Source: Nitrospirota bacterium
Lineage (GTDB): Bacteria; Nitrospirota; UBA9217
Assembly: GCA_963663225.1 (NCBI GenBank)
Contig: OY760142.1
Location: 1,728,001 to 1,792,000, forward strand
Direction: 5' to 3'
Length of the DNA stretch: 64,000 nucleotides
Notes under the pieces: generated by a model
Seen by the model: only the letters and a program-made list of their open reading frames with translations
Database searches by the model: none
Told to the model about the DNA's origin: nothing
Part shown: positions 1-64,000 of the stretch, one piece after another
Numbering within the stretch: the first letter of the stretch is position 1
Layout of the letters: each line of letters begins with the position of its first letter
Program-made: the position numbers and the translations under genes

Positions 1-1449
1 GACCATTATGAAAACATGGGCGCTCAGCTCGTGCGCGAAGTGGCCAGCAAGACCTCGGACGTGGCTGGCGACGGCACGACGACCGCTACGGTTCTGGCCC
101 AGGCCATCTATCGGGAGGGCATGAAGAATGTCACGGCCGGCGCGAACCCCATGGATGTGAAACGCGGCATTGAAAAAGCGGTGGAAACCGTAATGGAGAA
201 CCTGAAAAAGATGTCCAAACTCGTGGGCGACAAGAAGGAAATCGCACAGGTCGGCAGCATTTCCGCGAACAGCGATTCCACGATCGGCGATCTTATCGCC
301 GAAGCGGTCGACAAGGTGGGCAAGGACGGCGTGATTACCGTGGAAGAGGCCAAGGGCATGAGCACGAGCCTTGACGTGGTTGAAGGCATGCAGTTCGACC
401 GCGGCTATATCTCCCCCTATTTCGTGACCAACGCGGACAAGATGACCGCAGTCCTCGAAGATGCATTCATCCTTCTTTCCGAAAAGAAAGTTTCGAGCAT
501 GAAGGATCTCCTGCCGATCCTCGAGCAGACCGCCAAGATGGGAAGACCGCTCTTGATTGTTGCAGAAGATGTGGAAGGCGAGGCACTGGCCACCCTCGTG
601 GTGAACAAACTTCGCGGCACGCTGCAGGTCTGCGCCGTCAAGGCGCCCGGCTTCGGCGACCGGCGGAAAGCCATGCTTGAAGACATTGCCATTCTTACCG
701 GCGGCCAGGTGATCTCCGAAGATATCGGCCTCAAGCTTGAAAACGTAAAACTCACCGACCTCGGCAGAGCAAAGAAAATCACGGTGGACAAGGACAACAG
801 CACCATCGTGGAAGGTGCCGGCGATTCCGGAAAGATCCAGGGCCGCGTGAAGCAGATCAAGGCCCAGGTCGCCGAAACGAGCTCGGACTATGATAAAGAG
901 AAACTCCAGGAGCGGCTGGCCAAGATCGTCGGCGGTGTCGCCGTAATCAATGTCGGTGCGGCCACCGAGACGGAAATGAAAGAGAAGAAGGCGCGCGTGG
1001 AAGATGCTCTGCATGCGACGCGTGCGGCCATGGAAGAAGGCATCGTGCCCGGCGGCGGCGTGGCGCTTCTGCGCTGCATCAGCGCGCTCGACAAGCTCAA
1101 ACTGACGGGAGAAGAGGCCATCGGCGTGAGCATCATCAAAAAAGCCCTTGAAGAACCGATCCGCCAGATTGTAAACAACGCCGGACTTGAAGCCTCGGTC
1201 ATTGTAGACAAGGTGAAATCCAGCGACAAGCAGAACTACGGTTTCGATGCCCAGAAGGAAGAGTATGTGGACATGCTCCAGGCCGGCATCATCGATCCGA
1301 CCAAGGTGACGCGCTCCGCGCTCCAGAATGCGGCAAGCGTGGCCAGCCTCATGCTCACCACCGAAGTAATGATTACTGACCTTCCGGAAGAAAAACCGGA
1401 ATTGCCACCGATGCCCGGCGGCATGGGCGGCATGGGCGGCATGTACTAA
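1..1449 (+). CDS. groEL: Chaperonin GroEL (5'-truncated by window edge)
   Basis: Frame open from base 1 ([18 protein letters not shown]); [11 protein letters not shown] motif, [10 protein letters not shown]-terminal GGM repeats. Confidence 0.99.
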
Positions 1450-1499
1450 GAGATTCTGAAGCATGAAGATGCATCCGCATATCACGAGGAACTGACTAG

Positions 1500-1535
1500 A
1501 AGCCGGCAGGGGAACCCCTTTGCCGGCTTTTTTTT
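1500..1535 (+). terminator. Rho-independent terminator after groEL
   Basis: AAGCCGGCA...TGCCGGCTT stem followed by a T-tract. Confidence 0.9.
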
Positions 1536-1587
1536 CAGAAAAATATTGAACTCCGAGCAACTCAAAAAAACGGTGAAGAGGCATGCT

Positions 1588-2319
1588 ATGAAATTGACGG
1601 CAACGGTACTGATGTTCGCGCTTTTTGCGTTTCCTGCCGCCGCGCAGAATGCGTTCGAGAAAGATCTGATCAAAACAGCCGCCGGCGGCCTGGAAATCAC
1701 TTTTATCGGCCATGGTTCATTGCTTCTGAAATTTCAGGACAAGATCATCCATGTAGATCCCTTCGGCACGCTCGCGGACTATTCCAAACTGCCGAAGGCG
1801 GACATGATTCTTATCACGCACGAGCATTATGATCACCTTGATGCAGCGGCGATCGACAAAATCCGGACGAAAGAAACCATGGTGGTTCTGACTGCGGCCG
1901 GTGCAGGAAAGCTTCCCGGCGGCAGTGTCATGAAAAACGGCGACGTACAGACGATACTGGGGATTACCATCGAAGCCGTCCCTGCCTATAATCTGGTGCA
2001 CAAGCGCGATACGGGCCAGCCCTTTCATCCGAAGGGACAGGGCAACGGATACGTGCTGACTTTTGGCGACAAACGCGTTTATATCGCCGGCGATACGGAA
2101 AACACACCCGAAATGAAGGCGCTGAAAAACATCGACATCGCGTTTCTGCCGATGAATCTCCCCTATACCATGACGCCCGAGATGGTCGCGGATGCCGCAC
2201 TGGCATTCAAGCCGAAAATTCTGTATCCGTACCATTACGGCGATACGGATACATCGAAAATCACGGCCTTGTTGAAGAACAACAAGGATATCGAAGTGCG
2301 GATACGCAGGATGAAGTAG
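1588..2319 (+). CDS. Exported MBL-fold metallo-hydrolase
   Basis: ATG at 1588 after GAGG; signal peptide ending AAA-Q; GHGS, THEHYDH, YIAGDT, YPYHY motifs. Confidence 0.9.
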   Translation: MKLTATVLMFALFAFPAAAQNAFEKDLIKTAAGGLEITFIGHGSLLLKFQDKIIHVDPFGTLADYSKLPKADMILITHEHYDHLDAAAIDKIRTKETMVVLTAAGAGKLPGGSVMKNGDVQTILGITIEAVPAYNLVHKRDTGQPFHPKGQGNGYVLTFGDKRVYIAGDTENTPEMKALKNIDIAFLPMNLPYTMTPEMVADAALAFKPKILYPYHYGDTDTSKITALLKNNKDIEVRIRRMK

Positions 2320-2354
2320 AGAAAAACGGTCTGTTGCGCGGAAGCGAAAACCCC

Positions 2355-2383
2355 TTGCATTTTGAGCAGGGTTGTCATATTCT
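2355..2383 (+). promoter_or_regulatory. Candidate sigma70 promoter
   Basis: TTGCAT-N17-TATTCT upstream of the REC-PilZ gene. Confidence 0.45.
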
Positions 2384-2414
2384 TACGAAAACCTGCATAC
2401 CTCAGGGGGTTGCC

Positions 2415-3107
2415 TTGAAAAAGATAATCATTGCACATGACCTCCACGCGTTATTGGCGCAGGACAAAACGTTTCTCAACCGCCAGGATATGCGGGTGCT
2501 GAGCGCGGCAGCGACCGATGAAATGCTGGCTACCCACCGGGCGGAGCGGGCAAACCTCCTTATCATGGATCTGGATATGCCCGGCATTCCCGCAGAACAA
2601 GTCTGCGCCCTGATCCGGGATGACGCGGACCTCCAGATAGTTTCGATGATTATGGTCTGCGCAGACACCCCGGAGGCGATCGGGCGGAGCGGACGGTGCA
2701 GAGCGAACGCGGTGCTGCTGCGGCCCGTGCACTCCCTGGTGCTGATGACAAAAGCCCAGCAGCTTCTTGATATTGCCGTGCGGGAGACCCTCCGCGTTCT
2801 TTTGCGCGTTAACATAGAAACCCGCCCCGGCAACGAGCCGTTTTATTGCTGCTCACGAGATGTCAGCGCAACGGGCATGCGGATAGAAACCGAGGAACCT
2901 CTCGCACAAGACGCGCGGTTGTCCTGCATATTCTATCTCCCGAATACAAAAAAAATACAGGTAACGGGCAAAATCGTCAGAGAAATTGACCGGACACCCG
3001 GCGATGACGTGTACCAATATGGGCTCATGTTTATGGACATTGCGCCTGTTGATCAAAAAGAGCTTATCGATTATATAAACAGCACCCTCCAGGGCTCACA
3101 TGGATAA
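2415..3107 (+). CDS. Receiver domain + PilZ domain protein
   Basis: Probable TTG start at 2415 after AGGGGG; LLIMDLDMPG receiver motif; RETLR and DVSATG PilZ motifs. Confidence 0.8.
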   Translation: MKKIIIAHDLHALLAQDKTFLNRQDMRVLSAAATDEMLATHRAERANLLIMDLDMPGIPAEQVCALIRDDADLQIVSMIMVCADTPEAIGRSGRCRANAVLLRPVHSLVLMTKAQQLLDIAVRETLRVLLRVNIETRPGNEPFYCCSRDVSATGMRIETEEPLAQDARLSCIFYLPNTKKIQVTGKIVREIDRTPGDDVYQYGLMFMDIAPVDQKELIDYINSTLQGSHG

Positions 3108-3170
3108 TTGATCGACGCCGTCGCATACGAAAAGAAAAAAACAGCGGAATAATGATGTGTGTGGAAAAGC

Positions 3171-3203
3171 AAAAGCCTGAGGGAGACTTCCTCAGGCTTT
3201 TTT
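3171..3203. terminator. Bidirectional intrinsic terminator
   Basis: AAAAGCCTGAGG...CCTCAGGCTTTT flanked by A and T tracts between convergent genes. Confidence 0.9.
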
Positions 3204-3221
3204 GCAGATGCACAATGTGAT

Positions 3222-4409
3222 CTAGAGGCGGGCTGGATTTTTCCGTGATGGTCTTGATGTCGATAGGACAAAAATGAAAACCATCAGACAGAGGACCGCT
3301 CCTGCGCCGATGAAGGAAGCGCCGAAGCCCAGCCAGGCGGCAAGTATTCCGGATACGAGCGGTCCGGTGGTATGTCCTATATCCATGATGGAGCCGAGAA
3401 GTCCCATGGCCGAACCCCGGTTCTCTCCTTTGCTCAGGTCGGCGATATAGGCAGCGGTCGCCGAGGTAACAACGGACTGGCTGAATCCGAACAGGATGCT
3501 GATTCCGATCAGAGGGAAAAACCCCCGGACGAGGGAAAATGCAGCGATGCTCAGTGCTCCGATGATGGTTCCGACGATAATTTGAGACTTCCTGCCGTGC
3601 CGGTCGGAGAATTTGCCCATGATCGGCTTGGTGAGCGCAAGAACGATCACCTGCGATGACAGGAATATTCCCACTTCATAGGCAGTGAGGCCGGTTTTGA
3701 TCGCATAGAGAGGCAGAAAGGTTTCAAAGGTGCCGTAGGCAAAAAGAATTGCCGCCTCAACGGCCGCAGTAACAAGAATGGTGCGGTTCGAGATGACTGA
3801 TTGAAAGGCCGAGAACGTGTCGCGCCAGGAGCGGACGCTTTTTTGCTCCTCCCTGTCCGCCGGGATTCTGAGTGCAAGAAAAAAAACGACGGCCCCTGTC
3901 GCTCCGCACACAAGATATACGGTGTAATAACTTGTTCCCGGGTTCATGATCAACGCGCCGATGATGCTTCCTCCCGCAACCGGGGCAATAAATCTGCCGA
4001 GAAGCGTGGATGTCGAAAACCAGCCGATCTTTTCACCCCGGTTTTTCTGAAAGAGATCCGACACCAATGCCATCGAGACGGGAACAAATACGGCGGTTGC
4101 CAGGCCGTGGTATAAACGGACGGCGGCGAGCTGCCAGATCGTGGAGACCAGCAGGTACAGCAGGGGCGCAGTTGCGAAGATGACTGACGACAGCAGCAGC
4201 ATCCGCTTTCTTCCCCATCGGTCAGAAAGCATTCCGGCGGGGACGCTTGCCACGATGCCGGCAAAGGAAGACACGGCTGCAACCATGCCCACTCCCGATG
4301 GGTCGGCTCCCAGATACGAGGTGAAAAGCGGCAGCACCGGGCTTTTTGAAAGCGTGGTGCTGAAAATGGCAAAAAACCCCGTCGTGCAGAGAATCAGAAA
4401 AGGGTTCAC
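3222..4409 (-). CDS. MFS transporter
   Basis: 395 aa hydrophobic; GMLSDRWGRKR and GKFSDRHGRK motif A in both halves. Confidence 0.92.
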   Translation of the reverse strand: MNPFLILCTTGFFAIFSTTLSKSPVLPLFTSYLGADPSGVGMVAAVSSFAGIVASVPAGMLSDRWGRKRMLLLSSVIFATAPLLYLLVSTIWQLAAVRLYHGLATAVFVPVSMALVSDLFQKNRGEKIGWFSTSTLLGRFIAPVAGGSIIGALIMNPGTSYYTVYLVCGATGAVVFFLALRIPADREEQKSVRSWRDTFSAFQSVISNRTILVTAAVEAAILFAYGTFETFLPLYAIKTGLTAYEVGIFLSSQVIVLALTKPIMGKFSDRHGRKSQIIVGTIIGALSIAAFSLVRGFFPLIGISILFGFSQSVVTSATAAYIADLSKGENRGSAMGLLGSIMDIGHTTGPLVSGILAAWLGFGASFIGAGAVLCLMVFIFVLSTSRPSRKNPARL

Positions 4410-4734
4410 GTTCAGATGCGTTCCTTTCGATTGTTAAGGCGGTGGCGGCGTGCGTTTGCGCTCCCGCAGGTTCGTCATGAAAATGTGCTGGGAAAGAAAC
4501 GCTTCGAAGCGGCGCAGCAGGGAAACCCGCACCTTGTTGTAAAGTTCTGCAATATTATAGCAGAATATCCGGCGAGTACGGGCAATAATTCGTGGGAGCT
4601 CTTCAACAGGAGCGAGGTATCTTGTGCCGCAGCGATTGAAAGGATTGCACTATTCTTGCCGGCGCCGAAAAAATTGATCGGCAGATACAATCTTTTTCAA
4701 CGATGTCCGGCAACCGTGGTAAAATAATCACCTT

Positions 4735-7140
4735 ATGAGTGCAGGTTTAAAGCGCATTACCGTGGCGATCCGCGATTTTGCAATGCCGGTCCCCCGGACC
4801 GGGAGCATCGAGGTCAATTCGGGGTTTGGACGGGCGGCAGCCGAAGGTCAGGAAATCCATGCCCGGGAGCAGCGGAAGCGCGCCCGGTCCGGGCAATCCT
4901 ATGAAGCGGAAGTTTCGATCAGCCGATCCTTCCAGCGGGAAGGCTATCAATTCCGCATCGACGGACGCATGGATGGAATATTCAGGTGCAACCCGCCGAA
5001 GATAGAGGAGATCAAGACCAGCTTCAATATCCGGGAACTCGCGCGCCGGATCACCGGCAACTTCTCGGACCATCCGTATTGCCTTCAACTTGCCACCTAC
5101 GGCTACTTCTTCTGGCTTGAGCACAACATCGTTCCTCTGCTGACGTTTCATCTTGTTTCGACCCGCAGCAAAGAATCGTTGGATGTAGAGCAGGCGCTCG
5201 ACATCCCGGCGTACGAACAATGGCTGGATTTGCGCCTCGCTGAGCTTGTTGACGAAGCGCGAAAAGCTGAAAAGAAAGCGCTCCGCCGCAGGAAGCTTTC
5301 CGCGGACCTTTTCTTCCCGTACGAAAAGCCCCGCTCAGGACAGATCGGCCTTATGCAGACCGTCGAAGAAGGCCTGCGGGAGCAAAGACCGATGCTTATC
5401 CAGGCCCCCACGGGGATCGGGAAAACTGCTGGAGTCCTGTATCCCGTCCTGCGGGAAGCGCTCAGCCGCGGTCAGCGGGTGGTGTACATTACGCCGAAAA
5501 ACAGCCAGCACCTGGTTGCCGAGGATGCCGTAGAGCGCTTTCAAGAAGCCGGCTCGAAGATCAAGTCACTCACCATCACCGCAAAAAGCAAGATATGCTT
5601 CCAAAACGAACCGCTCTGCGACCCCGCATTTTGCGAATACGCTCATGACTACTACACCAAGGTGGCGGCGCATGGGCTGCTGGACATGCTTGCAAAAAAA
5701 AGAAAATTGAAAGCAAAGACCTTCCGCGATTTGGGCAAGGAATATGAAGTGTGTCCCTTTGAACTTCAGATTGACGGCTCCGAGGAGGCCGACGTTGTGA
5801 TCTGCGATTACAACTACGTTTTCGGGCCGCGCTCCGCGCTCAGACGTCTGTCCGGAATCGGCATTGACCAGACCGGAAAACCGAATCTGGTGATTGACGA
5901 GGCACACAATCTGCCTGCACGCGCCATGGACTACTATTCGCCGTCACTTTCCAGTCTCGCTCTTGAACAAATGCGGAGTGAAATGAAAAACGTCCCGTCC
6001 CGGTTCAAGGCCGACGCCGAGGAACTTCTTGATGCCTGCATACAGGTGGTCGCTTCGTGCTGCCAGGGGGCCGGTATGCAGCCGCGGAAAATCACTCCAC
6101 CCATTGACGCATTCCTTGAACAGGACGTGAAGCTCAGAGCATTTCTGTCTCGCTATCTTGACTCCGGGACCGAAATTCAGCCCCGCGATGTGATCATGAG
6201 GCTCTGTTTTTACTGGTCCGCGTTTTCAGAGGCCCTGGAATATGTTCAGGACCCCGATGCGGAGGAATTTTTTGTGACTGTTCATCCCCATGCGGCAAGC
6301 GGCGGCATGGTGAAAATAACCTGTTGTGATCCTTCTGACTTGATTCAGGATTGCTATGACGAGTATGAGCAGGTGGTGGGGTTTTCTGCAACGCTAAAAC
6401 CCTTTGACTATTATGCCCGGTTGTCCGGATTGGATCCGGAAAACGTGAAAACAAGGGAATTTAACAGCCCTTTCCCCCGCGAACATCGCAAGCTTCTGAT
6501 CATCCCGCAGATATCGACCAAATACGCGGACCGGGAGCAGAACTACTCCAAAATAGCGGATACCGTTAAACGGATAGCCTCGCTGCGGCGGGGAAATTAT
6601 TTTGTCTTCTTCCCGAGCTTCGAGTTTCTTGAACGGGTGTATTCCGTGTTTCAGGCACCGGAAGGATGCTCTGTTCTGAAACAGGAACGGGAAATGAAAA
6701 TGCCGCGGGTCGAAGAGATTCTGCAGCACCTCCGGGAGGGAGAAGCGCCTTCAATTCTTTTTGGAGTCCAGGGAGGGATTTTTTCGGAAGGGGTGGACTA
6801 TCCGGGGGAAATGGCCATTGGAGTGTTTGTGGTCGGGCCTCCGCTGCCGACCTTCGACCTCGAGCGGGAAGAAATGAGAAAATATTACGAGAAGCGTTTC
6901 TCCGCGGGTTTTGACTACGCCTATGCCATCCCCGCGATGGCCAGGGCGATCCAGGCCGCAGGAAGGGTGATCCGTTCCGAAACAGAGCACGGGCTCATTG
7001 TTCTCATGGACAGCCGCTTTGTTCAGCCTGTTTACTCCCGCTCCATGCCGGCTGACTGGTTCGAATCTGATGTCAACGAACTTGTTTCCGGCAGCATCCT
7101 GAAGGAAATTTCCTGCTTTTGGGCCGGAGCAGCTTCCTGA
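4735..7140 (+). CDS. DinG/Rad3-like Fe-S helicase with N-terminal PD-(D/E)XK nuclease domain
   Basis: QAPTGIGKT, DEAH, four Cys of the Fe-S domain, SEGVD, QAAGRVIR; N-terminal GQEIH/GRMDG/EEIKT/QLATY. Confidence 0.9.
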   Translation: MSAGLKRITVAIRDFAMPVPRTGSIEVNSGFGRAAAEGQEIHAREQRKRARSGQSYEAEVSISRSFQREGYQFRIDGRMDGIFRCNPPKIEEIKTSFNIRELARRITGNFSDHPYCLQLATYGYFFWLEHNIVPLLTFHLVSTRSKESLDVEQALDIPAYEQWLDLRLAELVDEARKAEKKALRRRKLSADLFFPYEKPRSGQIGLMQTVEEGLREQRPMLIQAPTGIGKTAGVLYPVLREALSRGQRVVYITPKNSQHLVAEDAVERFQEAGSKIKSLTITAKSKICFQNEPLCDPAFCEYAHDYYTKVAAHGLLDMLAKKRKLKAKTFRDLGKEYEVCPFELQIDGSEEADVVICDYNYVFGPRSALRRLSGIGIDQTGKPNLVIDEAHNLPARAMDYYSPSLSSLALEQMRSEMKNVPSRFKADAEELLDACIQVVASCCQGAGMQPRKITPPIDAFLEQDVKLRAFLSRYLDSGTEIQPRDVIMRLCFYWSAFSEALEYVQDPDAEEFFVTVHPHAASGGMVKITCCDPSDLIQDCYDEYEQVVGFSATLKPFDYYARLSGLDPENVKTREFNSPFPREHRKLLIIPQISTKYADREQNYSKIADTVKRIASLRRGNYFVFFPSFEFLERVYSVFQAPEGCSVLKQEREMKMPRVEEILQHLREGEAPSILFGVQGGIFSEGVDYPGEMAIGVFVVGPPLPTFDLEREEMRKYYEKRFSAGFDYAYAIPAMARAIQAAGRVIRSETEHGLIVLMDSRFVQPVYSRSMPADWFESDVNELVSGSILKEISCFWAGAAS

Positions 7141-7168
7141 GTTTTTTATCTTTCAGGACCGCATTCTC

Positions 7169-7196
7169 TTGACAAACAACAAGCTGTGTATATAAT
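7169..7196 (+). promoter_or_regulatory. Consensus sigma70 promoter
   Basis: TTGACA-N16-TATAAT. Confidence 0.75.
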
Positions 7197-7220
7197 CAGG
7201 ACTTTTTAAACCTTCTGACG

Positions 7221-8432
7221 GTGAAGAATCTAATGATCTACCACGCAAACCAAAAGCCCATGCTCCGATTTCTTGTAGTGATGACCGCCGCTTCCATGAT
7301 CGGGCTGCAAGGGTATTCCATTCTGTTCAACAACTATGCCGTCGAAGTGATCAACCTCGACGGCAACGGCGTCGGTCTGATCCAGTCGGTGCGGGAAATA
7401 CCGGGATTACTGTCGCTTCTGGCGGTTTTTCTGCTGCTGGTAGTCAAGGAGCACCGTCTTGCCGCTCTTTCCATCGCGCTGCTCGGGCTCGGCACCGCGC
7501 TCACCGGGATTCTGCCCACCTTCTGGGGCCTGGTCTTCACGACGCTGATCATGAGTTTCGGTTTCCATTATTACGAAACAACCAATCAGTCGCTTACTCT
7601 GCAGTATTTTTCGACCGGTGTATCGCCGATAGTGTTCGGCAGACTGCGGAGCCTTGCCGCCGCTTCAAGCATCGCATCGGGGGTCCTCATCTGGATACTG
7701 GGGTATTTTCTGGAGTATCAGGGAATATTTCTGATCGTGGGCGGACTTGTTGTCGTCGCGGGGATTTGGGGGATGCTGCAGGACCCCACGCACAAGAATA
7801 TCGCGCCGCAGCGGCAGCGGATGGTTTTCAAAAAGAAATACATGCTGTACTACATTTTGACTTTTTTGTCCGGCGCCCGCAGACAGATATTCACGGTCTT
7901 CTCCATATTCCTGCTGGTGAAAAACTTTCATTTTTCCGTGCGGGAGATGACCGTGCTGTTTATCGTGAACAATACCATTGCCTGGGTACTAAACCCGCTG
8001 ATAGGCAGGGCAATCGTCAAATTTGGTGAACGCAGGATATCATCCGTTGAATATGCCGGTGTGATTCTGATTTTTCTGGTCTATGCCTTTACCGGTTCGA
8101 AGATGCTGGCAGCGTCCATGTATATTCTTGATAACATTCTGTTCAATTTTTCGGTGGCGATTCGCACGTATTTTCAAAAGATCGGAGAACCGGAAGACAT
8201 TGCTTCTTCCATGGCCGTGGGCTTCACGATCAATCATATTGCGGCGGTATTTCTTCCTGCGCTGGGCGGACTGCTCTGGATGATCGATTACCGCATTCCG
8301 TTCATTGTCGGGGCCGTTCTCGGGGGAGCGTCTCTGATTGCCGCGCAGTTTATGCGTCCGCCGCATGATCCGGACGAACCGGGAGGCGAAGCGCTTCCAG
8401 TGTACACTGCCGCTGAAACGGAAAAGATATGA
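7221..8432 (+). CDS. MFS transporter
   Basis: About 12 hydrophobic segments; REIPG, GFHY.ET and GARRQIF motifs; start codon uncertain. Confidence 0.85.
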   Translation: MKNLMIYHANQKPMLRFLVVMTAASMIGLQGYSILFNNYAVEVINLDGNGVGLIQSVREIPGLLSLLAVFLLLVVKEHRLAALSIALLGLGTALTGILPTFWGLVFTTLIMSFGFHYYETTNQSLTLQYFSTGVSPIVFGRLRSLAAASSIASGVLIWILGYFLEYQGIFLIVGGLVVVAGIWGMLQDPTHKNIAPQRQRMVFKKKYMLYYILTFLSGARRQIFTVFSIFLLVKNFHFSVREMTVLFIVNNTIAWVLNPLIGRAIVKFGERRISSVEYAGVILIFLVYAFTGSKMLAASMYILDNILFNFSVAIRTYFQKIGEPEDIASSMAVGFTINHIAAVFLPALGGLLWMIDYRIPFIVGAVLGGASLIAAQFMRPPHDPDEPGGEALPVYTAAETEKI

Positions 8433-8545
8433 TGCTGAATTATATATGCAGAAGCGCATAAAATTTCTTGCCAAATCGCGACGGATACATATACTGACGG
8501 AGAAGACATAGTGATTCCTGAGTGGAATAAAAAGGAGATTCCGGC

Positions 8546-9838
8546 ATGAAAGAAACCTCTGTCGCAGCACGTGCAAAACGCAAGGCATATCTGAACATTG
8601 TCTTGCCGCTGTTTATCACCTCCGTCATTGCGTATCTCGACCGGGTGAACATCGGCTATGCAGCACTGACCATGAACAAGGACCTGGGGCTTACCGCTCA
8701 AATGTTCGGCATGGGAGCGGGGATATTTTTTGCCGGTTATATCCTGTTTGAAATACCCGGGGCGCTAATCGCGGAGAAATACTCGCCGAGAATCTGGCTG
8801 GCGCGCATCATGCTCACGTGGGGGCTGGTGTCCGGACTGATGGCTTTCATGGTCAATGAATGGCACTTTTATATTTTGCGGTTTCTGCTGGGCGCTGCCG
8901 AAGCAAGCTTGTATCCCGTTATCTATGCCTCGTGCATCCCGCGCTGGTTTGGCCCGAAGGATCGGGCGCGGGCAATCGCCATTCTTCTGACCTCGTTGCA
9001 GATTTCCGGTATTGTCGGAGCGCCCATGGCAGGCTGGCTGCTCGGGGTGCCCCTGTTCGGTTTCAAAGGCTGGCAGGGCTTGTTTATCATTGAGTCCGTG
9101 CCCGCGATCCTTTTTGCTTTCATAATCATCTATTGGATGGCGGACCGTCCAAGCGAAGCAAAGTGGCTGACGGCAGAAGAAAAGAAATTTCTCACGGAAC
9201 AGTATGAAAAGGAAGTTGCTGCAAAAGTCGCAGTCAGGCATTATACGGTACTGCAGGCGTTCAGAGAGCCGGAAGTGCTTAAACTTTGCCTGGCGTATTT
9301 TTTATGGATAACCGGTTTCTGGGGTTTTAATTACTGGATGCCGACCGTGCTTAAATCACTGTCCGGGTGGTCCAATCTTGCCATCGGCTGGCTCATGGCA
9401 ATTCCCATGGGAATTTCACTCCTTACCATGCTGTATATCGGCCACTCTTCGTCAAAAAAGCGTGAAAAGAGATGGCATGGCGCCATTGGAATGTTTATCG
9501 GAGCAATCGGTCTCGGAGTCGGCGTGTTTATCAAGGACCCCTGGATTGCCTTCTTTTTTGTGATTCTTGCGGGAATCGGCGTTTTCGCGCCGTTTGGCGT
9601 CTGGTGGTCCTATCCGACAACCTTTCTGTCAGGTACTGCCGCCGCCGGAGCCATTGGTCTGATAAATTCCTGCGGCAATGTCGGCGGATTCGTCGGGCCG
9701 TATGTGACCGGCTGGATCAAGCAGGCGACCGGAACGTTTACCGGCGCCTGGGTATATTTGGCCATTTCTCTTACGCTGGCGGGGCTGCTGATCCTCACGT
9801 TTAAAAAAGACCTGCCTGCCGACGGAGTGGAACCATAA
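8546..9838 (+). CDS. MFS transporter, anion:cation symporter (tartrate/phthalate permease-like)
   Basis: AYLDRVNIG, GIFFAGYILFEIP, WLARIM, AIGLINSCGNVGGF; SD AAGGAG. Confidence 0.92.
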   Translation: MKETSVAARAKRKAYLNIVLPLFITSVIAYLDRVNIGYAALTMNKDLGLTAQMFGMGAGIFFAGYILFEIPGALIAEKYSPRIWLARIMLTWGLVSGLMAFMVNEWHFYILRFLLGAAEASLYPVIYASCIPRWFGPKDRARAIAILLTSLQISGIVGAPMAGWLLGVPLFGFKGWQGLFIIESVPAILFAFIIIYWMADRPSEAKWLTAEEKKFLTEQYEKEVAAKVAVRHYTVLQAFREPEVLKLCLAYFLWITGFWGFNYWMPTVLKSLSGWSNLAIGWLMAIPMGISLLTMLYIGHSSSKKREKRWHGAIGMFIGAIGLGVGVFIKDPWIAFFFVILAGIGVFAPFGVWWSYPTTFLSGTAAAGAIGLINSCGNVGGFVGPYVTGWIKQATGTFTGAWVYLAISLTLAGLLILTFKKDLPADGVEP

Positions 9839-9959
9839 CCCTCGACGAAACTCGAGGGATGTTATGTCGCCGGTGTTGATATGCCGGCACTTCCACCGCA
9901 AGTTTTCGATGTGATGATCAAAGGTTTCAAAACGAGCGATGGTGCTGTATAATAATCAT

Positions 9960-10922
9960 ATGTATCTGCCGCTATTTTTGGGTCTTGCCGTCGGCGTGGC
10001 GTTTGGATATGTGTCGCAGCGCGGACGATTCTGAATGCTCTCGACCTGCTACGAGGTCGTGACCGGCCGTGAGCCGAACATGCTGAGAGCGTATCTGCTG
10101 GCAGTGCTCGTGCAGATGCTTGCGGTAAATGTGCTGGCGGAGTTCGGATATCTGCGGGTAGCTGTTCCGCCGTATTTCGGGTTTGCGACCATCATCGCCG
10201 GATTCATTTTCGGCATCGGGATGGTGCTTTCGGTCGGATGCGCAGGCGCCGTGTTCTACCGGGTCGGCGAAGGGAAGCTTGACTATCTTTACGTGGTGGC
10301 TGCGTTTGCCCTGTCTGCCTGGTTCAGCAACGACTGGCTGGTCGGGCCAATCCATCGGTTTTTCCACGGCACGAACACCTCCGCGACCCTCCACCATGCC
10401 TTGACAATTGATCGTCTGCTTCTTGCCGTGACTATTGCTGTGGCGCTCACTCTCTGGGTCATCAGGGGGCGCAACCACGCGGCCCAGGGAATCTGGAAGT
10501 GGCCGGCCACCGGCCTGTGCATCGGCCTGATCGGCATTGCAGCGTGGACTGTACGCGCTGCCGGCGGCAAACCGTATGGGCTTGGGACCATGCAGGGCAG
10601 CGATGGACTTGCGACGTTATTGCTTCAGTGGGACGTATCAGCGATTGACGGGAGCCTGCTGATGGTCCTGGGCATTCCTCTGGGTTCCTTCATCGCTTCC
10701 CGCACCCGCGGCAAATCACCGGGGTTGCCTCTTCATTCCAAGCGGATCATTCGTGCCATTGCAGGAGGACTTCTCATGGGAACGTCGGCCGCTGTTGCCG
10801 CCGGCGACAACATGCTTCACGGCCTGAGCGGTGTCCCGATTCTTGCGGTCAGCAGTTTTCTTTTCATGCTGTTCATGTTTCTTGGAGTATGGGCAGGGAT
10901 AAAGCTCAACTGGCTTCGTTGA
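9960..10922 (+). CDS. YeeE/YedE (TsuA-like) sulfur/selenium transporter, probable selenoprotein (U25)
   Basis: ATG 9960 gives MYLPLFLGLAVGVAFGYVSQRGRF, then TGA (10032-10034), in frame with ORF 10035..10922; the family motif is QRGRFC; also FGIGMVLSVGC. Confidence 0.85.
10042..10059 (+). promoter_or_regulatory. Candidate bacterial SECIS hairpin
   Basis: CGACCT-GCTACG-AGGTCG starting 7 nt after the in-frame TGA; loop begins with G. Confidence 0.6.
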
Positions 10923-10984
10923 ATATCGTGCAATTTTTGAAAATCACTGTGCTAGCCGGGCCGTATGACGGCAATGACCGATGT

Positions 10985-12178
10985 TCAGGGCGCTTTCCTG
11001 AGGACCATGTCTTTCAGCACCTCTCCCAGGAGCCGAATACCGGTGTTGATGGTTTCCTCATCGACACAGGAAAAATTCAGCCGCAGGGTGTTCATGCCTT
11101 TTTTCCCCACGTAAAAGGGATCGCCCGGCACGAAGACAACCTTTTTCTCAACCGCGCGCTCGAACACGGTGAGCGCCGAAACCGTTTCGGGTAGCGTTAT
11201 CCAGAGAAACATTCCGCCTTCAGGTTGGGTATACGTGATTTCGGACGGGAAATGCTTCCGTATCGCTGCAACCATTGCTTCGCGCTGTCTTCCGTAGGCC
11301 TGCCTGATCGTGGCGATGTGCCGGTCCAGATCGTTATCTTTCAGATACTGCAGGATGATTTTTTGACCGAGATAATTCGTGTGCAGGTCTGACGCCTGCT
11401 TTGCGATAATCAATTTTTCCATCAGCTGGTCATTTGCCGTGATCCAGCCTATCCGCAGTGAAGGCGCCACGATCTTGGAAAATGATCCCAGCATTACCGT
11501 CGTATCCGGCATCAGCCGGTAAAAAGAAGGCTTGTCCTGCCCCAGAAAACGCAGCTCTCCATAAGGATCATCCTCGACAAGAATGGTTTTCCTGCCTTTC
11601 ATAACGGCTGCCGCTGCCTGCCGGTTTTCCTCCGTGTAGCTTATTCCCGCCGGGTTCTGGAAGTTCGGAACGCAGTAAAAAAGCTTGGGCGAAGCGTTTG
11701 CGAACACTCTGCGAAGGGCGGCAACATCAATCCCGTCGTTGTTCAGAGGAACCGTCAGGAACGCGGGTTTATAGAGTGAAAAAGCCTGGATCGCCCCCAG
11801 ATAAGCAGGCTCCTCGATGACGACTCCGTCGCCCTCATCCAGAAGTGTCTTTCCGAGCAGGTCAAGGCCCTGCTGTGAACCGGTCGTAATCAGAATATTG
11901 CCGGGGTTTATGGTGATGCCTTTTTTCTGTGTATACCGCTGTGCGATCCAGGTGCGCAGTTCCAGGTCGCCTTCGGATGAACTGTATTGGAGAACCTCTT
12001 TTCCCCGTTCATCGAGGACCTTGTCCGCTGCTGCCCGGATTTCCTTGACCGGAAAAAGATTCCGGTTCGGAAGTCCCCCGGCAAAGGAGATGATGGATTC
12101 ATCGACCGTTACCTTCAGAATCTCTCTGATAAAGGACCGCGGTACGTCGGTAATTCTATCGGAAAAAATATCGTTCAC
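10985..12178 (-). CDS. Class I PLP-dependent aminotransferase (LysN-like)
   Basis: ISFAGGLP, GSQQGLDL, NFQNPAG, EDDPY, GSFSK.VAPSLRIGW. Confidence 0.93.
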   Translation of the reverse strand: MNDIFSDRITDVPRSFIREILKVTVDESIISFAGGLPNRNLFPVKEIRAAADKVLDERGKEVLQYSSSEGDLELRTWIAQRYTQKKGITINPGNILITTGSQQGLDLLGKTLLDEGDGVVIEEPAYLGAIQAFSLYKPAFLTVPLNNDGIDVAALRRVFANASPKLFYCVPNFQNPAGISYTEENRQAAAAVMKGRKTILVEDDPYGELRFLGQDKPSFYRLMPDTTVMLGSFSKIVAPSLRIGWITANDQLMEKLIIAKQASDLHTNYLGQKIILQYLKDNDLDRHIATIRQAYGRQREAMVAAIRKHFPSEITYTQPEGGMFLWITLPETVSALTVFERAVEKKVVFVPGDPFYVGKKGMNTLRLNFSCVDEETINTGIRLLGEVLKDMVLRKAP

Positions 12179-13605
12179 AATGCCCTCCTGGTCCGCTCTT
12201 TTTGTGCAAGAGTGCCGAGCGTCTTTACAGCTTCTTTAATTGTTTCGTTCCAGCCCGATGCGTTGAGCCTCAGAAAATTGCGGAATTTCCGGCGCGATGA
12301 AAAAATGGGACCCGGAGCAAAGCTGATTCCCGATCCCAGAGCCTTTTCGTAAAGACTGAGGCTGTTAATATGCGGCGGCAGCTCGACCCAGAGCACCTGC
12401 CCGCCCTGCGGTCTCGAAACTTTTGTCCCTGACGGAAAATCTTTTAAAACAGCTTCCGCCAGAAGGCCGGCATTCCGCGCGTATACTGTCCGTATGGACC
12501 GCAGGTGGCGATCGTAGCCTGAGCGGGAAAGGAATAGAGCCAGTGCCAGCTGAGGAGGCGTCGATACCGCCAGGTTGGTAATGGATTTAATCCGCTCGAT
12601 TTTTTCGCAGAATTTTCCGGGAACAATCCATCCGACCCGATAACCCGGCGCGATGGTCTTGGAAAAAGACGAGCAGAGCAGGACCATTCCCGCTTTGTCA
12701 TATGCTTTGGCGACTGTTGGCCTTCGGTACGAATACGAAAGGTCGCCGTAGGTATCATCTTCGATGAGCGGAATATCATAACGGAGAAGCAGCTCGACCA
12801 GCTCTTTTTTACGATCGTCCGGCATGCAGCTTCCGAGCGGATTGCTGAAGTTCGTCATGAACAGACAGGCTTTTATCCGGTTGCGTTTGATTGCACTTCG
12901 CAGTGCGTCGAGGTTGACGCCTTCCCGCGCGTGCGAGGGGATTTCAAGTGCTTTCAGACCGAGCATCTCGATTGCCTGCAGAAAATTGTAATACGTGGGT
13001 GATTCGATTGCCACGGCATCGCCGGGTTTGCAGAGGACCTTTAACGCAAGGATGATCGCTTCCTGGCAGCCCGAAGTGATGACGATGTCGTCAGGAGAAA
13101 AGGTGCATCCTGCCGTGAGCGCTCTCCGGGCGATCTGGGTCCTCAATTCTTTGCACCCGGGTGAGAACTCATATTCCAGATTTCTCGCGGGATATATTCG
13201 TGCGGCAGCGGCAAGGGCCCGGTTGATCCTGTGGACGGGAAGCAGTTCCGGGGCCGGAATGGCGGCACCCAGCCTGATTAAATCGGGCTTCCGGTCGTTA
13301 TTGAAGACCGTTGTCACGAGATCATCTATGTTCACCTTGGTCGGGGTTGCCGAGGGCCGCGAAAGGGAAATTTCCGGATGCCCCCCTGCCGCAGGAGGCA
13401 GCACGTAATAGCCCGATTGAGGACGGCATTCCACGAGCTGCTGGTCCTCAAGCAGCCGATACGCTTCCATGACCGTGGCAATGCTTACTTTCATCTGCGC
13501 CTTCAGGCTGCGTATGGAAGGAATTTTGTCGCCGGGATGATACGTTCCCGTTGCTATCAGATGTTCGATGCGCCCGGCTATTGATTCGTAGAGAGTCGTT
13601 TTCAT
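12175..13605 (-). CDS. MocR/GntR-family PLP-dependent transcriptional regulator
   Basis: N-terminal wHTH (PGDKIPSIR...PQSGYYV) plus aminotransferase domain (SSFSKTIAPGYRVGW); 4-nt overlap with the aminotransferase gene. Confidence 0.93.
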   Translation of the reverse strand: MKTTLYESIAGRIEHLIATGTYHPGDKIPSIRSLKAQMKVSIATVMEAYRLLEDQQLVECRPQSGYYVLPPAAGGHPEISLSRPSATPTKVNIDDLVTTVFNNDRKPDLIRLGAAIPAPELLPVHRINRALAAAARIYPARNLEYEFSPGCKELRTQIARRALTAGCTFSPDDIVITSGCQEAIILALKVLCKPGDAVAIESPTYYNFLQAIEMLGLKALEIPSHAREGVNLDALRSAIKRNRIKACLFMTNFSNPLGSCMPDDRKKELVELLLRYDIPLIEDDTYGDLSYSYRRPTVAKAYDKAGMVLLCSSFSKTIAPGYRVGWIVPGKFCEKIERIKSITNLAVSTPPQLALALFLSRSGYDRHLRSIRTVYARNAGLLAEAVLKDFPSGTKVSRPQGGQVLWVELPPHINSLSLYEKALGSGISFAPGPIFSSRRKFRNFLRLNASGWNETIKEAVKTLGTLAQKERTRRAL

Positions 13606-13687
13606 CTCAGTACTCCTGACGTCGCGGCACTGCTACTGTACGCCCGGAAAGCAGGTCCGCGCAAGGTGCAGTTGATGCGTTCTGCAA

Positions 13688-13750
13688 CCAGTACAGTATT
13701 AGTATCACAAAACTGTTATGGTTGCAATCTTGGTTGCTCGTATCTGTATT
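13688..13750. promoter_or_regulatory. Putative MocR-family operator
   Basis: CCAGTACAG (13688) and CTGTTATGG (13713) form a 7/9 inverted pair, plus CTGTAT at 13744, in the divergent intergenic region. Confidence 0.5.
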
Positions 13751-13793
13751 TAACAACAATCCTGCTGTACGATGCTCCGACAAGAGGATTGCC

Positions 13794-14090
13794 ATGAAGA
13801 ACAGAAATAAGTCGGGAAAAAGAACATCCCGGAATCTTACTGCTCCGGCGGGAGATGCAAAGCTGATCAGGCTTGGTTGCGGTGACCTGTTCCCTGTAGA
13901 GGTACGGAGTTGGCCTGTGGAAATATGCTATATCAGCGGCACACTATGGGTTACCCAAGCGGGTGATCTGCAGGATCATATTGTTTCCTGTGGTAATGCC
14001 TTCACAACTGATCGAAAGGGCCGAGTGGTAGTTTGGGCGATGACCGCTGATGTTGTGGTCAAGATGCGGAATAACGGTCCGATTACATAG
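13794..14090 (+). CDS. DUF2917-like small protein
   Basis: ATG after GAGG; SGTLWVTQAGDLQDHIV motif; typical position divergent from a MocR regulator. Confidence 0.75.
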   Translation: MKNRNKSGKRTSRNLTAPAGDAKLIRLGCGDLFPVEVRSWPVEICYISGTLWVTQAGDLQDHIVSCGNAFTTDRKGRVVVWAMTADVVVKMRNNGPIT

Positions 14091-14232
14091 CTGCTGTAAC
14101 GAGTTGAAGGCTTTTACTTCGGCTGTCAAAAACCGAAATTATGCTCATGACTTTCTCGGCAAGATGGAATCGATTGACCAAAAAACAAAGAATTATGTGG
14201 AACAAAATTATTTTTTGTGTTACTATGGTTGT

Positions 14233-15228
14233 ATGCGTGACACTATACATGTGCGGGAATTGGAAGTCGGCATGTTCGTCCTTCTTCCCTATTCGTGGCT
14301 GAAACCGCCCTTCATCAGCCGTGAATTCAAAATTACCTCGCAGGACCAGATTGATAAGATCGTTGACTATGGCTTGGCCACCATCATTATCGATACGGAA
14401 CGAGGGGCACGCCCGCAAGCCGCATCCTCCGAAGTTTCTGAATCCCCGGCCGTATATCCTGTAAAAACATGGGAGCCCGAGAAGCTGGTCCCGCCCGAGC
14501 TGCGTGAGGCCATTCACGACGAGAAACTTCCTCCGGAAAAAAAATCCAAAGTAGTGTATCAATGTTCTTTGGAGCTTATGGGCCGGTTGTTCGACGACCC
14601 CAAGACGGAAAATATCAGAGAAGCAAAGTCCGGGATCACCGAGATCGTTGATCTTATCATCTCGGATGACGCAACGTCGGCCGCGCTGCTTGAAATCACG
14701 TCGTACGATTACTATACCTATGCCCATTCGGTGAACGTGGGCGTCTTTTCCGTCCTGCTTGCCAAGTCTCTCTACAAAGGTTCAGACGCACATAACATGC
14801 ATGAACTGGGAGCGGGATTTTTCCTGCATGATATCGGGAAGGTCCGCATCGCTCCGGAAATCGTCAACAAACCGGACAGACTTACCGATGACGAAATGGC
14901 AATCATGAGAACCCATCCCGACCAGGGGTACACGATTCTTTCGGAAACGGAGCACTTGACGGAGGAATGCAAAATCATCGTCTCGCAGCATCATGAGCGA
15001 CACGACAGCACCGGATATCCAAAAAAGCTCAAGGGAGAAGAGATACACTCCTACGGTCGCATCTGCAGCATTGCGGACGTGTATGATGCGCTCACTGCGG
15101 AACGGTCTTATAAAAAGAAACTGGACACCTACAGCGCGCTCAAAATCATGAAAGAACAGCTTTTGAACCATTTTCACCAGGAACTATTCGAGCATTTTGT
15201 ATTGCTCTTTGCCCAATCCAGACGATAA
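14233..15228 (+). CDS. HD-GYP phosphodiesterase with N-terminal DUF3391-like domain
   Basis: YTYAHSVNV, LHDIGK, HHERHDSTGYP, IADVYDALT; ELEVGMFV N-terminus; start reassigned to ATG 14233. Confidence 0.88.
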   Translation: MRDTIHVRELEVGMFVLLPYSWLKPPFISREFKITSQDQIDKIVDYGLATIIIDTERGARPQAASSEVSESPAVYPVKTWEPEKLVPPELREAIHDEKLPPEKKSKVVYQCSLELMGRLFDDPKTENIREAKSGITEIVDLIISDDATSAALLEITSYDYYTYAHSVNVGVFSVLLAKSLYKGSDAHNMHELGAGFFLHDIGKVRIAPEIVNKPDRLTDDEMAIMRTHPDQGYTILSETEHLTEECKIIVSQHHERHDSTGYPKKLKGEEIHSYGRICSIADVYDALTAERSYKKKLDTYSALKIMKEQLLNHFHQELFEHFVLLFAQSRR

Positions 15229-15320
15229 TCCACAGAAACCTCCACTGATTTCATTTGTTTTCGGAAGCGTTCTGCCTCCCTGAAAAAGTACGATGTTTTT
15301 CCGGCATGGTCGTAATAAAG

Positions 15321-15349
15321 TTGCTAAACTAGTAAATGAATTATATGAT
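15321..15349 (+). promoter_or_regulatory. Candidate sigma70 promoter
   Basis: TTGCTA-N17-TATGAT. Confidence 0.5.
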
Positions 15350-15457
15350 ATTGTGCATGGGATTGCGCAGACCGGGCCAAAACAAAGAGGAAAATATCAG
15401 CTACAGCGTCTGACAACGTTTGCCAAAAAGGCAGTCCGGACTAAAGGGGGATTTATC

Positions 15458-15790
15458 ATGACCGAGTATTATAAAGCAGAAGATCTTGAAAAGTTTGGCG
15501 ATGTGGGAAAATACAATCCTGCACTGTTCAAAAAATTCATGGACTGGTACACGGCGTCGCTTGAGCCCGGCATGCTTACCAAACGTGAAAAGGTGCTGAT
15601 CGGCGTGGCGATTGCGCACGCTATTCAGTGCCCGTACTGCATAGACGCCTACACCAAGTCCAGCATCGAAGAAGGACTGAGTCTGGAGCATATCACGGAA
15701 GCGGTTCACGTGGCTTCAGCCATTCGGGGCGGGGCATCGCTCATTCACGCGCTTCAAGCACGGAACGCAGTTGATAGAAACTCTCTGTAG
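15458..15790 (+). CDS. AhpD/CMD-family peroxidase-like protein of arsenosugar (arsS) clusters
   Basis: ATG after AAGGGGG; LTKREK...AHAIQCPYCIDAYT...AIRGGASL; directly upstream of arsS. Confidence 0.88.
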   Translation: MTEYYKAEDLEKFGDVGKYNPALFKKFMDWYTASLEPGMLTKREKVLIGVAIAHAIQCPYCIDAYTKSSIEEGLSLEHITEAVHVASAIRGGASLIHALQARNAVDRNSL

Positions 15791-15816
15791 GTACCATAAT
15801 AAAATAAAAAGCGCAT

Positions 15817-16770
15817 ATGAAATTCCAAGACAAAGTCATTGAAACCGGGGAAAAACCGCTGCAGGCCCTGCAAAGCAGAATATTGCAGGCAAACCTGGGC
15901 TATCGCTGCAATATGGGTTGCAAGCATTGCCATGTGTCCGGTGGACCGGCACGGCCCGAGGTGATGGACCAAAAAACCGCGGAGCAGGTCCTTCGGGTCT
16001 TTCTGGAGAATCCCTTTGAGTTGCTGGATCTCACGGGCGGCGCCCCGGAATTGAACCCGTCCTTTCGGCTGATGGTGGCTGAAGCGCGCGGGGCGGAACG
16101 GAAGGTCTTGTCCCGGACAAACCTTACGATCTTTTTTGAAAAGGGAATGGAATATCTTCCGGAGTTTTACCGGGAGCATCAGGTTGAGTTGATCGCATCG
16201 CTTCCGTATTATCTTGAGGAGAACGTTGACCGCGTGCGCGGCGCTGGCGTGTATAGGAAAAGTATTGAGTCCCTTCAGGTGCTGAACCGGCTGGGCTTCG
16301 GCATGGAATCATCGAATCTCACCATCAGTCTTGTCTATAATCCGCAGGGGATGTTTTTCGCGCCCGACCAGCAGACCCTTGAGTCGGAATTCAAGCGTGA
16401 ACTCAGGGAACGGTACGGCGTTTTCTTCACTCGGTTGTACACATTCACGAATATGCCGATCGGCAGGTTCAGGGACTATCTGATCAGAACGAATAATCTG
16501 AACGCTTACATGGAAAAACTTTCGCGCGCGTTTAATCCGGCTACCCTTGACAATGTCATGTGCAGGCATCTGGTGAATGTAGGATGGGATGGAACGTTGT
16601 ATGACTGCGACTTCAACCAGGTGCTTGGACTCGGCATGCATGCGGATTTGCCGCGGCATATTACGGGTTTTAATTACGCGAAGTTCACGGGCCGCACTAT
16701 TACCGTTGATGACCATTGCTACGGCTGCACGGCCGGGCAAGGATCGTCCTGAGTGGGCGCGGTTGCCTAG
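15817..16770 (+). CDS. arsS: Radical SAM (seleno)protein ArsS
   Basis: CNMGCKHCH, LTGGAPELNP, ASLPYY, YDCDFNQ, HCYGCTAGQGSS-TGA(16750)-VGAVA-TAG(16770). Confidence 0.88.
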
Positions 16771-16786
16771 CAGGCGGTCGCCTGCT
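16769..16786 (+). promoter_or_regulatory. Candidate bacterial SECIS hairpin
   Basis: AGCAGGC-GGTC-GCCTGCT with the loop 24 nt after the TGA; outer GGTT/AACC pairing is possible. Confidence 0.7.
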
Positions 16787-16999
16787 GAAAAACCAATCTG
16801 ATGGGTTGCTTTCACGTCGTTCCCGCATAAATTTTCAGCACAATCTTTCCTGCTTTCGGCTCCATAGCGATTAAGTATTATATTACTTGTTCGTCGCGTC
16901 GAGCTGCTCAAATTTTTCTTGGAAAAACATAAAAAATGATGTAAAATTTGAAAAACTGCATTACTGGCCAATCTGCAGTTCAGAAAAAGGGCGGTCTAC

Positions 17000-19624
17000 T
17001 TGAAAAAGTTTTTTTCACTATCCATCCGGGCCCGACTGTTCCTGATTACCCTGATAGTGGCCCTTCCTGCGGCGGGGATCATTATTTACTCCGGATTGAA
17101 GCTGCGGGATGAGGCAATTCAGGATGCGCGCGAAGAAACCCGGAAAATCGCGGAGAGCATTGCCGCGGAACAGCAAAGCCTTGTTACAGCCGCGCAGCAG
17201 CTTATCATAGCCTTAACTCAATTGCCTGATGTCAAAAATCAGAATCCCTCCCGTGTCCAGCCTGTTTTAAAAAATATCCTCGCGTTAAACGAACAATATT
17301 CGAATATCTTCATAGCCGACCGCAGCGGCCGTGTCTGGGCAACGGCGGTGCCGGTAAAGCCGCCGTTCATTATTTCCGACCGCCGGTATTTCGTGAATGC
17401 GATCGCAAGCGGCCGCCTGTCATCCGGGGAGTTTATCATCAGCAGGGCCACGGAAAAACCCTCGTTTAATTTTGCCTATCCCCTGCGAAACGAACGCGGT
17501 GAAATTACCGGAACAATCAATGTCGGGTTTGTAACGGATTCCTTTACGCCGTTACTGGAGCGCACCAACCTGCCGCAGGGAACAGTTTACATGCTTCTTG
17601 ACCATGCGGGACGCGTGATGAGCAAATCCATCGATCCCGCGAAGTACCTTGGAAAGCAGATTGCCCCAGCGCTTTTTGCGCGCATGAAAAAAGGCGCTGT
17701 CATGGAGACGTTCATCGGCGTCGATTTTGACGGCACTGAACGCATTATAACCTACCGTAAACTGCATCTTGCGGGAGAAGAATCTCCCTACATGTATGTC
17801 CGTGCCGGCATCCCGGTCACCGTCGTTTTGTTCGATGCGAACAAGGTGCTGTTCGGTAATTTGGCGTTGTACTCGTCTTTTCTTTTGCTCGCGTTTTTCG
17901 TCGCCTCCTACATCGGCAAACGTTTGATTGCTGATCGCATCAGCCTTTTGGAAAAGGCCTCCCGCGACCTTGCCCACGGAGATCTGCAGACCAGAATTTC
18001 CGACCTCGTCGCCGGCGGCGAACTGGGGAACCTGGGCCGGACATTCGACGACATGGCGAGTCAGCTTGCAGCGCGGGAACAAGCGCTGGTTGAAAGTGAA
18101 AAAAATTATCGCGAAATATTCAACACCTCGCAAGACGCCATATGTGTACTGAATGCAGTGTCCGGGGAAATTACGGAAATGAACAAGACCGTTGAAACAA
18201 TGTTTGGGTATTCCCGGAAAGAGCTGCTTCATCAGACAGTGGAGGCAATCAGCGCAGGGGAACCTCCCTACTCACGGCAGGAAGCTTTGGAATGGATCCA
18301 AAAGTCATTTCAGGAAGGGCATCAGCTGTTCGAATGGTTGTGCAAAAAGAAGAACGGAGAACTGTTCTGGACGGAAGTGGTTCTGTCAGCCACTCATGTT
18401 GGAGAAAAAGGACGCGTGCTTGCGGTCATCAGAGATATTTCCGAGCGCAAGCGGGCGGAAGAAGAGAAGCAGAATCTGCAGCTGCAACTGGTCCAGTCGC
18501 AAAAAATGGAGTCCATCGGCCGTCTGGCGGGTGGTGTTGCGCATGATTTCAACAACATGCTGAGCGTCATCCTGGGCTATACGGAATTAATAAAAAACCG
18601 CTTGCCAGGAAATGATCCCTTTCTTCCCGACCTTCAGGCAATAGAAAAGGCGGCCTGCCATGCCCGTGACGTGACTACCCAGCTTCTTGCGTTTTCCCGA
18701 AAACAGGTCATCGTGCCTGTGCCGATAAACCTGAACGACATTATCGCCGACACCCAAAAAACGCTTGCTCCACTTATCGGGGAAGACATCGAGCTTCTGT
18801 TTGAACCGAGCATCTCTCTTTGGAACATCATGTTCGACCCTTCACAAATCAAGCAGATTCTCGTAAATTTGGCGGTGAACGCCCGGGATGCCATGCCTGC
18901 CGGCGGCAAACTTATCATCAAAACGACCAACAAATCCATACGGGATTTCCACTATCACGACCACGGCCCACATATCCTGGGAGACTATGTGCTTCTGGAA
19001 GTGAGCGACAATGGACATGGTATGGATGCGGAGACCATTTCCCACATATTCGAACCGTTTTTTACCACAAAGGGTGTTGGCGAGGGGACCGGGCTTGGGC
19101 TTGCCACGGTCTACGGGATTGTCGAACAAAACGGAGGGTTTGTCAGCGTTTCCAGCATGCAGGATGTGGGGACCACGTTCAGCGTGTATATTCCAAAAAG
19201 CATGGAGCAGCCGGCAAAACCTGCACAAACTGAAGCAATACAAGCTTCTACCGGAACCGGCAGAATCCTGCTGGTCGAAGATGATTCTATGGTGTCCAAA
19301 TTGCTGGTCGATATGCTTTCTTCAATCGGGTACACGGTTTTTCTGGCGAACAAACCTGCCGATGCGGTATCCTTGTGCACAAAAAGCGAAATAGAAATCG
19401 ATCTTCTCATCACGGATGTTATCATGCCGGATATGAACGGCAGGGAATTAAGAGACCAGATCAAGCTGCTTCGTCCGGAAATCAAAGTCCTGTTCATGTC
19501 CGGCTACGCATCAGATGTAATTGTGCACCAGGGCATTCCGGAAGAAGAGATGCACTTCATACAAAAGCCGTTCAGTATTGCTGATGTCGCACACAAGATC
19601 CAGGACGTGCTCAGAGCTTCATAA
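17000..19624 (+). CDS. Hybrid sensor histidine kinase (Cache-HAMP-PAS-HisKA-HATPase-REC)
   Basis: Two TM segments; GGVAHDFNN, NARDAM, FEPFFTTK, GTGLGL; C-terminal LLITDVIMP receiver. Confidence 0.93.
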   Translation: MKKFFSLSIRARLFLITLIVALPAAGIIIYSGLKLRDEAIQDAREETRKIAESIAAEQQSLVTAAQQLIIALTQLPDVKNQNPSRVQPVLKNILALNEQYSNIFIADRSGRVWATAVPVKPPFIISDRRYFVNAIASGRLSSGEFIISRATEKPSFNFAYPLRNERGEITGTINVGFVTDSFTPLLERTNLPQGTVYMLLDHAGRVMSKSIDPAKYLGKQIAPALFARMKKGAVMETFIGVDFDGTERIITYRKLHLAGEESPYMYVRAGIPVTVVLFDANKVLFGNLALYSSFLLLAFFVASYIGKRLIADRISLLEKASRDLAHGDLQTRISDLVAGGELGNLGRTFDDMASQLAAREQALVESEKNYREIFNTSQDAICVLNAVSGEITEMNKTVETMFGYSRKELLHQTVEAISAGEPPYSRQEALEWIQKSFQEGHQLFEWLCKKKNGELFWTEVVLSATHVGEKGRVLAVIRDISERKRAEEEKQNLQLQLVQSQKMESIGRLAGGVAHDFNNMLSVILGYTELIKNRLPGNDPFLPDLQAIEKAACHARDVTTQLLAFSRKQVIVPVPINLNDIIADTQKTLAPLIGEDIELLFEPSISLWNIMFDPSQIKQILVNLAVNARDAMPAGGKLIIKTTNKSIRDFHYHDHGPHILGDYVLLEVSDNGHGMDAETISHIFEPFFTTKGVGEGTGLGLATVYGIVEQNGGFVSVSSMQDVGTTFSVYIPKSMEQPAKPAQTEAIQASTGTGRILLVEDDSMVSKLLVDMLSSIGYTVFLANKPADAVSLCTKSEIEIDLLITDVIMPDMNGRELRDQIKLLRPEIKVLFMSGYASDVIVHQGIPEEEMHFIQKPFSIADVAHKIQDVLRAS

Positions 19625-19654
19625 CGGCCGGTTCCGTGGTCTGGAGACGCAGGG

Positions 19655-20704
19655 ATGCTTCAAAAAAAGCTCCATTCACTGTTTCTTCCCCGTTTTGACT
19701 GGATTCAGGTCGAGGTAACCTCGTTTTGCAATGCTTCGTGTTTTTACTGTCCGCATACGGTTTACCGCGAGCGCTGGACCAGCAGGCATATGCCTCTTGA
19801 AATGTTCAAGCGGCTCATTCCGGTTTTAAAAAAAACAAAACTTGTCTACCTCCAGGGCTGGGGCGAGCCTTTCCTGCATCCTGATTTTTTCTCCCTGGCC
19901 GCGCTGGCCAGGGAAGCCGGCTGCAGCGTGGGAACGACGACAAACGGCATGAACCTAGACAGCGCCTGGGTTGAACGGATAATCCAATCTCGGCTGGATA
20001 TTCTTGGTTTTTCTCTTGCCCATACGGATTCCCAGAATGATTTTTTAAGGCAGGGCACGCACTTGGAGCAGGTGCTCGGCCTGATCCGCAGCGTAACGGA
20101 GGCAAAACGGAAGGCCGGAACGGAAAAGCCGGTTATTCATGTCGCATATTTGCTGCTGGAATCAAACAAACGCGACGCGCGGCGCCTCCCCGGGCTGCTG
20201 AACGGCCTTGGCGTTCATGAAGTGGTGATCAGCACGCTTGACTGCGTCGCTGCTCCGGAACTCAAAAAAGAATTGGTGGAGCTTGGCACGGAAGATGAGC
20301 GCGAGCGGCTCCGTGATTATTTAAAAAGCATCTGCGCTGAGGGAGAACGCGCTGGTCTGCCGATCCACTACCAAATTGGAAATTGCGGTCGGAAGAAGCT
20401 GTACTGCAGCGAGAACATCCAAAAAGCGGCGGTCATTTCAGCCTCAGGGGATGTGTTTCCCTGCGTTTTTATGAATTTGGCGCCGGAGGAACCGAACAAC
20501 GCACATGATCAACGTTCTGCGGAGCGCGTTTGTTTTGGAAACATCGCTCAAGAGCCGCTTGAAAAAATTTGGAGAAGTGACGCATACAAAAAATTCCGCC
20601 GTTCCTTTTCCCGGGAGCGCCTTGCGCCCAGGTGCGCGCATTGTCTGAAACTGTATCTCGACAGCGGAGGTCCGTCCTCACCACAACAATCGCAGTCATT
20701 TTGA
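19655..20704 (+). CDS. Radical SAM/SPASM protein
   Basis: CNASCFYC, QGWGEP, TTTNG; C-terminal C...GDVFPC...GNI...CAHC. Confidence 0.9.
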   Translation: MLQKKLHSLFLPRFDWIQVEVTSFCNASCFYCPHTVYRERWTSRHMPLEMFKRLIPVLKKTKLVYLQGWGEPFLHPDFFSLAALAREAGCSVGTTTNGMNLDSAWVERIIQSRLDILGFSLAHTDSQNDFLRQGTHLEQVLGLIRSVTEAKRKAGTEKPVIHVAYLLLESNKRDARRLPGLLNGLGVHEVVISTLDCVAAPELKKELVELGTEDERERLRDYLKSICAEGERAGLPIHYQIGNCGRKKLYCSENIQKAAVISASGDVFPCVFMNLAPEEPNNAHDQRSAERVCFGNIAQEPLEKIWRSDAYKKFRRSFSRERLAPRCAHCLKLYLDSGGPSSPQQSQSF

Positions 20705-20812
20705 TACCGAACTGCTTTCCGCATACAGAAACAGGATGGTTGGTCTCTCTCCCGACGGAGCCGGTACGCGCGCGGGAATTTTAAAAAATACTACGACACA
20801 GGATAAACAAGC

Positions 20813-22111
20813 ATGAGACCGCGTGTTCTGCTTATCAATCCATGGATATATGACTTCGCGGCGTACAATCTCTGGTCAAGCCCGCTGGGTTTGCTGAAAG
20901 TTGCGGAATATCTGAGCCGCTGTGAGGTTGAACTTTTCCTGATCGACTGCACCGATTCATTTGGCGCGAAGCAGTACGGCACCGGAAAATACCGCACCCA
21001 GCACGTGCCGAAGCCGGATTTGCTGAAAAGCGTTCCGAGATACTACAAACGATACGGCATGGACGTTGATGAGTTCATAGCCAGGATCAAGTCCTGCCTG
21101 CCTGTGGATATGGTGCTGGTGACTTCGATCATGAGTTACTGGTACCCCGGCGTGCAGGAAACGATCAGAACCGTAAAAAAAGCCGTCCATGACGTTCCTG
21201 TCGTGCTTGGAGGCATTTATCCAACGCTCTATCCGGAGCATGCGGCGGCACATTCCGGCGCAGATCATATCTATTCCGGGCCGGCGGATGAACGCCTTTT
21301 TCCTTTTTTGCAGGAGTGCGGACTGCCACTCAGTTCTCCGCGCGATCCCCTGCCGTATTATGAGCTTGGCCTGGACGTGCAAAACCGCTTTGCTCCTCTC
21401 CAGACTTCATCCGGCTGCCCTTTTACTTGCTCCTACTGCGCCTCGCAATTCTTGTCTTCCGGTTATGAGCGAAGATCTCACGAGGATGTTTCGAAGGAGA
21501 TTTCGGCGCTCTCCGGCAGAGGAATCCGCGATTTTGCTTTTTATGATGATGCGCTGCTATATGATGCAGACAATCATATTAAACCGCTCTTAGAGATGAT
21601 TATTCAGCAGGGTTTTTCCGTCAGGCTTCATGCCCCCAATGGATTGCACGCGCGTTTTCTGGATGCAATAACGGCAGGTCTCATGATGAACAGTGGATTC
21701 AGGACCGTGCGCCTCAGTTTCGAAACATCCGATCCCGTGCGGCAGGAGCGCACCGGCAGCAAGGTTTCGACAGGGGATATTGCTCAGGCAATCGGGGTAT
21801 TACAAAAGCATGGGTTTTTCAAGGAGCAGATCGGGGTATATCTTTTATTCGGTCTACCCGGGCAGGGATTGGATGAAGTGGAGGACGGAATAGCAATTCT
21901 GCAGAAATTCAATGTGCGGATTTTTCTGTCCGAGTTTTCCCCCATCAAAGGCACGGCATGCTGGAATGAACTGGTGCAAGAGGGGACCATTCCCGATGAT
22001 CTCGATCCGCTTTATACCAACAACACAGTCTTTTCATTTCTGTATTCCGGTTATGACCATGCACGGGTAAGCCGGATAAAGCTCAGGGTGAAGGAATACA
22101 ACAAACAATAG
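20813..22111 (+). CDS. B12-binding-domain radical SAM protein
   Basis: VLLINPWIYDFAAY, VVLGGIYPTL, GCPFTCSYC, FYDD. Confidence 0.9.
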   Translation: MRPRVLLINPWIYDFAAYNLWSSPLGLLKVAEYLSRCEVELFLIDCTDSFGAKQYGTGKYRTQHVPKPDLLKSVPRYYKRYGMDVDEFIARIKSCLPVDMVLVTSIMSYWYPGVQETIRTVKKAVHDVPVVLGGIYPTLYPEHAAAHSGADHIYSGPADERLFPFLQECGLPLSSPRDPLPYYELGLDVQNRFAPLQTSSGCPFTCSYCASQFLSSGYERRSHEDVSKEISALSGRGIRDFAFYDDALLYDADNHIKPLLEMIIQQGFSVRLHAPNGLHARFLDAITAGLMMNSGFRTVRLSFETSDPVRQERTGSKVSTGDIAQAIGVLQKHGFFKEQIGVYLLFGLPGQGLDEVEDGIAILQKFNVRIFLSEFSPIKGTACWNELVQEGTIPDDLDPLYTNNTVFSFLYSGYDHARVSRIKLRVKEYNKQ

Positions 22112-22185
22112 GCAGCCAGCAGCAGAAAGAGTGCTGTTGCCGGGAATCGATGCCGCCGATTGTGAAATATGCGGTGCCGATGGGA

Positions 22186-23052
22186 CTATTTCCCATCCCA
22201 CCCCGCGAGGCGCGCCATCATGACCCAGAATGCCTTTGCTTTCAGTTTGCAGACATACGCCATGGAAGCGTCGCCGCCTTGAACGCTCCCGTCCGAATGT
22301 CCGCAGGAGGCCGGAATATCGGCGCAATCCGCGGGATGGGCAGCGCACCATTTCGGGCACCAGCTGCATTCGCCGTTTATTCCTCCGGACCCGGAATAGT
22401 ATTTCCCATTCGGATCGTAGGATTCGATGTCGGCAAAATCAAAAAGTACTTTTCCGTTTTTTCTGGCATACTCCCGGATACGGTCGTTGTTTCTGCTGAG
22501 CGTGGCGCTCCCTCCGTCCACGTGTCCGGTCATATAGATGAAGCGCATATGCTTGAACTCCGATTCCAGCTGGTTCATCTTTTTCAGATAGGTATTGACG
22601 AAATCCGCGTTTGAAGACGACATCTCTCCGCACCATGAGTACATCGAAAAATTGAATTCGCCCATCCGGGAGGCGCGTCTGGTTCTTTCCATCCCGGATT
22701 CAGTGCTCCAATAGGATTCCGGTCCCAGGCTTTCTCGATAGATGCGGAGAACGGGCGGGTTTTCTTTCGGCGGCAGTCCGGGGGCCGAGGAGAACATGAC
22801 TGCAACGCGGTAATTCGGATTTGCTTTTCCGAGCGTTTCAAGGCCGGTGATGATTTGCTTGCCGTGTGACAGGTGTATATAGTAAAGAGTCGATTCTCTG
22901 GCCTTGTCGAGATACTTTTTCGGGATTCGGTCGAACGCCGCCACCGACGTGTGGTCGATGATAAGCGCCTCAGGCAGTACGCGGTCTTCGCATGTTCCGT
23001 TGGAAACCGCCAGAATAAGAAAAAGTATTGCTGCGGCTGCTGTCCTTGTCAT
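22186..23052 (-). CDS. Exported hypothetical protein with Cys-rich C-terminus
   Basis: Signal peptide from ATG 23052; HLSHG, FIYMTGH, LFDFADIES, ARLAGW look like conserved blocks. Confidence 0.75.
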   Translation of the reverse strand: MTRTAAAAILFLILAVSNGTCEDRVLPEALIIDHTSVAAFDRIPKKYLDKARESTLYYIHLSHGKQIITGLETLGKANPNYRVAVMFSSAPGLPPKENPPVLRIYRESLGPESYWSTESGMERTRRASRMGEFNFSMYSWCGEMSSSNADFVNTYLKKMNQLESEFKHMRFIYMTGHVDGGSATLSRNNDRIREYARKNGKVLFDFADIESYDPNGKYYSGSGGINGECSWCPKWCAAHPADCADIPASCGHSDGSVQGGDASMAYVCKLKAKAFWVMMARLAGWDGK

Positions 23053-23235
23053 GTCGCATGCCCGCCTTTCTTCTCCGGAGTGTGCTGATAAGGAATGCAA
23101 TTTTATAATAGCACAACCCGTGGTTCTTGAATAGAGCATTGCAGATTTCGTGAATGATTTTTGCCCTGTTTCGGTTGTGTGTGCATCCAGCAAGATCGCC
23201 TGCGGACTGCGACTTGAACCCGCGGTTTTTTGTCT

Positions 23236-23263
23236 TTGACATTTGAAGGATATGCAGTATACT
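23236..23263 (+). promoter_or_regulatory. Candidate sigma70 promoter
   Basis: TTGACA-N16-TATACT. Confidence 0.6.
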
Positions 23264-23285
23264 TCGCCGACGCGAGGGCTCTCCT

Positions 23286-24161
23286 ATGCCGGAATACATC
23301 GGTACCGTCATCAGGCCTCCGAGCGAGGCCGACAGTCTGGTTCTTCAGTACACCATCGGGTGTTCCCACAACCGCTGCGTTTTCTGCCCTGCCTATAAAC
23401 AGAAACAGTTCCGTGTACGGAGCATTCGTGAAATGGAAACAGACATTGAGTCCTGCTTGCCTTCCTGCCGCGATGCGCGCAGGATTTTCCTGGCTGACGG
23501 TGATGCGCTCGCGGCTCCCCAGGAGGAGTTGCTTGCGCTGTTTGCTCTTTTGCACGCTCGTTTCCCCCGGCTATCACGCATCAGCATGTACGCAAACGCA
23601 GGGAGTGTCCTCGGCAAAAGCGTAGCAGAACTCGCACAACTCCGTGAACAAGGCCTGGGCATTCTCTATCTGGGCGTTGAATCCGGAGACGACAATGTGC
23701 TCGACTGGATGCAAAAAGGGGTAACGTCCGACGAAATGCTGGAGGCAGGCAGACGCGTGAAGGAATCGGGAATAAAGTTGTCGGTCACGGTTTTGCTCGG
23801 CATCGGTGGAAGCACCTGGAGCAAACAGCACGCACAGGCAACCGGAAGACTGCTTTCAAAACTAAAGCCGGACCACGTTGGAGCTCTTACCACCATGGTG
23901 GTTCCCGACACGCCGCTCCACCTGTTGAAGGAGGCAGGTGATTTCAGCCTTCCCGATCCATTCTCTCTCTTGCTTGAACTTGCCGAAATGATCGAGCACA
24001 CGGAAATGCGGGGGCTTTTCTTTGCGAATCATGCATCGAACTACCTGCCGCTGAGGGTCCGCATGCCGGTGCAGCGCACCGCGGCGGTCGCGATGATCAG
24101 GCAGTGCGTGCACCATGCGGATGAATCCCTCTTAAAACCGGAATGGCTGAGAGGGTTGTGA
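23286..24161 (+). CDS. Radical SAM protein
   Basis: RPPSEA, GCSHNRCVFC, FLADGD, YLGVESG, NHASNY. Confidence 0.92.
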   Translation: MPEYIGTVIRPPSEADSLVLQYTIGCSHNRCVFCPAYKQKQFRVRSIREMETDIESCLPSCRDARRIFLADGDALAAPQEELLALFALLHARFPRLSRISMYANAGSVLGKSVAELAQLREQGLGILYLGVESGDDNVLDWMQKGVTSDEMLEAGRRVKESGIKLSVTVLLGIGGSTWSKQHAQATGRLLSKLKPDHVGALTTMVVPDTPLHLLKEAGDFSLPDPFSLLLELAEMIEHTEMRGLFFANHASNYLPLRVRMPVQRTAAVAMIRQCVHHADESLLKPEWLRGL

Positions 24162-24204
24162 AAAATAGCTGTTTTGCACGGAAATCAAGAGATAAAGGGA
24201 GGAA

Positions 24205-24245
24205 CCCCTCCCCGTGAAGGGGGGTATCAAATTCACGGGGAGGGG
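24205..24245. terminator. Strong hairpin between convergent genes
   Basis: 14-bp perfect stem CCCCTCCCCGTGAA/TTCACGGGGAGGGG; no clear U-tract. Confidence 0.55.
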
Positions 24246-24312
24246 GGAAACGACTGATATTCACTGCCGGGAAGGTTGCCGGCGTTTGAGAAAGAATTCA
24301 GGATTGCTTTGT

Positions 24313-24651
24313 CTACTTCTGCTGTTCCATCGGAGGTTGCTGGACCGGTCCTCGCCGATTTTTATCTGCAGATCTCATAGGATGGTGGGGCCTGCATTTC
24401 TTCAGCTCGCCGGGAGTTTTCGCGGCTTCTACACAGGTTTTTTCCTCGTCAAGTTTTGCCTTCCTTGCATCAATCATTTTCAAAATGCGCGATTTCAGAG
24501 CGGTGAACTGCTCCGGAGTCATCTGTTTTTCAGCTCCCTGCTGGACAGCAGGACCTGGATCGCCGCCGGGAGCCTGCTGTGCAACGGCGGTCAACGCGAA
24601 TACACCCATCATAAGTACTGCGGCCATGAAACTGGATACTGTTCTCATCAT
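24313..24651 (-). CDS. Small exported hypothetical protein
   Basis: Strong SD GGAGGAGG; signal peptide ending AVA; C-x12-C pair. Confidence 0.75.
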   Translation of the reverse strand: MMRTVSSFMAAVLMMGVFALTAVAQQAPGGDPGPAVQQGAEKQMTPEQFTALKSRILKMIDARKAKLDEEKTCVEAAKTPGELKKCRPHHPMRSADKNRRGPVQQPPMEQQK

Positions 24652-24929
24652 GATCCTCCTCCGGGGAAACAAACGTTCTCAACAAGCGATTATAATCATG
24701 AGACAATGAATGCCGGAAAAAGTTTAATGGATTTTTTTTCGTTCGGAGCGCGAGCAATCAGGCAGCGACGGTTTGCATCGCGCCACTGGTGGGAGCTTAG
24801 TTTGTGCTGTTCTTTGCTTTTTGTCTGTGGTATAGTAATTTATTCTCTGTTTTGACGAAGTAGTCCGTCCTGGCAAGGGAATTTCCATCCGGTGCCGGAC
24901 GCACCGCGCGGCATTTCCCGGAGGAAAGT

Positions 24930-25694
24930 ATGCTCGTAGCCATTGACATCGGCAATACCAACATTGTTCTTGGAGTGTTCGACCATGACAAGCTTATGGA
25001 AAACTGGCGCGTCGGCACCAACGCCCAGATAACGCCGGATGAATACGCCATGACCATCAAGGACCTGTTTAACTTTGCGGGCATCGAATTCAAACAGATT
25101 ACCGGAGTCATTATCTCGACGGTGGTGCCGCCCCTGCTGCCGGTTATGGTCGAGATGTCGAGAAAATATTTTCATATCGAGCCCATGGTGGTGACGCACC
25201 AGCTCAAGACCGGAATTACCATTCGCTATGACAACCCGAAGGAACTGGGGGCGGACAGGATTGTGAATGCGGCGGCCGCGTATAAAATTTACGGCGGGCC
25301 GATTATCATTGTCGATTTCGGCACGGCAACGACATTCTGCGCGGTAACAAAAGACGGGGAGTATCTGGGAGGGGCCATTACGCCCGGCGTCAAGATATCC
25401 GCCGAGGCCCTGTTCCAGAGGGCATCCAAACTTCCGCGGGTAGAACTCACAAAACCGCCCACGGTCATCGGAACCGACACCACGAGCGCCATGCAGGCAG
25501 GAATTATCTACGGTTATGCCGGTCTGGTGGATGGCATTGTCGAACGGATGAAAAAAGAGTTGTCATCCCTCTCCAAAGTAGTAGCCACCGGCGGTCTGGC
25601 CGAACTGGTATCGTCTGAGACCAAGACACCTCTGGAAGTAAAACCTCATTTGACCCTCGAAGGCTTGCGGCTTCTTTACGAAATAAACCACTGA
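24930..25694 (+). CDS. coaX: Type III pantothenate kinase
   Basis: IDIGNTN, LGADR, VDFGTATT, ATGG; SD GGAGG. Confidence 0.96.
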   Translation: MLVAIDIGNTNIVLGVFDHDKLMENWRVGTNAQITPDEYAMTIKDLFNFAGIEFKQITGVIISTVVPPLLPVMVEMSRKYFHIEPMVVTHQLKTGITIRYDNPKELGADRIVNAAAAYKIYGGPIIIVDFGTATTFCAVTKDGEYLGGAITPGVKISAEALFQRASKLPRVELTKPPTVIGTDTTSAMQAGIIYGYAGLVDGIVERMKKELSSLSKVVATGGLAELVSSETKTPLEVKPHLTLEGLRLLYEINH

Positions 25695-25833
25695 TATTTC
25701 AGCAGGTAAGACCTTTCCTCCAGGCATTTTTCGTTTGGTTTTACCGTTGTGCAGCCGTCTTTTTCCCGGCCTGCCTTGACGGTTGTTTTTTTTTATGATA
25801 TTTTTAATTCATTGATATTTTGAGGATAAGTTG

Positions 25834-26211
25834 ATGAAAATCCTTGTTGTCGATGATGAAGAAGGCGCGCAGGAACTTTTTAATATTATTTTGACCGACG
25901 AAGGCTACGACGTTTCCCTTGCGAGTTGCGCCGATGAAGCGCTTGCCCTCCTCAAAAACAATACATTCAATCTGGTTATTAGCGACATTAAAATGCCGAA
26001 GATGGACGGTCTCCAGCTTCTTCAGGAAATACGGAAGACAGGATATAAAACCGACGTCATTATGGTCACGGCGTACGGCGAGGTGGAGAGCTACCTCAAG
26101 GCAATGAGTCTTGGTGCTGCAGAATACATCAACAAACCCATCCGCATTAAAGAACTGAAACGGATTGTGCATAAAGTTCTGACAGAGCAGAAGGCGAGGT
26201 CAGGAAACTAA
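25834..26211 (+). CDS. Single-domain response regulator
   Basis: ILVVDDE, ISDIKMP, TAYG, KP; stop overlaps the galT start (TAATG). Confidence 0.92.
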   Translation: MKILVVDDEEGAQELFNIILTDEGYDVSLASCADEALALLKNNTFNLVISDIKMPKMDGLQLLQEIRKTGYKTDVIMVTAYGEVESYLKAMSLGAAEYINKPIRIKELKRIVHKVLTEQKARSGN

Positions 26212-27236
26212 TGTCACGTCTGCGCAAGGACCCGATCGTCGGCCGCTGGATCATCATCTCAACGGATCACCCCAAAAAACCGCAGGATTACAGTTTTGAA
26301 GAACCGGTAGACACGGTAAAACCGTCGGAGTGCCCCTTTTGCGGCGGCAATGAAGCGAAAACCACTCCCGAAATCGCATCCTTCCGGCCTGACAAAACCC
26401 TTCCAAACAGCTCGGGCTGGTGGGTGCGCGTGATACCGAATAAATTTCCGGTGCTTCAAATAGAGGGAAATCTGGAGCGCGAGGGCAGCGGAATTTACGA
26501 CTGGATGAACGGCATTGGCGCACATGAAATCATCATTGAAAGTCCGGAGCATTCACTCCGCCTGGAAGACCTGCCGGAAAGCCAGGTTGAGAAGGTTCTC
26601 TGGGCATACCGCGACCGCATCCTCGATTTGGAGAGGGACAGCCGACTTCGCTATGTGCTGGTTTTCAAAAACCAGGGATGGGCAGCCGGATCGACGCTGA
26701 ACCACACGCATTCGCAGATTATTGCGACGCCGGTCATTCCAAAATTTGTGAAGGAAAAACTTGACGGGGCCAAGTCCTATTTCGATTATAAGGAGCGGTG
26801 CATTTTCTGCGACGTCATTCATCAGGAACTGGCATCATCGGAACGCATTGTGGAGGAAACCCGCCATTTCGTGGTTATGGTCCCCTTTGCCCCTCGGTTT
26901 CCCTTTGAAATCTGGATTTACCCCAAAAAACATCTGTGTTCCTACGTGGATGTCAGCAAGGAAGAGATTATGGATTTTTCCCGGACGCTGAAGAACACGC
27001 TGTGCCGCCTCGGCAAGGTGCTGAACAATCCGCCGTACAATTTCATGCTCTACACGTCACCCAACAGAGTCCCGCGCAGGGGACACTGGCACACGCTGAA
27101 TGATGATTTTCACTGGCACCTTGAAATTACGCCGCGCATTACCCGGATTGCAGGGTTCGAATGGGGGGCAGGATTTTACATCAATCCAACTCCGCCCGAA
27201 GACGCGGCGAAGTATTTGAGAGATGTAAAACTCTAG
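26211..27236 (+). CDS. galT: Galactose-1-phosphate uridylyltransferase family
   Basis: LRKDP, CPFC..NE, PNKFP, G.HE, HTHSQ, FHWH, AGFE. Confidence 0.93.
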   Translation: MSRLRKDPIVGRWIIISTDHPKKPQDYSFEEPVDTVKPSECPFCGGNEAKTTPEIASFRPDKTLPNSSGWWVRVIPNKFPVLQIEGNLEREGSGIYDWMNGIGAHEIIIESPEHSLRLEDLPESQVEKVLWAYRDRILDLERDSRLRYVLVFKNQGWAAGSTLNHTHSQIIATPVIPKFVKEKLDGAKSYFDYKERCIFCDVIHQELASSERIVEETRHFVVMVPFAPRFPFEIWIYPKKHLCSYVDVSKEEIMDFSRTLKNTLCRLGKVLNNPPYNFMLYTSPNRVPRRGHWHTLNDDFHWHLEITPRITRIAGFEWGAGFYINPTPPEDAAKYLRDVKL

Positions 27237-27559
27237 TTAACTTCTGCAGACCCCATATATATATTAGAGGCATCCATCCTTCAGAGAACCATCAGAAATT
27301 TTCCCCCCAGTAGAAGATTACGACGATCCAACCTCCGTACCGATCCGAATCCGCCGCCCGTTCTGTTCAGACCGACCACCTGCTCGAATCCAAAGCAACC
27401 GCTTGTTCCGATTTATGCTTTTCAGCTTATGTTTCTTACCAGGTGGAAATGTGTGAGGTCAAACTTCAAACTATACATGGCAGGTCTTTAATGAATCACC
27501 TACAATCCAAGCGTTAGCAAATCGTCAACAGCATAGCAGAATACCAGTTGTCTCTCACA

Positions 27560-27617
27560 CATGAACACGCAGGTGAGGAGCGTGTCTTTCGCGACTCACT
27601 CGACCCGGTCGTTGGTT
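27560..27617 (-). mobile_element. attC-like site downstream of cassette ORF
   Basis: Minus strand AACCAAC...CGGGT[C]GAG...CTCACCTG...GTTCATG: imperfect palindrome with an unpaired base and AAC/GTT ends. Confidence 0.65.
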
Positions 27618-27656
27618 TGTTGTCCGTTTATCTACTATGGTTTATTTGTCACGCTC

Positions 27657-28028
27657 TCAGGTGCTTGGCTTGATATCTTTCCGCTTTATCCTTCTCATTA
27701 TGAATCCAGCAACAATACTGACTATGATCAGCAGAACGAGCAAATAACTGACAACAACATAAATTTTCCCGGCCTCTATTACGATGTCGCGACCGACATA
27801 AGGATCGAGAATTTCTTCTATTAATCCGTAAAAATAGAATGCAGCAATCGCTCCGGGTAACCATAATAGACGCGGTTTATAACGCGCAGACAAGAAACAT
27901 AAAACAGCACCTGCGAAGCCCCATATCAAGTTGGTTAATAATGTTGGTTCCTTATCCATAACTTCGGCTTGTGCAGGGCTGGACAATGCAAGGAGACAAA
28001 CAAATATTTGGAGGTAAACAGTTCTCAT
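27657..28028 (-). CDS. Small membrane hypothetical protein (integron cassette-like)
   Basis: ATG 28028; signal-like N-terminus (AQA-EVMDKEP) plus three hydrophobic segments; AT-rich; bracketed by attC-like sites. Confidence 0.75.
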   Translation of the reverse strand: MRTVYLQIFVCLLALSSPAQAEVMDKEPTLLTNLIWGFAGAVLCFLSARYKPRLLWLPGAIAAFYFYGLIEEILDPYVGRDIVIEAGKIYVVVSYLLVLLIIVSIVAGFIMRRIKRKDIKPST

Positions 28029-28037
28029 TTTTTTCAA

Positions 28038-28125
28038 AACCAACCAGTCATTGAGCAGACCCCGTATGTTAACGCGCATATCTACGGGGTCTATTTAACA
28101 CTGCAAAATGTGTGCATAGTTAGGT
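28038..28125 (-). mobile_element. Second attC-like palindrome upstream of cassette ORF
   Basis: Minus strand ACCTAAC...AGACCCCGTA...TACGGGGTCT-GCTCAAT-GACTG-GTTGGTT. Confidence 0.5.
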
Positions 28126-28484
28126 GGTATAGACTTCTGATTAATTTATTGCAAGATTATGTTACGAATATAGGCTTTCTACTGTTCTCTGCCAACGATG
28201 TTGAGACAGCTTTTCAGGAAGTGTTTTCAGTTTCGGGATGAAACATACAATCCGGTGTAGCTGATTAAAACAAGAAGTACAGGAAGCAAATTATTTATTA
28301 AAGAATATATCACGATATGCATATTCCAACAAGTATATATTGGACAGAAGTGGCGAGGATGTCTTCATGCGCCTGGGAGCAAGATGGAGTATTATTGATT
28401 TATTGAATAATATGGTCACTTCACGCGAGAAACCGCGATGTGGGTGTGTGAAAAGTCAAAAGCCGGGTTGTAACAGCGATACGG

Positions 28485-28946
28485 CTATGGCATCTTGAAT
28501 TCTTTGCCTGCCATGCGTACGGTCAGCACCGGGCAAGGCGCTTTTCGGACGACCTTCTCGGCGGTGCTCCCAAAAAGCACATGGTCCATTCCCGTTCTCC
28601 CGTGGGTCCCGATGACGATCAGATCGGCATTCGTCTCTCTTGCCGTCCTGATGATTTCGACAAAAGGCATGCCGCGGACGACTATCTTCTCAACCGTCTT
28701 CACTTTCGCGGCAATTTCGTCACCCAGGGCGTCTATTTCCTTCCCGGCATTTTTTTCCAGGTCCTCCAGCAGTTCCGCAACGGAAAGCGAAGAGGGGATA
28801 AACCATTCCGCCACGCTGATATCCTGAATGACGTGGAGCAGAATCAGCTTTGCATTGTAATCCTGCGCGAGCGAGATGACGTGGTCCATTGCTACACGCG
28901 CGCCACGAGAGAAATCCGTCGGATAAAGAATGGTTTTGATTTCCAT
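28485..28946 (-). CDS. Universal stress protein
   Basis: ILYPTDFS, ADLIVIGTHGR, GSTAEKVVRKAPCPVL; SD AAGGAGG. Confidence 0.96.
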   Translation of the reverse strand: MEIKTILYPTDFSRGARVAMDHVISLAQDYNAKLILLHVIQDISVAEWFIPSSLSVAELLEDLEKNAGKEIDALGDEIAAKVKTVEKIVVRGMPFVEIIRTARETNADLIVIGTHGRTGMDHVLFGSTAEKVVRKAPCPVLTVRMAGKEFKMP

Positions 28947-29019
28947 GCCGGCCTCCTTGGGGCAAATGTCACTATGCCGTTAAAAAGCAGCCATACTGCC
29001 TCTGAGTCGATTTTTTTTA

Positions 29020-29048
29020 AGTATAGCGAGTGCGGGAATTATTGTCAA
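29020..29048 (-). promoter_or_regulatory. Sigma70 promoter of the USP gene
   Basis: Minus strand TTGACA-N17-TATACT. Confidence 0.7.
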
Positions 29049-29173
29049 ACCAACCTTAATCAACGAAGGACGATAAATCAACCGGCATTTCCCCGCACCT
29101 GAAGCATTCGGCAATGTGTCGAAAAAATCAATATGCAATTAAGAATAATTAAAATTCTTTTATGAATTTCTGC

Positions 29174-29202
29174 TTGACCGGATGGTGGTATTGACATACA
29201 AT
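29174..29202 (+). promoter_or_regulatory. Candidate sigma70 promoter
   Basis: TTGACC-N17-TACAAT. Confidence 0.55.
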
Positions 29203-29330
29203 GACTCACATCTGTTGCCGCAGGATAAAAATTACCTATAACACGGCGCTTCACATTGTCGTCGGTTCCGCGGTATGATTTGCTTTTGTGCCGTTGTTGC
29301 ATTATCTTTTTTCGGGGCTGCCGCTATTCT

Positions 29331-29954
29331 ATGAAAATTGTAATCGTTGAAGACGACCCTCTTCTCATTGAGAGCCTTCCCTTGCTTTTAACAGGGGTTG
29401 AAGGAATAACCGTGACCGGTGCTTTCCGGTCGGCTGAGGAAGCCGTCAAGGGACTGCGAAATGCGGACCCGGAGATCATGATCACGGACATCGGACTTCC
29501 CGGCATGTCGGGAATAGACCTTATAAAAAAGGCAAAAGAAAGCATGCCGAAGCTTGAAATAATCGCCCACACGGTTTTTGAAGACAGAGAAAGAGTTTTC
29601 TCTGCAATAAAAGCAGGCGCTTCGGGGTATGTGCTCAAAGGAAGCAGTCCGCGGGAGCTTATCGATTCCATTTATGAGCTTCATAATGGCGGCGCGCCGA
29701 TGAGCCCGAAAATTGCGCGAAAAATCATCCGGGAATTTCAGGATGAAGCTGCCGGCGAACAGTTCCTGCTGACACAGCGCGAAACGGAAATTGTCAAACT
29801 GATCGAAGAGGGGCTTACGTATAAAGAAATTGCTGAAAGATTGGGGATCAGCAGCCACACGGTGCATACGCATATCAAGCATACCTACGAAAAACTGCAG
29901 GCAAAAAATCGGAGCGATGCCATTTACAAGGCAAGGAAAAAAGGAATTCTTTAG
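29331..29954 (+). CDS. NarL/LuxR-family response regulator
   Basis: IVEDD, DIGLPGMSG, GASGYVLK, LTQRE...GLTYKEIA..L.IS.HTV HTH. Confidence 0.95.
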   Translation: MKIVIVEDDPLLIESLPLLLTGVEGITVTGAFRSAEEAVKGLRNADPEIMITDIGLPGMSGIDLIKKAKESMPKLEIIAHTVFEDRERVFSAIKAGASGYVLKGSSPRELIDSIYELHNGGAPMSPKIARKIIREFQDEAAGEQFLLTQRETEIVKLIEEGLTYKEIAERLGISSHTVHTHIKHTYEKLQAKNRSDAIYKARKKGIL

Positions 29955-30057
29955 CAAAAAGTTGCAATCAGTTGCTTTTTCGTTTGATTTACCTAGCTTC
30001 CATTTCATCTAGCCAATCCGCATCTTTCCTGCGCTCTAATCTCAGTTGCTACCCGAA

Positions 30058-30079
30058 AAATACCCAGTATTGGGTATTT
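30058..30079. promoter_or_regulatory. NarL-type 7-2-7 inverted repeat
   Basis: AAA-TACCCAG-TA-TTGGGTA-TTT, plus a third TACCCGA heptamer at 30050. Confidence 0.6.
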
Positions 30080-30143
30080 ACAACTCCACGGATGAAAGGT
30101 ATTGTGTAGGCGTTTATGCTTTTCACGCAAAGCGGGAGGGGCC

Positions 30144-30341
30144 ATGGAATTTTACAGCACGTATCTGGTTCGTATTTGCCGCCGGGATGAAAATGCCGAT
30201 TCTCTTATTCTGGGGACAATTGAAGAAATAGGGACAGAGGGCAGGGGCAGTGCCACGTTTACTAACTTTAAAGAACTCCAGAGTCTGCTCAGCATGGAAA
30301 AAGCAAAAGCCGCGCGAATGAAGCTGAGATATCCTGATTAA
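30144..30341 (+). CDS. Small hypothetical protein (65 aa)
   Basis: SD GGGAGG; MEFYSTYLVRI...GTIEEIGT...F.NFKEL. Confidence 0.65.
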   Translation: MEFYSTYLVRICRRDENADSLILGTIEEIGTEGRGSATFTNFKELQSLLSMEKAKAARMKLRYPD

Positions 30342-30489
30342 ACCGGAGTACTGTCGCATCATGGATGTCCGGCTCATATCGTATCCCTCCTAATGACAAT
30401 TTTCTGATGATATCGGCGCAAGAGCCTCACACGACTCAAGCGCCATTTTTTTTCGCTGTTCCTCATCATAAAGACTTGCAAAAAAACGA

Positions 30490-30520
30490 TTGACAATTTC
30501 AAAACAGGCTGTTATAAAGT
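30490..30520 (+). promoter_or_regulatory. Sigma70 promoter of ilvE (possibly leaderless)
   Basis: TTGACA-N17-TATAAA with a TG extension; overlapping TAAAGT ends 6 nt before the ATG. Confidence 0.65.
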
Positions 30521-30526
30521 ACACCT

Positions 30527-31468
30527 ATGCTTCAAGCCACCGAAAAAATATGGATGAACGGCACGTTCGTCAACTGGAATGATGCCAACGTGCATGTGTT
30601 GACCCATTCGCTGCACTATGCCACTGCGGTATTCGAAGGAATCCGGTGCTATAAGACCGGCAACGGCCCAGCTGTTTTTCGCCTGCAGGAGCATGTTGAC
30701 CGTCTTTTCGATTCCGCGCATATCATGCAGATGGAGATGCCGTTCACCCGCGAAGCGATTGCAGAGGCAATACTCGAAACCATTCGCGTCAACAAGATCG
30801 ACGCATGCTACATCCGTCCTCTTGTTTATATTGGTTACGGAGCCATGGGGGTTTATCCCAAGCAGAACCCTGTTCAGGTTTCCATTGCAGTCTGGCCGTG
30901 GGGCAGCTATCTGGGCGACGAGGGGATGAAAAACGGAATTCGGGTGAAAATTTCATCCTACATCAGGCCGCATGTCAATTCCGCGATGGTCCGCTCAAAA
31001 ACCACGGCAAACTATGCGAACTCCCTGCTGGCAAAACGCGAAGCGCTGAAAGACGGCTATGATGAGGCCATGCTGCTTGACACCGAAGGCTATGTTGCCG
31101 AAGGCAGCGGTGAAAATGTGTTTATTGTGCGGAAAGGTTTGATAAAAACTCCGCCGCTCACCTCGATCCTGGAAGGTATTACCAGGGATTCAATTATACA
31201 GCTTGCCGCTGAACGCGGCATGCGTCTGGTAGAGGAGCGTTTCACCCGCGATGAACTCTTTATAGCGGATGAGGCGTTTTTTACCGGAACAGCGGCTGAA
31301 ATCACGCCGATCCGCGAAGTGGACAACCGGATTATCGGCAAAGGTTCGCGCGGTCCGGTCACGCAGGAACTGCAGTCCGCTTTTTTTGACATTGTGTACG
31401 GCAAAGACAGCCGTCATGAAAACTGGCTTACGCATGTTTCAGCGAAGCAGTCGGTTGCAAAAAAATAA
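30527..31468 (+). CDS. ilvE: Branched-chain amino acid aminotransferase
   Basis: HSLHY..VFEGIR.Y, YIRP, K..ANY, EGSGEN, ILEGITR, FFTGTAAEITP. Confidence 0.96.
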   Translation: MLQATEKIWMNGTFVNWNDANVHVLTHSLHYATAVFEGIRCYKTGNGPAVFRLQEHVDRLFDSAHIMQMEMPFTREAIAEAILETIRVNKIDACYIRPLVYIGYGAMGVYPKQNPVQVSIAVWPWGSYLGDEGMKNGIRVKISSYIRPHVNSAMVRSKTTANYANSLLAKREALKDGYDEAMLLDTEGYVAEGSGENVFIVRKGLIKTPPLTSILEGITRDSIIQLAAERGMRLVEERFTRDELFIADEAFFTGTAAEITPIREVDNRIIGKGSRGPVTQELQSAFFDIVYGKDSRHENWLTHVSAKQSVAKK

Positions 31469-31539
31469 TCAACCAGATCCGGGAATAGTCGGCTGTGCAT
31501 GACCATTCTTGGTTCTTTACGATCATTCAGTAAGCACGT

Positions 31540-31624
31540 GCCGAAGTGGTGGAACTGGTAGACACGCACGTTTGAGGGGCGTGTGGGGCAACCCATGGGG
31601 GTTCGAGTCCCCCCTTCGGCACCA
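31540..31624 (+). tRNA. tRNA-Leu (GAG)
   Basis: GCCGAAG/CTTCGGC acceptor stem, anticodon loop TTGAGGG, long variable arm, GGTTCGAGTCC T-arm, encoded CCA. Confidence 0.97.
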
Positions 31625-32047
31625 TTTTAACATTACAACTCCCAAGCAGTGAACAAAGATATATTACCTGCCTACCCTAGAAGATAATAAAAATAATCTA
31701 ACGCTTTTCTCTATACTTCAAAAGCATCTATGAGAGGGATCCTTCGTTTTTGACATCGTTCTCTTTTTAAATTGTTTAACCATTGTTCCAGTCACTGTAC
31801 TTCTTTTCAATTCAGAAAAACCTATATGGAGATGCTCATTTTTCTGCTAACTTCCCGTACCGGTGTTTTTGTCCCCACCTGCCTAAGAGTAAATGCAATC
31901 TGATACGTATTCTCAGTTTCTTAATGCCTGAACTTCTTCGCTAAAACTTATTTTGGAAAAATCTGTTACTTTTACTGAGGCAGGTTCAAGGAAGATGTTA
32001 AAATTGTTTTACCGGTATAGAGCTGAAATTACTTATGTTCGAGTTAA

Positions 32048-32731
32048 TTACCATATAAGCACTATTTGCAATATGAGCTGCTGTAATTTTTCTAACACAT
32101 TTTTATTCATTTCTCGTTGTTGGGCATAAGTTAAGTAATTGGGCATAACGTTTTCAGAGTCATCATAGACGAGAGTCTTGCTTTTCACAAGCCTTATGAC
32201 TACGGATCTTTCTGCTTTTTCAAACAAAACATAATGAAGCGGTTTGCTTTTCTGAAAAAAACTGGGACTGATTTCGACAGCCGGCGGCACAATCTGATAA
32301 CTCTTTATAAGTTCGATAGCATCATCGACATTTTTAGACTGGCGATCTAAAAAAGTGAGAATGTCAAAGGTACTCAGTATGCAACGCTTATCAGCAGGAC
32401 TGCAGGCAGCATATCGTGTGCGTCTATTGCCGTATAACCCAGAAATAGACAATCTCTCGATATCCATCACGGTGTTAACTTTTGATGTATAGGATGCGTA
32501 CTGGCCGTAGAACCCATATCTATTTGTCAATTTACCAGTATCAATAATTATATCTACGAGATTCTTTTGTCCAATAAATGAAGGAGCGTCACACTTTGCG
32601 ATGTTTATGCGGGAGTCTACGGAGCAAGCTTCAAGATGTGTATTTAGGTGAGTGAAGAATGCATCGCCATAAGCTGTGCCAGCCTGAAACGAGCCTACAA
32701 AAAAATATATGAATGCCAACAGTTTTCTCAT
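32048..32731 (-). CDS. Degenerate choloylglycine hydrolase/penicillin V acylase-like protein (possible pseudogene)
   Basis: RYGFYG, RLSISGLY, NVDDA, PLHYVL..K..RSVVI, VYDD...VMPN follow Ntn-hydrolase block order; catalytic Cys and C-terminal third absent. Confidence 0.55.
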   Translation of the reverse strand: MRKLLAFIYFFVGSFQAGTAYGDAFFTHLNTHLEACSVDSRINIAKCDAPSFIGQKNLVDIIIDTGKLTNRYGFYGQYASYTSKVNTVMDIERLSISGLYGNRRTRYAACSPADKRCILSTFDILTFLDRQSKNVDDAIELIKSYQIVPPAVEISPSFFQKSKPLHYVLFEKAERSVVIRLVKSKTLVYDDSENVMPNYLTYAQQREMNKNVLEKLQQLILQIVLIW

Positions 32732-33360
32732 GATATTTCCAGCTGTTTAAATATTTGCAGACACCAGAAGCAACTTTCCAGTCATAAGCACTTCATAACG
32801 ATGATTGCAATAATGCCGTGGTTTCTGCACGCTCTGCATCGTTATTGATATCTAATGAATGAATCTCCCAATACAAAAGCATGGGTATATTTTGGAGCAC
32901 GCGGTTGTGCCGTTTTGTTATTGTTTATGTCTATTCTTTTGCATCGTTGAAATTTATATCTCCATAAAACAACTCTCAATCCATTATGGTTCTGTAAAGT
33001 TTCTTATACTCTTCTCGGTTATGTCTATCCATTCTTAAAATCTATAAAAATATTTTCTTATTTCATATAAGTTATGTATTGCCCTGCTCAAGGGCTGAAG
33101 TTTGTTTCATACTAAGACTAATATTGTTATATATTGGGCTTCTCGTGAGCGGTTATTTTGCTTGTATTCATTGTTAGTTCGATGTGCGGTAACTAGTGTT
33201 GAAAATTTTTTTAAATAATTTTATAAAAATTCACAATATTTCCACAATTCTTTCAAAATTAAATCAAACTTAATTCGTAATATAATTACGGAAAAAACTT
33301 TACTGGAACACTTTGGGTAGAATTTATAGTTACACATTCATGTTGATAAGGAGTGAATTG

Positions 33361-33906
33361 TTGAGAGTAGCATTAATAGCTATAATTGTGCTTTTACTAA
33401 TCAGTTGCTCTCATGGAAATGGTGACACTGCGGAAGAATCAAATAAAAATATTGATCAGAAAGAAAAAATAGTAAGAGGACAAGAAGCCGAATCGCAGCG
33501 CCGATTAGCACAGTTGCGGGAAGAAACTCAAACAGAAATACAAGAAGAAATCAATTTTCTTCAAAATATAGTCGGCCAGAAAATACTCAAAATTTGCAGT
33601 GGGACTATTTATCCCATGCAGCGTTTGCTTTCCATGAAACTATCTGAAGCAAATGGTAAATGTTTTTTTATGGAAACTTTTCCAGCCAAGAGCATTAAAG
33701 TCTTTAACCGTACGACAGCCTTGCTGGCATACCGAGATCAAGTAATTTTCGCAGATTTTGTTACAAAATCTGCACCGTTATTCCGTCAGCTGAGAACATA
33801 CGTTGTGAAAGGAGAAGCAAAGCCATACGAGTACAAATCGGACGCAGGGGGAAAGGTACGTGTCGTGAAAGTAAAAATACTAAAAGAAATTACGGACGAA
33901 GATTAA
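33361..33906 (+). CDS. Hypothetical lipoprotein
   Basis: TTG after AAGGAG; lipobox LISC; charged helical segment; start uncertain. Confidence 0.65.
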   Translation: MRVALIAIIVLLLISCSHGNGDTAEESNKNIDQKEKIVRGQEAESQRRLAQLREETQTEIQEEINFLQNIVGQKILKICSGTIYPMQRLLSMKLSEANGKCFFMETFPAKSIKVFNRTTALLAYRDQVIFADFVTKSAPLFRQLRTYVVKGEAKPYEYKSDAGGKVRVVKVKILKEITDED

Positions 33907-34174
33907 ATTAATTTTGGTTGCAAATTTTGCTAGAGTATTCTTTAGCCGCATCAATCTTAACATCGTAAGAAACATATTGTTGGTTGAGATTGATGTTGTT
34001 GAGATGCGTTTGCATCGGGATTAATATTCCACTGATGTATGCAATAGAAAACAGTGTTTGATAACTAAGGAATCCTCCGCTGTCCAGTGCTCCCGATACC
34101 TATCATTGCTAATTTGTCAGCTGCAATGAACACTCAGCGTAGATTACCATTTTACATCAGAGAGGGTACTATTT

Positions 34175-34834
34175 ATGGTCATATATTGCGTGGATAAGTT
34201 TGCGGTTATTGTATTATTCCTAACACTTATGTGTTTCCCCTATGGGCAGAGGGTCGCTGCTGACGAGTCGAAAAGTAACACTAATGCTGCCAGGCTAACG
34301 AACGACGCAGGAGCGGACAACGCTAACAATAGCAATGCTAAAAAGACGAACCATCCAGGATTAATTCCGGGAGTACTGCCAGATTCAGCTAATGAGCGCG
34401 GCATTGCTTTTGCTGAAAAAGAACAATATGACCTCGCTATCAAGGAATTTACTAAGGCAATAGAAATACATCCTTTTGATGCTGAAGCTTTCAACAACCG
34501 CGGTATTATATATTCAAAAAAAGGACGCTATGACCTCGCACTGGCCGATTTTAGTAGAGCGATAAATTTAAATCGATCAGATTCTCCCATTTATTATTAT
34601 AATCGAGGGCTTGCATATGTAAAAGCCGATAAGTTCAATCTCGCCCTTGAAGATTTCAGCAAGAGCATAGAAATTAATCCTATCAATGCCTCAGCGCTTA
34701 AGGCTAGAGGCGACACGGCAGTGAAACTGGCATGCTATGATTGGTTGCAGGCATGTAAAATAGGAGATTGTCTGCAAATGAAGGAAGCTAAAAAAATGGG
34801 ATTATGTACTGAACTCATCAAGCTAAATTATTAG
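34175..34834 (+). CDS. Exported TPR-repeat protein
   Basis: Repeated NRG.AY...YDLA..DF.KAIEI.P units; WLQACKIGDC tail. Confidence 0.85.
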   Translation: MVIYCVDKFAVIVLFLTLMCFPYGQRVAADESKSNTNAARLTNDAGADNANNSNAKKTNHPGLIPGVLPDSANERGIAFAEKEQYDLAIKEFTKAIEIHPFDAEAFNNRGIIYSKKGRYDLALADFSRAINLNRSDSPIYYYNRGLAYVKADKFNLALEDFSKSIEINPINASALKARGDTAVKLACYDWLQACKIGDCLQMKEAKKMGLCTELIKLNY

Positions 34835-35139
34835 TATAGAAAAACGACTGATCAATGGGAAAGGGGGATGCAAAAAAATCTAGAATAAATCACGATTCAT
34901 ATTCCATTTGATACATATAAAATTTAGAAGAGTTTTGACTGTAATATAGGAGTATGGCGGGATAGCAATAGCCGTAGATAACAGAATAAAAGTTTATTGA
35001 CAGCTTGTAAGGTGTTGTGATATATATTCCCCAGTTCGAGTAGTGTGTGTTTCTCAGATGTTTTTCCCTTCGGAGTTTTTAGTAGATACCTTACTACACG
35101 AACACTCTGGTTTCCATCTCGCAGTCCTGACTTCACTGC

Positions 35140-36744
35140 ATGAAAAATAAACTTCTCATACTTCTTTTCTGCTGTCTTGCCGGTTTTTCCCCGCTTCACG
35201 TCTTTGCCCAGGAAGCCAAAAATGACACCCGTGGCATTATTTCCACACCGCTTGCCAATGTCCGCAGTGACACCAAAGCAAAATCGCCGATCATAACGCA
35301 ACTGCTGATGGGCGACGAAGTGCGTATACTCGGAAAGCAGGACAACCGGTATCGCATTGCGATTTTGACCCAGGACCGTCGCGAGGGCTGGGTGCAGCAG
35401 GAGGCGGTGCTGGTGCCAAAAGGGAAAAACCGCGACTACCTGAATGCAAAGCGGCAGTGGATCGTCATCACAAAACCCAAATCCGACGCGCTTATTCTCG
35501 ACAAAACCGGCAACCACAAGGTTGCACTTTACGCTGGCACCCGTCTGCCGGTGCTCAAAAAGGGCGCGGATCGGTATGAGGTCCAGTTTCCCGACCGGTC
35601 GGTTGCGGTCATCAAGGCATCAGACGCAATGCCGGAAAAACCGCTCGACCCGCTGGCAAATGACACAAAAGCGGACGAAATCGTCAACACGGCAAAGCAG
35701 TTCCTGCATGTGCAATACTTTGCCGGAGGGGTGACGGCCCAGGGCATTGATATGCAGGGTCTGATTTATGTCGCCTATCGCATACACGGATTTTTCCTGG
35801 GGATGGACGGGGATGCGCTTCTCGCCAAAACAAGAAAGATCCAGAAAAAAGATCTCGAGCCTGGCGACATTCTCCTGTTCCACGGCAACGGCATGGGACT
35901 GTACCTGGGAAGCGGCCGGTTCCTCCAGACAACGCGAAAAGGCTCGGTAGGGATCGCAGGGATCCATGACCGAAGGGCAAGCCATGCACTGCTGTATGGA
36001 CTCAGAATCATCGGCGCGAAGTCTGAAGAGAAAAAGAAATTGGCGGACATGACGGCCGACGAGATATTGATCGCGCAAACGCGCGTCGCGCCGCTCGCCG
36101 TGGGGCAGCGTATCGCGTATTGGGCCGGCAGGTTCATCGGGACGCCGTACGACACCGATCCCCTCGGGCTCTACGTCCGTACCAGCCGGATTATCGCTGA
36201 TGAAAAAGCGGATTGCATGTACCATGTCTTTCGCTCCGTGGAGCTTGCCCAGAGCAATACTCCCGCGGAAGCGGTGGACAAAGCGCTCACGCTCCGGTTT
36301 ATCATGAAAGGCGCACTGGCGGACGGTCTTGTCGTCAATTATAATGACCGGTTCCAGTACGGCGAAGACATGGTGGTGAGCGGCAAATGGGGCCGGGACA
36401 TCACGGCCGTCCTCGGCCCGACGCAGACAATCACCGGATCGAGAGGCCGCGACCAGGTCGATATTCTTCCCAAAAACGTTCTTGCGACGCGCGCGCTGCA
36501 GAAAAACCTGCAGGATGGCGATATCATCTACTGGGTAAAGGACCCCCGGAAACGCGCTGTTGACGAAATCGTCGGCCATCTTTCCATCGTCCGGATAAAA
36601 TCCGGCAAGGTCTCCGTTATCCATGCGTCCGGCGACAAAGACCGCCCGTCAAAACGCGGCGGCGGCATGGTAAAAGAGGTCCTGTTCAGCGACTACCTCA
36701 AGTCCATGCGTTTTATCGGGGCCTTTGTTACACGGTTTGAATGA
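35140..36744 (+). CDS. Exported SH3-SH3-NlpC/P60(degenerate)-DUF1460-like peptidoglycan hydrolase
   Basis: Signal peptide; ANVRS..TQLLMG..EGWV SH3; Y.AGG...GIDMQG; second domain FIGTPY..DCM..GH..IHAS. Confidence 0.8.
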   Translation: MKNKLLILLFCCLAGFSPLHVFAQEAKNDTRGIISTPLANVRSDTKAKSPIITQLLMGDEVRILGKQDNRYRIAILTQDRREGWVQQEAVLVPKGKNRDYLNAKRQWIVITKPKSDALILDKTGNHKVALYAGTRLPVLKKGADRYEVQFPDRSVAVIKASDAMPEKPLDPLANDTKADEIVNTAKQFLHVQYFAGGVTAQGIDMQGLIYVAYRIHGFFLGMDGDALLAKTRKIQKKDLEPGDILLFHGNGMGLYLGSGRFLQTTRKGSVGIAGIHDRRASHALLYGLRIIGAKSEEKKKLADMTADEILIAQTRVAPLAVGQRIAYWAGRFIGTPYDTDPLGLYVRTSRIIADEKADCMYHVFRSVELAQSNTPAEAVDKALTLRFIMKGALADGLVVNYNDRFQYGEDMVVSGKWGRDITAVLGPTQTITGSRGRDQVDILPKNVLATRALQKNLQDGDIIYWVKDPRKRAVDEIVGHLSIVRIKSGKVSVIHASGDKDRPSKRGGGMVKEVLFSDYLKSMRFIGAFVTRFE

Positions 36745-36766
36745 CTATTCTTATTGTAATTTCCAT

Positions 36767-36796
36767 TTGACAATCCTTCCGCTCCTCTGCTATTCT
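36767..36796 (+). promoter_or_regulatory. Candidate sigma70 promoter of comM
   Basis: TTGACA-N18-TATTCT with TGn extension. Confidence 0.55.
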
Positions 36797-36915
36797 CTGT
36801 CCTGATAATTTTAAGAATACAGTTTTGAATCGACGATGCCGATGCGGCTGTTTTTGGTCCGCGCTGTTCCCGGCGTTGTCAGGCATTTTCATCCCCACGC
36901 CGCCAAGGAGTCTTC

Positions 36916-38448
36916 ATGCTTGCCAAAGTGATCAGTTCCGCAGTGCTCGGCATCGATGCGTATCCCGTTGAAGTTGAAGTCGACATCGCAAGCAGAGGGC
37001 TGCCCTTTTTTTCAACCGTCGGCCTGCCCGATGCAGCCGTAAAAGAGAGCAAGGAACGCGTGCGTGCCGCTCTCAAAAACACCGGCTTCGATTTTCCCCT
37101 GAAACAGGTCCTCGTCAATCTCGCGCCGGCCGACATAAAAAAAGAGGGGTCTGCCTTCGATCTGCCGATCGCAATCGGAATGCTTATCGCCGAGGGTGTC
37201 CTTGATCAGGACCAGGTAAACGGCTACCTTCTTGTGGGGGAACTGTCGCTCGACGGACGGGTCAAGACAGTGCGGGGCGCGCTTTCCATGGCGGTATTGG
37301 CGAAAAAAGCGGGCTACCGCGGCATGATTCTTCCTGCCGACAACGCCCAGGAAGCCGCGGTGGTGGATTCAGTCAAAATTTTTGGCATGCAGACCCTGCC
37401 TCAGGTCGTTGAATTTCTCGGCGGAAAATCTTCCGTTGTATCTGAAACAGTCAATATCAGGAACGCCATGGACGCATATTCAGCGTACCAGGAGGATTTT
37501 TCCGAAGTGAGGGGACAGGAACACGCCAAACGCGCCGTTGAAGTCGCCGCGGCTGGAGGGCACAACATCATCATGATCGGTCCTCCGGGTTCCGGCAAGA
37601 CCATGCTTGCCCGGAGGCTGCCTTCGGTCCTGCCCAAAATGAGTTTTGAAGAATCCATCGAAACCACGAAAATCCACAGTATCATGGGCCTGCTCAAGCA
37701 GGGGCAGCCGCTCATTGCCGCGCGGCCATACCGGTCGCCGCATCATACGATTTCCGACGCGGGGCTCATCGGAGGAGGGCAGATCCCGAAACCGGGCGAG
37801 GTGAGTCTTTCCCACAACGGAGTGCTTTTTCTCGACGAACTGCCGGAATTCAAACGAAACGTGCTGGAAGCGCTTCGGCAGCCGCTTGAAGACGGCCAGG
37901 TGACGATTTCACGCGCCGTGACGTCGCTGACCTATCCCGCGTCGTTAATGCTTGTCGCTGCCATGAACCCGTGCAAATGCGGGTTCCATGGAGATCCGTT
38001 TCACCAATGCTTCTGCACGCCGCATCAGATTCAAACATACCGCTCGAAAGTGTCCGGGCCTCTCTTGGACCGGATCGATATTCATGTGGAAGTTCCCGCC
38101 ATTAAGTTCAATGAAATTTCATCAGACACGCCGGGTGAATCGTCCGAGGCCATTCGCGCCCGCGTGACCGGCGCGCGCGCGATCCAGCAGGAACGCTTTA
38201 AGAGTGACGGAATCTACGCGAACGCACAAATGAGGCCGAGGCATCTCAGAAAATACTGCAAGATCGATCAGAGCTGTCAATCCCTGATGGAGACCGCCAT
38301 GAACCGGCTCGGACTTTCCGCCCGCGCGTACAACCGCATTCTGAAAGTCGCCCGGACGATCGCGGATTTGGAAAACTCAGAGAACATTGCCTCGGAACAC
38401 CTCGCCGAAGCCATACAGTACAGAAGTCTCGACAGAAAAGTGAGTTAG
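36916..38448 (+). CDS. comM: YifB/ComM Mg-chelatase-like AAA+ ATPase
   Basis: [54 protein letters not shown]. Confidence 0.95.
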
Positions 38449-38545
38449 GCAAGAACACTCGTGCACTGCACCATGGACTGCTGACGAATATCTTCAAATG
38501 TAGCGAAAGGCTTAATTCTGAGCAATGCAAATAGTGAGGTGCAAC

Positions 38546-39388
38546 ATGAAAAAAATAATAATTTTGATAGCGCTAATATTTGCGACATCTAGTATTGCTC
38601 AGGAAAGGGGAAGCTATTTAATACAAAGCGACATCGGAGAATTCAAATATAGGCCAAAGCGAACAAATCAAGTCTATGGTAATAGTGGAATACTAATACC
38701 TGTAGATCATTTTGATATAGACCATAATGACACTACTTATAAGACGCGCTATGTGCATCCTGTGACTATTTTAGGCGTTGAAGTCCAAGTCACCCAACAC
38801 ACTGGAGGGGATTCCGATAAGTGGCTGTTGCATGAGGTGGATAAGGAATTCCGAACTTATTATGGAATCCCAGATCCAAGTTACATGATCAGAACGATTA
38901 ACGGCAATACAGTTTATACTTTTGGATCAGCGGGTTGGGATTATCGCTGGGTCAGCGGAAATAAAATAATTGATCTTGAATATCGCGATCCGATGATGAG
39001 TAAGGCAGAACCCTTGGAAATAATAAATGCTTATTTGGCAAAACACCCGTCATTTTTACCTGCTACAACATCGGCTGGCATTCGTAATGCTGAAAGCAAA
39101 ACCACTTGGATCAAAGACGAAATGGACCGCAGGCTATGGCTGTGTGACAAGTGGTTTATGCAGCTGCAGTTGGAAAAGGTGACGCAAAGCGACACATTGC
39201 AGGCAGCGGTCAAGAGCATGAATGTATTTCTTGATTATCGTCAGAAATACTACGGTATCGATGCCGCCGGCGATAAGAACCTGCTGTCAGGATATCTCAG
39301 CGCCAACGACGGAACGAACATTAAAGCAAAGCTCACGGAGTATAAGAATTGGTGGAGCATGAATAGAAACAAATCGATCAGACTGTGA
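38546..39388 (+). CDS. Exported hypothetical protein (AT-rich)
   Basis: ATG after GAGGT; signal peptide MKKIIILIALIFATSSIA. Confidence 0.75.
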   Translation: MKKIIILIALIFATSSIAQERGSYLIQSDIGEFKYRPKRTNQVYGNSGILIPVDHFDIDHNDTTYKTRYVHPVTILGVEVQVTQHTGGDSDKWLLHEVDKEFRTYYGIPDPSYMIRTINGNTVYTFGSAGWDYRWVSGNKIIDLEYRDPMMSKAEPLEIINAYLAKHPSFLPATTSAGIRNAESKTTWIKDEMDRRLWLCDKWFMQLQLEKVTQSDTLQAAVKSMNVFLDYRQKYYGIDAAGDKNLLSGYLSANDGTNIKAKLTEYKNWWSMNRNKSIRL

Positions 39389-39394
39389 TAGATT

Positions 39395-39762
39395 AACCGC
39401 CGAGAGCGCCGAGGAAAGAAGGTAGGTTGGGCTGAACGTTCTTTGCGAAGCCCAACGAATAAATGATGCTGTAAACTCTTATGCATCACCGTTGGAATGG
39501 AAATTTTCAAGTTTTTACCGGTATGTGAAAACAGGAGTGTACCATCCGGATTGGGGCGCGGTTGAACCGATGACTTTTGATGACAGTATAGTGAATGAAT
39601 GAAAATCTGTTGGGCTTCACAATGTTCAGCCCAACCTACGCTACTATCAGGTTGCAACGTAGGTTTATTGATCAACTTTAATGTCAAGATATTGAAAGAC
39701 GGTGTCAGATGCATCGTAAATAATTTTTCGGATTCTCTGCGTACTCAGCGTGCTCCGCGGTG
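39395..39762. repeat. Outer inverted repeats built from 9-bp CGCnGAGnn units
   Basis: AACCGCCGAGAGCGCCGAG (39395-39413) versus minus strand CACCGCGGAGCACGCTGAGTACGCAGAG (39735-39762). Confidence 0.6.
39422..39639. repeat. Inverted pair of GTAG-type REP palindromes
   Basis: GTAGGTTGGGCTGAAC...GAAGCCCAAC at 39422-39456 and its inverted copy at 39609-39639. Confidence 0.85.
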
Positions 39763-40236
39763 AGAAAGAATGAGAAGTTTTGTTTTTATCATAGCGATTC
39801 TGATTTATTAAGATTACGAAGAACGTTGTTATAAACGTTGCGTTGCGGATTTATGAGGGATGACCTCTTCTCGGAAAACAACACCACTCAATGAATCGGA
39901 CCTAAGGGAGTGTGAATAAGTGGAAGAAGATAAGGTCGTAAAGGTTTGCATATGCAAAATTAATAGCGAGTATCTGTTGCACAAAACACATACAATGAAG
40001 CGAAGACATTACCCATCCCTGAGCACCCAACATCCTTCGGAATTTCGTAAATTATTACTGAATTTTTGAAAAACCCTGAAAATACCCAATACTGGGTATT
40101 GACAATAACAGCCTCCTCCTGCATAGTGACGACGATTTCTTGCCTGAATATTGGTTTTCTCCAGGTCAAAATCATTATTGAATGACATGCTTCTGTGCGG
40201 ATATTGAACGGATATTGACTACAGGAGGATTTCATC

Positions 40237-40674
40237 ATGCCGACTGATAGCATTCTTTCTTCTCTTTTATCAATTCATAAACTTTTGCAGCGACATGAAC
40301 GGGCGGGAAGCGATTTAACTGATCAGGCAAGAAAACGCATATCAGATGCCTATAATCGTATTTACAGCCTTGCGGTACGAGCGGTACGGGCAGAAACGAC
40401 TGATTTTAATTTGGAAAGGACTCTTTTGGGTCGCGAAATTGGTTCTTCACTGGCAGATATAGAAGAATACTTAAAAAGAAATTTTCAGGCTTCCATAGAT
40501 CATGACGCTGTTATATCTGTTGTAGATGTTGTTTTGGAGATGCTGGAGGGTTCCTTTTCTCCCGAATTCGTGCAGGGGAATGAAGTGGAGGCAGGCAGTA
40601 TTCCGAAATTGCAGGATATTCTCAGAAAAAATGAAAACGGTTATTCCGTACGCGATTGCCGGTTTAAAGGTTGA
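40237..40674 (+). CDS. Hypothetical protein
   Basis: 145 aa ORF with SD AGGAGG. Confidence 0.65.
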   Translation: MPTDSILSSLLSIHKLLQRHERAGSDLTDQARKRISDAYNRIYSLAVRAVRAETTDFNLERTLLGREIGSSLADIEEYLKRNFQASIDHDAVISVVDVVLEMLEGSFSPEFVQGNEVEAGSIPKLQDILRKNENGYSVRDCRFKG

Positions 40675-40737
40675 AAAGTCGTTGTAGCATGCGAGAAAAG
40701 CTTTCCGGCGGCAGTGTGGTGGAAAAACCGTCAGGAT

Positions 40738-41130
40738 TCAGGCAGTAATCCAACGGTCGATAAGCAATTTAATGTCCTTGCCGAATTGATCCATGTTAAA
40801 AGCTTTCTGGAGAAAGGCATCCGCACCGGCATCATACGCCGCCTGTTTGTCCGATTCGAGTGAGGAGTTTGTCACAATGACCACGGGGATGTCTTTCAGG
40901 CACGCGTCTGCACGCAGCTGCCGCACTGTTTCGATTCCGCCCATTCCGGGCATTTTCAAATCGAGCAGTATCAGAGACGGCGCAACTTTGCGGGTCCGGA
41001 GAAGTTCAAGCGCGGCTTCACCTTCCTGTGCGGTGGTAATATTTTTTACCCGGCCTGCTTTTTTCAAAACTCTTCTCAGGAGCTCTATTTCATCCTGGTC
41101 GTCATCCACAATCATCACTGTCTGCATCAT
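40738..41130 (-). CDS. Single-domain response regulator (Rcp-like)
   Basis: IVDDD, LILLDLKMPG, IPVVIVTNS, AYDAGA. Confidence 0.92.
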   Translation of the reverse strand: MMQTVMIVDDDQDEIELLRRVLKKAGRVKNITTAQEGEAALELLRTRKVAPSLILLDLKMPGMGGIETVRQLRADACLKDIPVVIVTNSSLESDKQAAYDAGADAFLQKAFNMDQFGKDIKLLIDRWITA

Positions 41131-41172
41131 GATACCCGGCCTCTCTCCGAAAACTGTTCTTACGGCTTTGTG

Positions 41173-44100
41173 TTAGTTCAGCGTAAAATAAATAGTTGCT
41201 CCTTTTCCCGGTTCTCCTTCCGCCCACACGGATCCTCCATGGCGTCTGACGACCCGCTCCACGATGGCCAGGCCGATGCCTGTTCCTTCGAATTCCTGTT
41301 CTGTGTGGAGCCGATGGAAAGGAAGAAATATTTTATCAATAAAACGGGGATCAAATCCTGCGCCGTTGTCTTTTACAAAAAAGACGGTTTCTCCATCCTG
41401 ATCGAATGCATTAAATTCAATCCTGGCGCCCTGTGTTTTTGAAGTGAATTTCCAGGCATTTTGAAGAAGATTGGTAAGCGCCAGTTTTGTCAGCCGCCCG
41501 TCCGCGACGGCGCGCAAATTTTCGGCGATGTGGGTCTCGGTTCTCCGTTCCGGACAGGCTTCCTGCAATTCAGAGAATATGGTTTTTGCCATGGCTGTCA
41601 AGTCAATAGCAGTCCTGACCACTTGCTGCCGTGATATCCTGGAGAGATGCAGGAGATCTTCAATCAACCTGCTCATTTTTTCAGATCCTCTGAATATCCG
41701 GTTCAGATGGCCGACGCCCTGCGGGTCGAATTTGTCTTTATAATCCTCGAGCAAAATTTCCACGAATCCGGATATGGTGCGAAGGGGGGCGCGCAGATCA
41801 TGGGACACGGAATAAATGAAGGCCTCGAGTTCGTTATTCACCGCCAGCAATTCATCGCTTTGCAGCCTGAGAGCTTGCGCGTCTTTTACGCGTGTTATTG
41901 CCACCGCCACCTGGTCGGCCACCGCCTTCATGAGAGACAGATCGTCTTTGGTAAAGGTCTCTTTCGTTCGGGAGCCGAAGGAAAGCGTTCCGATTGTTTT
42001 ACCACCTGCACCAATCAGGGGGTGGCAGGCATAGGCCGTGATACCGTATGAGCGGACCAATGTCACGCGGCTGTCTGTGGAGTCGGTAATGTGTTCCGAC
42101 ACGACAGGAGAGCTTTTTTGAGCGACGAAGCCGCATATTGCGGTGCCGGAATCGAGCCATGTTGCCCGGCGGGCTTCCTCTGCCGGTATTCCTGCGTAGG
42201 CATTCAGGTAGAGACGGTCTGTGTGCTCGTCCACTAGGTAATTGAAGAAAACATGACACTCCAGATGGTCCATTACCTTCCGGCAGAGAGACTCTACGAT
42301 TTTCTGCGGTTCAAGGGCCACCAGCAGTTCACCAGCTGTGCTGGACATCAACTCAAAGCGCTGCAGACTATGCTGGATGGCGGCCTCGGCATGTTTGCGC
42401 TCGCTGATGTCGTGAATGATTGAAAAAAGAAGGGTCCTGTTCCGGGTTTTAAAGGGAGTAGAGTATACTTCCACCCAACGGGCATTTCCATCAGCGAGGC
42501 GATGCTGAAATATGAAGTGATTTTTTTGCTCCTGTGCGGCTTTGTTCCGCTCCGTGGACACTTCATCAGCGGGCAGCAGGTTAATGTCCTGAATATGCAT
42601 CGTGCAGAGCTTTTCGCGGGGATATCCGTAATACTCGACCGCGGACGAGTTTGCTTCCACGACGGAGCCGGTTTCGGGGTCAACCAGCAGCATAACGGCC
42701 CGATGCCTCTCGAACATGTTCCGGAACCGTTCTTCGCTTTCCCTCAGGCCTTCTTCAGCGCGTCTGCGCTCGGTGACATCAAGGACCTGGGACATGACCG
42801 AGGACATTTTTCCTTCCGCGTTCAGGAGAACCGAATTGTACCACTCGCAGTAGATGATCTGGCCGTTTTTGGTATAGTTTCGGTTGGTGGAAACGACCCT
42901 GCGCGACACCCCATCGGTGAGCTTTCCCATTGTCTGTTTGACTATCGGAACATCCTCTTCATAGACTATATTCAGATTCATGATCGGTTTTCCGATTGTC
43001 TCGGCTGCGCTCCATCCAAAGATACTTTCCGCGTCGCCGGCCCAGCGCGTAACGACGAAGTTCTCATCCCACTCGACAATGGCCAGAGGCGAGTTTTCCG
43101 TATGCAGGCGCAGGCGTTCCTCGCTTGATTTCAATGAAGACATCAAGGCGTCCCGTTCTGCGAGAGATCGGGCAAGTTTGATGTTGCTGTAACTCAACTG
43201 GGAGACAATATCCGCGAGTTTCAGCAAGAAGGCCATCCCCGTATCCACGGTTTGCCTGCTGAGGCGCGGGACTGCGTCCAATGCAGTAATATATTCTGTT
43301 TCATCGAAACCGTGCTGTCGTGCCTGGATCCGGAAAAAATCGTAATCCGGCAGCGGTTCGTCTGCAAAGAAAAATTGTCCTGTGAAGAGATGGCCAAGAC
43401 GCTTGCCGCCGACGGCAATAGGGGTCGCTATGTTCCACATATTGTTTCTGCACTTGTAAAGCCTGAATTTACCCGAAGGGATGTCCGCGGTAAGGAGCGT
43501 GTCGCTCTCCATGCACTGCCTGCCTGTCTCAGGGTGGATGCGATGGAACCGCGCGCAGATGTCCTGCCATCCCACATTGACCAGGACATTCCCGTTCAGG
43601 TCGGTTATCGTCATGGGAATGCCTACCAGTTTATAAAAATCATCCATGAGGGACTGAATCTCGCGCGTATTGATGATATCGGCGAGGTCCAGTTTGCCGA
43701 CGTCCCCTTCCGGAGCAAGAATGCTGTTCAGCTTCTGGCTGATGCGCTGCTCGCTTTCGCGGAGCGCTTCTTCGGCCCGCTTGCGTTTTGTGATGTCATA
43801 GGCATAAATGCGGAAGGCGTTGAACCGGGGAACCAGCTGGATTGTAGCCCCAAACATCATGTTCTGTATGGTAAGCTCACGGTAAAGAGCCGTTTCCTTG
43901 TTGTTTTTGAGCTCCGCCAGGATATCCTGCACATCGGGCGGCAGAAAAAGAGCGGCCGCATCCGCGTCCAGGCCGAGGCTGCGAAGGACCGTTTGAACAG
44001 CGGGATTAGAGAAAATTATTTTGCCGGAGAAATCTACTTCAATTATGGGATTGGGGTTCAACTGCGGAAACGAAGCCAGATGCCGTGTGCGGCTCACTGC

Positions 44101-44709
44101 TTTATTGCGTTCGGTAATGTCATGCGCCAGATGCACCGAGCCGGTCAATCGGCCCTGTTCGTCGAATAACGGCGCTGTGCTGACCAGAAGATCGCTGTTG
44201 ATGCGGCTCTCATGCACTTCCTGAACATGCGGCAGGTTGTCTTGCACGGTGTGGGAATGTGGACAGAAAAAGGGCGGTGTCTTGGTGCCATGCACAACCT
44301 CATAGCAGTGCAGGCCAACGCACTGCTCGGGGGCAAGGCCGAGTCGCTCTGCCATGGCCCTATTTATTCTCCGGATACGATGCTGAGTGTCGATGATTGC
44401 GAGCATGTCCGGAATGCTGTCAAATGTCCGTTCCCAGTCCTTCTGCGCGTGAAGCAGTTTGTCCTGGGCGATCTTGAGTTCTGCAACGAGCTTCTTATTT
44501 CGAGACAGAAGCTTTTTGTGGGATGCTTCCCGCTCGTTGGTATCGGATCTTCTCGGCTTCCTGTGACGGTCTTCGGGACGCTCCTCCGGCCTCGCCGTAT
44601 CAGTTTTGGTTTGATGCGCTGTGGCCGATGACTGTTTCTGCGTGCAAGCGACGTCTGAATTCACGGACTTGTGCCGTGCTTTTGCTTTTGGTTCTGTTTT
44701 CGAGGTCAT
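41173..44709 (-). CDS. Cytoplasmic multi-sensor histidine kinase (PAS/PocR/GAF)
   Basis: Several PAS/PAC units, PocR-like GWQDIC..FHR..C..SD..YKC block, GAF, SVSHDLRAPLR, NAWKF, DNGAGF, GTGIGL; no TM. Confidence 0.93.
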   Translation of the reverse strand: MTSKTEPKAKARHKSVNSDVACTQKQSSATAHQTKTDTARPEERPEDRHRKPRRSDTNEREASHKKLLSRNKKLVAELKIAQDKLLHAQKDWERTFDSIPDMLAIIDTQHRIRRINRAMAERLGLAPEQCVGLHCYEVVHGTKTPPFFCPHSHTVQDNLPHVQEVHESRINSDLLVSTAPLFDEQGRLTGSVHLAHDITERNKAVSRTRHLASFPQLNPNPIIEVDFSGKIIFSNPAVQTVLRSLGLDADAAALFLPPDVQDILAELKNNKETALYRELTIQNMMFGATIQLVPRFNAFRIYAYDITKRKRAEEALRESEQRISQKLNSILAPEGDVGKLDLADIINTREIQSLMDDFYKLVGIPMTITDLNGNVLVNVGWQDICARFHRIHPETGRQCMESDTLLTADIPSGKFRLYKCRNNMWNIATPIAVGGKRLGHLFTGQFFFADEPLPDYDFFRIQARQHGFDETEYITALDAVPRLSRQTVDTGMAFLLKLADIVSQLSYSNIKLARSLAERDALMSSLKSSEERLRLHTENSPLAIVEWDENFVVTRWAGDAESIFGWSAAETIGKPIMNLNIVYEEDVPIVKQTMGKLTDGVSRRVVSTNRNYTKNGQIIYCEWYNSVLLNAEGKMSSVMSQVLDVTERRRAEEGLRESEERFRNMFERHRAVMLLVDPETGSVVEANSSAVEYYGYPREKLCTMHIQDINLLPADEVSTERNKAAQEQKNHFIFQHRLADGNARWVEVYSTPFKTRNRTLLFSIIHDISERKHAEAAIQHSLQRFELMSSTAGELLVALEPQKIVESLCRKVMDHLECHVFFNYLVDEHTDRLYLNAYAGIPAEEARRATWLDSGTAICGFVAQKSSPVVSEHITDSTDSRVTLVRSYGITAYACHPLIGAGGKTIGTLSFGSRTKETFTKDDLSLMKAVADQVAVAITRVKDAQALRLQSDELLAVNNELEAFIYSVSHDLRAPLRTISGFVEILLEDYKDKFDPQGVGHLNRIFRGSEKMSRLIEDLLHLSRISRQQVVRTAIDLTAMAKTIFSELQEACPERRTETHIAENLRAVADGRLTKLALTNLLQNAWKFTSKTQGARIEFNAFDQDGETVFFVKDNGAGFDPRFIDKIFLPFHRLHTEQEFEGTGIGLAIVERVVRRHGGSVWAEGEPGKGATIYFTLN

Positions 44710-44949
44710 ACATCCCTGGGCCGTGAAAATAAAGCGTCTGACGCATACGTCAACAACGTCGGGTGCCCGGCCGACTAGTTACGGTAACTGCAGGACCAAG
44801 TATAGCATCAATATGCCTCTTCGGGGAAGATTTCTTGCAGCTTTTTATGCTTTTTTCTGGTAAGAAAAGGCTTGCGCAGCGAAAAAATTTTCACCACGCA
44901 AGCCTCATATCATACGCACTACCCGCCGTGCAGTTTAAAACGGACGCAT

Positions 44950-45957
44950 CTAAGCGGTTATACTGAATGATGATGCGCCTGAAAATTGTATTTTCAGAAA
45001 ATCAAACATATCAGACAGTTGCTCAGTGTTGGTGTTCACCGCATATGCAGACATGGCGCTTTGCATTTGAGGCGGTGGTGGCGGAGAATTTTCCTGCATC
45101 AATTTTTCGAAATCAGTTTCGCTCATCGTGCCGTCGCTATTGGAAGCATACTGCGCAAACAGGCTGCTTACAGCGGAAGAGGTGCTGGTGTCCGACGAAG
45201 ATGTGCCTGCATCAGTTGAAGTGGTGTCGTTGCTCGTCAGCAGACTTTTTAAATAAGCAGTCATCTCAGAAGAGCTGACTTCACCATCGCCATTGGTATC
45301 GATACTGTTGAACAGATCATCCATCACCTGGGTTGTTACCTGGTTCGTATCGCCGGATCCGTTCGAAGGCGGCGGGGGTGGCGGCGGAGAATTTTCCTGT
45401 ATCAATTTTTCGAAATCAGCTTCGTTCATCGTGCCGTCGCTATTGGAAGCATACTGCGCAAACAGGCTGCTTATAGCGGAAGAGGCGCTGGTGTCTGACG
45501 AAGATGTGCCTGCATCAGTTGAAGTGGTGTCGTTGCTCGTTGACAGACTTTTTAAGTAGGCAGTCATCTCAGAAGAGCTGACTTCACCATCGCCATTGCT
45601 GTCAATACTGTTAAACATGCTGTCCACGGCTTGCTGCATACCCATCTGGCTCATGGCTCCTGCGGATGTATCTGCAGGCGGCGATGCATTTTCTTTCATA
45701 AACTTGTCGAGTTCATCCTTGCTGAGGGTGCCGTCATTATTGGCATCGTAGGTGGTGAACACAGAGTCTGCATCAATAGAAGAGCTTGAGTCTGTAGACA
45801 ATTTTTTCGCGAGTGCGGAAAATTCCGTTTTGTCGATTGTACCGCTGCTGTCGTTGTCCACTTTGCTGAACAATTCATCTTTCCGTTGCTGTTGTTGAGT
45901 CGTCTGCAATAACATTTGGAGCAGATAACTGCTCGTACTGCTTACGCTGCTTACCAT
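44950..45957 (-). CDS. Multi-EF-hand calcium-binding protein
   Basis: ATG after AAGGAGGT; DNDSSGTIDKTE, DANNDGTLSKDE, DSNGDGEVSSSE, DTNGDGEVSSSE loops; poly-Pro and Ser/Thr linkers. Confidence 0.88.
   Translation of the reverse strand: MVSSVSSTSSYLLQMLLQTTQQQQRKDELFSKVDNDSSGTIDKTEFSALAKKLSTDSSSSIDADSVFTTYDANNDGTLSKDELDKFMKENASPPADTSAGAMSQMGMQQAVDSMFNSIDSNGDGEVSSSEMTAYLKSLSTSNDTTSTDAGTSSSDTSASSAISSLFAQYASNSDGTMNEADFEKLIQENSPPPPPPPSNGSGDTNQVTTQVMDDLFNSIDTNGDGEVSSSEMTAYLKSLLTSNDTTSTDAGTSSSDTSTSSAVSSLFAQYASNSDGTMSETDFEKLMQENSPPPPPQMQSAMSAYAVNTNTEQLSDMFDFLKIQFSGASSFSITA
45081..45620. repeat. Intragenic direct duplication with 303-bp period
   Basis: Near-identical blocks, e.g. GCGGAGAATTTTCCTG at 45081 and 45384, CAGACTTTTTAA at 45241 and 45544. 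Confidence 0.9.
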
Positions 45958-46079
45958 AATTACCTCCTTGGTAATAGAGTGACTTTCATTGCATGCCTGA
46001 AGGTAAAACTTTTCAGTGCCTAGAACATCATCACTCACCTCCTTCCTGCATCTCGTATCGGCAGGATTCCGCAGGAATA

Positions 46080-46115
46080 TGTAGGATTTTTGTAGTGAAA
46101 ATGTGATTATTTGTA
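46080..46115 (-). promoter_or_regulatory. RstA-box-like direct repeats
   Basis: TACA/CACA/TACA/TACA on the minus strand at 10-11 bp spacing. Confidence 0.5.
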
Positions 46116-46148
46116 GCATCCTTTCCGGCCTGGCAGGTACTCTTCGAA

Positions 46149-46865
46149 TTATTCATCTTTTTGGGCCCCCATAAACAAATAACCGGCACCTCGAACGGTT
46201 TTTAGATACCGTGGTTCCTCGAGATTGTCGTCTATTTTTTGCCGAATTCTGGAAATATATATATCAATGGAGCGGTCGTAGCCATTGTGTTCAGAATTGT
46301 AGAGGGTCAGATGGACATCGTTGCGACTGACGACTCTCCCCGCGTTTTTTGCCAAATAGCTGAATATGTCAAATTCGATGGAAGTCAACAATATTCTTTT
46401 TCCTTTGATGATTACGTCTCGCCTACTCAGATCTACGGTGAGACCATCAAACAGAAGCTGGTTTTTTTTATCTCTGTTTTCCCGATCAAAGCGTGCTAGG
46501 AGGGTGCTCAGCCTGGCTAGGAGTAGAATAGGGTTAAAAGGTTTCGCAATGAAGTCATCGGCTCCGTTAAAAAGGCTCTGAATATGATGCATATCGGTGT
46601 GGTTATTGGAGAGGATTACAATCGGACCGGGAAAATTTGAACGAATATCTTTACTTTTTTCGAGCGCCCATGTGTCTGATAAAGTTTCATCCAGGATCAC
46701 CAGATCAGGTGCGTCATTTTCAAATAGTAATTGCAGGTTTTGGCTGCCGGTTCCAAAGGTGATACGAAAACCTTGCTTGTTAAGAACTTTGATTAAAGCA
46801 GAGGATGAACTGCTGTTATCCGCGACAAGAAGTATTTTTTTTTGAAACGTGAGTGAACCGCTCAT
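46149..46865 (-). CDS. OmpR-family response regulator (RstA-like)
   Basis: PDLVILD, GADDFIAKP, LTSIEFD, DRSIDIYISRIRQKI, KTVRGAGYLF. Confidence 0.9.
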   Translation of the reverse strand: MSGSLTFQKKILLVADNSSSSSALIKVLNKQGFRITFGTGSQNLQLLFENDAPDLVILDETLSDTWALEKSKDIRSNFPGPIVILSNNHTDMHHIQSLFNGADDFIAKPFNPILLLARLSTLLARFDRENRDKKNQLLFDGLTVDLSRRDVIIKGKRILLTSIEFDIFSYLAKNAGRVVSRNDVHLTLYNSEHNGYDRSIDIYISRIRQKIDDNLEEPRYLKTVRGAGYLFMGAQKDE

Positions 46866-46975
46866 GATAGTATCCTGCTCTTATCAGATGCGCTTTTAGT
46901 AATGATTATTTCACAGAACCTGCATTACTGCGTTTGATCTTTCTTTGCACGTATCTGTGGGCTGCTATCTGATAA

Positions 46976-46991
46976 AGCAAGAGAAATGCCA
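46976..46991 (-). promoter_or_regulatory. Sigma54 (-24/-12) promoter
   Basis: Minus strand TGGCAT-TTCTC-TTGCT about 110 bp upstream of the regulator start. Confidence 0.65.
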
Positions 46992-47038
46992 CCAATTCGC
47001 GATTGGAAACAAATTATGCTGATTTATTGTTTAATAAG

Positions 47039-47251
47039 TTACATTCTATAATCTGAAACTTGCTTCCTTTTTTTTCTTTTATCCTCAAATATGTCCACTG
47101 CCTGTTTCAGCAGCTGTGATTTCCAGTTTTTAATCTGATTTGGATGCAGTTCATATTGTGTCGCCAGCTCAACCAAGTTTTTCTTGCCACGAAGCAATTC
47201 CACAACTACTTTAGCTTTGAATTCTCCGAGATATGTTTTGCGTGTTTTCAT
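47039..47251 (-). CDS. Solo IS3-family OrfA-like HTH protein (70 aa)
   Basis: ATG after GGAGGT; RKTY..EFKAKVVVE.LRG...ELA.QYELHPNQI.NWK. Confidence 0.75.
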   Translation of the reverse strand: MKTRKTYLGEFKAKVVVELLRGKKNLVELATQYELHPNQIKNWKSQLLKQAVDIFEDKRKKRKQVSDYRM

Positions 47252-47765
47252 GAATTTTGTTACCTCCGTATTTTTTTTCGCGGGATGCCGCAGCTGACTA
47301 AACAGGGTTTTGGCTGCTCGAACAGGACCCGGGTTTCTATTCCTCGCAGGCGTAACGTATCGGCTCTGCAAAGGAAACCATTTTTTTAGCTGGCGCTCAT
47401 TCACCAATGTATTTTTTTACTTAGAGCAATGGGAAAAAAATTCCTAGTGTGCATATTTTTCTTTCTGGCATAAATTTAGAAACTGGCAAGCTAAAGAAAG
47501 ATATTTACATTTCAGTCCGTAACTAGCTGGTAATGTACATTTCCGTATGTACCCGATACTCTTTGCAGTCGTGTATTTGTCGGTCTCGTCATAGGTACGC
47601 GCCCTTTGAGTTTCTGCCTATTTTTATCAGCGGATTTTTTGTATCTCGAAATTTGCTCTTACGGAAACTCTTATCAAAACTATGACCCGCATTTCAGAAA
47701 TCGCCTGTCCTGCTGTGATGCTGTAGATCAACAACGTGCTATCCTGCCGAGGTCGTTTATCGCGT

Positions 47766-47984
47766 CTAAACTGATAAACCGTCCTCGGACGACAGTAAAT
47801 GAACGGCGATCGTGGAACCACACCGACAGTTTCTAAGCTCCAGGTCATCGCAAATACGTTTTCCTGTATTGTCTCTTCCCGGCAAAACAGCAGCAACAGA
47901 CAATGACTGCCATTCGATTGCCGACTGATACAGAGCGCCACAATGACATGTCTTGGGGAAACTGTTTGCGTGATAATAGTTCAT
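47766..47984 (-). CDS. Small CxC...CxC putative metal-binding protein (72 aa)
   Basis: SD AAAGGAGGT; FPKTCHCG...ELRNCRCGSTI. Confidence 0.7.
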   Translation of the reverse strand: MNYYHANSFPKTCHCGALYQSAIEWQSLSVAAVLPGRDNTGKRICDDLELRNCRCGSTIAVHLLSSEDGLSV

Positions 47985-48045
47985 GATTAAGACCTCCTTT
48001 CTGTGGCCTTTCCACAGTCTGCACGATATGGGTTTTTGGGGATTT

Positions 48046-48861
48046 TCAGCGTTCATCACTCATAATCTGTATCTTGAAATTATAGGGGGTAATAGCCCTA
48101 TTGATTTCAATTGGAATAAAGAGATTAAATGTTTTTCCCCGTAATCCGGACGTGCTGACCTCTTCTTGGCCAAACAGGGGTTTCACTTCATACTTCCCTG
48201 TTTTGGAAGATACAAATACGTGCTCAATCGGGGTTATAGTTTCCTGAATAGATTCTCCCGGCAGAACTATCTGGTCAGGAATAGGGTTGTTCCTGTCTTG
48301 ATATCGGACGCCGGAATTCATAAGGCGAAAGCGTTGTGTGTGAATGTCCGAGTATCCACCCCGCTCCCAAAGAATTTTCAGGGGATGCTCAGAAAGATTT
48401 TTAAGTCCTACCTGGAACGAAGTTTCGCCTATAGCAACGGAAATTGAAATTGCTTTGTCTCGGAATATCAGATTGCGAGAAGGAATGGGCTTCCGGGAGT
48501 CCAACTCGCTGGAAATTGCGGGTGCGAGAAGACGATATGTTAATTGATGCAAAAAAGCTTTCTCCAGTTTGACCCTGATTGTATCGCCTTCATTAATATG
48601 GCGGAGGACTATGGTTACGGGCTTGTACCTGTCTTTGCTTACTTCCAGGATTTCTTTGCTTGCCCGCGCGGATTCTGTCGCCACATCCGCGGCAATCACG
48701 GCAGGCGAACTGAATTTCTGCTCTTTGTGATCAGGGCCTGAAATAACCCTAATGATCGAGTCCGGCGGATCCGCAATGACTGTAAACGTTTTTGCATACA
48801 TGCTTGCCGGGCACGCTGTTACAAAAAGACTTGCCAGAATAATGAATAGATATTGCTGCAT
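48046..48861 (-). CDS. Exported hypothetical protein
   Basis: SD AAGGAG; hydrophobic N-terminus; beta-rich body. Confidence 0.75.
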   Translation of the reverse strand: MQQYLFIILASLFVTACPASMYAKTFTVIADPPDSIIRVISGPDHKEQKFSSPAVIAADVATESARASKEILEVSKDRYKPVTIVLRHINEGDTIRVKLEKAFLHQLTYRLLAPAISSELDSRKPIPSRNLIFRDKAISISVAIGETSFQVGLKNLSEHPLKILWERGGYSDIHTQRFRLMNSGVRYQDRNNPIPDQIVLPGESIQETITPIEHVFVSSKTGKYEVKPLFGQEEVSTSGLRGKTFNLFIPIEINRAITPYNFKIQIMSDER

Positions 48862-48908
48862 GCCAATCTGGCTCCTTAATATATGGGATGCGATGTTTCT
48901 GACAGCTT

Positions 48909-49481
48909 TTATATTGTCGTTACAACAGCGGTGGAAATGACGATCTTTCGAATACTGTTGTTGCCTGCATCCGTAATATAGAGATATGTTCCGTCACTCG
49001 TAACAGCGGAAGGGCTCCGGAATAGCGTATTGGTAGTTCCTGTTCCATCAGTAAATCCGGACGCCCCGGAGGTACTTCCTGCAAAGGTTGAAACCACGCC
49101 TGTGGAAATGATTATTTTCCGGATAACGTTATTGCCCTTGTCGGCGACGTACAGGTTGGTTCCGTCGGAAGCTATGCCGGACGGTGCATTAAAAAGCGCT
49201 GCAGTGCCCGTACCATTGGTGAATCCGGCTGTACCGCTCGTGCTTCCTGCGAAGACCGTGGCAACACCGGTTGAAATTACAACTTTTCGTATGGTGTTGC
49301 TGCCTGTATCTGCAACATAGAGATATGTTCCGTCGGAAATAACGCCGGAGGGATTGTTGAACGTTCCAGCCGAACTGGTACTTGTAGAGTCAGTAGAATC
49401 TGACTCCGTCGATCCTCCACATGACATGAGTGACAAAGCGATTGATAAAACCAGCAGGCAAAATGTAAAAGTTTTTTTCAA
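48909..49481 (-). CDS. NHL-repeat lipoprotein
   Basis: TTG after AAGGAG; lipobox LMSC; three FN.PSG..SDGT.LYVAD.GNN.IRKI repeats. Confidence 0.85.
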   Translation of the reverse strand: MKKTFTFCLLVLSIALSLMSCGGSTESDSTDSTSTSSAGTFNNPSGVISDGTYLYVADTGSNTIRKVVISTGVATVFAGSTSGTAGFTNGTGTAALFNAPSGIASDGTNLYVADKGNNVIRKIIISTGVVSTFAGSTSGASGFTDGTGTTNTLFRSPSAVTSDGTYLYITDAGNNSIRKIVISTAVVTTI

Positions 49482-49538
49482 GCGGTTTCTCCTTCGGTTA
49501 AAATTTGCATGACCTAAGCAGATATATTCTGATTTGTG

Positions 49539-50744
49539 CTATTCATACCTCAGCGCATCAATAGGGTTAAGCCGCGCTGCCTTGCGAGCCGGAAAATAAC
49601 CGAATAGAATGCCCACAACGGCTGAAAAAAGAAAGGCAACAATGATAATAATTCCGTTGAACTTGAACGGAACCTGCAGCATGGCCGTCAACACAATTGA
49701 AGCTATAACAGCCAGTAAAATCCCGAGAAGGCCGCCCAACGAGGACAGCACGACAGCTTCCACCAGAAACTGGGTTAGCACGTCCCGTTCCAGAGCGCCG
49801 ATGGCAAGCCGAGTGCCTATTTCCCGCGTTCGTTCGGTGACAGAAACCAGCATAATATTCATGATGCCGATGCCGCCGACCAGCAGACTGACCGCTGCCA
49901 CCGCGCTGAGCAAAGCCGTGAGGAGTTGGGTTGTTCCTGTAAGCATTTTGGTTATTTCTTTCAGATCCATGACCGTGAAGTTGTCATCGTCGCTCGGCGC
50001 GAGGTGACGGCGCGCCCGCATCAATGATTCGATGTCTTGCTGTGCTTTTTCTGTCGATGCACCCTGCTGGACCGAAACCTGGATCATTCCAACGTCCTGA
50101 TTTCCCGCAATCCTGCGCTGTAGTGCGCGTAGCGGAATGACGACGATGTCATCCTGATCCATGCCCATGGTATTCTGACCTTTGCTTTCCAGGGTGCCTA
50201 TTACGTCGCATGACAAGGCCTGCAGTCTCATTTTTTCTCCGAGAGGCTGCTGCCCGCCGAAGAGCTTTTGGCGCACTGTTTCACCCATAATGCAAACAGC
50301 GGCTCCACTGCGCAGCTCGCTTTCTGTGAAATATCGGCCCGATTTGACAGCCCTGTTTGTTACGGTAAAATACTGGTTGTTGCTTCCGGTCACCTGGGTT
50401 GTCCAGTTTTGATTGCCGAATATGGCTTTTACTGACTGTGACGCGACCGGTGCTACAGCGGCAATGGAATTAATGTCTCTCGCAATGGCCTCGGCGTCCG
50501 TTTCTTTAAAAGCGATCGTACTGGTTCCGAGTCCGGGACCGAGCCTCTTTCCCGGACTGACCATCAGAACGTTGCTGCCCATGCTGGCAAGCTGCTGCTG
50601 GATCTGGGCAGTGGCACTTTCACCGGTGGTTACCATGGTAATAACGGCTGCAACGCCGATGATAATCCCCAGCATGGTAAGGACGGACCTCATGACGTTC
50701 CGGCGGATTTCTCGAAGGGCAAGTAACAGGGCATTGGTGATCAT
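49539..50744 (-). CDS. MacB-type ABC permease
   Basis: RSVLTMLGIIIGV, GGIGIMNIMLVSVTERTREIG, PARKAARLNPIDALRYE. Confidence 0.95.
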   Translation of the reverse strand: MITNALLLALREIRRNVMRSVLTMLGIIIGVAAVITMVTTGESATAQIQQQLASMGSNVLMVSPGKRLGPGLGTSTIAFKETDAEAIARDINSIAAVAPVASQSVKAIFGNQNWTTQVTGSNNQYFTVTNRAVKSGRYFTESELRSGAAVCIMGETVRQKLFGGQQPLGEKMRLQALSCDVIGTLESKGQNTMGMDQDDIVVIPLRALQRRIAGNQDVGMIQVSVQQGASTEKAQQDIESLMRARRHLAPSDDDNFTVMDLKEITKMLTGTTQLLTALLSAVAAVSLLVGGIGIMNIMLVSVTERTREIGTRLAIGALERDVLTQFLVEAVVLSSLGGLLGILLAVIASIVLTAMLQVPFKFNGIIIIVAFLFSAVVGILFGYFPARKAARLNPIDALRYE

Positions 50745-51481
50745 ATCGGTTTCATTCCGTTTCGTTCATCTCTGTCGATCTGGCCATCGCGAAAATGAAT
50801 GACCCGGTCTGCATATAATGCCATTTCCGGCTCATGTGTAACCATGACAATGGTAATCCCCTGTTCTTTGTTGAATGCTGTCAGCAGTTCCATGACTTCC
50901 CGGCTGCGCACGGAATCAAGATTTCCCGTGGGCTCATCAGCCAGAAGCAGAACAGGATCGCTCACGATGGCTCGTGCGATAGCGACCCGCTGCTGCTGCC
51001 CTCCGGACAGTTCTCCTGGAGAATGAGCTTCCCACCCCTGCAATCCGACTGCGTTCAGAGATTTTTTTGCGCGTGTATGACGCTCTTCTGCGGAAAGACC
51101 CCGATATATCAGCGGCAGCTCTATGTTTTCCAGTGCTGATGTCCTGTTTAGAAGGTTGAATCCCTGGAAAATAAAGCCCAGATAATGGCGACGTAGCCGT
51201 GCACGCTGGTCCCGGGAAAGCTTACCGACATCCACACCTTCGAACAGATACGCACCCGAAGTAGGAACATCAAGACAACCGACTATGTTCATGCACGTGG
51301 ATTTTCCCGATCCGCTTGGGCCCATTACTGCTACGAACTCACCTGCCGTGATCCGGATATTGATGCCGACTAGAGCATGCATCGCCGCCTGGCCGGAACC
51401 GTAAATTTTGCTTACATCCCGCAACTCAATGAGCGGATTGCCGTTTCGAATGTGTGGTGGATTTAACTCGTCGGTATTCAT
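50741..51481 (-). CDS. MacB/LolD-type ABC ATPase
   Basis: GPSGSGKS, LSGGQQQRV, LLADEPTGNLD. Confidence 0.96.
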   Translation of the reverse strand: MNTDELNPPHIRNGNPLIELRDVSKIYGSGQAAMHALVGINIRITAGEFVAVMGPSGSGKSTCMNIVGCLDVPTSGAYLFEGVDVGKLSRDQRARLRRHYLGFIFQGFNLLNRTSALENIELPLIYRGLSAEERHTRAKKSLNAVGLQGWEAHSPGELSGGQQQRVAIARAIVSDPVLLLADEPTGNLDSVRSREVMELLTAFNKEQGITIVMVTHEPEMALYADRVIHFRDGQIDRDERNGMKPI

Positions 51482-52773
51482 TTGCCGGTATTTTCCCGAT
51501 CTACAAGCAGTTTTGTGCCCTCCAGAAGATTTCCTCCCGTTATTTCAGTCAGAAGTCCATCGGTAGAACCAGTCGTGACCGCAACGGCCGCAGGTTCGCC
51601 ATTTTGCAGGGTCCAGACAAGCTGTTGTTTTTTATTGCGATCCAGTCCGTTTTGCTGGTTGGAAGTCGAATGAGGCGGGTGCGGCAGCAGCTGGGCCAGA
51701 AGGCCATTTTTCCCTTCTGAATTTTCTTTCGATGCCGGTGGAGTGAATCGTAACGCTGCCGAGGGAACCAGAAGCGCATTTTCTATTTTTTGAACAACGA
51801 TATCGGCGGTAGCCGTCATTCCCGGCCGAAGTGCCAAATCAGGATTATTAACATGTAACACGGTTTCGTAGGTCACGACGCCGGATGTTGTCGAAGAACC
51901 ATAACGTACTTGGACAATCTGCGCCTCAAATATCCGGTTTGGATAGGCTGCGACACTGAATGTTGCTTTCTGGCCCTTTTGCACCTTTCCTACGTCCGCT
52001 TCATCAACATTCACGTGCAATTCCATTTGCGTCAGGTCCTCAGCCAGGGTGAACAGTACCGGTGTCTCCAGGGAAGAAGCCACCGTTTGGCCGGGTTCTA
52101 TTTTGCGGGTCAGTACGATACCGTTGATAGGGGATCGGATGACTGCCTTGGAGATATCTGTCTCGTTTGCTTGGTGAGAGCCCTGGGCCTGAGCAACCGC
52201 CGCGACAGCACCGGCGGCATCCGCATTCGCCCGAGCGAAATTCGCTTCGGCCGCATCCATGTCAGACTGGGAAGGGACCCTGTTGTTGCTTAACTCACGG
52301 ACTTTTTTGTATTGCGCAAGTTTGGCTCTGGTTTCATCAACTGTTGCCTGTGTCTGAACCACTTTTGCCTTTGCGGATTCCAGGGCGGCTTTCGATTGAA
52401 TTGTCTGCGCTTCCAGCTTTGAGATGTCCAGCCTGGCCAGTACCTGACCGATCTTCACACGGTCGTTGTGGTCCACCGCGACGCTTTTGATGGTGCCGGA
52501 CAGCTCACATCCGACGCTGACGGTATGACGGCTGTATAATGTCCCCGTGGCGGTCACCGTTACCGTCAGATTTCCCCGTTTTGCCTCCTGAAATTTAAAC
52601 TGAGCCGGTGTACTTTTTGCCAGGGAGAACCAGGCGACTGTGAGCAGAAGCATAGCAACTATCGCGATACCCGTCACAACGAGCAATTTTTTTCTTTTTT
52701 GAACCGGGCCGGAGGGATCTGATACCCCGAGCAGGTGCTCAATATCAAACTTTTGCTCTGTGTTTGTTTGCAT
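51478..52773 (-). CDS. MacA-like periplasmic adaptor
   Basis: VTATGTL, VG.ELSG, IRSPINGIV, GQTVASS, VDEADVG, LRPGMTA. Confidence 0.94.
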   Translation of the reverse strand: MQTNTEQKFDIEHLLGVSDPSGPVQKRKKLLVVTGIAIVAMLLLTVAWFSLAKSTPAQFKFQEAKRGNLTVTVTATGTLYSRHTVSVGCELSGTIKSVAVDHNDRVKIGQVLARLDISKLEAQTIQSKAALESAKAKVVQTQATVDETRAKLAQYKKVRELSNNRVPSQSDMDAAEANFARANADAAGAVAAVAQAQGSHQANETDISKAVIRSPINGIVLTRKIEPGQTVASSLETPVLFTLAEDLTQMELHVNVDEADVGKVQKGQKATFSVAAYPNRIFEAQIVQVRYGSSTTSGVVTYETVLHVNNPDLALRPGMTATADIVVQKIENALLVPSAALRFTPPASKENSEGKNGLLAQLLPHPPHSTSNQQNGLDRNKKQQLVWTLQNGEPAAVAVTTGSTDGLLTEITGGNLLEGTKLLVDRENTGK

Positions 52774-52788
52774 AGGTGTTCCCTTCCG

Positions 52789-54267
52789 TTATGTTCTCCG
52801 TGCTTTTTCAGTTGCCCCGGTCGCAGACCCCATCGGTGTCCATCCGCCGCCAAGGGCTTTGTACAACCTGATCAGATCGGCCGTGACTTCTGCTTCACTC
52901 GTGGCGAGCGAATCCTGAAAGGTCAATAAAGAGCGCTGTGTTTCCAGAACGGTCTGAAAGTCAATCAACCCCGATTCATACCGGCTTTTGGCAAGTTCCG
53001 CAGCCCGCTGCGCTGCCTGAGTCGCATCAGAAAGCGACTGCCGATGAAGTTGCTCCTGTATAAAGGCCATAAGGGCATTATTAACACCTTGCAGGGCAGA
53101 GAGAACGGCAGCCTCATACTGGACGAGATATTGTTCCTGCACTGCGTTTTGCACTTCGATATTTTTTCGTATTTTCCCGGCGTCAAATATATTCCAGGTT
53201 ATCGATGGGCCGAATCCATACACTCTGTTGCCGTATGTGAAAAGACTTCCCGCGGAGAGAGCCTCGAAGCCTATGGAGCCACTCAGCGTGATTTTAGGAT
53301 AAAAGTCCGCCGTTGCGACACCGATTTGGGCTGTTTGTGCAGCAAGTTTTCGTTCAGCACGTCTGACGTCCGGCCTGTTTCTCAGCACGTCGGCAGGAAT
53401 GCCTATGGCAACCTCAGCCGGCGCAACGGGGATGGCTTTTCGCTCCGATAACTCTGCATCCAGATATCCCGGATGCTTGCCGAGCAGCAAGCACAATGCA
53501 TTTTTGGATTTTTCGAGGCTGGTTCTGAGGGGAGGGATTGTGGCACGGGTCTGTTCAAGATTGTACCGGGCTTGCTCAACATCGAGCGCAGTTGACAGCC
53601 CGGCTTCGTACTTCCACGATGTTATTTGATGCGTTTCCTGCTGAGAATCGCGGTTTGATTCGGCGATGTTGAGCCTGGTCTGATACGTGCGAACATCAAC
53701 ATAATTCAGGGCCACCTCAGCGGTCAATGTCACTAGTACGTCACGCAGGTCTTCTTCTGTCGCCTCCAGAGTCCCTTGGGCAGCTTCAACGCTTCGTCGT
53801 TTGCCGCCGAATATATCTAGCTCCCAACTGGCGTCAAACCCGGTGGAATAAAGTTCTTCTGTACCGCTCGTGCTGTGGTTTTTCGAAGCAGTTGCAGTCG
53901 CGTCGACTGAAGGAAACTGATCTGCAGCGCTGACACCTCGCTGCGCTCTCGCTTCACGCACGCGGGCCTTGGCTTCCCGCAGGTCGAGATTGTTTTGCAC
54001 TGCGCGGTCTATCAGGCTTGACAGCACAGGATCATTGAGTTTTGTCCACCAGTTTGCCAGTGATTTTCCATCGAGAGACATTGTTGTGGAGGATACGAGT
54101 GTGTGGTTCCACTGGTCAGGAAGCGTCAGCTCCGGCCTCCGGTAATCCGGTCCGACTGAAGCGCATCCGGTAAATGAGAAAAAAATAAAGAGGAATATGA
54201 AGGTTTTTTCCTTTATGAATTCGAATAAATGACTTCGATATTTATTGTTTTTATGGTATTGGTTCAT
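52789..54267 (-). CDS. NodT/TolC-family outer-membrane efflux lipoprotein
   Basis: Lipobox FTGC, VGPDY..P, SWELDIFG, RPDVRRAER, LYKALGGGW. Confidence 0.95.
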   Translation of the reverse strand: MNQYHKNNKYRSHLFEFIKEKTFIFLFIFFSFTGCASVGPDYRRPELTLPDQWNHTLVSSTTMSLDGKSLANWWTKLNDPVLSSLIDRAVQNNLDLREAKARVREARAQRGVSAADQFPSVDATATASKNHSTSGTEELYSTGFDASWELDIFGGKRRSVEAAQGTLEATEEDLRDVLVTLTAEVALNYVDVRTYQTRLNIAESNRDSQQETHQITSWKYEAGLSTALDVEQARYNLEQTRATIPPLRTSLEKSKNALCLLLGKHPGYLDAELSERKAIPVAPAEVAIGIPADVLRNRPDVRRAERKLAAQTAQIGVATADFYPKITLSGSIGFEALSAGSLFTYGNRVYGFGPSITWNIFDAGKIRKNIEVQNAVQEQYLVQYEAAVLSALQGVNNALMAFIQEQLHRQSLSDATQAAQRAAELAKSRYESGLIDFQTVLETQRSLLTFQDSLATSEAEVTADLIRLYKALGGGWTPMGSATGATEKARRT

Positions 54268-54325
54268 TTTTAGATCTTTTTTAACTATTGTTGATTTTCT
54301 TGGTTACTTATATGCCGCAAACATT

Positions 54326-54365
54326 AAAAAGGGGCAGTCAGCCGGGGGGCGGCTGACTGCCAAAA
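54326..54365 (-). terminator. Intrinsic terminator after Spy-like gene
   Basis: 12-bp stem GGCAGTCAGCCG/CGGCTGACTGCC with a T-run on the minus strand. Confidence 0.8.
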
Positions 54366-54434
54366 GAGACACAGTTGCACTTGAAGCAGTTCCTTACGCT
54401 CGCAAAGCACACTAACTTCTTAATGGGCCGCAGA

Positions 54435-54968
54435 CTAGCTGGTTTGCTGTTTTTTGGAAGAAACATCTTCCTTTTCGGGCGGAGTTTTGAATTTTTTCCT
54501 TTGCTCGGGCGTTAATTTTGATTTGATCTCTTCCATTGCTTTTATATGCATGAGATGGATTTCCGCCATGAGCGTTTCTGTTTTCTTTACTGCCGCTTCG
54601 GCAGCGCTCAAATCCACGGTTTCTCGGTCGAGGATGTCTTTCAGTTCTATTCTGGTTATTTCAATATCCGCCCGCTTCCTGATGGTGCTTTTCATCACTT
54701 TGCTGTTTATTTCCTTGATCGCTTCTTTCTGCTTTTCATCAAGACCGAGCCCCATAAGACGTTTGTTGATAAAAGACTCCGGGCCCGGCATTCCGCCTCT
54801 CTGGTCGAATCCTCGATGCATCAGGGGATGCCCCGCAGGGTTATCCTGCCCAGGGATATCTTTCCCGACCATGATCCCTGCTGCGCATCCTGGCTCAGCG
54901 TATAAAGAGTATGACGCGAAAAAAAGAAACAAAAAACCTGCACACAGTCCTGATAATATCTTCTTCAT
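54435..54968 (-). CDS. Spy/CpxP/ZraP-like periplasmic protein
   Basis: Signal peptide from ATG 54968; LGLDEKQKEAI and LTPEQR motifs. Confidence 0.85.
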   Translation of the reverse strand: MKKILSGLCAGFLFLFFASYSLYAEPGCAAGIMVGKDIPGQDNPAGHPLMHRGFDQRGGMPGPESFINKRLMGLGLDEKQKEAIKEINSKVMKSTIRKRADIEITRIELKDILDRETVDLSAAEAAVKKTETLMAEIHLMHIKAMEEIKSKLTPEQRKKFKTPPEKEDVSSKKQQTS

Positions 54969-55084
54969 AATAATCACAATCCTTTCTTCCGGCCGCACCG
55001 AGGGAACCGTCGTAGACAGCGGCGGCCAAAACCGTTGTTAATTTTTTATTTTCTCTCCTTATTTATGCCGAAACAATATGCTTA

Positions 55085-55405
55085 CTATTTGCTGCTGGTA
55101 TTACCGGCATTATCTGGCGGCTTTCCCTGCGGTCCGCGCATACCGCCTTCCGGCACGGCTGCCAGCGTACTGTTGATCAGTTTGCAGACTCCCGTGAGCG
55201 TGTCGCCCCGTGGAGTAGTAAATTGGACGCTTGTCCCTTCGCTTTTGCCTTTGCATGCGGCAATTGCTTCCGGCGGAGGTCCCATGGGAGGACGTCCTTG
55301 CGGTCTGTTGCTGTCTGTGCTGCTTGCGGTGTCTGCGGCGGCGGGCAGGCTTCCCATAACAAGGAGAAGCAAGCATGCCGTTATTCCGACCACATATTTT
55401 TCCAT
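55085..55405 (-). CDS. Small exported Pro-rich protein
   Basis: Signal peptide; GPPPEAIAACKGKSEG...PRG..LTGVC. Confidence 0.8.
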   Translation of the reverse strand: MEKYVVGITACLLLLVMGSLPAAADTASSTDSNRPQGRPPMGPPPEAIAACKGKSEGTSVQFTTPRGDTLTGVCKLINSTLAAVPEGGMRGPQGKPPDNAGNTSSK

Positions 55406-55480
55406 AGCATCACCTTCTTTCCTGCATCCAAATCTGCATCGGCATTAAGTGGCTGTGTTGATGACAAGATACCGGACGAA

Positions 55481-55512
55481 TGTGGCGCAATTATGGAAGA
55501 ATTGTGGAAATT
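55481..55512 (-). promoter_or_regulatory. BaeR-box-like direct repeats
   Basis: Minus strand CCACA/CCATA/CCACA at exact 11-bp spacing between the efflux cluster and baeS-like gene. Confidence 0.6.
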
Positions 55513-55583
55513 TGAGCATGCAGTTTTTTTGTCTTGACGCTTATTGAGGATAGCAATAAACTGAAATCAGGAGCTTCGACGGA

Positions 55584-57023
55584 ATGATGAAAAAAGGGAT
55601 TACCTACCGACTATTTCTTTCCATGCTTGCGGCCACCGGCTTGGCAATTCTGAGCCTGTTTTTGATCATGCAATGGAGCATAGACCGTGGTTTTTATCAA
55701 TATCTCAGCACGGTGGACCAAGCGCGCCTGGAGCAGATTGCGTCCGATCTGGAACAGGGATATGAGCAGCACGGGAACTGGGACTATTTAAGGGATGCCC
55801 CCCCGCGGTGGAGCCCCGCGGAAAGGACTCCGCTTTTTGGACCGGGTACTGCTCCTCCTCGTCCGCCGGAGCGAGCCGACGACAGATTTGGCCATCGTCC
55901 GCCGATGCCGCCGCCGTTCGATGAACGACTCCCCGGGGGGCCGCTTGTCATTTTGAATGCTGAAAAGAAAACAATTTTTGGATTCTATCCGGAAGGTGAG
56001 AAGCCGAACTTCCGTCCGCTTACCGTCCGGGGAAAAACGGTGGGCTATGTCGGGCTGCAGTCGCCGAAACACTTTCTCCTTCCCATGCAGGTGCAGTTTC
56101 TCAGCAAACAGAAACACGCCCTGGCCATGGCGGCCGGAGGCATGGTGCTGGTCGTCATGATTATCGCGTTTCCTCTTGCGAGAAGACTGGTCAGGCCGGT
56201 CCGTGCGATGGCCGCGGCCACGCATGACATCTCCTCCGGAAAATACGCAACGCGCATACCGGTCACCTCATCAGATGAACTCGGCCTGCTTGCCCGCGAT
56301 TTTAACAATATGGCGTTGACCCTGGAAAAACACGAGAAAGAACGCCGCCAGTGGGTCGCCGATATCTCGCATGAGTTAAGAACGCCGGTTGCCGTGCTGC
56401 GCGGTGAGATCGAGGCGCTTCTGGACGGAATACGCACCATCACTCCGGAAACGATCCGCTCGCTTCACGTGGAAGTGCTCCGCCTGAACCGTCTTGTAGA
56501 GGATCTGTATCAGTTGTCTCTGTCGGACATCGGAGCGCTGAGCTATCGGAAGGAAAATCTCGACCTGCTCCCGGTGCTGCAGAATTCTCTGGAAGCGTTC
56601 CGTGCGAAATTTGCGCGCAAGGGAATTACGCTTTCACCTCCGCGTGTACATGATGCGGAAGCCCGGATTTTTGGCGACCGGGAACGTTTGAACCAGCTTT
56701 TTGCGAATCTGCTCGAGAATGCATTGCGATATACAGATGCCGGCGGAACGCTGAATGTGAGTTTTTCTATCAGCAGCAATACAGTTACCATAGAACTGCT
56801 GGATTCCGCACCCGGTGTTCCGGAGCAGGACTTGGTGCGGTTGTTTGACCGCCTCTATCGCGTGGAAGGGTCCCGGAGCCGGATATCAGGCGGCGCCGGA
56901 CTCGGTCTGGCAATCTGCAAGAATATCGTCGAAGCCCACGAAGGAACCATCTCGGCGCACCCGTCTCCGCTGGGAGGGCTGATGATCAGAATCAGCCTGC
57001 CTGTTGCCGGGAGTCATTTATGA
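55584..57023 (+). CDS. baeS: BaeS-like sensor histidine kinase
   Basis: Two TM, HAMP (DELGLLARDFN), ADISHELRTPVAVLRGEIEA, ENALRYTD.GG, DSAPGV, LFDRLYRVE.SRSR. Confidence 0.88.
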   Translation: MMKKGITYRLFLSMLAATGLAILSLFLIMQWSIDRGFYQYLSTVDQARLEQIASDLEQGYEQHGNWDYLRDAPPRWSPAERTPLFGPGTAPPRPPERADDRFGHRPPMPPPFDERLPGGPLVILNAEKKTIFGFYPEGEKPNFRPLTVRGKTVGYVGLQSPKHFLLPMQVQFLSKQKHALAMAAGGMVLVVMIIAFPLARRLVRPVRAMAAATHDISSGKYATRIPVTSSDELGLLARDFNNMALTLEKHEKERRQWVADISHELRTPVAVLRGEIEALLDGIRTITPETIRSLHVEVLRLNRLVEDLYQLSLSDIGALSYRKENLDLLPVLQNSLEAFRAKFARKGITLSPPRVHDAEARIFGDRERLNQLFANLLENALRYTDAGGTLNVSFSISSNTVTIELLDSAPGVPEQDLVRLFDRLYRVEGSRSRISGGAGLGLAICKNIVEAHEGTISAHPSPLGGLMIRISLPVAGSHL

Positions 57024-57691
57024 ACGGGGAAATTTTTATTATTGAAGACGAACCAAAGCTGTCATCCTTGCTTGTAGACTATCTGAAAGCGGCGGGGTTC
57101 GCCACGTTTCCACTATTGGATGGAACGGAGGCTGTAGACAGAATCAGGGAGCGCAAACCGGAGTTGGTCCTTTTGGACTTGATGTTGCCTGGACGCGACG
57201 GGATGGATATCTGCAAGGAAGTGCGGACTTTCTCACGGATTCCTATCATTATAGTGACGGCCAGGATCGAGGAAATCGACCGTCTGCTCGGCCTCGAACT
57301 CGGAGCAGACGACTATATCTGCAAACCGTTCAGTCCGCGTGAAGTGGTAGCCCGCGTCAAGGCCGTTCTCCGGCGTACGCGTGACGGGGGCGCCATACAG
57401 GCCAAAGGGCTTGTTCTGGACGAATACGCATATCGTGCCATGCTGCACGGCCAGGATTTGAAGCTCACGGCCGTCGAATTCAAACTTCTGCAGCTTCTTG
57501 TGGAGCATCCCGGCAGAATATATGGCCGCCAGCAGATCATGGAAAAGATTTATTATGATGACCGTTTTGTAAGCGACCGCACGGTTGACAGCCATATTAA
57601 AAAGCTTCGCAGAAAAATTGAAGCGGTCCTCCCCGAGCCGGTGCTGATCCATTCTGTATACGGAGTCGGGTATAAGTTTGAACAGGAATAA
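57020..57691 (+). CDS. baeR: BaeR-like response regulator
   Basis: EDEPKL, LDLMLPG.DG, EEIDRLLGLELGADDYICKPFSPREV, DRTVDSHIK. Confidence 0.9.
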   Translation: MNGEIFIIEDEPKLSSLLVDYLKAAGFATFPLLDGTEAVDRIRERKPELVLLDLMLPGRDGMDICKEVRTFSRIPIIIVTARIEEIDRLLGLELGADDYICKPFSPREVVARVKAVLRRTRDGGAIQAKGLVLDEYAYRAMLHGQDLKLTAVEFKLLQLLVEHPGRIYGRQQIMEKIYYDDRFVSDRTVDSHIKKLRRKIEAVLPEPVLIHSVYGVGYKFEQE

Positions 57692-57998
57692 CGAGAGTAT
57701 CGAGAGCCCGTCCGGGCATATCTGAATTAAACTATGGCGTGCCGGACCCCTTTGCCGTATTTTTTCTCCTTCTCAAAAAAATTCTGTTTTCTTCCTTAAA
57801 TAACTCCGTTGAGCAATGCTTCTCGATGCAACCATGCGCCTGATTTGAGTTGACGGGATATTTTTGCAGATATATACTCAAAGCTGACGGAGCGTTGCTG
57901 AAAAAGCCGGAAAATTGCCGAAACTGTCCCGGCAGAGCCGGGCAGCGTATGGCCAGATATTGACGGCAATCAATTTTCAGAGAGGTTACGGTAAAGCA

Positions 57999-59741
57999 AT
58001 GAAGCATGATGAAACTGATGATAAAGCTGCGGGACAACCGGAAGAGGGGTTGTGCGCTCTGCAGCCGAACACGTCCACGCTGTCCATCATTCCCCTGGGA
58101 GGAGTGGGTGAAATCGGCCTGAACATGACCGTGCTTGAATACGATGGGGATATTCTTGTGATCGACGCCGGCCTGATGTTTCCCGACGCGGAGATGCTGG
58201 GCGTTGATATCGTGATACCTGATTTTTCCTATCTTATCGAAAACAGGGAAAAAGTCCGCGCAGTGGTGCTCACCCATGCTCATGAAGACCACATCGGCGC
58301 ACTCCCCTTCCTGCTGCGTGAAGTCAAGGTCCCTGTCTACGGAACCCGCCTTACGCTCGGTTTTGTCAAAGACAAACTGGAAGAACACGATCTTGACAAG
58401 GAAATCGACCTGATTGTTGTCAAACCGAGAGACACGGTGGACATCGGCTGCTTTAAAGTCGAGTTTATCCGCGTGACGCACAGCATTGTTGACGGAGTGG
58501 GGCTCGGCATTACCACCCCGGTGGGGCGGGTCGTGCATACCGGAGATTTCAAGATCGATCCGACCCCCGTGGACGGCGAGGTTATGGACCTGCGAACCTT
58601 CAGCGAATACGGCGATAAGGGGACCCTGGTGTTTCTTTCGGACAGCACGAATGCCGCACAGGGAGGCTATACCTTTTCGGAGAAGGAAGTTCGACGGGGT
58701 CTTGAAGATATTTTCAGCCGAGCCAGAGGAAGGATTGTGGTGGCGACCTTTGCCTCAAACATTCACCGCGTACAGCAGATTGTGGATGTGGCGGTCATGT
58801 ATGGACGCAAGGTGATCCTGAACGGAAAAAGCATGATCACCAACACGCAGATAGCCCTTGAACTGGGGTATCTCAAAATGCCTCCTGAAACATGGCTCAA
58901 GATAGATTCGCTCAAGGTCCTGCCGGACGATCGGGTTGTGGTCATCACGACCGGAAGCCAGGGGGAACCCATGAGCGCTCTTTCGCGCATGGCGGCAAAC
59001 GAGCACAAACATATCCAGATTAAAAAAGGCGATACGGTCGTCCTTTCGTCCAAGATGATTCCCGGCAACGAGCGGGCCATCGCAAACATCATCAATCATC
59101 TGTTTAAACGCGGCGCGGAAGTATTTTACGAAAAAGTGTCGGAAATCCATGTTTCCGGCCACGCATCCAAAGAAGAGCTTAAGCTGATGCTGAATATCGT
59201 CAAACCGAAGTTTTTCATTCCGGTCCACGGCGAATACCGGCATCTCGTGTATCATGCCCAGCTTGCAAAAAAAGTGAACATCCCCGAGGAAAACATCTTC
59301 GTTCTCGAGGACGGCGAGGTGATGGAATTTACCGTCGACTCGGCGCGGCGCGCCGGCGTGGTAAATATCGGACGGGTGTACATCGACGGGAAAATAGCCG
59401 GCTCCACCGTGGACACGGGCGTGGACACCGTGGTGCTCAGGGACCGGAGAAAGCTCGCGCATGACGGCATCGTGATTGTGATCCTCACCATCGAAAAGGG
59501 CACCGGTGCGGTCGTATCCGGACCGGACATTGTGTCGCGCGGGTTTGTGTTCGAGGACGCCTCGCAGGATTTGCTCGCCGAGGTAAAAACGGTGGTCATG
59601 GACGCGCTGGCGATTATGATCCCGGAAGCAAAAGGAGACTGGGCGCTCGTGACCGCCCAGGTCAGGACTGCCCTCAAGAAGTTCATCAACAAACGCCTTG
59701 AGCGTAGGCCCATGATTCTGCCGATTATCATGGAAATATAA
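57999..59741 (+). CDS. rnj: Ribonuclease J
   Basis: PLGGVGEIG.N, THAHEDHIG, HTGDFK, SDSTN, GSQGEP, HVSGH, PVHGE; start approximate. Confidence 0.96.
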   Translation: MKHDETDDKAAGQPEEGLCALQPNTSTLSIIPLGGVGEIGLNMTVLEYDGDILVIDAGLMFPDAEMLGVDIVIPDFSYLIENREKVRAVVLTHAHEDHIGALPFLLREVKVPVYGTRLTLGFVKDKLEEHDLDKEIDLIVVKPRDTVDIGCFKVEFIRVTHSIVDGVGLGITTPVGRVVHTGDFKIDPTPVDGEVMDLRTFSEYGDKGTLVFLSDSTNAAQGGYTFSEKEVRRGLEDIFSRARGRIVVATFASNIHRVQQIVDVAVMYGRKVILNGKSMITNTQIALELGYLKMPPETWLKIDSLKVLPDDRVVVITTGSQGEPMSALSRMAANEHKHIQIKKGDTVVLSSKMIPGNERAIANIINHLFKRGAEVFYEKVSEIHVSGHASKEELKLMLNIVKPKFFIPVHGEYRHLVYHAQLAKKVNIPEENIFVLEDGEVMEFTVDSARRAGVVNIGRVYIDGKIAGSTVDTGVDTVVLRDRRKLAHDGIVIVILTIEKGTGAVVSGPDIVSRGFVFEDASQDLLAEVKTVVMDALAIMIPEAKGDWALVTAQVRTALKKFINKRLERRPMILPIIMEI

Positions 59742-59976
59742 CCCTCCGTCCGGTTTTTTTGATAAGATTGCATTAATAGGCAATCATAAAAAGAAACGGA
59801 TAGCTCCACATTTAAAGCAGCTTTCATGTATTTTTGCATCTCCGCATTAATCTTTTCCTGCATTTTGTCGAATAGTTATTCTGTGGTTGTTGAATCACCA
59901 GCGTTTTTTGAAACAGCAATGCAGTTTCACACGGCGAAGGTTTTTTGAAAGGATGTTTTCCCGGGGAGGAAACTCT

Positions 59977-62487
59977 ATGAGCAAAGCCAGAGAAAGCAAA
60001 TTCGAATACGACAAACGGGGGCAGGACCGGGATTCTCTCCGGCATTCTCTTTGTAACCGGCTGATATATTCTCTCGGCAAGGACCCAATAACGGCGACGC
60101 ACCGCGACTGGTTTCTCACCACCGCGGATGCGGTGAGGGAACGGCTGATTGAGCGCTGGATGGAGACCATGCGCAGTTATTACGAATCTGATGTCAAACG
60201 CGTTTATTATTTGTCCATGGAATTTCTGATCGGCAGGCTGCTTTCAAACAGCCTGATGAACATGGGTTTTTATGAAGAATGCCGGGAAGCGCTTGAGGAC
60301 CTCGATCTGGATATTAACCGCATCAAGGAACTGGAAGGGGATGCCGGACTCGGGAACGGCGGACTCGGCAGGCTTGCTGCCTGTTTTCTTGACTCCATGG
60401 CAACGCTGAGTCTGCCGGGGTACGGGTACGGCATCCGGTACGAGTACGGAATGTTCTACCAGAAGATCGAGAACGGCGCCCAGGTGGAGCATCCCGACAA
60501 CTGGCTGCGTTATGGGAATCCCTGGGAGTTTGCTCGGCCGGAAGTGATTTTCCCGGTCAAGTTCGGGGGCCGCGTTGTTCAGTTCAAGGATGATCAGGGG
60601 CGCTGCCATTTCCACTGGGTCGACACGGAAGATGTGATGGCCATGGCCTACGATACACCGGTCCCGGGATATGATACGAACACCGTCAACAACATGCGCT
60701 TGTGGTCGGCAAAGGCGTCGCGCGATTTCAACCTCAAGTACTTCAACGAGGGAAATTATATCAAGGCGGTGGAAGACAAGAACGAATCCGAGAACCTCTC
60801 CAAAGTGCTGTATCCGGACGATACCACGCAGATGGGGCGGGAACTGCGGCTGAAACAGCAGTATTTTTTCGTCTGCGCATCGCTTGAAGACATCCTCCGC
60901 CGCTTCACAAAATTTCATCACTCGTTCGATGAACTGCCGGACCGGGTGGCGATCCAGTTGAACGACACGCATCCCTCCATCGCGATTCCCGAATTAATGC
61001 GTATTTTGCTGGATGTCCATCACCTTGACTGGGACCGTGCCTGGGACATTACCCAACGCACATTTTCCTACACCAACCACACGCTCATGCCGGAGGCCCT
61101 GGAAACCTGGCCTGTCAAGCTTTTTGAGTCTGTTTTGCCAAGACATCTTCAGATCATCTACGAAATCAACCGCCGGTTTCTTGATGTGGTGCACCACCAG
61201 TATCCCGGCGATACTGATCTGCTGCGCCGTCTGTCCCTCGTGGACGAGGAGGGAGGGAAACGGCTGCGCATGGCGCATCTTGCCATTGTGGGCAGCCACG
61301 CGGTGAACGGAGTGGCGCGTATTCATACCGACCTTATGAAGAAAACCATCTTCTCGGATTTCGACCGGTTTTTCCCGGGGAAGATCATCAACATCACGAA
61401 CGGCATTACCCCGCGGCGATGGTTGTGCCAGGCCAACCCGGATCTTTCCGCGCTTATTGCCTCACGGATCGGTGCGGGATGGCGCAATAATCTTGCCGAG
61501 CTCAAAAAACTGGTTCCCCTGGCGGAGGACGCCGAATTCCGCAAACAGTTCCGAGCCGTAAAATACAAAAACAAAGAGCGGCTGGCGGAAGTCATTAAAA
61601 CACGTCTTAAGCTGTCGGTGAATGCGGAATCGCTGTTCGACGTCCAGATCAAGCGCATCCATGAATATAAGAGGCAGCTTCTGAACGTGCTGCACATCGT
61701 GACCCGGTACAACCGCATCCGGGAAGGGCGTTCAGCAGAGATGGTTCCGCGCACGTTTATTTTCGCCGGCAAGGCCGCGCCGGGATATGCCATGGCAAAG
61801 CTTATTATCAGACTCATCCACAGCGTCGGCAGCATTGTGAACAACGATCCGGTCGTCGGCGGCATGATCAAAGTGGCTTTTCTTGCCGACTATAACGTGT
61901 CGAATGCGGAAAAAATCATTCCTGCGTGCGACCTGTCCGAACAGATATCCACGGCCGGAACCGAGGCCTCCGGCACCGGAAACATGAAGCTTGCTCTGAA
62001 CGGGGCGCTTACCATCGGAACCCTGGACGGTGCAAATATCGAAATCAGGGAAGAGGTGGGAGACGACAATATTTTCATTTTCGGATTGAACGCCGATGAA
62101 GTGTCCGCACTGCAGGCAGACGGATATGATCCATGGGATTTTTATAACAGCAACGCCGAGCTGAAGCAGACGCTTGATATGATCGCAAACGGTTATTTTT
62201 CCCCGGATGACCCGAACCGGTTCCGGCCTGTCTTTAACGCGCTTACATCCTTCGGCGACCATTTTCTCCTGCTGGCGGACTATGCTTCCTACATTGCCTG
62301 CCAGGAACGGGTGGATGCGCTGTACCGCAATCCCGATGAATGGACCAAGCGCGGAATACTGAACGTTGCCAATATGGGCTGCTTTTCGAGCGATCGGACG
62401 ATCAGAGAGTATACGGAGAAAATCTGGAATGTGAGGCCGATGTGTGCTGTCGTAACGGATACTTCCGGTCAGGAGTGCCGCCGCTGA
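59977..62487 (+). CDS. glgP: Glycogen/starch phosphorylase
   Basis: ATG after GGAGG; GNGGLGRLAAC, LNDTHP, YTNHT, KRIHEYKRQ, EASGTGNMK. Confidence 0.97.
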   Translation: MSKARESKFEYDKRGQDRDSLRHSLCNRLIYSLGKDPITATHRDWFLTTADAVRERLIERWMETMRSYYESDVKRVYYLSMEFLIGRLLSNSLMNMGFYEECREALEDLDLDINRIKELEGDAGLGNGGLGRLAACFLDSMATLSLPGYGYGIRYEYGMFYQKIENGAQVEHPDNWLRYGNPWEFARPEVIFPVKFGGRVVQFKDDQGRCHFHWVDTEDVMAMAYDTPVPGYDTNTVNNMRLWSAKASRDFNLKYFNEGNYIKAVEDKNESENLSKVLYPDDTTQMGRELRLKQQYFFVCASLEDILRRFTKFHHSFDELPDRVAIQLNDTHPSIAIPELMRILLDVHHLDWDRAWDITQRTFSYTNHTLMPEALETWPVKLFESVLPRHLQIIYEINRRFLDVVHHQYPGDTDLLRRLSLVDEEGGKRLRMAHLAIVGSHAVNGVARIHTDLMKKTIFSDFDRFFPGKIINITNGITPRRWLCQANPDLSALIASRIGAGWRNNLAELKKLVPLAEDAEFRKQFRAVKYKNKERLAEVIKTRLKLSVNAESLFDVQIKRIHEYKRQLLNVLHIVTRYNRIREGRSAEMVPRTFIFAGKAAPGYAMAKLIIRLIHSVGSIVNNDPVVGGMIKVAFLADYNVSNAEKIIPACDLSEQISTAGTEASGTGNMKLALNGALTIGTLDGANIEIREEVGDDNIFIFGLNADEVSALQADGYDPWDFYNSNAELKQTLDMIANGYFSPDDPNRFRPVFNALTSFGDHFLLLADYASYIACQERVDALYRNPDEWTKRGILNVANMGCFSSDRTIREYTEKIWNVRPMCAVVTDTSGQECRR

Positions 62488-62560
62488 TTATGCGGACCGG
62501 CGTAGTCATTTCATTCTAAATAATCATACACGACGAGTACACGCAAAATGGAGGCGGTGA

Positions 62561-63316
62561 ATGGATTCCTTCGCCGAACGGATTGCGGAAGCAGTACGGA
62601 TGATACAAGAAGCCGCGAAGATCACGGTGTTCACCGGGGCCGGCATCTCGACGGAGTCCGGAATATCCGACTTTCGGAGCCCCAACGGCGTGTGGGAACG
62701 GTTTCGCATCATTACCCACCAGGAATTTATGGCAAGTTATGAGGCGCGCGTAGACTACTGGAAGATGAAAAAAGAGCTGTTGCGGGAAATGAAAAACGCA
62801 CGGCCGAACAGCGCGCATCAGGCACTTGCGGCGCTTGAAAAAACCGGCAAGCTTGTCTGTCTTATTACCCAGAATATTGACGGTTTGCACCAGGCGGCCG
62901 GAAGCAAACGGGTCATCGAACTGCACGGCACAAATCTGAAAGCGGTCTGCCTTGATTGTGAAAAAACGTGGCCGATTGAGGAGATTGAAGCACGGCTTAA
63001 TGCAGGAGAACCGGCGCCGGTCTGCGCGTGCGGCGGATTCATCAAACCGGCAACGATCTCTTTCGGACAGGCAATGCCGGAGGATGAAATGATTCAGGCG
63101 CTCAGTTGTGCCGCATCCTGCGATCTTTTTCTCATGATCGGTTCCTCTCTGCAGGTTCAGCCCGCGGCCTCGGTTCCGCGTGAAGCGCATGAGCATGGAG
63201 CAAAACTTATTTTCATCAACAGGACGGAAACCCCCTATGACGGCATCGCCACGCTGCTGTTCAGGGAAAACGCAGGAGACGTGCTGTCCGAAATCATGAA
63301 AAACGTGCTGGCATAA
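62561..63316 (+). CDS. cobB: Sirtuin (NAD-dependent protein deacylase)
   Basis: GAGISTESGI.DFR, TQNIDGLH, ELHG, Zn Cys pairs, GSSL.V.PA. Confidence 0.92.
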   Translation: MDSFAERIAEAVRMIQEAAKITVFTGAGISTESGISDFRSPNGVWERFRIITHQEFMASYEARVDYWKMKKELLREMKNARPNSAHQALAALEKTGKLVCLITQNIDGLHQAAGSKRVIELHGTNLKAVCLDCEKTWPIEEIEARLNAGEPAPVCACGGFIKPATISFGQAMPEDEMIQALSCAASCDLFLMIGSSLQVQPAASVPREAHEHGAKLIFINRTETPYDGIATLLFRENAGDVLSEIMKNVLA

Positions 63317-63463
63317 GCGGGGCGGCGCTCATCCGCTCGTAAAAACGCTGACATTTTCGAGAAAGGAGGGGGCAATTCCAGGAGGAGGTTTTTTGAAGCC
63401 GGAAAGAACAAGATGTCCATGAATGTTTTCGGATGTTTCATTCTAAAAACCAGGAGGCACAGT

Positions 63464-64000
63464 ATGTCCGTGAGTGTTTTCAGAAAGATTCGCTTTACTA
63501 TTGTAATACTGATGTGTGCGCTGGTATTAGGTGTGAACCTCGGAGCCGAAGCAGCGCCTTCGTCAGGGCTGGTTTCAGAAGATTTATTTGTTCCGGCCAG
63601 CGACCCGGGCATCAACATTTTTGTCCGGAACAAACATTTAAAAAAAATGACCAGGTTTTCCTCCGAACGAATTGTTCTCTACGTTCACGGTGCAACCTAT
63701 CCTGCAGAACCGGCCTTTGACCTGCAGCTGGATGGATTGTCCTGGATGGATTTCATCGCCAAACGCGGCTGGGACGTGTATCTGATGGACGTTCGAGGCT
63801 ATGGCAAGTCAACCCGCCCGCCGCAAATGGATCGTCCCGCGGCTGAAAGCAAGCCCTTCGCCACCACGGATGAAGCAATCAAGGATGTCAGCGCGGTCGT
63901 TGACTTTATCCTCAAGCGGCGGAGTGTTGATAAGGTTAATTTAATCGGCTGGTCCTGGGGCACGGTAATGATGGGCGGATATACCGCCAAAAATAACAAC
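63464..64000 (+). CDS. Exported alpha/beta hydrolase (3'-truncated; absent from ORF track)
   Basis: ATG after AGGAGG; MSVSVFRKIRF signal peptide; VHGATYP, DVRGYGKS, GWSWG nucleophile elbow; open to window end. Confidence 0.9.
   Translation, partial: MSVSVFRKIRFTIVILMCALVLGVNLGAEAAPSSGLVSEDLFVPASDPGINIFVRNKHLKKMTRFSSERIVLYVHGATYPAEPAFDLQLDGLSWMDFIAKRGWDVYLMDVRGYGKSTRPPQMDRPAAESKPFATTDEAIKDVSAVVDFILKRRSVDKVNLIGWSWGTVMMGGYTAKNNN

What the first reader, a model, noticed from the sequence alone, without database searches (positions are those of the whole stretch)
9960..10922. Hidden selenoprotein: YeeE/TsuA-family transporter with Sec at the first conserved Cys and Asp at the third
Seen: the ORF track starts at 10035, but an in-frame ATG at 9960 encodes a full first TM helix ending QRGRF-TGA-M. 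A perfect 6-bp hairpin with a G-initiated loop follows 7 nt later. Known: YeeE/TsuA thiosulfate transporters have three conserved Cys, the first in an R..FC motif (C22/C91/C293 in the crystallised protein, from recall). Here the TGA is codon 25 and the second Cys is residue 94, the same 69-residue spacing. The third site reads AGDN instead of xGCN. Inference: a 320-aa integral-membrane selenoprotein with a U/C/D relay, suggesting altered substrate or chemistry (for example selenium oxyanions). No YeeD/TusA partner is adjacent. I cannot tell whether this subfamily is already catalogued.
Basis: partly seen in the sequence, partly recalled or inferred. Interest (0 to 1): 0.85.

Follow-up and report, generated by a model that had tools for sequence, protein, structure and literature searches.

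The report
Hidden selenocysteine in YeeE-type membrane protein
A membrane transporter-like gene that databases cut short at an apparent stop codon is really a full-length protein with the rare amino acid selenocysteine lining its central passage, a form of this family that current selenoprotein lists do not include.

Summary
The gene runs from ATG 9960 to TGA 10920-10922 (320 residues). The in-frame TGA at 10032-10034 (codon 25) is best read as selenocysteine.

Evidence:
- All 13 related genome loci, from four phyla, keep TGA at this column.
- The 17 codons before it evolve as coding sequence.
- Full-length relatives carry Cys there.
- Two hairpins just downstream show compensatory changes at wobble positions.
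- The window holds a second UGA gene (ArsS) with a GGUC-loop hairpin.
- TGA is otherwise the commonest stop, so the code is not reassigned.

Aligned to the solved thiosulfate transporter YeeE (6LEO), Sec25 = C22 (cytoplasmic mouth), Cys94 = C91 (centre) and Asp283 = C293 (outer thiosulfate site). The clade has also lost two YeeD-contact residues and has no TusA/YeeD neighbour. It is therefore a YeeE-fold protein but fails the tests for a TsuA thiosulfate transporter.

The one catalogued YeeE/YedE selenoprotein is a half-size protein with Sec in a different loop. This is a new variant of a known kind.

Substrate and chemistry are inferred only. The Sec machinery genes could not be checked in a 64-kb window.

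The parts
9926..9953 (+). Promoter-like site: -35 TTCAAA (9926-9931), 16-nt spacer, -10 TATAAT (9948-9953). The -10 box ends 6 nt before ATG 9960, so the mRNA may be leaderless.
   Evidence: 10 of 12 matches; 1 site found against 0.7 expected in shuffles. A TATAAT or TAGAAT box ends 6-7 nt before the predicted start in 9 of 14 sequences. Consensus match only; the transcription start is not mapped.
9960..10922 (+). Full coding sequence of the YeeE-family selenoprotein: 320 residues plus stop TGA 10920-10922.
   Evidence: Pfam PF04143 covers residues 21-312 = profile 1-310/310 at 181 bits. The AlphaFold2 model has pLDDT 88.8 and TM 0.90 to 6LEO.
9966..10025 (+). Residues 3-22: first transmembrane helix (H1), lost in the 295-aa annotation.
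   Evidence: Helix 3-22 in the model. It aligns with residues 3-19 of 6LEO. G8, G12 and G16 are invariant in 32 sequences. In the 17 codons before the TGA there are 87 synonymous and 38 nonsynonymous codon differences, and all 17 third positions vary.
10032..10034 (+). UGA codon 25, read as selenocysteine; equivalent to C22 of S. thermophila YeeE (cytoplasmic mouth, LA loop).
   Evidence: TGA in 13 of 13 related loci. Cys in this column in 18 of 18 non-TGA sequences of alignment A3. Alignment to 6LEO.
10042..10059 (+). Candidate SECIS element.
   Evidence: The pair of alignment columns 18-33 (two wobble positions) is GC 9, CG 3, AU 1, GU 1. Helix 1 is 92.3% paired over 13 distinct sequences.
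10064..10076 (+). Hairpin 2: stem 10064-10067 / 10073-10076, loop CGUGA 10068-10072. Second candidate SECIS element; it overlaps codons T35-G36-R37-E38-P39.
   Evidence: 100% paired. The pair of columns 39-51 (two wobble positions) is CG 12, UA 2. T35, G36 and P39 are specific to this clade.
10239..10241 (+). Cys94 (TGC), equivalent to the central C91 of YeeE.
   Evidence: Invariant in 32 of 32 sequences. Alignment to 6LEO.
10806..10808 (+). Asp283 (GAC), in place of the periplasmic thiosulfate-contacting C293 of YeeE.
   Evidence: D in 17 of 17 clade members against C in 15 of 15 outgroup homologues. Alignment to 6LEO. Role of C293 from passages of PMC7449682.

Best explanation
The gene at 9960-10922 encodes a 320-residue YeeE-fold membrane protein. 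UGA codon 25 is decoded as selenocysteine with the help of one or both conserved hairpins lying 7-45 nt downstream. That much is shown by comparative evidence.

In the YeeE architecture three re-entrant loops place three residues in a line through the narrow centre of the protein. Here they are Asp283 (outer side), Cys94 (centre) and Sec25 (cytoplasmic mouth). This is shown by alignment and by a predicted structure.

The mechanism is inferred. The protein conducts a small sulfur- or selenium-containing species. Sec25 acts as a strong nucleophile at the exit, paired with Cys94. The two equivalent Cys residues form a disulfide in the YeeE crystal, so the pair here could cycle through a selenenylsulfide. 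In this way Sec25 would take over the acceptor role that the Cys of the TusA-like partner YeeD plays in the thiosulfate system. The clade has lost two YeeD-contact residues and has no such neighbour. Replacement of the outer Cys by Asp, and relaxation of the outer Arg, point to a different way of capturing substrate than in thiosulfate uptake.

The confidence given is for the selenoprotein identity and the site mapping. I rate the mechanistic part at about 0.3.
For: 1. TGA is at the same column in 13 of 13 loci, from Nitrospirota, Thermodesulfobacteriota/delta-proteobacteria, Methylomirabilota and Chloroflexota.
2. The frame before the TGA is coding: 87 synonymous against 38 nonsynonymous codon differences. 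All 17 third positions vary, against 10 first and 7 second positions.
3. The Pfam domain starts at residue 21, upstream of the TGA.
4. Cys occupies the column in full-length relatives P0028, P0055 and P0060 and in 15 of 15 more distant homologues.
5. The Met after the TGA is a family residue (RGRFCM in Cys forms), not a start codon. L009 has ATA there.
6. Two hairpins show compensatory wobble changes. 95.1% of cells pair, 0 of 500 shuffles reach this, and slid controls give 25-44%.
7. The window's ArsS gene has an in-frame TGA 16750-16752. Read through, it completes TIGR04167 to 303/303 (419 against 410 bits) and is followed by an 8-bp hairpin with a GGUC loop.
8. TGA ends 22 of 54 called ORFs, so the code is not reassigned.
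9. Of 78 database proteins of this clade, 64 start exactly at the Met after the TGA. Only 3 carry the N-terminus, and all 3 have Cys.
10. Fold: pLDDT 88.8; TM 0.90 and rmsd 2.2 A to 6LEO.
11. Roles of C22/C91/C293 and the C22-C91 disulfide come from passages of PMC7449682. C22 at the YeeD C17 interface, and contact residues R28, R98, E101 and E261, come from passages of PMC11073785.
12. In the clade, the R28 position is Y or F in 17 of 17 sequences, the E261 position is not E in 17 of 17, and the R215 position is R in only 4 of 17. In the outgroup these are R in 14 of 15, E in 15 of 15 and R in 13 of 15.
13. No TusA, rhodanese or DsrE domain occurs in 0 of 73 neighbouring ORFs of the 13 loci.
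Against: - No selA, selB, selC or selD was seen. Only 64 kb is available, and neither the window nor the 13 loci hold a tRNA-Sec.
- Neither hairpin has the GGUC loop of the window's ArsS element. Their loops lie about 10 nt nearer to and about 10 nt further from the UGA than in ArsS. In 9 of 14 sequences hairpin 1 can close to a 4-nt loop without G. Which one binds SelB is therefore open.
- Part of the hairpin conservation is forced by conserved amino acids.
- There are only 14 DNA sequences, three of them close relatives.
- The single-sequence fold is only z -2.1.
- For the mechanism: no conserved gene neighbourhood gives a functional hint. S. thermophila C22A still complemented growth, so the position is not always essential. 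A protonated Asp could still hydrogen-bond an oxyanion, so loss of thiosulfate transport is not shown.
- No protein-level evidence of Se exists.
Confidence: 0.9

Rival explanations
1. The TGA is a true stop. The functional product is the 295-aa protein from ATG 10035, possibly together with a separate 24-residue peptide from 9960-10034 (a split gene).
For: This is how gene callers read it. The table-11 ORF is 10035-10922, and 64 of 78 database entries of the clade start at this Met. ATG follows the TGA in 13 of 14 sequences.
Against: - The 295-aa form lacks transmembrane helix H1 and the LA loop of a fold in which they are integral.
- The Met is conserved in uninterrupted Cys forms (RGRFCM).
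- L009 has ATA after the TGA, and its next Met is 15 codons on.
- No Shine-Dalgarno-like sequence precedes 10035 (by eye).
- The promoter-like site lies before 9960.
- Hairpins with compensatory changes follow the TGA.
- Cys aligns with the TGA.
Confidence: 0.04
2. The TGA is a nonsense mutation or a sequencing error in a decaying gene.
For: A single in-frame stop in one sequence cannot by itself be told from a mutation.
Against: TGA is at the same column in 13 of 13 independent assemblies from four phyla, with both flanks under purifying selection. No other frame disruption is present.
Confidence: 0.01
3. The selenoprotein is real, but it moves a soft metal or metalloid (Hg, As, Cu, Ag) rather than a sulfur or selenium compound. 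The Asp-Cys-Sec line would serve as a ligand relay.
For: [quoted passage not shown] An acidic outer residue suits a cation better than an anion. Arsenosugar genes (ArsS and its peroxidase-like partner) lie 4.4 kb downstream in the window.
Against: - None of the 73 neighbouring ORFs matched a family whose name marks metal or arsenic resistance (judged by family name).
- The ArsS linkage was not looked for in the 13 loci.
- The family's only characterised members transport thiosulfate.
- The cytoplasmic YRxGEG motif is kept.
Confidence: 0.15
4. The selenoprotein is a dedicated selenium (selenite or selenide) transporter.
For: The related YedE branch of the family is linked by genome context to selenium metabolism (passages of PMC5322559). 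No specific prokaryotic Se uptake system is known (passage of PMC13188914).
Against: - The protein scores far below the YedE/FdhT model cut-offs (79.7 against 350 bits; 33.8 against 200).
- No selD, YedF or Sec-lyase neighbour was seen in 73 ORFs; the one AIR-synthase-like neighbour is PurM.
- An importer that itself needs selenium to be made has a bootstrapping problem (inference).
Confidence: 0.1

Closest known systems
YeeE/TsuA thiosulfate transporter of Spirochaeta thermophila and E. coli (PDB 6LEO, 6LEP, 8J4C, 8K1R)
   Same: Same fold over the whole length: phmmer E 1.7e-28 for residues 6-312, and predicted-structure TM 0.90. Same re-entrant loop positions. The central Cys and the cytoplasmic YRxGEG motif (R98, E101) are kept.
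   Different: - The cytoplasmic Cys (C22) is Sec and the outer thiosulfate-contacting Cys (C293) is Asp.
- The outer Arg (R215) is relaxed.
- The YeeD-contact residues R28 and E261 are replaced.
- No YeeD/TsuB gene is adjacent or fused.
- The protein is below both NCBIfam TsuA cut-offs.
- A periplasmic loop is about 10-16 residues shorter.
Catalogued 'YeeE/YedE family' selenoprotein (representative WP_012471001.1; motif GUxSG)
   Same: Same Pfam family, PF04143. It is also a predicted membrane selenoprotein listed without experimental proof (review table; sequence in the deep-Sep supplement).
   Different: That protein is a half-size, single-repeat form of about 170-180 residues. Its Sec lies in a ...DGUPSGHGLSG loop, which by eye matches the G(C/D)NxxHGLSG loop where the window protein has Asp283. 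The window protein is full-size, with Sec in the RGRF-U-M loop of the first repeat. The comparison is by eye only; that sequence was not put through a tool.
YedE/FdhT selenium-metabolism membrane protein (NF033796, TIGR04112)
   Same: A distant member of the same superfamily, and linked to selenium.
   Different: Scores of 79.7 and 33.8 bits against cut-offs of 350 and 200, over partial matches only. No YedF, SelD or Sec-lyase context. As described in the passages read, YedE is linked to selenium by gene context, with conserved Cys residues. Whether YedE ever carries Sec was not checked.
Other predicted Sec-containing transport proteins (mercuric transport protein, SO_0444 Cu/Zn efflux transporter, SaoP and others)
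   Same: Membrane or transport proteins in which Sec replaces a Cys that is thought to contact the substrate (passage of PMC13188914).
   Different: Listed under other domain identifiers than PF04143 in the review's table. None has a solved homologue that places the Sec in a three-residue line through the membrane (the second point is from my own knowledge and was not checked here).

Membership tests
Pfam PF04143 Sulf_transp (YeeE/YedE family) | Match to the family profile above the gathering score | tested here: met
   181 bits against a cut-off of 27. Residues 21-312 cover profile positions 1-310 of 310.
Pfam PF04143 Sulf_transp (YeeE/YedE family) | Hourglass fold of two repeats with four re-entrant loops (as in 6LEO) | tested here: met
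   AlphaFold2 model with pLDDT 88.8. TM 0.90 and rmsd 2.2 A to 6LEO, and the next fold scores TM 0.23. This is a prediction, not a solved structure.
TsuA/YeeE thiosulfate transporter (functional family) | Score above NCBIfam's curated cut-off for TsuA | tested here: not met
   NF052577 scores 158.8 against 400 bits. NF041049 scores 117.7 against 645 bits.
TsuA/YeeE thiosulfate transporter (functional family) | Three conserved Cys (C22, C91, C293 in S. thermophila), essential in E. coli YeeE | tested here: not met
   The sites are Sec25, Cys94 and Asp283. The first is a chemical analogue of Cys. The third is Asp in 17 of 17 clade members. Essentiality is from passages of PMC7449682.
TsuA/YeeE thiosulfate transporter (functional family) | Conserved Arg in the positively charged outer indentation (R215) | tested here: not met
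   Lys204 in the window. Arg in 4 of 17 clade members against 13 of 15 outgroup homologues.
TsuA/YeeE thiosulfate transporter (functional family) | TusA-like partner YeeD/TsuB encoded next to it or fused, with conserved contact residues | tested here: not met
   None in the window's flanks. 0 of 73 neighbouring ORFs in 13 loci. The R28 and E261 positions are replaced in 17 of 17 members. A partner encoded elsewhere in the genome cannot be excluded.
TsuA/YeeE thiosulfate transporter (functional family) | Thiosulfate uptake activity | not testable with these tools
   Needs a complementation or uptake assay.
Bacterial selenoprotein gene | In-frame UGA aligned with Cys in homologues, with conserved coding sequence on both sides | tested here: met
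Bacterial selenoprotein gene | Conserved stem-loop (SECIS) shortly downstream of the UGA | tested here: met
   Two hairpins within 45 nt, with compensatory changes. Which of them binds SelB is unknown. No Rfam family matched.
Bacterial selenoprotein gene | Exposed G (GU) in the apical loop at a fixed distance from the UGA (criteria recalled from the E. coli fdhF and bSECISearch literature) | tested here: inconclusive
   The hairpin 1 loop is GCUACG in the window, but it can close to a 4-nt loop without G in 9 of 14 sequences. The hairpin 2 loop is C-G-U/G-G-A/C. Their distances from the UGA differ from the window's ArsS element.
Bacterial selenoprotein gene | Genome encodes selA, selB, selC (tRNA-Sec) and selD | not testable with these tools
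   Only 64 kb is available, and it holds no tRNA-Sec. Indirect support comes from the ArsS gene with UGA and a GGUC-loop hairpin in the same window.
Bacterial selenoprotein gene | Selenium in the protein (75Se labelling or mass spectrometry) | not testable with these tools
   Experimental.
Catalogued YeeE/YedE selenoprotein (WP_012471001.1 type) | Sec in the G-U-x-S-G motif of a half-size protein | tested here: not met
   In the window the Sec lies in R-F-U-M, the protein has 320 residues in two repeats, and the matching loop reads G-D-N-M-L. The comparison is by eye.
YedE/FdhT selenium-metabolism membrane protein | Score above the curated cut-offs of NF033796 and TIGR04112 | tested here: not met
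   79.7 against 350 bits, and 33.8 against 200 bits.

The most novel reading that the evidence does not exclude
The Sec25-Cys94 pair is a catalytic selenenylsulfide centre built into the conduction path. The protein would then be a transporter-enzyme that chemically captures or cleaves its substrate as it leaves the pore, for example thiosulfate, a polysulfide or a selenium species. This would be a form of group translocation that needs no TusA-type acceptor. A bolder version is that this is the dedicated prokaryotic selenium channel that has not yet been identified.
Probability: 0.2. Interest if true: 0.8.

Novelty: new variant of a known kind. Interest (0 to 1): 0.6.

Why it matters
1. Annotation. 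In the database sample examined, 75 of 78 proteins of this clade lack the first transmembrane helix, and 64 of them start exactly at the Met after the UGA. The clade occurs in at least four phyla. Structural or functional inference from those entries is therefore wrong.

2. A useful test case. A solved homologue places this Sec precisely, at the cytoplasmic mouth of a three-residue line across the membrane and next to a Cys with which it could bond. That makes it an unusually well-defined case for asking what Sec does in a transporter.

3. The clade as a natural experiment on the YeeE mechanism. The outer Cys is changed to Asp, the inner Cys is upgraded to Sec, and the partner-docking residues are lost.

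4. Cataloguing. The latest inventory I could read counts forms with different Sec positions as distinct subfamilies. By that convention this adds one to the prokaryotic selenoproteome.

Tried and rejected
- Rfam, whole window at gathering scores and 9940-10140 at E up to 10: only a tRNA and three chance-level matches. There is no SECIS family to lean on.
- tRNA-Sec search in the window (one tRNA-Leu) and in the 13 loci (three ordinary tRNAs in L010): none found, which says little for such short stretches.
- Conserved gene neighbourhood (73 of the 88 ORFs listed were scanned; I left out 15, namely ORFs farthest from the match and antisense ORFs overlapping it): nothing is shared across phyla. 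Only lineage-level synteny appears: an MFS transporter and aminotransferase in the close Nitrospiraceae relatives, and UPF0182 in three Chloroflexota.
- An AIR-synthase-like neighbour in L003 looked like a possible SelD but is PurM.
- Other TGA-terminated radical-SAM ORFs in the window (ends at 20704 and 24161), read through: no convincing Sec extension.
- The primary papers cited for the known YeeE selenoprotein, PMC2398784 and PMC5029168: no YeeE, YedE or transporter wording for it in the main texts. Their supplements were not opened.
- I first assumed the catalogued GUxSG motif was the second Cys site. The sequence in the deep-Sep supplement showed it is a half-size protein with Sec in the other loop type, so I dropped that reading.
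- PMC12013261 (Haft and Tolstoy 2025) is not held, and Deng et al. 2026 was not looked up. Either could list this form.
- DNA for the Cys-bearing relatives (P0028/P0274, P0055, P0060) was not obtainable. All 13 genome loci were TGA forms. Whether the hairpins decay when Sec is replaced by Cys therefore stayed unchecked.
Full report
**What is in the sequence**

- The plus strand carries ATG at 9960 and an in-frame TGA at 10032-10034 (codon 25). ATG follows at 10035 and the terminal TGA is at 10920-10922.
- A table-11 ORF list starts the gene at 10035, giving 295 aa.
- Read through, the product has 320 residues. Pfam PF04143 (Sulf_transp) matches residues 21-312 over profile positions 1-310 of 310, at 181 bits. 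The family domain therefore begins upstream of the TGA.
It starts 7 nt after the TGA.
- Cys94 is TGC 10239-10241. Asp283 is GAC 10806-10808.

**Is the TGA a conserved, decoded codon?**

A scan of one genome per species returned 13 loci encoding relatives at 51-97% identity. They come from Nitrospiraceae, delta-proteobacteria/Syntrophales, Methylomirabilota (NC10) and Chloroflexota.

- All 13 of 13 have TGA at the same column, after a conserved ...FGYVSQRGRF.
- In the 17 codons before the TGA, comparison with the window gives 87 synonymous and 38 nonsynonymous codon differences. All 17 third positions vary, against 10 first and 7 second positions. This is the signature of a translated region.
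- In L009 the codon after the TGA is ATA, so no start codon is available there.
- The Met after the TGA is also present in uninterrupted relatives (RGRFCM), so it is a family residue and not a start.
- Of the best 120 of 564 protein hits, 78 belong to this clade, defined by Asp at the third site. 64 of the 78 start exactly at that Met, and 11 are otherwise N-terminally short. Only 3 (P0028, P0055, P0060) carry the N-terminus, and all 3 have Cys at the column.
- All 39 hits with Cys at the third site are full length, with Cys at all three sites.
- In the 50%-identity library, the clade's only two full-size representatives both begin at query residue 26.
- TGA ends 22 of 54 called ORFs in the window (TAA 20, TAG 12). 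The code is not reassigned.

**RNA structure**

I aligned 60 nt around the TGA from 14 sequences. RNAalifold predicts two hairpins: window 10043-10058 and 10064-10076.

- In hairpin 1, the pair formed by two wobble positions is GC in 9, CG in 3, AU in 1 and GU in 1.
- In hairpin 2, a wobble-wobble pair is CG in 12 and UA in 2.
- For the structure I named, 95.1% of cells pair, against 25-44% when partners are slid by 1-3 columns. 0 of 500 shuffles reach the observed pairing or covariation score, and 4 pairs have changes on both sides.
- Caveats: there are only 13 distinct sequences, some closely related, and conserved amino acids fix part of the sequence.
- The hairpin 1 loop begins with G in the window, but the hairpin can close to a G-less tetraloop in 9 of 14 sequences.
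- The hairpin 2 loop is C-G-U/G-G-A/C. It overlaps the clade-specific T-G-R-x-P motif.
- I cannot tell which hairpin binds SelB.

**Does the organism decode Sec?**

The four machinery genes cannot be checked in 64 kb, and no tRNA-Sec lies in the window or the loci. However, the window holds ArsS, the arsenosugar radical-SAM (seleno)protein, at 15817-16767.

- ArsS has an in-frame TGA at 16750-16752, in ...GSS-U-VGAVA.
- Reading through completes TIGR04167 to positions 4-303 of 303, and the score rises from 410.3 to 419.3 bits.
- An 8-bp hairpin with a GGUC loop follows at 16768-16787. From memory, that is the loop of the classical E. coli fdhF element.

**Structure and sites**

- phmmer aligns residues 6-312 to residues 3-322 of S. 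thermophila YeeE (6LEO, E 1.7e-28). This gives U25=C22, C94=C91, D283=C293, K204=R215, Y31=R28, R101=R98, E104=E101 and K252=E261.
- An AlphaFold2 model built from a 32-sequence alignment has pLDDT 88.8. Helix 3-22 is followed by the short loop that holds residue 25. The model matches 6LEO at TM 0.90 and rmsd 2.2 A.
- From passages of Tanaka et al. 2020: the three Cys residues lie in a line about 7 A apart. C293 contacts thiosulfate on the periplasmic side and C22 is on the cytoplasmic side. C22 and C91 formed a disulfide in the crystal. All three are essential in E. coli YeeE, but S. thermophila C22A still complemented.
- From passages of Ikei et al. 2024: C22 sits at the interface with Cys17 of the TusA-like partner YeeD. 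R28, R98, E101 and E261 make the contacts.

| Position (S. thermophila numbering) | This clade (17 sequences) | Outgroup (15 sequences) |
|---|---|---|
| C293 | Asp in 17 | Cys in 15 |
| R28 | Tyr or Phe in 17 | Arg in 14 |
| E261 | never Glu | Glu in 15 |
| R215 | Arg in 4 | Arg in 13 |
| R98 | kept in 17 | kept in 15 |
| E101 | kept in 17 | kept in 14 |

**Context and evolution**

- In the window the gene has its own promoter-like site: TTCAAA, 16 nt, TATAAT. The -10 box ends 6 nt before ATG 9960.
- A TATAAT or TAGAAT box lies 6-7 nt before the predicted start in 9 of 14 sequences, across three phyla. This suggests a leaderless mRNA and supports 9960 as the start.
- The neighbours are an MFS transporter upstream and two PLP-enzyme/MocR-type genes on the other strand.
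- None of 73 neighbouring ORFs in the 13 loci has a TusA, rhodanese or DsrE domain, and nothing is conserved across phyla.
- A quick maximum-likelihood tree used 31 of the 32 rows of alignment A3 plus P0274, which replaced the partial P0028 of the same cluster. It separates the Asp clade from the three-Cys homologues with 100% SH-aLRT and nests the Cys forms at two places among Sec forms. This fits Sec being old in the clade, with at least two later replacements by Cys.
- That order of events rests on the outgroup root and a short search, and was not tested further. The tree also mixes phyla, suggesting transfer.

**What it most likely does**

- Shown: it is a full-length YeeE-fold protein with Sec at the cytoplasmic mouth, Cys at the centre and Asp at the outer site.
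- Inferred: Sec25 with Cys94 forms a reactive pair at the exit of the pathway and may take over the acceptor role of YeeD. The outer capture site works differently from that of thiosulfate transporters.
- The substrate is unknown. I rank sulfur or selenium species first, and soft metals or metalloids second.

**Comparison with what is known**

- The protein is a member of PF04143. It fails NCBIfam's TsuA and YedE/FdhT cut-offs and fails three defining features of TsuA.
- A 2026 review compiles 119 prokaryotic selenoprotein families or subfamilies and counts different Sec positions as distinct subfamilies. It lists one YeeE/YedE entry, motif GUxSG, WP_012471001.1 (table and passages). A 2022 review lists the same accession.
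- The sequence printed in the deep-Sep supplement shows a protein of about 170-180 residues with Sec in ...DGUPSGHGLSG. That is the other loop type in a half-size protein.
- Full-text searches for YeeE with selenoprotein, YeeE with selenocysteine, YedE with selenoprotein, and Sulf_transp with selenocysteine found 4, 4, 14 and 1 papers. Going by their titles, and by the passages I read from three of them, none describes Sec at the first site.
- Supplements of most papers, Haft and Tolstoy 2025 (not held) and Deng et al. 2026 were not seen, so prior listing cannot be excluded.

**Verdict**

This is a real, conserved and systematically mis-annotated selenoprotein. It is a new variant within a family already known to contain one. 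The mechanism is plausible but unproven.

Noticed in passing
window 15817-16787: ArsS, the arsenosugar radical-SAM (seleno)protein, is also cut short by table 11. In-frame TGA 16750-16752 is followed by five more codons and TAG, then an 8-bp hairpin with a GGUC loop (16768-16787). Its peroxidase-like partner lies at 15293-15790. It is a known selenoprotein family, and it indicates that the organism decodes Sec.
   Followed up: yes
window 9926-9959; L002, L004, L008, L009, L010, L011, L012 just upstream of the predicted starts: A TATAAT or TAGAAT box ends 6-7 nt before the start codon in 9 of 14 sequences, from Nitrospirota, a delta-proteobacterium and Chloroflexota. L010-L012 also have a perfect TTGACA at the -35 distance. 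This suggests that this selenoprotein mRNA is leaderless in several phyla.
   Followed up: partly
proteins P0258 (with P0275-P0277) and P0268: These are short YeeE-like proteins of 91-97 residues, on contigs of up to 2,913 bp (P0258 cluster) and 11,921 bp (P0268). P0258 and P0268, whose sequences I read, end one residue before the second conserved Cys (...GG or ...LG, then stop). They may be a further, separate Sec form with UGA at the central Cys. No DNA was available to check.
   Followed up: no
protein P0160: A 366-residue family member has Asp, Gly and Asp at the three Cys positions (GRFD......GSGAAG......LGDD...). It is a Cys-free variant of the fold.
   Followed up: no
window 10062-10076 (codons 35-39): The clade-specific protein motif T-G-R-x-P is encoded exactly by hairpin 2. 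Protein and RNA constraints are therefore entangled. The motif is also kept in the three Cys forms.
   Followed up: partly
window 19655-24161: A run of radical-SAM genes lies just downstream of ArsS: a SPASM-type maturase-like gene and two B12-binding or related radical-SAM genes. Their TGA stops, read through at 20704 and 24161, gave no convincing Sec tails.
   Followed up: partly
window 9839-9858: A 7-bp GC-rich hairpin lies directly after the stop of the upstream MFS transporter gene (8546-9838), without a clear T-run. It may separate the two transcription units.
   Followed up: no
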